Assembly: GCA_002104905.1 (NCBI GenBank) | Contig: MCFE01000609.1 | Span: 1-53,205 of the forward strand | Direction of reading: 5' to 3' | Origin: Basidiobolus meristosporus CBS 931.73 | Lineage: Eukaryota > Fungi > Basidiobolomycota | Length of the DNA: 53,205 nt | Part shown: positions 1 through 53,205 of the stretch, in pieces | Layout of the letters: every line of letters begins with the position of its first letter | Position numbering within the stretch: position 1 is the first letter of the stretch | The notes under the pieces: generated by a model | The model's database searches: none | Seen by the model: the letters and a program-made list of their open reading frames with translations, nothing else | Told to the model about the DNA's origin: nothing | Translations under genes and position numbers: made by a program

Positions 1-539
1 CATTTCAGAGTGAGGGTAGAGCATACATGTGGACATCTGAAGAGACTCAGCATATTAGCAGGTAAATACTGGGAAAGTCATATATAAGAGAAAACAGCAG
101 AATAGGTAAAAAAGTTAAGATACTTATTTATGCACATTATATTCATACAAGAAGACATCCACTGAAAGAGATGTGTCTGGAGCATTATGAAGAGTAAATA
201 AAGCAAGGAAAGTACTATTCTGAGCAACATAAGTAAGATTGAGTAAAATTACCATAACTATATCCTACCTCTGGCATTATGGTAGATAATATAGTGCCAG
301 ATAGTGCCATAGATTGCCAAATTGATCCAATACTATAAACTGGCTGGTACAATGTGGCACTATCCAACAGAATAAGTCTATTATATCTACTTCTGTCTGA
401 TAAGATCTGCTGATCTATCTGGGAGCAATACTACTGACTCAATAGATCAGACTGATGTGCTGGTAGTCCAAGCATTTATTTAACTAGTTTAACTATTAAC
501 TGATCTAATTAAACAATCAGTAGTAGAACATTGCATTCT

Positions 540-2310
540 TCTGTAATAAAGCTGAGAGGGTTCTCCTGAATCTCTTTACTTATGATACCAGTATCTTGAT
601 GGCTCAAACTTCTTCCAGGTGTTGGTTCTTAGTAATACATAGTTCCCAATGTCAAAGCCTATGGTAATAGAGTCTTATCAAATCTCTGTTTCATCTTTTC
701 AGTACTTTGTGATATTTAGGCCAGTCCCTCCTGACATTTTTGTTCCAATTTTTTGTGTCTGCTAGGTAGAACAAGTTCATCCTCCAAGTTGTTGGTGAGC
801 TTTAGTTCTGTGGGATATCCTGCAATCCTTGTTTCACATCCATACAATAAGTAAAATGGTGAATGTTGGGTAGTGTTGTGCACCCTTACATTACAGTCAG
901 GCAGTGCTTGGTCAATATAGTTAGCCCATATACATACAACTTCATTTGCATACACGGTGAGCATTTTCTCAAGTAATCTATTCAGCTGCTCAGTGACTCC
1001 ATCAGTTGAAGGGTGATATTCCATATTTTTCACATGTTTGATCTGCTGCATATCCAGGTAGGCTTCCAATGGTTTTGCCATAAAGTTTGCTCCTCTATCA
1101 GAAAATATTTCCACAGGACATGCAAACTTCAACAGGATCTCATGGCAGGTGAAGATAGCAACTTCTTGTTCACTGGCTACTAGTACAGCTCTGGTTGTTA
1201 GCCATTTGTTGACATGGTTAATTGCTACTAGAATCCACCAATTGCATTTCTAGTCATGGCAGCATTCCAATATAGTCAGTTCCCCATCCCTCAGATGGTC
1301 TTATAGGCTCCAAAGGAAAATGCTTAGCAACTCACTGTGGTTGACCTTGTTTGATTTGACAACTTGGGCAATAGGCAATAGGGCATCCATCAGCAATCTG
1401 GTAAAGCATTTCATCCTGTACTACAAATTTACTGGCTTCATCCCACATAATCATCTTAATATTTTTATTCATCACATTAGGAATGGCTTGGTCCTCCAAG
1501 TACTTTGGTAATAAGCTGGACCAATCTGTTTGATGCACCAGGTTAAGTTGTGCAACTAGTTATAGTCCTGATAAGGCATCAGCAACCGTGTTATTTTTCC
1601 CAGGGCAACAGGCAGTCTCTAGGTAAAATTGATGAATATAGTCACTTCATCATGTCATTCTTCTGGATGGTGCCTTCTGAGTAGATGGACACTTAAGTGA
1701 AGCCTGATCAGTCTTCACCGTGTACTTGACTCCATTGATGTAGCATATCCAGGTTGTTAAGCTATTATCATGGCAAGCATCTCCTTCTCATGCATTGGAT
1801 AGTTTTGTTCTGCAGAGTTCAGTTTATTAGGTCCAAAAGCCACAGATATTCCCTTCCTTCATGTTCTTGGCCCCATACCCCACTAATTGCATAATCTACA
1901 TGCTTTACAGAACTGTTTCTTACTAAGTTTACTTGTGTTGAGCCTACTGGAGTTGACCAAGATGAAATCCAGTTTGGCAGGTAGTAGCTCATATGATTGA
2001 TTGCCTTTTTGGATTTGAGCAGCATGGGTTCTCTAAATGATTGATGGATAACAGTTGAATAGCCATGTTTCCCAAGCACAAGGTCAAGTTTGCAGTTTCC
2101 AAATATGTAGACCTATAAGTCTTCTTCATAGTCATTGATTTTCATTCTCACTGGCTGAGTAGTGTGGCTGATTATGTGAGAGTTCCCATCTGCTGTTGAA
2201 ACTGAAGTTGGTTTGGTAAATTCTGAGCTGATTCTAGCATTCAAGGCAAGTTGCTCTGACACAAACATGTGTGAAGCTCCTGAGTTAGTTGTGATCTTGG
2301 TAGGCACTCC
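540..2310 (-). mobile_element. Degenerate Ty3/Gypsy pol remnant (protease, RNase H, integrase), RT apparently deleted
   Basis: Protease-like TNSGASHMFVS (2113-2307); RNase H-like DYAISGVWGQEHEGRE and AEQNYPMHEKEMLA (about 1770-1900); integrase core PVEIFSDRGANF...YHPSTDGVTEQLNRLL...H-S-PFYLLYG (716-1132); F-DIGNYVLL...KKFEP tail near 600-660. The order PR-RH-IN is Gypsy-type. Many stops and frameshifts. Confidence 0.85.
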
Positions 2311-2326
2311 CCCTGTGAAAGATTAT

Positions 2327-3153
2327 TGTGATGATCCTATCAAAAGGTTATCACAAAGTTAAAATCCTGAGACTATGAGGTACTGATCCTATCAGGACAC
2401 TGTCCAGACACCCTTGAAAAATAATTGCACCCCAGATTTCACAAAAAACTTGGTTAAAGTTCCTCATCACAACAATGTATAAGTGGCTTTTGATTGGTTC
2501 CCTGCCAATTTGCTCACTTTCTGAACTCAGACACTCTATCTCCTCCTATAATTGTGCGCATTGATTAGCTATTGCCTCTTTTTCACACTCCTTACTTGTT
2601 GACTCAACCACTTCTCTTACTTCTCATGTGTACCAATTGATTTATTTCTATTAAAACTTCAGTTGTACCTCAATTGCTAATGGTATTGACCTATACAAGT
2701 CCCTATACCCTAAACTAACATTAAGCCCAACCCCACACTCAACAAGTAACTCCATTAAAATCTACCATTCAACAAGTATTTCTGCTGTAATGCTCTGGTT
2801 CCACAACTTTGGTGGAACCTAACAGCTTTATGCCATTGTTCATTCACTGGTTTCCACATGTCCTGGTCTTCATCCAGTACGGCAAGGTCTAGCACCCTAT
2901 CTGCCAGTCATTGCAATGAATCCTTGCAATATTGCTACTTTGACTGAGTGCTTCTTGAGTGGTACTACACTTTTTCCTTGATAAATGTTGGGCTAGTGCA
3001 TCTGTGTCTGCCTGCTTGTCCCTAATTGGCACTCTTCCACCTACCTGATGTCTCTCTGATGCTTTTCTGGAGCTTTTGTTCCAGCTGGTAATGGACTCTT
3101 GAGGAAGCTGCTGGTTTTTAGCCATAGAACCCTTGTTCTTCTGCCTTTGATAG
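2327..3153. repeat. Degenerate copy of the TIR element at 12018-13279
   Basis: Begins TGTGATGATCCTATCAAAAGG. 2327-2945 aligns by eye with 12018-12620 and about 2960-3120 with about 13040-13220, so it has an internal deletion. The right end is not well defined. Confidence 0.8.
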
Positions 3154-3801
3154 TTTCTGCTATTCTTAATATACTTTCTTAGCATACCAATGCTGGCACA
3201 AAATCTGTTTGCCTGTTTGAATGTTGGATAATGGTCATGGAACAAGTCAAGTGCATTTTGCTTGGCCTTGAGTTTCTGATAGTCCCTTGGTATGCTGGCC
3301 TTAAGGTGATGGTGTGCTAAAATTCTGATGGCCTCTTAAATATCAGCCCACTCTTCATTACTGCACACAATGGCTTCATGGATCTTCAATGTCTTTTGAT
3401 TTTTAGGCTTTGGTATAAACACCACATTGTCTCCCTCCCATGCTTTGATAGGTTTTTCTGTGGGCTTTATCTTTGGGCACTGTTGTTGTGCTTCAAAGAC
3501 TATATGGTGTGTGAGTACCAAATGTAGTACCCACTCTTTGCCCAAGAGTTCTCCCCAGTCTCCTACCCCAAGTCCCCCAGTATCCTCCCTATGATTCCCC
3601 AATGTGTCCTCCCTCCTGTTCCTGCCCTTATCTAGCTAGAACACTTGCTACAACAGGAAGGTATTCACACCCTTATTTTATAACACATTATCTATTATCT
3701 AAGCCCCTCTGAGTGATGTTTATATATATCCAATTGAGCCAAATGAGAGAACAACAAAATATGGACAGAATAAACACAAGTCTTTATTACCTTGCTACCT
3801 T

Positions 3802-4128
3802 CTATTGGAAGCTATTCTGATCTAAGTGATACTGACTTGACCTACAAGCCCTCCCACTCACCAGGTATGGTTGATAATAACCCACAGGGGGTTCCTCTGC
3901 TGTTACTCCAGGAAATAGCTCAATTCTTGGCTGTGACATTGAGCTACTTGAGTTCCTTCTTTGCAGCAAAGATACTGCTTTCTCTACCTGAGATATTGAT
4001 TGTTCTACATGTATTATCCACTCATTCTGCTTCTGGACTATTTCCTGATTTTTCTGGGCCATTGCATCTATCCTATCAGCCACTGCACTTAATTGCTTCA
4101 TTAATGCTCTAGTAAGAGCTGACAACAT
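3802..4128 (-). CDS. Coiled-coil-like ORF of unknown origin, probably TE-derived
   Basis: 108-aa ORF with a heptad-like segment (LMKQLSAVADRIDAMAQKNQEIVQKQNEWIIHVEQSISQVEKAVSLL) inside CpG-depleted DNA. No family recognised. Confidence 0.3.
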   Translation of the reverse strand: MLSALTRALMKQLSAVADRIDAMAQKNQEIVQKQNEWIIHVEQSISQVEKAVSLLQRRNSSSSMSQPRIELFPGVTAEEPPVGYYQPYLVSGRACRSSQYHLDQNSFQ

Positions 4129-4759
4129 ACTTGCAAATATGGGTGATGGTGATGTGATGCAGCCACTTGCTGGTCTTCAACTGAGGGTACTGCATTTGCT
4201 ACATTCTCATCTGCCTGAGCATGATGGTCAGCTTGTGGCTCTGCAGAGGTTCTCAATTGTCTACTTGATTGAGAGCCTGAGGAGTCTGGATTATTACCTT
4301 CAGTGGGAAACTGTTAACATGGCCTTTTTTAGATGTAGCCCTGCTTGTTGCACTGAATGTCAAAGCAAGCTGTTTCCAACTGCTCTTATGTTGCTGTCAG
4401 CGGTGGGGTTTGGTTGGGAACCAGAGAGCTTTGCTTTATTTTTTGGCGGCATATATATGGAAGTGAGTCAAGCCAAAGGGGATATGGTGCTACATATACA
4501 TATGTATGTGGTGCCACAACTTTATTTATAATGCTTACTATGGCAGGTCATCATTGAATCTTACATTCATGTAGGTGCAATGTCTCAAATACAAGACTGT
4601 CTTAAATAGACATGAGTATTGACCATAAAGTGATATAATAGTGATATGTTGCCAAAGGTCAAACTGTTTGCCCCATGGACAAGACTACTTTGACTCGGTG
4701 CCATAAGAGAAGAGAGAAAAACCATGCTGCTATGGTAGCAAGCCTCTCTGCCTTGAAGC

Positions 4760-5830
4760 ACACAGACAGCATAAAATGTATTACAAGGATCACAGCTGGT
4801 GTTTTGCCACACAAGTCATATTTGACCATTCATTGGGCACTTCTGTACTACCATTATATTGCCGGCCAGTTGATACTTCTATATTAGCACCTAGCCAGAT
4901 TTGTCACCTTGTGCAAACTGGGTCAGGTGAGTTTGTGATGCCTCTAGGATCACCTCAGCCTTCTGAATATGGCATGCAGAGTGATAGTTCTGACAGAGAA
5001 GGTTCACTGATGGATTGTGAGCCTATCTCTCTTAGCAACTGTGCCACATATGAGCCTGGTCAAATCCAAATATGCAATGTGACAACACTTGTTGAACAAG
5101 TACCAAGGATACTTTGTGGAGCCAAGTGAGCCCAATAATCTATCTACTGGTGAATGATGTAATGTTGTAGCTAGAGAAGTGGCACATTTCCATTAATATC
5201 AGTAATGGGAGCTATGAGGATTTACTACAACTTCTTGCCAAAACCATTCCAGGATGCAACCTTCCATACACATGTTACAAGTGTACAAAGGTCATGCAGC
5301 TGGCAACATATGATCCAGAGACTGTCCTGATCCCAGCATGTGTTAACAGTTCCATGGCATTCACATCCAAAATGCTACCATTGCAACATGTTCAAGTTGT
5401 CAGGAAATCACTACCATTGAGGGAAAACATTGTTCACACTCTGGATATATTCCAGTCATACCCCATCTGAGGAAGCTAATGCAGACCAATAAATATTGCA
5501 AAGCTATACAGTACTGTGCTCAGTATCAATCAAGTGCAAACATATCCAATAAATTCAATGGCAAACATTACAAACAGCTAAGAAGAAAGGGCTACTTTGG
5601 AGGTATGTATGATCATACCTTTGCCTTAGCACTTGATGGATTCTTATTAAATAAGAACTCTACCAGCAAATCCTGCTGGCCACTGATTCTCACAAATCTG
5701 AATCTGCCACCCATCTTACAGCACAGAGCAATAATCTGATCATAGTCACACTGATATCTGGGCCTAAATCACTGTCTAACCTGGATAGCTATCTATATCC
5801 ATTGCTGCATGCATTCTGTATGCTCTCCAG
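4760..5830 (+). mobile_element. CACTA/EnSpm (Tnp2-type) transposase remnant
   Basis: FALALDGFLLNK...CWPLILTNLNLPP (5479-5739), followed by GPKSLSNLDSYLYPLL (about 5760-5810) and an upstream IPACVNSSMAFT motif (about 5330-5365). These match the fungal EnSpm transposase pattern. Frameshifted. Confidence 0.8.
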
Positions 5831-6279
5831 AGGGATATGTGGTAATGGAAAGTATTCCATTACTACAATATCACTAAACCAATATTGCACTCATTTCTTT
5901 GTTGTGCTTTTTGCTATTGTAACACACAAGTGAAAGATCAAGAAGTTCCAACTTTGAAGGACAAATGCTCCAGACCCTGACAAGCAATTCACCCAGGGAT
6001 ATTATGTCATACAGAACATGTAGTAACCAACATATGCTTCTAATTACAGCTCATTTGAAGCAGTACTTAAGGAGTTATGACCTAAAGAGTCCAATTGTTA
6101 TATACACTATGCCTTATAGCTAGTATTACTATGGTGACTTTGATTGCATGTAACTTTCAAACCAGCCAATCAAATCACACGAAATTCTCACAGGTGCTGC
6201 ACCTATGTCTGATCTGTGCCACTGCAATGATTTTATCTTTGTATCACATGTATTGCTTGCGCAATTGCCCAAAAACTGT

Positions 6280-6900
6280 GATCCTTCAGAATATTAATAT
6301 ATATGACTTCCCCAGCTGAAAAATAAAGGGAGAGCCTCTCTTTCCAGAATCTCCACACTACAATTACAAGTTTAAAGGTTATAAGACTTCCCCTGCATCA
6401 CTTGCACTGTTGAGTATTCTGACTTTGATTGGTACTACATCAGTAAAGAGACTGCAAAGCTCACAAGAATCCAATCTAAGTTCTACAAAAAACTACCACT
6501 TTTCTGTTGGAAAAGTCCCCTCTAAGAAACCCCTTTACTCTAAAGAAACCCCTTTAGACACCTCTTTAGAGACTTCTACAACACACCCCTTTAGGTTAAA
6601 GGAAAGTTCAGAATTTCCATATTAGGAAATATTTTCTCAGAAAGGAAAGTGACTTCCAAATAAGGAAACATTACTATAAAAGAAAATAAGCCCATTAGTC
6701 AACGGAAGGTCAGAACACTGCTGTAGAAGTGATAAACACTGCCTATAGTAAATCTTGAGCCTAAGATTGAGGAAATTAGTGAAAGTTATATCTTCTATTG
6801 GTATATCAAACTCCCAATAAACTATTTCAGTATTAGCATACTGGAAGTTGTTGTATATTGTTGATTAGCCTCTACATTGTAGAACAAGCCCCAAATTAAT
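6280..6900 (+). repeat. Dispersed repeat, copy 1 (copy 2 at 18395-18790)
   Basis: GATCCTTCAGAA...CCAGCTGAAAA...GGTTTAAAGG... aligns with 18395-18620, and 6770-6900 aligns with 18650-18790. This copy has an extra segment with short AAACCCCTTTA-like repeats at about 6525-6595. Confidence 0.8.
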
Positions 6901-6939
6901 CATAATACAGCACAACAGATAGCAGTAAATGGCCATTAT

Positions 6940-7450
6940 GTAAAAGTGCCTATTAGTTTCTGCATTAGAGATACCCCAACCATCAGCAAGATAGCAGGTT
7001 TTTTGGGCCCAATGGATGGTATTGCTCTCAAATGTGTGAGATCCAGGGGATTTACTCCATAACTCACACACATTATTATAACCCAAACACCAGCACTAAG
7101 AACCTCAACTTTCCACACAGAGAATGTGCAGAAGTCAGCATGCAATTGCAGCAAAAGTTGGCAAGCTATAAGCCATTGGCCAGAATATGGGATCAATTGG
7201 AAACCAGAGACACTTAAGATGGAGAGTATCTGTTAGCGCAAAAGATTTCCACTGGGAGTAATGCATTTGCTTTTCAACAATATCCCTACACTGATGACTA
7301 AGTTGTACTTGGGGCATTTCAATCAAATGAGACCTTCAAGATACCAGAGAAATTTGAAAGAATTGAAGGATATTACAGAGTATCTGCTACCTTAAGTACT
7401 TCTCATGGGCTCCAATCAATATTTGTAGGTATATGCAACAATTATAGTTG
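6940..7450 (+). mobile_element. Further EnSpm transposase remnant
   Basis: DTPTISKIAGF(L)GPNGWYCSQMCEIQGIYS..HYY resembles the D-P-x-SK..GF-G-NG...C..C.I.G motif of fungal EnSpm transposases. Frameshifted. Confidence 0.55.
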
Positions 7451-7699
7451 CTTTCCTAAGTTTCAGTCATTTGGGAAAAGTATTCTTCTGTAATATATAG
7501 ATGAGCTCTGAGGGTTTTTATTTTCATCCTCCGTATCACTATGTTCTTGGGCTTCAATATGGTTGAGGGCTCTTGCTGACTAGTGTAAATATATCTGAGG
7601 GCAGTACTCTGAGATGTGCTCATGCCGGTGGCAACAAAGGCCTTTCTGCTTACATTCTTCTGTTCAGGGATTCTTATGCATAGCACCTGATTTCATTGG

Positions 7700-8000
7700 G
7701 ACTGCTTCTGATTGTCTTTTTTCATAATGTTGTAACTTCTCATATTAGTCACTGTAGGCTTTCCAAGTCCAAGTATAGCTGAGTCATTGTCAATGGCAAT
7801 CTTGATGGCTTCTTTGATAGTCTGAGGTATTCAATAATCTACTTCCTTGCAAGTTCTTTCTTTAAATCCATCAAGGAGGTATTCAACTTGATTTAGGGTA
7901 TCAATCTGTCCAACTAGACATCTATGCTCATAGATTTATTCTTGAGCAATTCCTTTTTGTGAGAGTATCTTCAGCTTCCACCTTTATAATGTCTGCTGTT
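7700..8000 (-). mobile_element. Ty3/Gypsy gag fragment
   Basis: The minus strand reads VGQIDTLNQVEYLLDGFKERTCKEVDY*IPQTIKEAIKIAIDND, the typical F-GLK...P-T-EAI-A end of a Gypsy capsid domain, with an internal stop. Confidence 0.55.
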
Positions 8001-8039
8001 GTGGGGGCTCAAGAGCATTCTATAACTCCAAAATAAACT

Positions 8040-8286
8040 TATCTCAGATAGCAATAGTACAGCATCCCATCATAGTGATCAGCCTGTTCTTGTTGTGGTA
8101 TCACTGTAAAGCTGTCTCTGCCAAATATGAAGCTGCACAGTGCACTTGCTTTTGGGGGTAATTCATTTAGCCTCAAAACTGCCTGACCATGTACATGGTA
8201 TAAATGGATAACTGTCATGCAGCTGGCAACATATGACCCAGGGACTGTCCTGATACCAGCATGTGTTAACAATGGCATGGCATTAT
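8040..8286 (+). mobile_element. EnSpm fragment interrupted by an LTR; last 94 bp duplicated at 11554-11644
   Basis: GTCATGCAGCTGGCAACATATGACCCAGGGACTGTCCTGATACCAGCATGTGTTAACA matches 5291-5348 and recurs at 11572-11630. Confidence 0.75.
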
Positions 8287-11200
8287 TGTTGCAATATTAT
8301 GAGGAGTATTGGAAGTGATATGGAGAACTAGAGGATTTACATGTTACTCCCTTATGGATTTATTGATCAAAAGTGTGGTATTTATACTTATGATGAAGTA
8401 GAGCAAACAAACATGTGGAGTTTGCTAATGAAGATCCCAAGAATATGAGTGCAAAGTGTGGGGGCTTTTGGACAACTTTGAGAAAGATCATAATCTGGGT
8501 ACCTGATAATTTGGTGAAAATATTCTAAGTAAATCCAACAAGAAATTTAGTCAGGACAGTATGCTAATCAAAGAATAAGATATATGTGACTAAGTTAGCA
8601 TGAATATTTTGGTGATGACTTAGTAATTACAACACTCCCACTCAACATAATATTCACGAGTAATAAATAAATATTGAGAGTGTGCTATCAGTAATAAGCA
8701 TGTAAGACTTAGCTGTGTTGCATACTGGACTAGTATATTATCCAACAGTATATGCATCTGTGCTCAACTTACTTGAACAAGAAAATACTTGTAACTCAGT
8801 GTGTATATCTACTTAATAGTACACCTAAAAATCACAATGATCTGATCAATGTACTATTCATTAGTTTTGATCAGTTGTAGAAGATGGAATAGTGCTCTAA
8901 GCCTAATTATCAGACTGTAATGCTGCTATATAGCCTCTGGGCTATCCAATGTTTTTTATTTGAGCAAAATTGACCCACTTTTGGTGAAGTTATGGTTTTG
9001 TCATTTATGGCAGATCAGGAGTTTTCTTATTTCCAGACAAAAGTCTAATTCACTTAGACAACTTCACTGTATGTCCATATTTGGCTCAGGGACAGTTACA
9101 TCCATGATATAGACTCTATATGAGGTAAAAGAAATGACCTATATTGGGCCAAGTTAAGGTTTTGTCATTTACGCCTGATCTGAATTATCCTCATTTCCTG
9201 GCACAGTGGCACATGCACACATGGCCAAAAAAAAGGTTTTTGCTCAACTCTGAGCTGGGATGGCCTGCTCCCACTTGACCCACGTCTGTTTAGTGATTCA
9301 GATCCACAAAAATTGATCTAGAGTGGTCATCTTTGTCTTTCTTGAGTGGCAATAACTTTCTTTGGACTGAATACTTCATTTGTGGTATATTCAAAGTCCA
9401 TATGTTTCTTGATTTACCCAGTTTGGAATTAGAAAGGTACCATTGGTGGTTTGGTAGCTGTTTTTAGAGTGCTTCCACTGATTTGCATTGATATGTTGCT
9501 TTTGTCTTATCAGAATATACTTGTAGAGTAGATACTGGTGCTTTTCCAGAAGTGAGATTCTCTTTAGCAAGGGTTTTGATTATCCTTATTCTCCTGATAG
9601 TTATTTGCAACCTTGAGCTTGGTTTGCAAGGCTAACTGATCTTGTCAGTGTCTTCAGTATCCATAAAAACCATCTGGTTGATCCTTGCGCCTTTTTCTTG
9701 AGATATACTACAGTATCTGGCAGATCCTGTTGAAATTTCAAGGCTCTTCTGGGGTTTCTGGCTTGGGAACTATGTACAAGGGGCTCCATGGAATATATCT
9801 GCACTGCCAGATAGTCCCAATATAGCCTACATAGGTTTTGGCTCCATTTCGGAAGTACTCCAATTTGCAGTAGTAGTATTTTCCCATTTTTCTTCCTTTT
9901 CTCTTTCTGCTGATGATCCAAGGGAATTCCTTTTGTGGAATGGTTCTGGACTTCCTTACAGGTGGGACCACAGTGTGTTTGAGCATAGAATACCTCATGA
10001 CATCATTTGTCCATAATATTTGACTACTTGAGAGTAATATAGTAAAAACTGGCATCCACTTAGATCAATCATAACATTTGATAGAGTTGTCCAAATTTGA
10101 TCAAATAAACTGCATCTGCAAGCTAGTTTCATCAGTGCTTTGGTATCAGACTCCAGTATATCAGCTTTTTGAGTTGCAGAGCTTGGCAGTCACTTGATCA
10201 ATCACAATTCTTTTGATCTGATCCAGAGAATTAAATGGCACCAAGTGTTTTCTCCCACTGTAATAAGTCATTTATATATAACAAGTATAAGGTACTATAT
10301 AATCATCTGAGTGGCTTGCAGTTTGTATACTGGCCAACTGTTGCTTGGTTGTATACTCTAATCAGGCTGGCAATCATTTGCTTCACTCTCTCTGGCTGGT
10401 GGTGGAATCTTCTTGAGTGGATTTTGCTGAGTTTGTATAAAACTTTCTCCCATTGTTTTCAGACTTACACAGAGTGATAGATTGTCTAACAGCTCCATAC
10501 TTGGCTCCTGGTACATTACTTCCAGTATCAAAACACTTGATACAAATATAGCATTCTTCCATTGGACTGTGTAGTATATATCCGTCCTCCAGATAGGTAT
10601 AAATGTATTATATATTGTCAGAATCCTTACAGCTCAGGAAGCTAGTTTCTAAAATCTCATCCCATTAATAGGTAGTCCAGAATAGCAGTTAACAGCTCCA
10701 GTTTTTGCATTCTTAGCCTTCTTTTGAGTGATAACAGATTTGGTAAAATCTTCCTCCAGCAATCATTCAGTGATGATCTATTTTTTTTTTCAATTCAGGA
10801 TAATATCCTATCCAAAAGCTTGTCTAACAGTCAATTGAGGTCATATGAGTACATAGAGCAATATATTTCATTGTAGATCTGGACCCTCAATTGCTGGAAT
10901 TACATAATTTTCTTTAGTATTGGTAGAGCACCAATGTACTATATTTCTTGACATATTTACATGTTAGCTCAATAGACTTTCCTTCATAACCAGCTTGCGT
11001 AGTTGCTGAATGAGTCTTTTGAAGGCACAGCCTTCTTCTCCACAGCAATATCCTCATGAACATAGTCCTTGCAGCAGCGGTAATCATCTTTAACTTTGGC
11101 AGGGCAATAGTGCTGAAAGTCTTTCCCCAGACTAGCAGAAAGGATCCAAGGCAAAGTAGACACCAAGAGGACAGCAAGCTTGGGGTTCATAACCTGTTGC

Positions 11201-11542
11201 AATATTCTGAGGAGTATTGGAAGTGATGGGGAGAACTAGAGGATATACATGTTATTCCCTTATAGATTTATTGATCAGAAGTATGGTATTTTTACTTTTG
11301 ATGAAGTAGAGCAAACAAACATGTAGCGTTTGTTAAGGAAGATCTCAAGAATATGTGTGCAAAGTTTGGGGGCTTTTGGACAACTTTGAGAAAGATCATA
11401 ATCTGGGTACCTGATAATTTGGTGAAAATATTCTAAGTAAATCCAACAAGAAATTTGGTCAGGACAGTATGCTAATCAAAGAATAAGATCTATGTGACTA
11501 AGTTAGCATGAATATTTTGGTGATAACTTAGTAATTACAACA
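8287..11542 (-). mobile_element. Non-autonomous or decayed Ty1/Copia-type LTR element, about 3.26 kb
   Basis: 348-bp LTRs at 8287-8634 and 11195-11542 (TGTTG...CAACA). PPT GTTGAGTGGGAG adjoins 8634; PBS GGTTATGAACCC at 11183-11194. The sequence after the PBS resembles the gag start of the 13360-18394 element. No intact pol. Confidence 0.8.
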
Positions 11543-11644
11543 CTCCCACTCAATGGTATAAATGGATAATTGTCATGCAGCTGGCAACATATGACCCAGG
11601 GACTGTCCTGATACCAGCATGTGTTAACAATTGCATGGCATTAT

Positions 11645-11992
11645 TGTTGCAATATTATGAGGAGTATTGGAAGTGATATGGAGAACTAGAGGATTTACAT
11701 GTTACTCCCTTATAGATTTATTGATCAAAAGTGTGGTATTTATACTTTTGATGAAGTAGAGCAAACAAACATGTGGAGTTTGCTAATGAAGATCCCAAGA
11801 ATATGAGTGCAAAGTGTGGGGGCTTTTGGACAACTTTGAGAAAGATCATAATCTGGGTACCTGATAATTTGGTGAAAATATTCTAAGTAAATCCAACAAG
11901 AAATTTGGTCAGGACAGTATGCTAATCAAAGAATAAGATATATGTGACTAAGTCAGCATGAATATATTGGTGACAACTTGATAATTACAGCA
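11645..11992 (-). repeat. Solo LTR (same subfamily as 8287 and 11195)
   Basis: 348 bp, TGTTGCAAT...TACAGCA, nearly identical to 8287-8634 over most of its length. Flanks ATTAT / TTTAT form an imperfect TSD. Confidence 0.9.
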
Positions 11993-12017
11993 TTTATATC
12001 ACCCTATGAGAAACTAT

Positions 12018-13279
12018 TGTGATGATCCCATCAAAAGGCTGCCACAGATTTAAAGTCCTGTGACTAAAAGGTACTGATCCCTTCAGGACACTGTGCAGGG
12101 ACTGTTGAAAAAGAATTGCACCCCAGATTTCACAAAACACTTGGTCAAAATTTTCATCATAATGATATATAAGTGGCTTTTGATTGGTTCCCTGCCAACT
12201 TGCTCACTTTCTAATCCCAGACACTCTATCACCTCCTACGTTTGTGTGCATTGATTGGCTATTGCCTCTTTTTCACACTCCTTACTTCCTGATGCAACCG
12301 TTTCTCTTACTTTTCATGCGTACAAATTGATTTATTTCTGTTGAAGCTTCAGTTGAACCTCAATTGCTAATGTTATTGACCTATACAAGTCCCTATACCC
12401 TAAATTAACATTAAGCTTAACTCCATACCTAATAAGTAACTCCTTTAAAATCCACCACTCAACAAGTATTTCTACTGTAATGCTCTGTTTCCATGACTTT
12501 AGCAGGAACCTTACAGCTTTATGCCACTGTTCATCTACTGGCTCCCATATGTCCTGGTCTTCAGCCAGCACTGCAAGGTATAGCACCTCATCTGCCAGTC
12601 TTTGAATTAAATCCTTGCAATATTGAAGTACATTTTCTTCAGAACTACTCATGAAGAAGTGCTGTAACCTCTTGGTGTGCCTATCAACATTCCAAAATTA
12701 CACAGTAGGCATTGTGATAACCTTATGAGTTCTTGACATTGTTAGTTTGTCTGTCAGTGAGATCTTACCTCTGTCAACAATGGAGAATGCCATTCTCTGC
12801 AAGCTCATCTACCACTCTGGAGTGTAGCTCAGCTGGCTGCACTTCCAATTGTTCTGAAAACAGCTGTTTTCTTGTTAGTAATTCTTCTTGGCTATGATGG
12901 GATTCAGTCTGTTCCAGGCTTACAGTGTTAATTGGCAAGAACTGCAGCATTTTTCTCATGCCACCCTGTCTCTGGCTTGTGTAGACTTTTTTCCCTTTAC
13001 CTTTTCCTTGATCACTGCTGGGTCTTTCACTGCCACTTTGTCTGGGTGCCTCTTCTATTGACCTATATTTTCTCCTAGATAAATGCTGCTGTGATGCATC
13101 TGTTTTGGCCTGCATTTCCCTTGCTGCCATTCTGTGGGCAACCTGACACTTCTTTCCCACTTGTTTTGAGCTCTCAGCCCATGCTGTGATGGGCTCCTGA
13201 GGTAGCTGCTTGTATTTATCACTGCCAGGTCCTTCACTGCTAGTTTGATTGAGTGCTTGCCTTTTATGGGATCATCACA
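12018..13279. mobile_element. 1262-bp element with TGT...ACA ends, about 22-bp TIRs and a perfect 5-bp TSD
   Basis: Left end TGTGATGATCCCATCAAAAGGC; the right end reverse-complements to TGTGATGATCCCAT-AAAAGGC. ACTAT occurs at 12013-12017 and 13280-13284. Confidence 0.85.
12332..12652 (-). CDS. Unknown helical protein or fragment carried by the TIR element
   Basis: 106-aa open frame. The same peptide is recognisable, with stops, in the copy at about 2640-2940. Confidence 0.4.
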   Translation of the reverse strand: MSSSEENVLQYCKDLIQRLADEVLYLAVLAEDQDIWEPVDEQWHKAVRFLLKSWKQSITVEILVEWWILKELLIRYGVKLNVNLGYRDLYRSITLAIEVQLKLQQK

Positions 13280-13542
13280 ACTATTTCCTGTAGGGTGGTC
13301 TATTTTTGGCAATGACGCCATCTCCACATTCAGGCCTTTTTGATGATTGTGTTTGATCCTGTTGTAAGAGTCTTGGAGATATTGGAAGTGATTAGGAGGA
13401 GAAGTAGATTAGGTGGTTTTCACTTAATGATTTATTGAATGTAAAAGTAGTATTTATACTTTTACCTGGTCTTGGCATAAAAAACACGTAGAATAGGTAA
13501 GGAAGGTCCCAAGAACATGTGTGCAAAGTTTGGGGCTGTTTG

Positions 13543-13890
13543 TGTTGTAAGAGTCTTGGGGATTTGGAAGTGATTGGGAGGACAAGTAGAGTGTGTGGTT
13601 TTCACTTAATGTTTATTAGTTGTAAAAGTAGTATTTATACTTTTACCTGGTCTTGGCATTACAAACACGTAGAGTAGGTTAAGGAAGGTCCCAAGAACAT
13701 GTGTGCAAAGTTTGGGACTGCTTGGACAACTTTGAAAATTTTCATGTTCTGGGTAGCTGGTATTTTGGTGAAAATATTCCAAGAAATTCCCAACAAGGAA
13801 TTTTGGTCAGTATTCTCTAGGATTTGAAGGTGATGATCTAAATGACTAATTTAGGTGAATACTTAGGTGGAAGTACAAATCTTTACAACA
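13543..13890 (-). repeat. Solo LTR nested inside the 3' LTR of the Copia element
   Basis: 348 bp TGTTGTAA...TTACAACA, flanked by perfect TSD GTTTG (13538-13542 and 13891-13895). The host LTR resumes in register. Confidence 0.95.
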
Positions 13891-14070
13891 GTTTGGACAA
13901 CTTTGAGAATTTCATGTTCTGGGTACCTGGTATTTTGGTGAAAATATTCCAAGTAAATCCCAACAAGGAATTTGGTCAGTATTCTCTAGGATTTGAAGGT
14001 GCTGATCTAAGTGACTAAGTTAGGTGAATATTTAGGTGGAAATACAAATTTTTACAACACTCCCACTCAG

Positions 14071-17000
14071 CTAAATGCTCATACTGACTAGTCCTAATTT
14101 TGACCTAAGATACTCAAACTTGTTTCTAGCTAATGGCTTGGTAAATATGTCTGCAATCATTTCATCTGTAGGACAGTAAGCTAATCTAACTAAGTTATTC
14201 TCTATAGCTTCACATATGAAATGATGGCTAATATCTATGTACTTGGTTCTAGCATAAAAAGTTGGATTTCTACCTAATTGTATACATCCTTGATTATCTT
14301 GAAACAAAGTAATAGGCATTTTTTGACATAGGCCTATATCTGTAAAAAGTTTTCTTAACCACATTGCTTCTTTTGTAGCTTGACAGGCTGCCATGTACTC
14401 TGTCTCTGTGGTAGAGAGTGCTACGGTTGGTTGCTTTCTTGAGTTCCATGAAATTGCTCCTTTACAGCCAAGAAAGGTGTATCCTGTGGTGGATCTTCTG
14501 TCTTCTAAATTTTGTCCCCAATCAGCATCAGAGTATCCCACCAGATCCTGTTCTGAGTCATTATAAGTGTATCTTAAGCAGATATCAGCAGTTCCTTCTA
14601 GGGATCAAAAAATTTGCTTAACTGCTGCAATATGATCAGATCCATAGCTCTGATTATGTTGGCTGACAGCTCCCACTGAATATGAGATATCTGGACGTGT
14701 TCCAAGCATGATATACATCAGACTGCTAATCATTTATTGAGAAGGAAAGTCAGGGCTTTCAGATGGCACCAAGCTCTCTTGATTTGGACAAGTTTTGACC
14801 AAGTTAAGTTCTGTCTCCATTGGGGTAGCTGCTGGTTTACAGTCTTCCATTTGGTACTTCTTTAGTATATCTTGAATATACTTGGATTGGCTTAGGGTGA
14901 TAGTTGGGGTACTTCTGTCTATGGAGAACTTAATCCCTAAGTAGTAACTAAGTTCTCCTAGATCAGACATCTTAAACTCCTTCGATAGGCTGGATTTAGT
15001 CCCTTCCAATGTTTCTAGGTTATTGGCAGCTATAATAAGATCATCCACATATAGAGCCAATAGAACTGAATCTGCTCTATCCAACTTATAGTATATACTA
15101 TAGTCAGCATTACTCCTTTTGAAACTCAAAGATTCCATATAAGAATCTATCTTACAATTCCAGGCTCTTGGTGATTGTTTGAGACCATATAGTGACTTTT
15201 TAGGCTTGCAAACCAAATGGGGGTTATCTTGGTCAACAAATCCATCAGGCTGGTCCATATACATGTCCTCATCAAGTTCTCCATTCAAAAATGCATTTTT
15301 TACATCCATTTGATGAATAAAAAACTTATATTTGGCTACAATAGCCAATATTAATCTGATGGAATTAAACTTGGCTACCAGTGCAAAGGTCTCAGTATAG
15401 TCAAGTCCTTTTGTTTGAGAGTATCCTTTGGCTACAAGTCTTGCTTTGTATCTTTCAGTTGTACCATCAGCCTTGTATTTTGTCTTGAACACCCATCTGC
15501 ATCCAATTGATTTTCAGTTGATTGGTAATTTGATCAAGTCCCAAGTTTGATTTTCCGTCAGGGCCTGATATTCCTCAGTCATTGCAGATCTCCAAAGCTT
15601 TGTCTGAGGGCTATTTAGAACCTCTTTTACAGTCTGGGGCTCATCAATATGGACTGAATAGGCATAGGCTAAGTTTGTACCCTCATTGATATAGTATTTT
15701 GGGCTATTTCTTGTCCAATTGGAACTCTGGGCACTTGATACTGGAATGGTCACTTCTGGGATATACCTAGGCACTGATTCTGGCTGAACCACGGTTGTAG
15801 AGTCCTCTGGAGTGAAAAAATTTTCATTGTTTTGCTCTGATTCAATCCAGACAGTTGGGGGATTTGAGATCAAATTTTCATCATCATCTGATGTCATTTT
15901 TTGTGAAAATTTTAAATGTTCATCAAACAACACATCCATGGACTTGATCAGCTTCTTTGCTTTGGTATTGTAGAGTCTGTATGCCTTACTCTCATTGCAT
16001 AAGCCTAAAAATATGCATTTTACACTTTTTGGCTCAAATTTTGACTGATTTCCGGCCAGTTTTTTGGCATATGCTGTACACCCAAATATTCTTAGATGTT
16101 CTGCACTTGGTCTGTATCCGTACCATGCTTCAAATGGAGTAGAATCACAAAGTATTCTGTTATAACTCCTATTTTTAGGGTATACAGCAGTGGCAACTGA
16201 TTTTGCCCAAAAATCATAGGATAATTTTTGATCATGGATAATAGATCTTGCCATATCAAATATTGATCTGTTAGCATGTTCTGCTACTCCATTTTGCTTT
16301 GGGGAGTATGGTACAGTAGTCTCTTGCTTTATCCCATGAATTTTGCAGAAGTGGATGAAGAGTTTTGAGGTATATTCTCCATCATTGTCAGAGCGTATTT
16401 TCTTGATTTTTTCACCAGTTTCTCTCTCCACCATGGCTTTAAACTCCCTGAGCTTAGACAGAGCTTCTTCCTTTCTCTCCATGAAGTAGACCCATGTGTA
16501 TCTTGTATAATCATCAATAAAAGTGATTAAGTACTTCATCCTGCCTAAGGATAAATTTTGCATAGGTCCACACAGATCTGAGTGAGTTAGATCTAATTTT
16601 TTTCTTAGTTTTGATTAACCCAGAGCTCTTGAATGGTTGTCTGGCTTGTTTCCCATATATGCAGGCTTCACAGTGCTCCATATTAGCTGGGGGATCAATT
16701 TTCACTCCAGAAATTAGCTGATCTTTGATCACTTTACGCAAATAATCAAAATTGTGTGTCCAAATCTCCTGTGCCAAAGCATTGGTGTTTCTTCATTTAA
16801 GTTACTTATATTGGCTTCCAGATATGATGGAATATAAGTCAACTTGTATAGATTCTGATCTCTGATGCCCAAAGCAATATGGGCACCATTTTGATCAGTG
16901 ATCCTGCATCCAGAATTGTCAAAACTGAAACTGAGTCCTTCTGCTTTGGCCTTGCTTACAGAGAGTAGGTTCTTGGCTATTTCTGGTACATAGAGTACTT

Positions 17001-18014
17001 CTTTAAAGGTCAGTGTATGGCTTCCTTCACTGCTTCTAAGGTTTACTTGGATAGTTCCTTCTCCCACTGCATCAAGTGTTCTATTGTCACCCATGAAAAC
17101 CTTCTTAATTGGAATTTCTTGATATTGGGTAAGAAGTTCTTTTTGGTGTGTAAAGTTTTGAGATGCTCCAGAGTCAATATACCACGTCTGAGAATCCTTG
17201 TTTGTGGTCATATTTAGTGCAGATATGAATAGTCTATCTTCAGTTGTTGCAGCATTTCCATATTCAGGCTTCTTTTGCTGATAATCTCTCTTTTTGAAAC
17301 ACCGGTCTGATGTGTGTCCTTTCCTTTTGCAGTAGTTGCAAAATAGGTTGCTGTTGCCTTTGTAGGGTCTTGGGTACCTCCTTTGCTGGTTATCATTGCA
17401 TATTAAAGCATTTTCTTCTTCCTTCTTATTGGCGCTTGATTTTCTTAATTCTTCATCCAGGAGCCTTCCATATACGTAATTTGAGGTCAAATCTTCAGTT
17501 CTGGACTCTAGGGCTGATACAAGGCCCTGAAACTCGTCTGTCAGGCTATTCAGGATGGTAACTATCACATCCTCATCAGTAGTTGGTACGCCCACAGATT
17601 CCATCTCATCTACCAGCAGGGTAATTCTGTTAATTAGATATTTCATTTCTTCTCCTGGCAGCATCTTTGTAGTAAAGAATTTTCTTCTCAGATACATTTT
17701 CTTGGCAGCTGAACATGACTGGTAGGTTTCTTCTAATGCTTTACAGGCATTCTTTGCCGTTTTTGCTCTTGAGCATTGAATTAGCAATTTGTCCTTGACA
17801 TTAAGGCAAATGCAGTTAATGGCACTTTGTTCTTTCTTCTGGTACTTTAAGGCTTCCTCTCCCACGTTTTTAGGAGGGCATTCTTCTCCCATGACAATAT
17901 CCCAAAGGCCTCTTTCTTGCAGCAGCATCTTCATCTTCACCTTCCACACTTGGTAGTTAGATCCATCCAACTTTTCAGCAGAGGGAAAATTCCAGTAATA
18001 GCAGTAGTAGACAT
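14071..18014 (-). pseudogene. gag-pol: Copia gag-pol polyprotein, frameshifted
   Basis: Gag with CCHC knuckle CNYCKRKGHTSDRC, protease WYIDSGAS and WHRRFGH (16729-17970); CEAC zinc motif (16514-16777); integrase core TFIDD/RSDN/QNGVAE (15514-16563); RT LYVDDL (14734-15492); RNase H YSDADW (14071-14541). The ATG at 18014 is one base out of frame. Confidence 0.95.
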
Positions 18015-18033
18015 TGCAGAGAGTGACAGCTTG

Positions 18034-18045
18034 GGGCTCATAACC
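18034..18045 (-). promoter_or_regulatory. Primer-binding site complementary to the anticodon arm of initiator tRNA-Met
   Basis: GGTTATGAGCCC directly follows the LTR end and is complementary to GGGCUCAUAACC of fungal tRNAi-Met (copia/Ty5-type half-tRNA priming). Confidence 0.9.
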
Positions 18046-18394
18046 TGTTGTAAGAGTCTTGGAGATATTGGAAGTGATTTGGAGAACAAGTAGATTATGT
18101 GGTTCTCACTTAATGATTTATTGAATGTAAAAGTAGTATTTATGCTTTTACCTGGTCTTGGCATTACAAGCACATAGAATAGGTTAGGGAAGGTCCCAAG
18201 AACATGTGTGCACAGTTTGGGGCTGTTTGGACAACTTTGAGAATTTTCATGTTCTGGGTACCTGATATTTTGGTGACAATATTCCAAGTAAATCCCAACA
18301 AGGAATTTGGTCAGGATTCTCTAGGATTTGAAGGTGATGATCTAAGTGACTAAGTTAGGTGAATATTTAGGTGGAAATACAAATTTTTACAACA
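18046..18394 (-). repeat. 5' LTR of the Copia element
   Basis: 349 bp with TGTTGTAA...TTACAACA termini, adjacent to the PBS. Confidence 0.97.
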
Positions 18395-18790
18395 GATTCT
18401 TCAGAAATTTGATATGAATTACTTCCCCAGCTGAAAAGCAAAAGGACAGCCTCTCTTCCCAAAATTTCCACACTACAATACAGGTTTAAAGGTTTTTAAG
18501 CTTCCCTTGCATCACTTACGCTGTTAAGTATCCTGACTTTGATCAGTCCTACACCAGTAAAGAAACTGGTAAGCTCATAGAATTCAATCCAAGTTCTACA
18601 CAAAATCATGTGCTTTTCTGCCTATGGTTTATTTTGGGTGTAAGACTAAAAATATTAGTGAAGGTTATATCTTCTATTCCTCTATCAAACTCCCAATAAG
18701 ATATTTCAGTATCAGTGTACTGGAAGTTGATGTATATAATTGATTAGCCTCTGCATTGCCAAATTAAACCCAAACTAATTATAACACAAC
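18395..18790 (+). repeat. Dispersed repeat, copy 2 (see 6280-6900)
   Basis: By-eye alignment to 6280-6510 and 6770-6900. Confidence 0.8.
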
Positions 18791-18819
18791 ACTACAGAGT
18801 ACTTATACTCTGAAATTGG

Positions 18820-18962
18820 AACATGCTTAGGAAGGTTTCAAGAACATCTGCATAAAGTCTGAGGCTGTTCAGACAACTTATAATATTTCATACTATGGTT
18901 CCCTAATGTTTTGGCAAAACTACTCTTAGTCATTCCCAACAAGGAATTTGGACAGAATTCTT
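18820..18962 (-). repeat. Old LTR fragment
   Basis: GGAAGGTTTCAAGAACAT...GACAACTT...CCCAACAAGGAATTTGG resembles the middle of the Copia LTR. No termini. Confidence 0.7.
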
Positions 18963-19908
18963 GATTCAAACTACATGTGAAATATATATGGTCAAAATGG
19001 GTAATCTAATAAAGATGAGTGATTTATAGCACAGTGTATGAATGAAATGACCAGAGGTAAAGAAGTGTAATTTAACTGGGTAAACTGGTATACTGGCATC
19101 ATACAATAGATGTGGTTAGCCATTGTAAGGCTGTCACAAAGCCATCAGAAGTCTGCTGAAAGGCCATTAAAACATTGACATCCTCTTACCATAATAGGTA
19201 ATCCAGACATACTGGCCAGCTGAATACCACAATAACACTATCAGAATCCCAGTAAGAGCCTGTCAGGTGGCTTATATTGTACCCTCAGTAGAAAAGCTGG
19301 GTAGCTCAAACTATCAAGTCTTGAATCTGAAGCCAAGAGGGTACTGCAGGAAAGTTGCCCCTGCAAAAGATTCATAGCAGAAGAATTCCTCTTCAACAGC
19401 GCTGTACAAAAAGATCTAAAGTACTAGAAGAAGGCATATGGTGTCTTTAACTTGATTTGCCTGACAACAGAGAATAAACATAGAATTCAATTGACAACTA
19501 AGGCTGCAAAGTGCTCTTGGAAGGCATTGGACGTTGCAGCCCAGCCATGCCCAGTAGCCATGAGGATGTATTTATGGCCAAAATTCTTCACCACTAGGAA
19601 TCACTGTGCGCATTGGAAGCTTAGGTTTAAACCAGTGAAAACCTCAAGTAAAAAAACACCCAAGTATACATGCTCGTTGCGTGCCATCATTGGATGGTCC
19701 GGAGTCCATACCAATTGTATGCAGGAAAATTTTGCCGAATATTTCGTAGCATAGTGAATTCGAGATGATTCGTACCGAACGTTACTGCGGAGATGTTTGC
19801 ATGGCACATGAATGATTGGGAAAGTCGCCCACCTAATGGGCATATATCTACATGGGCTCTACATGAAATTTCCCTTGTTAAGCTGACCGTCGATTCACCT
19901 GCAACACA

Positions 19909-22045
19909 ATGAGCTCAGGGAAGTTCAAAGAGCCGACCACGCGAACCACGATATCCTGCGAGGAATGCCGTCGACGGAAACGGAAATGCAGCAAGGATAA
20001 GCCCGTTTGCAACCTGTGTCAGGAGACTGGCTCCGAGTGCGTGTATAGACGTGCACGAAAAGTACCTCTCACTCATTTACTTCGAGCATGCATATTTCGG
20101 GCTGACCAACTTGGATTTATCACAGCGTGGTCCACCAACAGGGTACATGCGTGGTAAGCGCTCCGCAAGCTATCTATCTCAACAAACTTCTCAGGAGAAA
20201 CTGTCACTTGCGAGTACCTCGCGGGGAAGTGGGGGGTACTTGAAACAACTCTCGTCACCCTTTTACTCCCTCTCAAAGCCCTCGTTCGAGCCACCCAAGA
20301 TTCCTCTGCCTTTGCAAACCGAGCTATTCCGCACATTTTTGGACCATTTTAGCTGCTCCGCGCCACTATTTCACCACGAATATCTATACCACCGACTAAC
20401 CACCCAAGCTCTACCCGATTTCCTACTTCAGGTCATACTTGCCATAGGAAGTCGATTCTTCCTGAACGCAGGCCACCCCCAGAAGAGCGAAAATCTTCCG
20501 GCCGATTGGGTGAGCCTGGTGAAGGAGACGGATTTCGCCGGGAATGCGCTGCATTTGGCCCAACAGCAACTCTTCGTGGAGCCAAACGTCTCCAACGCCA
20601 TGGCCTTGACTCTTTTGGCCCTTATGCTGCTCTACGATGGCCAAGGTTCCGCTGCTACCATGTGTCTTGGTGGGTTCTAGGATTCGTGAATGATTGGTGC
20701 TAGAGTAGACTAACTGATGTTGCGACCTTGTAGTGTTGGGTGGCAAGTAAGACGTGCTGCTCAGTGTGGTGCAGTAAGGATCGACTAATGATTTGGCTCT
20801 ATGGTACTAGGATCGTAAAGGAGTCAGGACTGGCGTTGCAGGATATCAGCCAAGATGTTCTGGACAGCAGTCCCATCAATGACATCGAGAAAGAAGAGCG
20901 ACGACGTTTGTTTTGGTGGTTGCTTCCTTTAGACCATTGGGCACGGAAAAAAGCGATGTCTGTCGGAGAGAAAACCGCGTGTATATTGCTCCCAAGGGAT
21001 GAGCCAGGCTGGCAGAAAATGCCCCACCTGTTGCCTAGCGCACTCCATCGGCCGGCATACGAGAGCAGGGCCATGTGGTCGTTCATGATCGAAATAGAGC
21101 TGCTGCTGATGGACATCTCGATTTTGATGAACTCGGTGCCCAATCGCAACAAGCAGCCAGAGTTGTTCGAGATTTCCCAAAGCCCGAACGGGATGTTCGA
21201 GGATGTACCGCTGAGGCTGGCCCAATTCCAAGATGCCCTCCACTCATGGAATAATCGGCTCCCTCTGGAATACAGATACGATGCGTTTCGAAACGTATGC
21301 AGGGACCCTGCCCAGGCTGCGGAGAATCCCCACACCAGCGCCCATATACATATTCTCAAGCTGATCCACTTAGGCTACTTGAAAAGTTGGCTACATGTTC
21401 ATCACATCCGGGTGACTCTGCATTGGAATACGGAGGATATGGGGATCGTTAAAGGATGCCTTGAAACGGGTAAGTTCTCTCGGACAAGACAATCCATGAA
21501 TGGCCGGATAACTTTGTGTACTTTACGTACGTTTAGCGGAAGCGTTGACTTCCATAGTGCGAAGCCTGCCTGATAATGAGCTAGTTGATGAGCCGGTGAC
21601 TTTGTCGAATTGTATCCTCGCCTGCAGTGTCCTTGTTACCTTTATCGAGTACATCCTTCATAGTATGACGAGGAAATTAAACCCTGCCGAGTACTCCACC
21701 AGGCTGGGATCTGTGGAGAAGTGGCAGTTGGCAATGCAAGCCAAACGGCATATCAACACCATCCATGATCGGTTCTCGAGTATCGTAACTGTCTGGAGAT
21801 ACTCAACCTTGGATCTTTCTCGATTGGCGGAAATTCGAGCCATCGCTCAGCATAGGTGCACCCAAATTCATGCCCAAATCATGGCTCTCCCTTTGTCGTC
21901 ATTGCAGGGAAAATCCATTCCTAATCCTCTGGAACTCCGTAATGTCGCCATACCTTCCGACTTGGACACCATCTACCACGAATGCGATTCCATAAAGGAA
22001 GTCCCGAATAGCGGCTTGGTACTTCCTGACAACCAAGGAGCATGA
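19909..22045 (+). CDS. Zn(II)2Cys6 fungal transcription factor with middle homology region (spliced, about 4 introns)
   Basis: CEECRRRKRKCSKDKPVCNLCQETGSEC cluster. Intron 20062-20125 (GT..CTGAC..AG) joins YRRARK to RGPP. EKEERRRLFW motif of the fungal TF domain. Further GT-AG introns near 20670-20810 and 21470-21535. Confidence 0.92.
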
Positions 22046-24681
22046 ACGCCCTTGCTGCTCGCGTTAGTTTTGTAGCGACTAGATTTTAGGCTATGTTTTT
22101 TAAAAAACGCCCTACACGGTTGAGAACATCACACCACGCGCTTTGCGTGGAGGCGGTGTGTTATCGCTCTTCGTAAAACATCATCGGTGGATAACTCCAG
22201 GCAGCCGCCAGAATAAAGTTCTTGCAGCAAACAAATAGTTGAGCACCCGAAGAAGCATCAAAGATTACAGTTCGTTGGGAGGGTGGAAACAGCAGAAGTT
22301 TCGGGAGACTCTTGGGCTTCCATAGAACAGCAACATACCGAAGTCAGGGTAATTCTCTGCGAACATTTGATCTCGAGCCAACGCGTCCTCTAGGGAAGGA
22401 TTCGACGGGATACTCCAACTGGCTTCCTGTCTCACAAGTACTCTCCACAGCTCTGAAGATTGGTCACCAACCATGCATGTATCCACCAGCTTTCTTGCTT
22501 CCTAGCTTTGGTATCCCTAACTCTAGAAAGAGGCGTTTCCAGGGTGAAAATAAGGGATTCTTGAGTACCTCAGACGTCTCCGTGAAGACTGCATTGGACA
22601 GTTCTTTCTGGTGCCATACACAGCACAACCATGACCAAGATTAACATACGCGTATGGTGCAGCTGAACAAGGCTACCTCCATCGCACATCTGGTTTGAAG
22701 GAAGGTAACACACTCTGAATGGACTCGAATCACAATTTGAGGGTATCGGCATATCGGACACTGGCGGATACCAGATAGAGAACAACTTGGGGATCCCTGT
22801 GCTCGGCACTGATCACAAAGCCATTTCTGATGGGTAGACCCTGAAGAGATGGCTACCAGTGGGATGCACCCATCAAATACGTATTCAGGAGAATTTCCGA
22901 ATACCTGATAGGGCGCATGTTGCAAGAGATTGGGCCTAGGAAATTCAACTCAAAGAGGGGATTTTTGTGGGTGTGTGCAGTATACTTCGGTTCTGGTTTA
23001 CCACACGCACCGCTCGCTCTTGATATGGAAACTATACGGCCGACCAGACCACCAACCCTACAGTGTGCCATCCATCCCAATGCCTGAGCCAGATGATGAC
23101 AAGGCGGCTATCAATCCGATGCCCAGAAGGCTAGGTCAACTCCGGGGAGGGATTCGTCACCATCCATTTTGCAGAGAGCAACGTCGGGACTTCGAGTGCT
23201 ACAGCAAGATTTAAGGTTGGTTGGCTGGGATGGAGTATTGGCCAGACAATAGGAACCAATTGACGCCTATTCTAGTACGCACCATGCCCGCATCATGTGG
23301 CACCGAATGTCCAAAGCAATCACTGATAAGTCATTTTGGGACATTGGTGTTTGGTAACTTTTAGATGGCTAAATACATGAGTGGGTAGTTAGTTGATTTA
23401 CCTCGATTTGTGAATACCTGCCCATCCAGCGCAGGAGAAGGAGCTTTATGACGATAGATGGCAAGCCTAGGCTGGCGGATCTGGCTGGAGAGTGTTGAAT
23501 CATCGCCAGATCAGCCCGAATCCGCACCCCGGCTGGAAGGAAGGTCCAAAAGCGGCCAACCCATCAAGCAGCATATGGCAGTCGGGAAATGACCATGTCG
23601 AAAATACCCAAACTCCCAAGCGGCCCCGAAGGCCAACTCGTTGCCATTGGTGCCCACGATCAATTTAACTTCGAATTCAACATCACCCATATCTGGCCGA
23701 ATCATGCTTTTAAGCTTAGCTAAGCCAACGCATAAGCTGGAGAATTCGGAGTGGACTAGGGAGGCCAGCAGGTCCTTGTTTCACCACCGGTTAGGCAGGG
23801 ATTGAGCAAATGCGCCGAGAGATGGATTTCTATCTGAAGCGGTGTGGTTGCTCATGAGTAACTGGCCTTGATCTTGGCCTACGCAAGAACCTGAAAGAAC
23901 CTGCTTAGGCATACCCGTGTGCTTCGCACATTCCCCCGTCCAACCAGGTCTTCATTGGGTGACTCGCACTGCATCTCGAGCAAAAACTTTGTACCACGGA
24001 ACCGCTTCGATTCAGACCATCTGGTTTCCAGCCGAATAGGAGCCTTCTTATCCAGCCGTGGGTATTCCCAAAATCGCACCAACGAAACCTTACTGACAAG
24101 GTCTATATTTCTTACTAAGGTCATATGCGCTTGGAAAGCGCTGTCTAGCAAAGGGCAGCGGGTCGCCTTAATTGGCTGGCGTCTCCCTAGCATTGTAAAT
24201 TCCCCTTCCAAATATGTGGGCCGACTTGGGCACTTGATCCATTCTAGAGCGAAATGCCATTGGCGAGTCGCCACACCGGCCAATGAGGGCGTGGGGCGGC
24301 ATCACTTGCCATGGAATTTTGGCGATAATTGATGGATTTTCCGAAGTATGTGTTGTCCATAATTGGGTTGAAGCCACAAACCTCAATCTGTCTGGAAATA
24401 CTCGACTTATCGCTTGATTCTTGGTTTCGAACCAGGCCATCCAGGCCATATTTGGAAATCCTGTCAGATTGAGGGATCTCTTGGGTAACCTTGTCTATGT
24501 ATACTTAGGTGTAGCACCACTTCGAAGTATCGATTCTATTTAGTTAAGGTGGTTAGAGTGGGCATCGTATTGCCACCCGGCGTTGCTATAAATTCTTGGA
24601 GTCCCCCTTAATCAGCACCATCAAATAACCTCTTCACTTCACCCGACCTCCTTTCCTTCCTGCAGAACCATCACATCCAAC

Positions 24682-25364
24682 ATGACCAAAGTGCCAAGCA
24701 ATCGTCGTTGTTGCGGCTGTGTGAACCTCCGCACAGGCTGTCTTATCTTAACCTATTTCCAAATGGTATGCTCCTTTGGCCAGCGCTACTTCATGATCCT
24801 TGTATGATAACCGTGGAAAATCCCCTCTAGATTGGTGGCTTGGTTTTAAGCTTACTCGTAGTCATCCTGCTGGCTCTACTCCGGTCCACCCAGGCCAGAT
24901 CTTTCGAAGGATACAGCGTGGAGAATATCCGGATGGCTTCGTACATTCTGCTCGGCATCTCTATTTTCAGCAGTATCGTCGGATTACTTGGCGTGCTGGG
25001 CACTTACAAGGTAGGCACACTGATTTCACCCCCCTCGCAGCACCCCCAATCTAATCGGGACCCTTAGAGCAAACCCGGCCTGCTTCTTGCCTACTTGATA
25101 ATAGACGCCGTGTGCATCGCGGGTTGGTTCGGCGGGGTGATCGCAACCTTTCAGAGCCGCAACGCCCTCTGGGGCATCCAATTCACTGTGATGGTAAGAG
25201 GCGCATGAGACACCATGAGATGTCAACGGTGGTACTAACTTCAGACCCCCCCCCATCAATTCCAGCTGCTACTTCAAATCTATTTCTTCATCCCAGTGCA
25301 CCAGTATCGTCGAGAAATTCAAAACATCACCAAATATGTGTACGAAGTGAATCTGAAATGCTAA
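24682..25364 (+). CDS. Small 4-TM Cys-rich membrane protein, paralogue 1 (LAPTM/tetraspanin-like), 4 exons
   Basis: Spliced product MTKVPSNRRCCGCVNLRTGCLILTYFQM|IGGLVLSLL...GLLGVLGTYK|SKPGLLLAYLII...FTVM|LLLQIYFFIPVHQYRREIQ... Three phase-0 GT-AG introns. TATAAA at 24587. Confidence 0.85.
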
Positions 25365-28343
25365 TTCGCCAATACCCTTCTATGCATATTGATTGCTCTC
25401 TAATCGCCTACTTCCTTATCCACCCAGCCTCCCGTAATCCCTTCGGTTATCGAATAACCAATCACCAATTCTATTCTTCCACTGTATCATAGTATCTCAT
25501 CTTGTCACTGCTTAATATTCAAATAAAGTTTGGTGCGACTACAAACCTGTTACACGTATCCGTTCTGTCTCTGATTCATGTGTATATATATGGCTCTACT
25601 TCCATCTTCTTGAGGGAGTATTGGCGAATCAGTGGTCGAACATCCTCCATGAGGGCTCAGGCTATGACTTCTTGGCTCTGGTTGGGCGAGAGAATACTGA
25701 ATCTCTATGCAATGATCGAGTTGGATCAGCCAGGCATTTTGGTCTCAAACATGTGATTCAGTGCTTTCAGGATGATTCGGTGCTGTTCCGGATATGGATA
25801 TATCTCTGGGTATTCGCGCACCCTATCGTCTACCACTCAAATCCAACATCTGTAACACCAATCAGGCGATGGAAAGATACCAAATGGAACCTGCTCAACA
25901 GCGAGCAGCCCAATTGGTGGTGGGCACAGAGCTGGTGATTAGTACATAGCGGACCATGTTACTCGATCATTTTTCCAGGTTCAATTCGCCGATGCTTCAG
26001 TGGGAAGAAATTCCATTGTCGGTGTCAATGTACTCCATGATGGTCCAATATACCCAACCTTGGATAGGGAATATTACTATTCTAAGAGTTTCTTTTGGAC
26101 CCAAATCAATTTGTCATGACGTATTTCGAAGGGCTTGGGAGTGCTTCTGAATCCGTCGGTCTCGGGAAATTCACCAGATGGATGCGTATGAAGATTGCTT
26201 ATCAAATCTGCCAAATCCTCAGACACGATCAGCCCAGACTATGCATATATCTTTGCTTAAGATATGTTTAAACCATCTGTTGGTGGGTAATCATTACATG
26301 GGTATGAAGGCTAGTTCTGGCCGCTGACAATGCCAGGGCACAACGCCTCATTTCATCGGCCACTGTGTACAAGGAGGTATCAGAGATCCAAATATGATTT
26401 GGTGCCTCCTTTCCAGTATTTTCAGGACCATCGTTACCGTAGTGCAAAACCCACGTCCACCAGTGCTGCATTGTACGCAGTCACCCACCTTTGCTTGTTG
26501 GAACATCAAACCTGTTTCATTACAAAGCTGGGCCTTCCAAGCGATTCAAAGACATTATCCACTTACTGAAAGATGACCAACCCATTCTTGGGGTTAAAAA
26601 CATGCCTTCTTGGATGACTGCCATCATGGACCCTAGTATCAGATCCCAGGGTGCTGGAGGGCAATATGCACTCTGCCATTGCAAGGCATTTTGGTACAAC
26701 CCTTTGAGTTTCTCATGGTGGAGCATGAAACCCATCAAACCATATCCACTTGGCCCGGCTCTTGGTGCAAGGGTGATCAAGTACTTTCCACCTCACACCA
26801 TGAAATTCACAGGAAACTAGATGTCATGCTGCTGCCATAGCAGTAATAGCTACTCACCCTATTCTGTGCCAAGCTCCCCTGAACGAGACAAGGCGGTACG
26901 ATCCGGAATACAGTCATTGCTAACGTTTGATCCCGAATCTCCATCTTCACATTTCCTACCGTTAATAATAACAGAGATGAATCGATTCGCACTAGTCCTA
27001 TGCTGGCTTCCCATTTATAGCTATAGGCAATGAGGCCGCGATAATCAGGTTTAAGATTCGCCTAGTTGATGAGTGGAAGGAGATTAGCTCGTCAAATATG
27101 GAGCATTCAGGATCATAAGCAGTCCGTGGCAGCCGTCCAAAGGGGCTAATTTTCATACAAATTAAGAAAATACCATTCACTAGAACCCTCTCGGTCCGTC
27201 ATTGAAGGTCCAAAAATAAGGATGGTGTTGTAGGTAATGCTGAGCTAAGTAAACGACGCCTAATGCGAGTAGTCGTTGCCATTAGCAGCTGAGACGTGTG
27301 CACTGTATGATGACCAATTAGGGGAATTTTCTGCCTAATATGGCGTCATCAATTTATTATCTAGACCGTATTGGGGGATTTTCTCGTAGGGCCTAGCACG
27401 TCTGTTTCTGAACGCCTTGCGATGTGCGCACCGCGTCTATACAGCACGCTACCCACAGCAGAGGGCACTTGACCGATTATGGATGGAGCGACCGATTCCA
27501 TCACTGCGCACTGGGAGTGTCCTCTATTATGGGCACAAGGGTGTAGGTGCGTTGGGATCAGCCTCGCCGAAAACCCTGCGTGCCCTACCAGTATTTACCT
27601 GTTGACTGCGATTGGGACTAGGCCATTAGAAGAAAATGATGTCATATTCAACTTATGCTTCGCGCCAAATCATATGCCCACTGTCCACTCAACCATCCCC
27701 TTGCAGCTTCCTTATTAAAGAAATTCCGAATCCTCACCCAAATTGTCATCTGTGGGGAAAGGCCAACTCACTCGGTCAATTCATACAGTTCGAATTTATC
27801 AGCCGAGTCATGTGTTGTAGCTGGTAACCAGCCTGACCGCTTCAACCGGTGAATTTGCAATCATAGTGTAGTTGGGATGTTATTCGGTGTGGGGCTCGAT
27901 TGCTTTTAGAAGACATTTCATGTCAAAATAAGCGGAAATGTGCTATAAAGGGCGCAGTCTGCGATTGTTTTTCCATTCCGTCGAGTGGCATAGATGCGTC
28001 GTGCGTGATCGCAATCCTTGTTGTGCAGTCATGAGCGGCCCTGTCCCACTTCCTAATTGGCTACTGACTAGCCGAGCACCATAGGTCGACGGCCATTTGG
28101 CAGGGATGATTTGCACACGGATGACACACCATTGGCAAAAATGAACCTCACAAATGCTGAAAAGCAGAGCAACACCTCTGATACATTGCCTCTAATCTAT
28201 CAGAACCAAAACGTTATCGGCCCGATCAGGATCAGGTGTGTGACAAGAAGCTTGATCCAAGCATGATTTAATATTAAAAGGTCGCGCTTCTGTCAACAGA
28301 ATGTCATTCATGTCGCCCTTTCCCCTCTACCCTCTCTTTTCGT

Positions 28344-29287
28344 ATGCCCACCTTTAGTGATAATGATTTCTCGCCACCAAACGTCACATACTGGAAAGCG
28401 AAGGAGCAAATGAATTATTCCAATGGAACTCTGATTGTATATTGTATTCTATTTTGTATATACGCCCTTCTATGCACTAGATTAATTTCGAAAAGGCCCA
28501 AAAAGCTTGAGCTACGTGTATGTGCAGCAGCATCCCTGATAGGTGCCTTAACAGTTGCCTACATCATTAGCTTGTTTTTCGTGTTCAACACCTCTTGTTC
28601 CATTCGAAGTTTGGTATCGAATCTCCTTAATGGCGTTATCAGCGCATGTATCCAGGCTGCTCTTTTCATTTGGATCTACCGCGCCACCCACTACAAGGCG
28701 ATCCTCTGCGTTGCCGCTTTGACGAGTATGCTCAAATTTGTACCTCTGATCTGTAGTCTTGTGAATTCGGCTCACTACACACGCGTTGTGGAGCTTTGTA
28801 CCTTCCGGAATGGCCCACGGTTGCTCTACTATTCCTTAATATATGACCTCAGCAACACCATCATCTGGCATGTCGGCCTCATCCTTGCACTGGTCTATCA
28901 AACGAGGCTCTTGCTGAAGGAAAAGGAGGACGACTCATTTACATTGTCGGATCATGTCACTTTCCAGCTTCAGAACATTCGCTCTGCAGGCAAGGGTGTA
29001 TTGATGGGATTGCTGGTGAATATGGCAGGGCTGGTTGCCATCACCGTGCTCGTGATCCTTGAGCCGGATGGGAAATTGACCATTGTTCTATTCCATCTTA
29101 CTTGTAAGTAGCACTGCATCCATGAAATCAGCTAAGGCAAGCTCCCCTAACTCAATGGATTCCAGTAGGGCTCACATGCAAACTCATCACTGATAGCTTA
29201 CTCCGGTTCCATCCTTCTCTGAAATCCCCATTGGACTCGGCCGATGACCTGCCCTGCTTTGACTTCGGAGAATACACTGCTAAATGA
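28344..29287 (+). CDS. 7-TM receptor-like membrane protein, 2 exons
   Basis: 255-aa ORF with six to seven hydrophobic segments. Intron 29104-29168 (GTAAGT..CTAAC..TAG) extends TM7 as HLTWLTCKLITDSLL. Cys residues at the TM3 start (TSC) and in ECL2 (ELC) fit a GPCR-type disulphide. Confidence 0.75.
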
Positions 29288-29963
29288 TCATTGTATTTAC
29301 TGTCCAATCAGTTAATATGCTTCTATCTGGGCATCACTCGAATCTTTGAAAGATTCCACTCTGTTTCTTCAAACCCATATAAACAACCGAACACACACAG
29401 TGGCTCAAATGACGTTCCATCTTTTTGCGAGGCCTTGAACAGTCGTTATAATGTCGATGGAATTCATCCACGCCCCTTGGACTATCTATGGAAGTGTTGG
29501 GAGCTCAAGAGTGTGCGGCGCTCTGCCTTATTCTCCATGCCTCTGTGTACGATAAGCCATGAACACCACAACCCTAGTAACACCTATCCTATCCTGCTTC
29601 CAGCGCCGGAACTCTTTCTTGTAGCCCATCACCTATTAATCCTTACTAGATCTCTACTTGACCATTTAAGTTCACTGAGGCTGAAGAGGTGCCAATCCAT
29701 CATCCAAGTATGTGAGATTTCGAATCTTGGAATTCGATTGATCCACCATGTGATGGAACTGAGGAGCCATGCTTGATAGGATGCATTCCATAAACCAACA
29801 TTTGGTTACACTTCATCAGCCGAATCTTGTCCTGTTGGGTAGGCTCCAAATCAGACGACTCAGCCGAGGGTGAGCGGCCGAAGGATATAAAGCACTCCTG
29901 TCGAACCCAAAAAGGGCATAGGATACCCCACTGTAGTTGCCTTCATCTACACATATACATATA

Positions 29964-30638
29964 ATGGCCAAAGTCAAGAGTTACCAAACTTGCTGCTTCT
30001 GCATTAATCTTCGATTGGGATGCTTAATCCTGACGAGCTGTCAAATGGTACCCTCGTTTCTCTTCCTTGCGGACTCACGGTTGAAAATACTGACGTTCAC
30101 CTTAGATCCTTGGCGCCATTGAGTGCATCATCTCCCTCCTGGTATTTACGGCGCTCCAAGATGGCTTCGAACATTCGGAAGAGCGCCTGCTGTGGGCTAC
30201 ATCGTTGATCATACTGATAGTCTCCATGTTCGAATTCTCAGTGGGTCTGATAGGAGTCATCGGAGTGGCCAAGGTATGTTCACTTGCCCGGACATGAAAC
30301 TGACCGCAGGTTAACCGCAGTTTGAATTGCAGAGCAAAAGTACGCTCTTGTTAATCTACTTGATCTTCGACGCACTCTGCATATTGTCTTCCATCGGGGG
30401 AATTGTTCTTGCATTCATGACCCACGATCTTGTCCTTCAGGTGCAATCCGTAGTGCTGGTATTTCATTCAATCCGCCTGTTCTATGTACTGCCGCCCCTG
30501 CTCACCTTGTGTCTTCACTAGTCATTGTTTCAAATATACTTCTTCTTTGCCATATACCGTTACAGAAGAGAGATCAAGGCGGCCAGACAAACCTTCGACA
30601 CCGTTCAGTTCAAGAGCGCAGATCACCATGCCGTCTAA
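29964..30638 (+). CDS. Small 4-TM Cys-rich membrane protein, paralogue 2
   Basis: MAKVKSYQTCCFCINLRLGCLILTSCQM|ILGAIE...GLIGVIGVAK|SKSTLLLIYLIF...SVVL|SLFQIYFFFAIYRYRREIK... Same three introns. TATAAA at 29886. Confidence 0.88.
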
Positions 30639-31190
30639 TGTGACCCCTTCGGGGAAATACTCACCATATTTGCGATCTTTTCTATCCTGTCTTCCCCGTG
30701 CATTCTAATTCATCCCCTAATAAATTGTGCCCTTATCTGAGTAACCGTATACATGCCAACTCAATGGTAGCATCAGTACGCTGGACATCAGCCCGTATAG
30801 TTACGCCAATAGTTACGGCTTATGAAATTGGCCGGTAGGAACGAATCAAACTCTATCAGATTGCTCCACTCCCGTCCACAGTTGTGGAGCTACTCGTGAA
30901 CACAAACGATGTTTCGATCGAGGAGGTGATTGCGTAGAATATCCATGGTTACGTGCCTGGTATTGGCATTCGCAGGCTGGATTACTCAGTAGCTGAGCCC
31001 ACCTCGACAGGCTTAGGCCAAGATTGCATTGCTTTCCTTATGAGGTAAAGCGCTAGAGCTCAGCCGTCGAAAGCTTGAACCTCAGTTGGTTTCGTAGTAT
31101 AAAGAAGCCTGCGTGTCGCTTTGAGGAGTAAGGCTTATAGTGTACTCCCTAACGATATCAGCGTTCCTTGACAGCTCACATTTGACTGCA

Positions 31191-31835
31191 ATGCTTGAAA
31201 TAGAGACCAAAGTAACCTGCTGTTGGTGCTTCAATCTTAGGGTTGGAGCATTCACCATGGCAATCGTCGAGCTGGTAGTAATTTCAGGGCTGTGCCTAAG
31301 TCAAACGTGGGTTTAATTTCTTACATTGTCTAGTTGGAAGGGATCTTGGGGGTTCTGTGTTTTGGAATACCCATGATGCTGATCGTCAAAAGTCAAGGCT
31401 ATTTCGATATCAAGATCCAGACAGCTCTTGTCTATTCCAGCTTTCCGGTGTCCTTGATAGTTGGCGCTTTGGGGATCATAGGTGTTTCCAAGGTGAGGTT
31501 TCCTGCTGCACCCCGAAAGCGGTAGACTCACTGATGCTGTTTATTTTTTTATTCCAGAATAGAAGCTGGATTCTGAGCATTAGTTTGGCACTGAATTTTG
31601 CCCCTTTCGCCTTCTCGATCCTCGCCATTGTGTTGTTCTTCAAAAGCGAGTCTGCAGTGCTAGGGGGAGTATTCATACTGAAGGTAAGGAGCCATGAATG
31701 GCCCGGATAGCTGACATGCTCACACAACTCTAGCTTTTCCTTTGCATTCTCTATTTCTGCGTGATTCTGCGGTATCGTCGCACCATCATTATTGCCGAGA
31801 GAGTTCATTTGATCAAGACGACCTATGTCCCATAA
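31191..31835 (+). CDS. Small 4-TM Cys-rich membrane protein, paralogue 3
   Basis: MLEIETKVTCCWCFNLRVGAFTMAIVEL|LEGILG...GALGIIGVSK|NRSWILSISL...FILK|LFLCILYFCVILRYRRTI... Same three introns. TATAAA at 31098. Confidence 0.85.
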
Positions 31836-32435
31836 ATTGTCTCGTCTGCCCTACTCACGCCACTTCCTGTTAACTCCAAGCTCATCCGACGCCTAGACAA
31901 TAAACGAACCCCCATCCATCTCTACTGCATTTGTAAACCAACTCTCCATTTCATTCGGTCAGACCCATCTCCACTACAGACAGCTGCACAGTCAGCAAAC
32001 ATCGAGAATCTCGCTAGTGCCAGCCCGATTGCCAACGAGGGCTACATGCACCTTGTCCAAGGTTTTTGCAATCTGTTGGTGCGTGCATGGTACATATTCG
32101 AATTGTCGGGAATCGGAGGCTGCCATTGATCCATGGCAGTCGAGTGATCAGCATAGGAGTCCAGCGGAGTCATCGTCTTACCTGGATCCGATTGCAAGTG
32201 GCCAGCCGACTTATCGACCAAGCTGATATGGAGGTGCCCGATCTGTTGACTAGAAAAGCTGCAGTGAATATTTCCATGGAATCAGGTCACTCGAGGTCGG
32301 CGCTAATATCTTGCAGCAACCATTGGTATGGGTGTGACGCTACGGTGGCTGCTATATAAGGGGCATGGCCCTTATTCCTCTGCGGACTACAAATCATTCC
32401 ATTTCTCCTTGATCTTAGCAAGAACACTATCCATT

Positions 32436-33175
32436 ATGATGAAACCGGCCATAGTGACAATGGAAGAAGCCAATGAAACTTGTTGCTGCATTAGCATCCG
32501 CACCGGTTGCCTGACTCTGTCCATCATAGAATTTGTAAATAGCCACCGACTTTTATGTTTGCCGTGCGCTACGTGTCCTAACTCACTCCTGATATACGTA
32601 GATTGGCGGCATCACTGCAACAGCCACCGTGGCCTTAGGCCTGCAAGAGTTCCATACTGATGGTATGGAGTCGCCATACACACAGGATGAGAAGATGTTG
32701 CACATCGCGCAGTATATTCTACTGTGTGGGGCAGCTCTGACTGTGATTGTAAGCTTATTTGGGATCGTTGGTGTTGCTAAGGTGATGTTTGATGTTTGAA
32801 CGCGTCTTCCAATACGGGAATTAACCGGTTCTTCCGATAGAGTCGTCCAAAATTTCTACACATATATCTGGCCCTGAGCGCACTGGCCTTGGTCACCTCG
32901 TTTGCCGGCATGGTCATTACTTTCAGGAGTGGGGATGTCAAGCGGGGTATACGGACCGTTGTGCTGGTACGGATTAGCAATGTAATTGATGGCGTGCACT
33001 TGACCAAACTGACCATGCTTCTTTCATATAGATCCTATTCCAATCCTACATCTCCTATGTTATCTTTCGGTTCCGGCATGAGCTCGTAAGACCCACAAAA
33101 TGTGAAGACACAGGGGCAGAGGATGATAAATTCCCGTCGGTGGGTTCAAGAGGGCCGTACCACGCCAGCGTTTAG
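32436..33175 (+). CDS. Small 4-TM Cys-rich membrane protein, paralogue 4
   Basis: MMKPAIVTMEEANETCCCISIRTGCLTLSIIEF|IGGITA...SLFGIVGVAK|SRPKFLHIYL...TVVL|ILFQSYISYVIFRFRHEL... Same three introns. TATATAA at 32353. Confidence 0.85.
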
Positions 33176-35218
33176 GTTTAGTTTGCACATGTACATATCT
33201 CCTCTGACCTTCACCAAAATTATTACTATGCTTAATTTATAAGTTTCAAAGGCAACCTTATGCCAAATGATTAGAATCCCTTGATCGTGCATACCACCCT
33301 AATAGATAATGACTGATAATTCTATGATAGCACCATAGAAGCCAATACGATAAATTGTTAAACATTAGCCTCAATTAGAAGTTTTTGCATTCGCATTGAA
33401 TTATGATCTGTAAGTATTATGCTGAACATTCACTTCTTACTGGCTTTTTGCTGATCGCAATATATATCAAGTGGTTGGGACACCATGGGCTTGCTTGATT
33501 CGCCAACGGGCATTGTTTATATGGTACTTATTATACGGCTGGATAGTTGTTCGATGACACGTAAGTGCCTCCATTCAACGAGTCCAGAAATTATGACTGC
33601 TACCCAGCAACATGAAGCCAGTAGGATTTGGGTTGTGAAGTGAATTGTAAATAATTAGGAGGTATAGATTTCCACTTCTGGCAGTGTTGCGAATAATCGG
33701 TTGTTACCAAATTCATATATTTAGATACAGTGCTTTCCTTATTGTCCAAGTCATGTTTATAGGCTTCAAATTCACTTCGTACAATGTTCACCAATTCTTG
33801 GATACGATGGAAATACTGGAAGTTGCCAAGAAATCCCAACATTTCTGATAGGCCGGGAGCCTTACTTGAAACATACTTATTGTTGCTTTTATGAAATTCG
33901 CACCAAAGAATACTAAATACAGCCACCAATGAAAGTCTCCCCTTTCTTCCAAATAATGAGAACACTTCTGCGTTCCCACTGACTCCTTCAACAGGCCAAA
34001 CTCAAGTAGGCTTCCATAAATCCTGCTGGGTTTGTAGAAGGGCCTCAAATATCTTGGAGTGCCAAAGGGCTCCAAACCTTCATATTTCTCAGGTAACATT
34101 GCAAGATTTCCCAGCACATGTTGATTATTTTAATAGTTAGCTAGCTCTATGAAATAGTCAAAGTCCTGGGATTTGCCCATAGTCCCAAGCTGACCAGTGA
34201 GAACCATGCCCTTTATCATTATTGGAATAGTTCCAAATCAGTTTAAGGCTTCTAAACTAACTGACTACAAATTACCTCAAGTGATGACTTTCTTTACAAG
34301 ATACTGTAGAGCATTGAAGGTGACCTGGAAAATTTGATGCTTTGTATGAAGTGTTGTAGGAGTCTTGGATATATTGGAAGTGGTTGAGAGAACAAGTAGA
34401 TTATGTGGTTTTCACTTAATGAGTTGTTGAATGTAAAAGAAGTATTTATACTTTTACATTGTCTTGGCACAACAAGCACCTGGCATAGACTTAGTAAGGT
34501 CACAAGAGCATGTGTGCAAGATTTGGGGCTGATTGGATAGCTTTGAGAATTTTCATGTTTTGAGTACCTGATATGCTGGTGAAAATAGTCTAGGTAAATC
34601 CCAACAAGGAATCTAGTCAGTATTCTCTAAGATTTGTAGGTAGTGATCTAAGTGACTAAGCTAGGTAAATATTTAGGTGAGATTACAAATGTTTACAATA
34701 CCACCACTCAACCTTATGTTCATATTGACTAGTCCTTATTTCAACCTAAGATATTCATATTTATCTCTAGCTAATGGTTTGGTAAATATGACTGCATTCA
34801 TTTCATCTGTGGGACAGTAAGCTAAGTGTGCTGAGTTATTCTCTATAGCTTCACATTTGATATGATGTTCAATATCTATATGCTTGGTTCAAGCATGAAA
34901 AGTTGGATTTCTACCTAACTGTATACATCCTTGATTATCTTGAAACAAAGTAGTAGGTGTTTGTTGACATACACCTAAATCTTCAAAAAACTTTTTTAGT
35001 CACATTGCTTCTTTTGTAGTATCACAGGCTGCAATATACTCTGTTTCTGTGGTGGAAAGTGCTATAGTTGGTTGATTTCATGAATTCCAGGAAATTGCTC
35101 CTTTACAGTAAAGAAAGGTGTATCCTGTGGTGGATCTTCTGTCTTCCAAAATTTGTCCCCAATTAGCATCAGAGTATCCCACAAGATCCTGTTCTGAATC
35201 CATATAAGTGTATCTCAA

Positions 35219-35508
35219 CAGGGATGGCCCCCCATATGGGATAGGGGTGCAGCTATATGCCCCCATGCAAAGCCCTGGGTTTGCCAGACAACCCCCAGGG
35301 TTTACCAGGGGGGGATATATCATGGGGGCCTTTGGGTGGGTAGCTAGAGGGGGCAGGGGGGAGTAGCCATTGGGGTGGGAGGGGGAGGATTCAGGGAAAA
35401 AAGGACTTGAACCTTTAAAACTGATTATGGAGGTCAGTATTTTACCAATCAAATAATTTCCCTTACAATACATCAAATGCCCCCACCTAATAATGCTGCC
35501 CATCCCCT
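35219..35508. mobile_element. G/C-run-rich 290-bp insertion, possible hAT-like MITE
   Basis: No similarity to the intact Copia copy. Begins CAGGGATGGCC and ends GCCCATCCCCT (imperfect inverted termini). No TSD visible. Confidence 0.5.
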
Positions 35509-37361
35509 CCCCACCCTTTGGACTCCTGGACACTGATTTAGGCCAAACCACAGTTTTAGAGTCCTCTGGAGTGAAAATATTTTCATTGTTTTGCTCTGAT
35601 CAGTCATGACTGTTGATGGACTTGAGATCAAATTTTTGTCATCATCTGATGTTATTATTTTGTGAAAGTTTTGAACATTGATCTGTTTGCATGCACTGCC
35701 ACTCTATTTTGCTGTGGGGAGTATGGTACAGTGGTCAATTGTTTTATCCCATCAATTTTGCAGATGTGGATGAAGAGTTTTGAGGTATATTCTCCACCTT
35801 TACCAGAGTGTATTTTCTTGAGCTTTTCACCAGTTTCTCTCTCCACTACGGCTTTAAACTTCCTTAACTTAGACAAAGCTTCTTCCTTTCTTTCCTTGTG
35901 GTAGGCTAACATGTATTCTGTATAACATCAATAAAAGTGATTAAATACTATATCCCACCTAGAGACAAGTTTTGCATTGGTCCACACAGATCTGAATGAG
36001 TTAGATCTAGCTTTCTCTTGGTCTTGGTTAACCCAGAGCTCTTGAACAGGTGTGTGGCTTGTTTCCCATATATACCGGCTTCACAGTATGGCAAATTTGC
36101 TGGTGGATTGAATTTTATTCTGGAAATTTGCTCATCTTTAATCATTTTGCACAAATAGTCAAAGTTGATGAGTCCAAATCTCCTGTGCTAAAACATCAGT
36201 GTTTCTTCATTCAAGTCACTTATGCTAGCATCTAGATATTGGCTTCCAAATATGATGGAATATAAGTCATCCTGTATAGATTCTGATCCCTGATACCAAA
36301 AGCACTATGGGCACCATTTTGATCAGTGATCCTGCATCCAGAATTGTCAAAACTAAAACTGGGTTCTTCAGCTGTGGCCTTGCTTACAGATAGCAGGCTT
36401 TTGGCTATTTCTGTAACATAGAGTACTTTTTTGAAAGTAGTGTGTGGCTTCCTTCCCTACCTCAGAGGTTCACTTGGATAGTTCCTTCTCCAACTGCACC
36501 AAGTGTTCCATTGTCACCCATAAAAGCATTCTCAACTGGAATCTCTTGATATTGCATGAAAAACTGATTTGGTGTGTCAAGTGTTGAGATTCCTCAGAGT
36601 CAATATACCACATCTGAGAATTCTTGTCTGTGGTCATAATTAGTGCAGATGTGAATAGTCTATATTCAGTTGTTGCAGCACTTCCATATTCAGGCTTCTT
36701 TTGCTGATAATCTCTCCTTGTGAAGCACTGGCTTAGTCTGTGTCCTTTCCTTTTGCAGTAATTGCAAAACATATTGCTGTTACCTGTAAAGGGTCTTGTG
36801 TATCTCCTTTGTTGGTTATCAGTGCTTATTAAAATATTTTCTGCTTCCTTCTTATTGACACATGATTTTCTTAATTCTTCATCCAGGTGCCTTCCATATA
36901 TAGAATTTAAGGTCAAATCCTTAGTTTTGGACTCTAGGGCTGATACAAGGCCCTGAAACCTGTCAGTCAGGCTGTTCAGGATGGTAATAATCACATCCTC
37001 ATCAGTAGTTGGTATGCCTACAAATTCCATCTCATCAACCAATGGGGTGAATCTGTTAGTTAGATTTTCATTTCTTCTCCTGGTAGCGTCTTTGTAGCAT
37101 GAATTTTTGTCTAAGATACATTTTCTTAGCAGCAAAACATGACAGTTATATGTCTTCTAATGCCTTCCTGGCATTCTTTGCTGTTTTTGCTCTTCAGCAT
37201 TGAATTAGCCATTTGTCTTTGACATTAAGCCAAATGGAGTTAAAGGCACTTTATACTTTCTTCTGGTACCTTAAGCCTTCCTTTCCTACATTTTTATGAG
37301 GGTATTCTTCTCTCATAGCAATGGTCCAAAGGCCACTCTCTTGTAGCAGCATCTTCATCAT

Positions 37362-37601
37362 TGTTGTAAGACTTGTAATTCCACCTAAATATTCACCTAA
37401 CTTTCTCAAAGTTTTCCAAATAGCCCCAAACCTTACACATATGTTCTTGGGACCTTCCTAAGTATATTCTACATGTTTATTATGCCAAGAACATGTAAAA
37501 GTATAAATATTACTTTTACATTCAATAAATCAATCAGGTGAGAACTACATAATCTATTTGCTCTTCCAGCTACTTCCAATATCTCCAAGACTCTTACAAC
37601 A
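37362..37601 (+). repeat. Internally deleted solo LTR inserted in opposite orientation into gag
   Basis: 240 bp TGTTGTAA...TTACAACA with perfect TSD ATCAT (37357-37361 and 37602-37606). About 108 bp of the LTR middle is missing. Confidence 0.92.
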
Positions 37602-38085
37602 ATCATCACCTTCCACACTTGGAAGTTAGATCCATCCTACTTTCAGCAGAGGGAGGAGTTACAGTAATAGCAGTAGTAGACATTGTAGAGAATGCCAGCT
37701 TGGGCACATAGGCTGTTGTAAGAGTCTTGGAGATATTGGAAGTGATTTGGACAACAAGTAGATCATGTGGTTTTCACTTGGTGATTTATTGAATGCAAAA
37801 GTAGTATTTTTACTGTTACACAATCTTGGCATAATGAGCATATAGATTAGGTTTAAGAAGTTGACAAGAGCATGTGTGCATGGTTTGGGACTGTTTGGAC
37901 AACTTTGAAAATATTCATGTTCTGGATACCTGATATTTTGGTTAAAAAAATTTTAGTAAATCCCATCAAGGAATTTGAGTGGTGTTCTCTAAGATCTGCA
38001 GGCAATGATAGAAGTGACCAAGATAGGAGAGTATATAGATGGAATTACAAATTCTTACAATATGAAGATCACTTATTGTTTTATT

Positions 38086-38431
38086 TGTTGTAAACTTTGT
38101 AATTGCACCTGAATTTTCACCTAATTTTGTCACTTAGATCATGACCTACAAATCTTAGAGGTTTCTGAGCAAACTCTTTGTTGGGATTTACTTGGTAAAA
38201 TTTCATTAAAACGTCAGGTACCCGGAACACAGATTTCTTGAAGTTGTCCAAACAGCCCTAGGCTTTGCACACATGCACTTGGGACATTCTTAAATCTATT
38301 TTACATGCTTATTTTGCCAAGACTATGTGAGATTATCAATACTACTTTACATTCAGTTGGCCATTGAGTGAGAAACACATAATCTACTTCTTCTCCCAGT
38401 CACTTCCAATAGCCCCAAAGTTCTTACAGCA
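38086..38431 (+). repeat. Solo LTR, opposite orientation
   Basis: 346 bp TGTTGTAA...TTACAGCA; flanks TTATT / TTACT (TSD with one mismatch). Confidence 0.88.
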
Positions 38432-40929
38432 TTACTGAGCTCACACAAAGTGTATACTTTTAAGAAAAATCTGTGAAAAGCCATGTGTCAATTGGACTAG
38501 CTTAAGATTCTTAACAATTGTCAGGACTGCACCAGTTATGAGATCTAGCAAATATCTGACAACCCTAGTCCTACATCAGTAGTTCATTGCTTACTAATTA
38601 GCCAACATGAGATATATGAGTAAAACAAGCCAAAACTAACTTCAGTGATTTTCCGCAGGCAATAACATTGCTGCTTTCATATAGTACACTACCGTGTTTG
38701 TGCAAACCTTCTATTAGGGTAAGCGCAATAGCCATTTGTTGCTCAGGATTACTACCAAGTAATCAGAGATGTTCAAAATCTTATTGCACTGACTCTGAAA
38801 CAGATGCCCAGATGTACCCCTTAAGAAAAAAATTAAGAAAAGGCCAGCAGAATGCCATCATAATAGCAGCTGAACTCCAAGTTTCTCAAAACCGGCAACT
38901 CTTAATATATTAAGTACTAGCTATTTGGTAGACAAACAAACATATTTTCCTGGAGGAGACTAGGCCAACCAGCATTCATGCCAGATTTAGTAATCACCTG
39001 AACAATACTTCCAGCAAAAACTGCAACTAAATACTTGAAGGAAAAACACCAGCTGAATGCCAGCAAAATACCAATAGAATATCAGCTGAATACCAGCGGA
39101 TTATCAGATGAGTTGCAAGTTTGAGATTCTTCACAAGGTACCTGGAAGCAGGCACTCTATTTCATATGATTAGCTTACCACTCAACGATTCCTCCGTTTC
39201 AACCTAGCACCAAGTCAATATCTTAAAGATCAAGCCAAATCACTTGCTTCCGCACTACTGTTGATAATGATTTGCTTATTATGCTAAATATACTGAAAGG
39301 ATAGACAGGACCTCAGGCTGCACAGCTATCTCCCCATTGTTTTCCTCAGCGCATTCCTATTTTGGGCTATTCACCAATTTTCGGAGATTTCACAATAACC
39401 GCCTGAATCAACGCACAGGTTGGCAAAGTGTGAAAGCTAGAGACAGGAGCAATCAGATATCTTGAAGATAGATCAGGACAGATTGGGAAATATTAAACAA
39501 GGGATGAATCACCTACAGAAAGTCTAGATATCCCTCAATACCATCAAAGTCGTTGCTCCGTCATTAGGAATATCTGGTAATTGGTATTGATCAACTATTT
39601 CATCCCCAATCTACATCACAGTGCTCAACCCACTCTACCCTTCAGACATCCAATTGCTACCTAGAAGTCCCTAGTTTGCCATTCTTGACGATTCCCACCA
39701 GAGTCATCTCGATAGAATCCCGATCATTCAACCTGCTACCAGAGAGGGGGCAGAAGGAACATGAAGGCGGAATAGAATAGTTAGGGGGAAATACATTACT
39801 AATGTGTAATGGGACTGTATTGGGCTGGCGTGGTGTCATTTTCTACTGGCTTTTGAAGCGAAGTTTCGTTGGTGAATATGGGAATTGGAGATCCGCGAGT
39901 TTATTGTTTACAGCGGTAACTTATACAACCGGTCGCTTACCCGATTTACGGCACCATCGGGTTCTTGTCTATCCAAGTGGCAGGAATGGCTACGTATACG
40001 AACCAATTGATTTCCACTCTATCCGGATCCGAGCGCAGAAGCAGCCGAGTTTTTCCACCTTCTTGGACTATCTTCAATACTGATACGAGGAACCAAACAC
40101 TGCGCGGTTCGAGAAAGAAATCGACGGTTACGACGATGGCTCGCTAGGGACCTACACCTACCAATATTAGAAGACGGAGCTGGACAGCTCAGGGTTGGTG
40201 AGTCGTTTCTATGACCACACAATCATTAGCCAGACTTATGTAGAAACATATCTGATGACCTCCTGATCAGTCAAGCTCACGTAAGCCGTAAATGGCCAAC
40301 TTGAATGAGGGGCGATATAGCGTCAGTCTCTGTGACCAAGACATCGTCGGTTTTGCCTCTACCCAGGGTTCCTTCCTGTAGGGATTCGCGCAGTTGATGT
40401 TTGACTGTACATAAGCCAAAGGACTATTACCTGGTGAACAGGCCTGCTGAGTCCTGGTTTCTACTGCATCAGTAAGAATGTTCCCAGGCTTCATGCTAAT
40501 CTATCATAGGTAGGAACAAAGCTAGCGCCATTGTTTCATGCGCGTCAACCATTCGTTTCATTGACCCTGACGGTATGACTCGTTGATGACGATGGTGAAA
40601 ATCCAGTATGTGCCGGTTACTAGCTTGCCTTTAATTCAACTGAAGTTGGGGGTGGGGGATGGAGCGAGAGAAAATAAGAGCAAAGAGGTCATGAGTCGAC
40701 TGGAGCGACTCGATAAACATCTAAACAAATCGGTTATGGCGTGTGTATAAGTGTGTGCAGTCGGGCCTGCAAGGTCCGGGGATGGATTTACAGCGATCTG
40801 TGGGTGTTCGTGTAATTTACATTGCCTAGGTTGAATCCCTAGCTGTGGACAGGGGATACATAGTGAATATACGTTTGCGAATCGATGTGCCATGCTTTCA
40901 GATCACGGCTGAGAATTCTGCGTTGATGA

Positions 40930-41892
40930 CTAATGGCTAGATGTATACTGTATCTCGTATCTGGGAGGTAACTCTTGGCAGCCAGGTTGATAGGAAGGCA
41001 AGAACTCATCCTCCTTGTCGCATATCTGAAGGGGAGTTCTTACGACAACGTACTTCTTGGTCCCGGAAGAGCTGAGTATGCTTATCTGGATCTCGATCAG
41101 ATGAGTTAGCTTTAGAAAAGGGCTCTTGCAGTCCGGCTGGGCGTTCTGGTCGATGGGCATCTGGACCCGATTGGAATGCACGGGTGGATTGTGCTTCCTC
41201 AGGTCTACATAGTGAAGGGTGTTCGGGAGCGGCCTCTTGATAGACTTGATGCTCCCATTCTTTGTGCAGTATCTGACTGCCTCTATGATGCAGATCCGCA
41301 GGGACTCGATCTTAGATTTATCGTTGAGTAGTCGGGTTCCGATGTTCAGGAGCACCTGCTGGCCTGGCTGGTAGGAATTCGAATCGGAGTAGATGGTGAA
41401 CCCTATTTCGCCGCGGACCTCTCCGAATTTCAACAGCTCCTGGGAGTTGATGTCGTCAACAGCGGTGGAGTGGATTCGTCGGATTCGGACAAGTCGCTCG
41501 TGCTTCATCTCCGACTGCAGCGAAAAGCCCTCTCTCTTGGCAACCGCCTTGATGAGGTACTTGATAGCACCATCTCGGGATTGGACCGACTCGGGTAGGT
41601 CACCAGCAAGAGGTAACTCGAAATGGTACACATACGTGCCACAGCTAAACCCCTTGGTCTGCTGCGTCGATTCCAAGAACTCGATCCTGTGCTGAACAAA
41701 TATTTCCGGACGTTCAAATGGAATCATCACTACGCCTTGAAGGTAGAGCTGGAGAGAGTGGATTTTGCTCGCGCTGCGCAGGTCCAGCTGTACATAGCCA
41801 CGCAGTGCTTGGCCTGTCGCGCTGTCTTGGCAGCCACGAAATACGACCTCGTCACTAAAAAGATGGACATGGAGATTGTTGTTCGCCCACAT
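40930..41892 (-). CDS. Alpha-arrestin (arrestin-related trafficking adaptor), intronless
   Basis: 320-aa ORF. Arrestin-N signature LRGYVQL...GTYVYHFELPLAGDLPES...IKYLIKAVAKR, an arrestin-C region, and C-terminal PY motifs LPSY and PPRY. Confidence 0.92.
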   Translation of the reverse strand: MWANNNLHVHLFSDEVVFRGCQDSATGQALRGYVQLDLRSASKIHSLQLYLQGVVMIPFERPEIFVQHRIEFLESTQQTKGFSCGTYVYHFELPLAGDLPESVQSRDGAIKYLIKAVAKREGFSLQSEMKHERLVRIRRIHSTAVDDINSQELLKFGEVRGEIGFTIYSDSNSYQPGQQVLLNIGTRLLNDKSKIESLRICIIEAVRYCTKNGSIKSIKRPLPNTLHYVDLRKHNPPVHSNRVQMPIDQNAQPDCKSPFLKLTHLIEIQISILSSSGTKKYVVVRTPLQICDKEDEFLPSYQPGCQELPPRYEIQYTSSH

Positions 41893-43501
41893 CGCTTTGA
41901 TATTTGCTTGGGTTGGCCGCGGTAATCCGTTTTATACGAGACCTAGGCCCAACAAACGCTTTCCAGCCATGACGCCAACGCGACCAATCGAGTTGCAGTC
42001 CAATCAGTTTCCAAAACCCAGGAGCCATTCGGGTTAACTGGAATCTGAAATAGGATTTTAGGTTCGTTGGAAGTTGGAATACATTTGATCCATCTTCTAG
42101 GTTACCAGGGAATGTAGCCATTCATGTAAACAGTCGCCATTGGCGGATGCTCCGGGTGTCTGCGAAGCGCACAAGCTATGTTCTAAATTCCGAACTCAAG
42201 TTCAATCAGGAAGCATCAATGCACTTGCTATTGAATCCTGCCAATCGAGCCAATCCTCCAGTCCTCAAGAAACAACGTGGCCTTGACGGCAGTGCGAGTT
42301 GTCGATGCTAACCTTCTAGAATCGCCATAACATATTGGTCTTGTGCGGCCACCCAGCTTTACCGAGCCTGCCATTGGTTGGTCATCCTGGTAAGAATACT
42401 CTTCATAAATCTTGTTGAGTTGGTCGGTGAAATGTAGCCACTCTGCTTTGCATTAAAATCTAAGCAGGTGACGTCATTTACTTTGCCACCTGAAGAATAT
42501 GCTTGAGATCATGGAGCAGTAGTTGTAGTATTTGTTCTATCTGGTCCGCAACGATCACAAATGGCGAGACCTGATCACATAGGAATGTGCCGCATTCCAT
42601 TTAGGGCCTCAGGCAGAGGTGTGGGTAGTGAGATGGTTGGTTCCTGTTGCCGAGTTCTGCATGGCGATGGGTTGATCCCAGGTCCTATTTGTGAATTTAA
42701 GGATCAGTTGTGGGGTATCAAGCCAGCATGGATGCTATTGGAGCAGAGAGGTAAGAGCTAGCCATCCTCTGCAGCGCATCGAAGGCGCATTCTGATTCTC
42801 CCTAGAGCTCTATGTTTATGTCTGACTGCACCGTTGTTTCACGCTAGCAAGATCTACTCTAATAAGAGGGATTTGCCTGACACGGAGTGTGGCTTTCTGA
42901 GCCCTTAAACCGAGTGAGTTGGTGACAGTCAGGCTCTTACTGGGATGTATCAAACCAGCAGGTGTGTCACATTCATCCTCGGGTCCAGTCTGTCAACCAC
43001 GTTCACCCACCAAGTCACAGTCCGAAGAGCCTATGGCAATGACTGTTCCCTCTGGCTTGAGAGAGGAGGACTGGTGTAAGTTTAATTGCGATCAAATTGG
43101 GCGCACGCTTTTTGCGCTTATTAGGGCAGGCTGGAACATGTTTCAGCTTTACCCAGCATTCTCCCCTAATCCGTGCATGTGGTACTATTGGTATCAGTAC
43201 TGCCCTGCACCACCACGGAGAGCCGGCTCTACTCCAAGAAATCCCTGACCCGACTCTCCACTACCCTCGGTTTACACAGCCTGAATAGAAGGATGCAGGT
43301 TGCAATCCCATGCACTGTAAATGTTTGGGTTCATCCAAGGGTTTTAATGGAAGAAGCATAGTCCTTAAATGGTGAATCAAATCAACAGTTGAGCAAGTCA
43401 TATAAACAAATGCATGACCTCAACGAAGTGGCGGGTTCTGTACATGGGATCCACTCGCTGAGTGAGGGTTGTGGATGGATGAGTGGCGAATTTTGACGGG
43501 G

Positions 43502-44458
43502 TCAGAAATAGAGGGGCAGGTATGAGCTGCTGAAGTAGCTGGGCGGTTGGGCTATCGCTGTGCTGTACTCGGGGAGCCCTTCTTCAGAGTCTGGCATCTC
43601 TTGGGGTAGGAATTTTAGCGGAGTACGCACAGCGACCTCTCTTTTGGAGCCGTTGATGTCCGAGAATGTGAATGTAAGGTTTAGCTCATGCGATATGGAC
43701 ACATATTCATTCTGGCAATCGGGGTGAATGCTTGATTTCATCGAGCTTGTTGGAAAGACGATCTCTTCGTACCATTGTCGATGGCCGATGGGTAGCCAAC
43801 TGGTGGACACCTCGTGGAGCAGTGTTTTCATTTGCTCTTTGCGCCCATGCGTTCTTCTGGAGACGCTTTCGATCAAGCCGATGCGAATACGATGCACCTG
43901 ATTGCCGTAGCCCAAAGACTGAGTGCCCACATGGAGGAACACGGAGTCACCAGGCTTGTAGCTTGAGGATGGGGAGAAAAGGCAAAACCCAAACCTGGAA
44001 TGGAACTCCCCCACTTTATACAGGGACTGGATCTCCTCCTGAGCCCCATCGATCCTCTTAACAAGTAGCTCTTTTTCAGCGTGAAGGTCGCCCCAGTAGC
44101 CAACGCGCTTGGCAACAGCATTGAACATGTATTTGATACTGGTAAGACTACAGCTCATGCTCTCTGGCGAATCCCCAGGCAGTGGGAACTCGAAGTGATA
44201 TTCGTACCGCCCCGGCGGAAATTCGTTGGCTTGGCTCTCCTCCAAGAGGGACACGTGGTGGCGCAGGAAATGCTCCGCAGCGGCCTCTCCCGAGCACCAT
44301 CCTTTCAAGCTTAGCTCGATGGATGTGATTTTCGTGGGGTATCGTATGTTAAGTGCTACGTGGCCACGGATTACCTGGCCGGATGACGAGCTGCTGTCGC
44401 CTGCTAGAACGATTCTATCGTTTTCCAGAAAGATTTGCAGAGAATTGAATGCCCACAT
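43502..44458 (-). CDS. Alpha-arrestin paralogue, intronless
   Basis: 318-aa ORF. IRGHVAL...GRYEYHFEFPLPGDSPES...IKYMFNAVAKR; C-terminal LPEY and PPSY. Confidence 0.92.
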   Translation of the reverse strand: MWAFNSLQIFLENDRIVLAGDSSSSSGQVIRGHVALNIRYPTKITSIELSLKGWCSGEAAAEHFLRHHVSLLEESQANEFPPGRYEYHFEFPLPGDSPESMSCSLTSIKYMFNAVAKRVGYWGDLHAEKELLVKRIDGAQEEIQSLYKVGEFHSRFGFCLFSPSSSYKPGDSVFLHVGTQSLGYGNQVHRIRIGLIESVSRRTHGRKEQMKTLLHEVSTSWLPIGHRQWYEEIVFPTSSMKSSIHPDCQNEYVSISHELNLTFTFSDINGSKREVAVRTPLKFLPQEMPDSEEGLPEYSTAIAQPPSYFSSSYLPLYF

Positions 44459-46038
44459 AAGACAAGATCGCTTAGTACGTGGAAGGGTGTAGAAATATGC
44501 CCGAGTCGATGCACATGGTAAGGAACCCTTGGCTTTTTAAGTGAATCGAGTGGAGGCTTCAGATCAGGATCATATCTGCGTGGCTCTCTAGCTGTATCCT
44601 ATCTCTGTATGTCTTATCCGAGAGCAACATCACCGTTGCTCAGTTTCTACAAGCCAGACTCAATTACACTGGAGGCATCCACCTCTCACATCCTCCTGAT
44701 TCATTAGCACCCACAAATTTGAGCATGACTCGGCGATCCCCGCTTTCCTGCATCATCCAAAGATTTCGTGAAGCTACGAAGTAGACAACAAAAATCGGCT
44801 CTCTCTTGCAGAAATTACCTCTGTGTCTCACTCCATCGCCGGCTTAGCTGTCCAGTTATGGAAATGATTCGCAATTAGTTATTGCCTACAGCTGCCTAAG
44901 GTTTTGCCTACCAGATAGGTGGGCAGACAAATGATTTATCTGGTTTATCATGTGTATGTCAAGCCAGCCACATAAAGTGAGCCCTTCATGGTGCCGATTT
45001 ATAGGCTGAGCCTTATATCCACTGGGCTGACACCAACGATAGCTGTGGGAACAGGATCGTAAGCTATTGCGCATAGAATAGAAATATGTAAGTGCCCTTA
45101 TTCTCTGCCAGCTATGCCGAGAATTACACCTTATCCGGATGATGCGCGTTTCACTGCCAGCGCGGCAAAGGTAACTAGTCAAGCGGAGTTTGCTCGAGCT
45201 GCCAATGGGCTTGAATGCCTCAACACATATGGCATTAAAACAGTGGGACGCTTGATCATCCTTGATAACTGATAAATCCACCGGCCGAGAAGAGCCGGTT
45301 TTCTATCTCATCGCGCAATTTCGCCACATTAAGCTATATCGATTCCATCCTTGTCTGTTTGTATATACCTTTGCCCAGTCTACCGAGTTTGTACTCATTG
45401 TTGTCTCTCAAATGGCATTGCCGGGCAATACATCAAAGTTGGCAAGTAGACATACAGCTGTCATTAGGAGATTTCTTCCCACCGCACTCGCTAATATGCT
45501 TAAACCCGTTTTAGTAATGGACTTACGCTTGCTGGCATTAAGAGATGATATTATAATTCATTCCCTAAATCACGCCAACCATCGGCTTCATGGGTTCCTT
45601 TCTGAGCAGTTTGCCCGAGATGTAAGAATACGGCTACTTCAATCCATATCGAGTGGATGTTTCTGGCTACTTCCACGATCATGGGGACACCTGCAGGACC
45701 TCTACCTCATCTGGCTTTCTTGCAGTGCATTTCCAGAAGGTGACCGATTCTACTTCTCAATGAGGAACTTCATAGAAGGAAATAGCACACGAGTGATGCT
45801 GATCGGGTACCAAGTTATATAGAGTAAACGTTCGTCTGAGTGAAGTTTATAGCGAAATGTACTGAAACTGGGTTTCGTAAAGTTGTGTAAATATAGCTAA
45901 GAACGATACCGAATTCTAATTTATCTTGGTGTTAAATATTTACAACGTAGACGGGAGGGAAAGAAGAAACTAAGAAAGAGTGTCCTTTAAATATAGAGTG
46001 CTGCTAAGAAGGGTGAGATAGCCTCATCTGTGCTGGGT

Positions 46039-47858
46039 TTAGTTTCCATGATTGATTTTTTCATTCAAGGAAATAATCGCACTGTAGGTACCAAATCCAC
46101 AACTCATGAAGCCGATGAAAACAATTAAAAGTTCCGTTAACTTCGTAGACAAATTTGACGGCCCACCAAATAGTCGACGGTTAAACACTATTGGCAATAC
46201 CTATAGTCAATCGTTAGTTCAATGCTACATTGCATCCGTTGGAGGTGTGTGCGCTTACAAATATCAACATGGAGTTAGAGATTGCTCCTAGAAGGGTAAT
46301 CACCTCAGCGAAGTATGGCAAGATAACCGCAACTAAAGCTGAGGATGACAGTAGTATGGTGCGAAATGCGACCCTGCTCAAAAGTTCTTGTCCCCCGGAC
46401 ATGTGGATGCGATCAATCTTCATGAGATGCTCAACCTAACGGGGGGTCAGTACGGATCTAATTACAACGTACAGAAAGGGAATTACCTCCAATGCCAGCG
46501 AAGCTAATAGAATTGGGTTTGTGAGGAGTACGTGTGCAGTGATAACGACAATGGCGAAAGTCAAACAATAGCCTGGATTGTATAGGCGTTAGAAAGTGAA
46601 TTCTAGAATTGTTTAAGTATTCAGGATTCTCATCTACCGTCTGGCAAAGTCTTCAGGATGGGGGACTCGACCTTGTCCCCGTACACGTAATAGCCAACAA
46701 ACGCGGTCACAAAATACATCAAGAAGACTGTGATAAGGGCTTTCTTCAAAACTTTAGGCCAGTCCTTTCTATTGCTCATGCTGTGTTCTACATGAGGGAA
46801 AACGCTGTTGCCACCAAATGAAAAGCCAACCGATGCCAGAACCGAAGGGAAAGCCAGATAATTGAAGTATTCGTGCTTTACATCCGTAACGTTGTGCAGA
46901 TCAGTGAAACCCGTAACAAGCACAATGAAAACCATAATTACGGTAGCAAAAGCTCCAAAAAAGCTAAGGAACAAAGTCAATATGCTACTGTCAATATTGC
47001 TGGTCATGAATCCTCACCTTAAGATAGCTACCTCCTTCAGTGTTTTCATGAAGACGAAGGGTGGCCAAATCATTAGTGTACAGATTACAATCCTTTAACA
47101 GAGTGATTGAGTATCAAGGTATATACAGAATGGTGAGAAAAATATGTTTCTTCCATACCAGTGCGCTCCGGTGATTTGAGGCAGAACATCCTTGAAGAGC
47201 TGGCGGAAATTGGCAGAAGCAAGGATGAAAAACAGCGCAGAGGATCCAAACATCATCGTAGCAGTAAAGAAGTTCACCAACAGGCGGCCGCACTTTCCGA
47301 ACGCCACATGACCGACCTCGGCCAGACTGTTCAGACGTTTTCTATGAAAACTTAGAATTAGATAACCGTTCTTGATTTTTTACTCTACACAACGTTCAAG
47401 AAGCTTACCCGTCAACGTATAGGCATTTGATCAGTAAAATGCCACTATAGTAGGCAATGCAGGAACACAGGGCAATGCTTCCCAATCCGATCCACCCTCC
47501 CTGTCTTAGACAAAACGGTAGCTGGAGGTGCGATGAAGTTAAGGCGAAATATGTGTGGAAAATTGACCAAAATATTTGACGAAATAGTATAAAGGATATG
47601 ACACCAGAACCAGCCATAATGCATCTGTATAGTGGAGAAAAATTAGCAGGGAGTAGAATCACACGGAGCATGAAATACATACACTAAGTTGAAATAGGCT
47701 CCCCAACTGGACCCATGATGACCCTCGTCAAACAGCTCAAGCTCACCCTCCACCTGATCTACTTTATCATCTGGAGAAGAGGTTAGGGCTGCCTGTGTGC
47801 AATTTCAAACAACGATCATACCAATGCTGCTCACCGCACCATACGTCCTTCGGGGCAT
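46039..47858 (-). CDS. AAAP/Avt-family amino acid transporter, multi-exon
   Basis: Spliced product MPRRTYGAV...GSSWGAYFNLVCIMAGSGVLQLPFCLRQGGWIG...LLIKCLY...VAFGKCG...FSFGGNSVFPHVEHSM...YYVYGDKVESPIL...LPYFAEVITLLGA. Short GT-AG introns plus one AT-AC intron. Confidence 0.93.
47528..47599 (-). other. U12-type (minor spliceosome) AT-AC intron, 72 nt
   Basis: 5' site ATATCCTTT (47599-47591), branch CCTTAAC (47544-47538), 3' end AC. Removal restores GSGVLQLP. Confidence 0.9.
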
Positions 47859-49871
47859 TTCAGATTTTAGATATTGCTTGTCGGAAAGATTTGAATCAGG
47901 CCAGGTCATAGTAGATGCTCAAACGGTGAGAATTATTTCGAGGGTAAAATAGTTTAACAGAATGCTGAAGAGCCAAGATTTATAGGGTTTCTCCTCTAGA
48001 CTGAAACGTGACGTCTGGAGCAAAGAAAAGTATTCTAAAGGGGGTGTAACTACGAACTGCAAATAATGAAAATCTTGATCGAAGAAGCCCGCGTATTTAT
48101 AGTCCGGAACGAAGGAATGTTTATGAGCCTTGGTATTGGTTGTCCCATCGCATGACATGGTGTTGGAATCTCAATAATGAATATGGCACAATCATATCCA
48201 AATCATTTCATTGCACTCGGTGTGCATCTACAACTATCTGATTCTATAATTGTTTATATCAATCTCCAAGGGTATTCTTGGTTTACAATCATTTGTCTTT
48301 GATGACTCGTAGAATATCAGGAACAAGTCAAAGTGATAAGAGTAGCACAGCATAAATCTATAAAGCTTGGTACTAAATCACGCAATGGCTCACGGGAAAA
48401 GATTCATATCTGTAACACTCCTGACTGCGTGACAACATTCATATCGAGTTTCCATTTTTGAAATGAAGGGATTCTACATTTGGAATTGCCAGAGCCACAG
48501 CACGTTTGCCGTAGGGGTACGAAGCCGCTATTGGAGATGTACCTTGATTCTGGAATACCTATAGTAGCCTAGTATATAGATCAGTCATCGCTGGCCTTAT
48601 CATATGATGACATCGCGGTAGTCATGGGTGGCAGTAAGACCTATGCATCGGACGAGATTGGCTTAGAAATAGATCTAATATTACACCGCACCCAATGGAA
48701 GTGACCCAGGCAGCCAATTTTTAGCTGATCACACGACTGATAATTGTTCATGTTGCCATATTCATTCAGATGGATATAGATCGTCGAGCTTTGCGATTGC
48801 TATGGCACATGTTGATAGTAGTCGAGTGCTTCGAATGATCCCATGGCTCCTTGGCCTACGAAAGCATCGATGTACGCAATGAGCGATTGAGCGGAAAGTC
48901 CAAGTTGATTGGTGTGTGGCTGCACTTGTTTGGATTTGCTCCGATACTGCATGAATGAGCTCTAGTAGCTGGGAAATTTAACGACTGAGAAAGTCAGGAG
49001 GAAAACAAACCGCTTTCGTCATTGCTTCAGCGCTCATATCAACTACACTCAACGTGTGAGCAGCCTCGGGATGTTGGAGCATACTGAATGGTGACACAGC
49101 CTAAGGAAGGCGCCATTTTAGAAGCTTTTAGATCAAGGTTTCATCTATAGCCCTGGCTCCTTATTGGTCATGGGGTCATTTACAATGGCTTATTAATATG
49201 TCATTCACATACCTAATCCTGGCGGGATCGTTGTATTGAGTTGTATGTATCGTCTCTGTATGCATGGTTTCCCTTCATCAGGGGGACCACCACTGATCTT
49301 GGAGAAAGATCTGACAGCGAGCTTGTAATTCTTCGGGCATGAACATACGAAGATAGGGGTGTTTGGGGTCAATTTAGGACTACACGCAGGTGCATGTTCA
49401 TGGTAGACACTGCTCCGGCTATGCCGTTTCACAAAACAATCTATAGCCTAGTCATGGAGTGCTTCCAGTAGAGCGGACAGCAAGTCCACATTTCGGGCTC
49501 TAAAGGAGCAGCGGTGAGTGTGCTGTACGCCACAGAGACCCTCATGGCTAAGGCAAATCAATGGCATCCCAGTGAAACTCTAGCAACTGGCTAGCTAATG
49601 AATGCACCATGCAATCATTTTATATATGCGATCGGGTCACCAAACAAATGTGGTTGTTGGGCTTTAATTATCTTAAAGCTACCATTGAACCAATCAACAC
49701 AGCTTCACCTCATATTTCCATTTATGGCCTTGTGAGCTATTAATCATCTGCGTGATCTGATGCAGGAGAAGCATCGCAATGACTATGATTTACTGACATA
49801 TTTCGTGGTTTAACAAATATTCCCAAAATTGACACCATCTTTATCCAATGACTAGTCACCCGGAACAGCAT

Positions 49872-51612
49872 TCAAGCTGGTAGAGGATGGCTAGGATACT
49901 TGCTGGCTATGCCATCTGTCTCTGGCTTTTGGGAAGGGTTTGGATCAGATGCTTCCCCCAGAGTTAGTATCAAGAAAAACACGCCAAACAGTTGGAAGCC
50001 TGCCAGTTTGTAGGCGATCATATTCGCTACGTAACCCACCACGGTGGCTGTCAGTGTGGAGGCTAACAGTATCGCTGTGAGCATCAGCAGTATCCAGCCA
50101 GGGATTGTGGCAAAGGCCAATATTGTTAACTAGAAGCATGTAGAGGAATCATTAGCTGACTAGAAACATGATGCAGTTCCTCGCTCAGTACCTTACGCAT
50201 GCCCAGCCGCGAGCGCTCAGAAAGTTCCATGGTCGTGAGGTTTTTCAAAAAGCTACATCCATAGTAGCCTAGTAAAATGGCGTTCAGGAAGAATAGTATT
50301 GGCACCTCCTTTGTCATCATTATGACGGCTATTTTGTAGACCACCTCTATCCTACTGCTTACGCCCAAGATCAGTAGAAATATTACTATCGTGAAGTTAG
50401 CCATGCTGAAATATGATAGAATGTAGAAAGGCCTCAAGTTGCTGGAACGGTTGTGAATTGCTAGGACCACTCTTCCCCTAGGAAAGCCATTGAGTTTGGT
50501 GACCCACTGGTGACTAAAGGGAGTTTCTAACTTACCAAGTGAGTAGCAGACCACCATACGCTAGGTAGCCTACCAACCATGATATGTAAATAGAGACCTG
50601 GCCCAGAGCTCCATTTACACTATTGGTGTCTACACATATCCCAACTAGAATAGAAGGTTAGCTTTACCACAGGAAGTCTAGCCTGTACACAAAATGTGTG
50701 CACATACTTAGAAGGTATACAAAAGAGGCAACGTATATCCCAACCCTAATATCCAAAATCATTCGATGGATGCAGTAAAACTGGTAGAGGCGATACACAA
50801 TGTATCCTAGGAACAAAATGGACTGATACAAATCAACTATGTTGGCCCATCGCTTGTTAGCAACTTCCGAGCACTTACGAAAGAGAAGTACAGCCATTGC
50901 ATCGCCACACATGCCTTAGATTTCAAAAGGTAATTCCAAGGGCCTGGGTCTAAATGCCGCATCAAGGTGTTATTGATAATACTTTATCAGCTAGGTTCCA
51001 GAAACTCACCTTCCAAAACTTGCACGGTAGGATTTATAGATGTGCGAAGCATAGCCTTGAAAAGGATTCCATGATCCTTAGCTATCAGTGACAATTGTAT
51101 ATTGTCTGGCTTATTCGTGAAGTAATAACCATAACTTTCATGATACAGATTTCCAAATGCAAAATTGCTCTCCAGAGATGAGGTGAAGATCGCAGCCTTA
51201 AGTGGTGGGTAGCCGAGTTGCTGTAATGCCTGCGAGTAAGATACCAGCTGTGATACGATCTAGATTTGCGAAATTTTCAGTACGAAGTATTGACCATCTA
51301 ATTATAGTGAGGTACCTGCGCAAACTCATAGCATCCCTTCACCATAGCTTCAGACCAATCAACCAGGATGCTTGAGCCATCGATATTGCGGTCAGTCACC
51401 AAAGTATTATTTATAGGATCAGAAGAAAGGTGGCAACCTTCAGATAATTTCGCCGGGAGAAGGACCAATGTTAAGTTATAGTATTTAGGAGCGTCTTGGT
51501 AGAAGTCATAACTAGGGAAATAGCTTTGGGCTCCCGGTGAGGGAGTGACGATTTGAATTGTAGCGAAAGTATTGAATATCAATGTGTGTATCAGAAATAA
51601 TTTCAAGAGCAT
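49872..51612 (-). CDS. Signal peptide + extracellular domain + about 7 TM receptor-like protein, multi-exon
   Basis: N-terminal MLLKLFLIHTLIFNTFA signal, about 200-aa ectodomain ending EDPGPWNYLL, then hydrophobic exons at about 50700-50830, 50550-50630, 50200-50480 and 49872-50140 joined by short GT-AG introns. One junction near 50840-50880 is ambiguous. Confidence 0.75.
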
Positions 51613-52999
51613 ATTCAGATAAAGAGTATGATGCTTGAGAGAAGTGACGGGGGCAGTTCCATAGAAGAAAACACCTTCTGCTGTTAAAGCTTTAAAAAAG
51701 TTCTAACGGCTGTCAAACACATTGCATGCCTTACTTATAGCATCTTCCAGAGTGGAGTAAACTAAAATGACTTGCATATATATATCCTCAAGTTAACCCC
51801 TCACTGATCGAGCCGCTTTTAAGCTAATTGCTAACCTACTCCTATACCCAGGAGTCCTATTAGACGATTCTATTGCTATTTATAAATAAATAATATTGGA
51901 GGAAAAAACAACATTATGCCTTATTTGTTAACACTGGAGACCATCTCTTTTGGATTAATGAGTAGGTTACAAATACATTAAATGTGTGTATAAAGTAGAG
52001 GGGGAGGGGATAACCAGTAAATGGAGTGATGTGAAATCGGTTTGAGTGTTCAGTCCCTATTATAAAATCTTCCCAAGTATTTCATACATGGAGATTCTGT
52101 AAATACTTCTTAGAAGCCGGATTGTGATAGTACCCCTAAAATTGATTTCAAAACTTGGGCTAGGGAAAGAAAGTCACCAGGTGGCAAAATCTGGATTTAC
52201 CTAGGACAAATATCTAAAGAAGCCAAGTTAATCTGATGTTGTTCCTAAAAAATTGGCTCTGAGAGACATTTTCCTGGAAAGCTAGGTCTCAGAGTTGGGA
52301 AGCTGAGTAGTACTGTGTTTCCTAGTCAGCTACATGTGAGTGAGGTTTCCAGGAAAATAAGGCCCAAGTGGGAATATAAGTATATATGAAGTGAGTTATA
52401 CTAACTTGTGTTGGCTGATTGGTGGTTGGAATGGCCAGCAGATGGCAGGGGGCTAAGAAGAATTTCTGGGTATTCACCAACAGGGGGTACAGAAATGTTA
52501 GGGGTAACTGTTTGGCTGAGTGTCCTTGGTTTAAGGGGATGTCAATTTCCAACATGTGAAGGCTCAAACAGAGCAAGCAGTACCAAATGAGAACTCTCAA
52601 ATCTGGAATTTGTCAGATAATGCACTGGTAGTATGCTGGTATTCTTACAGTGCTTTATTAGCATTAAGCTTGTGATTTTTCCTTAATTTTATGTTATCAT
52701 TCTTCATGGAGGTAGTTAGTAGCAGAGAACAAGATTTTGTACAAGTCCTATTTGGCCTGATCTCCTCCCAGAACTTATCTTGGTTTGCCTGCCTAATTGC
52801 CAGTACCTCAGGGTAAGGGCCTGGCAGGTTCACAATCACCAACATGTGATTTCTATAATGAAATAAACCACAACTTATGGTCAATGGGGTGTCAGTCATC
52901 AATAGGAAAAGTATTTATCTCAGCAACACAAAGTAAATATGTTTGGCAATACATTGGTAAACATTAAAAGTGAATAATGCAAAAGAGCATTTGGTAAAT

Positions 53000-53205
53000 T
53001 TAGGGTTAGGGTTAGGGTTAGGGTTAGGGTTAGGGTTAGGGTTAGGGTTAGGGTTAGGGTTAGGGTTAGGGTTAGGGTTAGGGTTAGGGTTAGGGTTAGG
53101 GTTAGGGTTAGGGTTAGGGTTAGGGTTAGGGTTAGGGTTAGGGTTAGGGTTAGGGTTAGGGTTAGGGTTAGGGTTAGGGTTAGGGTTAGGGTTAGGGTTA
53201 GGGTT
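53000..53205 (+). repeat. Telomeric (TTAGGG)n array
   Basis: 34 perfect TTAGGG units plus TT running to the end of the window, G-rich strand pointing outward. Confidence 0.99.

Follow-up and report, generated by a model that had tools for sequence, protein, structure and literature searches.

Results

The Transporter Gene and Its Neighborhood

The window, i.e., the whole stretch of 53,205 nt that was analyzed (contig MCFE01000609.1 of Basidiobolus meristosporus CBS 931.73), contains a whole gene with an Aa_trans domain (PF01490) on the minus strand at 46039..47909, a span identical to that of the public gene. In the corrected model, which was obtained by three-frame translation and boundary mapping, the gene has 10 exons and 442 codons, starts with an ATG at 47909 and ends with a TAA at 46041-46039. 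Exons 1-5 are located at 47909-47822, 47770-47683, 47624-47600, 47527-47409, and 47341-47159, and exons 6-10 at 47092-47018, 46963-46638, 46572-46487, 46435-46259, and 46200-46039. Exon 3 is a micro-exon of 25 nt (47600..47624, minus strand) encoding (V)CIMAGSGV. It is preceded by a U2-type intron of 58 nt (47625..47682, minus strand; GTATGT...CTAAT...CAG), whose position is kept in B. ranarum, in the paralogues and in Funneliformis. Apart from intron 3, which is described below, the remaining eight introns of the gene measure 51-67 nt, and all of them start with GT and end with AG.

When the exons were searched separately against PF01490 (curated cut-off, 25.6 bits), exons 4, 5, 7, and 9 were matched in co-linear order along the profile. 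Exon 7 alone scored 59.8 bits and exon 9 25.7 bits; exons 4 and 5 were just under the cut-off. Exon 4 (47409..47527, minus strand; LQLPFCLRQGGWIG...CLYVDG) covered profile positions 22-59 with an E value of 7.6e-06, and the junction between exons 3 and 4 corresponds approximately to position 21/22 of the 410 positions of Aa_trans. The splice product at this junction, ...CIMAGSGV / LQLPFCLRQGGW..., is the first conserved motif of the domain. The Pfam matches on four exons and the G-x-G-x-L-x-L-P motif, with ...CLY... downstream of it as in AAAP/Aa_trans transporters, point to a putative transporter of this family. One Choanephora relative in the same subfamily is named “Vesicular inhibitory amino acid transporter,” and the transporter of the window presumably resembles yeast AVT1 or animal VGAT.

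Two arrestin-domain genes were also found on the minus strand of the window, at 43502-44458 and 40930-41892, with weak matches to Arrestin_N and Arrestin_C; a single-exon gene of this kind neighbors the transporter. One or two arrestin-domain genes follow the transporter on the same strand not only in the window but also in the contig of the B. meristosporus paralogue (L005:4482-5462) and in B. ranarum (L006:4788-5768). As far as the predicted genes indicate, the transporter-arrestin neighborhood is conserved at these three loci. In yeast, arrestin-like adaptors govern the turnover of amino-acid transporters. Additionally, an Rfam scan of the window revealed no minor snRNA gene in this contig, the only match being a tRNA gene at 35393-35462 on the minus strand (38 bits).

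A Putative U12-Type AT-AC Intron Downstream of the Micro-Exon

Intron 3 of the corrected model is a phase 0, U12-type AT-AC intron of 72 nt, located at 47528..47599 on the minus strand. The sequence around it reads ...ACAG / A TGC ATT ATG GCT GGT TCT GGT GTC / intron / CTC CAG CTA CCG. The 5' splice site ATATCCTTT (47591..47599, minus strand), found by sequence reading and motif scan, conforms to the U12 pattern /[AG]TATCCTT at 47599-47591. The branch-site box GCCTTAAC (47538..47545, minus strand), located in the same manner and containing CCTTAAC at 47544-47538, agrees with the branch consensus TCCTTAAC in seven of eight positions. It ends 10 nt before the 3' end of the intron, in keeping with the spacing of ~10-15 nt to the 3' splice site that is characteristic of these boxes, and no polypyrimidine tract is present. 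The predicted branch adenosines, 47540 and 47539, lie at positions 13 and 12 counted from the 3' end. The AT at the 5' terminus is paired with a terminal AC (47528..47529, minus strand), and AC was found in all five copies of the intron at this position. Hence, the AT-AC segment of 72 nt, the CCTTAAC ~10 nt from its end and the AC terminus described in the original prediction were confirmed on the minus strand, and so was, by sequence and boundary mapping, the micro-exon at 47600-47624 between a U2-type and a U12 intron. The GC content of the segment (0.32) resembles that of the neighboring introns, the exons having 0.455, and its length fits with theirs.

The specificity of these signals was estimated against shuffled sequence. 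The counts of the single motifs in the window were at chance level (6 vs. 4.8 expected, and 7 vs. 5.9 expected). A strict composite pattern, consisting of the 5' site followed within 400 nt by CCTTAAC, then 7-13 nt, and then AC or AG, gave one match in the window, at 47599-47528, against 0.062 expected per shuffled window. Over a genome of ~90 Mb, this chance rate would yield dozens of matches, so the motif alone is only suggestive and not decisive; the segment is raised above chance by its coding context and by homologous introns that share its position. A second U12 intron candidate was considered at 24543-24914 on the minus strand, with GTATCCTT at 24914 and CCTTAAC at 24549-24543, ~365 nt apart. 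It was judged to be a chance pairing: the AG lies only 5 nt past the box, and the candidate showed no coding context and was not recovered by the composite scan.

AT-AC Introns at the Same Position in Other Basidiobolus Genes

Homologues were searched with exon 7 (108 aa) in a representative library of 1.84 billion sequences, and the proteins of the relatives were mapped onto their gene DNA. Four further AT-AC introns were located at the identical codon boundary, after G-x-G-x, in two Basidiobolus species. In B. meristosporus, K493DRAFT_393001 carries an intron of 68 nt (L005:2251-2318; 5' site ATATCCTTT, branch box TTCTTAAC, AC end) and K493DRAFT_290882 one of 67 nt (L007:1386-1452; ATATCCTTT, TGCTTAAC, AC). 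In B. ranarum, the corresponding introns are those of K7432_003479 (L006:2309-2382; 74 nt, ATATCCTTC, CCTTTAAC, AC) and K7432_001767 (L012:767-844; 78 nt with two in-frame stops, ATATCCTTC, TTCCTTAAC, AC). The original prediction had proposed comparing the intron position in orthologues, and the AT-AC intron of the B. ranarum orthologue, K7432_003479, lies at the same boundary.

The first eight bases of the 5' site, ATATCCTT, were invariant in the three closest copies (alignment A1) and were again present in the L007 and L012 genes. All of the same-position introns have a branch box that stops 10-11 nt short of the 3' end, with TTAAC at this distance in four of the four homologous introns. Conservation among the three copies of A1 was limited to the 5' site, TTAAC and the 3' terminus; the interiors had diverged and the lengths differed. 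The eight residues of the micro-exon (C..V/T) are encoded at the corresponding place in L005, L006, and L007; together with an extra base before the block, this gives 25 nt in each (flanks read by eye). The window intron therefore has the boundary and the splice signals in common with the other four copies, with the 25-nt micro-exon read upstream in three of them, and outside the signals its interior cannot be aligned with theirs.

In alignment A2, the query was the contiguous stop-free read-through of the window (47411-47623, minus strand). In every homologue spanning the junction, a clean gap stood opposite the 24 codons of the segment, exactly between G-S-G-V and L-Q-L-P. The joined flanks were 96% identical to the paralogue K493DRAFT_393001 and 98% identical to the B. 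ranarum orthologue K7432_003479. Removal of the intron gives G-S-G-V-L-Q-L-P, with the spacing seen in every homologue examined, and the pattern G-x-G-x-L-x-[LMI]-[PAS], followed by ...GGW..., was uninterrupted in all of the inspected full-length homologues retaining the region. That splicing restores the conserved G-x-G-x-L-x-L-P motif, as initially proposed, was thus borne out by A2.

The Stop-Free Reading Frame of the Segment

The three-frame translation also reproduced the 24 stop-free residues that had been quoted for the retained intron: the segment can be read through in frame with 24 codons and no stop, and retention would place 24 residues within the first conserved motif, between G-S-G-V and L-Q-L-P. 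The original prediction went further and proposed that a real U12 intron could act as a regulated, NMD-invisible switch, whose in-frame retention would yield an altered or dead transporter. The retained intron creates no stop and U12 introns are often slowly spliced, both of which are consistent with a switch of this kind. The four homologous introns nevertheless do not share this property: the lengths of 68, 67, and 74 nt shift the frame and the 78-nt copy contains stops, so that none of the four is both in frame and stop-free, and the window intron stands alone in this respect. When the interior of the 72-nt intron was shuffled, the sequence was stop-free 40% of the time, which, multiplied by the one-third of lengths divisible by three, gives an expectation of ~13% for such introns. 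With a chance of ~13% among roughly 250 minor introns, a stop-free frame is an unremarkable coincidence. A regulated switch is accordingly very unlikely and this part of the original prediction was not upheld; that the recently duplicated copy in the window uses in-frame retention for a variant protein is kept as a second, weaker reading beside that of a constitutive AT-AC intron, which is preferred here.

Errors in the Public Gene Models

The public model of the window gene, K493DRAFT_387366 (hypothetical protein of B. meristosporus CBS 931.73), has 402 aa vs. 442 in the corrected model. Mapping of the public protein to the DNA showed that it does not use the AT-AC intron and instead removes 81 nt as a U2-type GT-AG intron at 47602-47522 (47522..47602, minus strand), which gives ...AGSG/LPFCL... 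and loses V-L-Q. This annotation in itself counts against the AT-AC reading: it is the deposited model, it keeps the frame and its intron has GT and AG ends. On the other hand, V-L-Q is present in all of the homologues, both in A2 and on homologue inspection; the donor, GTCATA, is unlike the other donors of the gene (GTA or GTG, then a purine-rich run); and the models of the paralogue and the orthologue splice an AT-AC intron at this very spot. The possibility that the public model is correct here is consequently highly improbable. The warning in the original prediction that annotation restricted to GT-AG introns would mis-model this gene proved to be justified, the loss of V-L-Q through the false GT-AG intron being the case in point.

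Furthermore, the same model contains two other errors. A second false GT-AG intron, of 51 nt, lies at 47445..47495 on the minus strand (edges read from the sequence) and removes 17 residues, WIGLGSIALCSCIAYYS, which follow the G-G of the QGGW motif and are conserved in relatives. The third error, at 47724-47834 on the minus strand, skips 20 residues, VSSIDDKVDQVEGELELFDE. Relatives possess each of the three deleted stretches, and both the paralogue and the orthologue of B. ranarum have conserved those of 17 and 20 residues; the acidic stretch ELELFDE of the window gene corresponds to ELELIDE in the B. ranarum orthologue. With two further deletions of conserved sequence, K493DRAFT_387366 is generally unreliable as a model.

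The public models of K493DRAFT_393001, K7432_003479, and K493DRAFT_290882 already splice this intron as AT-AC. That of K7432_001767 (JASJQH010006918.1) lacks the AT-AC splice, and its product, ...CVIA/AVIAVYSG..., is missing the whole G-T-G-T...GGW part of TM1; on the DNA of its gene, the same intron accounts for the error in this second model. In addition, the model of a family member of 424 aa (P0044) jumps from ...SSWAAYINV to TKTRLNTY..., without TM1, and may be another model broken at this place.

The reading of the 72 nt as a coding, lineage-specific insertion of 24 residues into the first conserved motif, never spliced, agrees with the in-frame and stop-free segment but is barely tenable, given the gap in every homologue (including the 96%-identical paralogue), the perfect U12 signals, the intron-like composition, at which a stop-free segment arises ~40% of the time by chance, a PDB search with the read-through whose sole match was a non-significant phosphate transporter (E 0.22), and the homologous segments, which cannot be coding because three of their lengths are not multiples of three and the 78-nt copy contains stops.

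Distribution of the Intron in the Family

Among the homologues sampled, the AT-AC intron was restricted to Basidiobolus, where it was found in five genes belonging to two well-separated clades. It was absent from B. ranarum K7432_000084 (L003:3263-3406) and from Funneliformis caledonium (L008:1249-1392), where the matched block of exons 3 and 4 consists of 144 nt (48 codons) and both flanking U2 introns are retained. It was also absent from Neoconidiobolus thromboides, from Piptocephalis and from the intronless B. ranarum gene K7432_006914. The latter (L011:501-1796), which encodes 431 aa straight from the DNA, is possibly a retro-copy.

In the family tree, which included the faulty public model of the window gene and whose deep forks lack resolution, the window gene and K493DRAFT_393001 were paralogues, co-orthologous to K7432_003479 (support of the trio, 100/100). 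The sister pair of this trio was formed by K7432_000084 and K7432_003264, the intron being absent in the single gene of the pair that was checked. K493DRAFT_290882 and K7432_001767 were placed in another clade (98/98) with Piptocephalis. The end branches of the window gene and K493DRAFT_393001 (0.21 and 0.19) were about three times as long as that of K7432_003479 (0.06), and the long branch of the window gene may partly stem from the faulty model used in the tree.

Discussion

The results presented here suggest, with a probability of roughly 0.93, that 47599-47528 is a constitutive U12-dependent AT-AC intron in the AAAP/Aa_trans gene K493DRAFT_387366. The U12-type assignment made in the original prediction is supported by the exact signals, by the sole composite match in the window and by the four introns at the same position. 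We infer that the segment is spliced in RNA from these signals, the logic of the coding frame, the gap in the homologues and the same-position introns. In U12-dependent splicing, U11 and then U6atac act at the 5' site, and U12 acts at the branch box. In the intron of the window, U11 and subsequently U6atac would pair with ATATCCTTT, through its ATATCCTT part, and U12 would pair with the CCTTAAC box of GCCTTAAC. The branch adenosine and the AC end would then be ~12 nt apart, and the short distance between the box and the end would replace the polypyrimidine tract. Excision would finally join the 25-nt micro-exon to exon 4.

The intron resembles the U12-type AT-AC introns previously described (PMC10639083; PMC11347168) in its ATATCCTT, its TCCTTAAC-like box, its AC end and the lack of a polypyrimidine tract. 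In contrast to the catalogued minor introns of Basidiobolus, it is not annotated in its own gene, and it is in frame and stop-free, apparently by coincidence. For B. meristosporus, one study reported 249 minor introns, a density (0.554%) above that of any other fungus (PMC10639083), and another study reported 237 (PMC11347168). Genes for U11, U12, and U6atac have been described in zoopagomycote species, together with a putative divergent U4atac in B. meristosporus (PMC11347168). The proposal that this organism has a minor spliceosome therefore agrees with both publications (PMC10639083; PMC11347168), although not as a new inference, as the minor spliceosome and the richness of this species in minor introns were already known.

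Regarding its origin, the position of the intron is common to several Basidiobolus members of the family, which argues that it was inherited and not newly made in the window gene; on the family tree, the intron is older than the duplication that produced that gene. Most simply, the distribution would reflect an ancient intron that was kept in Basidiobolus and lost elsewhere, which is also the ordinary reading. A gain in the Basidiobolus lineage, after which either parallel insertion at a single site or gene conversion would have carried the intron to other paralogues, is unlikely. If this gain had taken place, the intron would be part of a Physarum-like expansion explaining the record density of minor introns in Basidiobolus.

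The practical value of the result lies mainly in the corrected gene model, and knowledge of fungal minor splicing is unchanged by it. The correction of K493DRAFT_387366 restores 40 residues, some of which belong to the motif close to the beginning of the transporter domain. Since the AT-AC intron is absent from the annotation of its own gene, catalogues built on annotated introns would probably miss it, and tallies of Basidiobolus minor introns that rely on annotation fall short of the true number. The five copies at one position beside intron-less relatives constitute a small and well-defined case for the retention and loss of minor introns.
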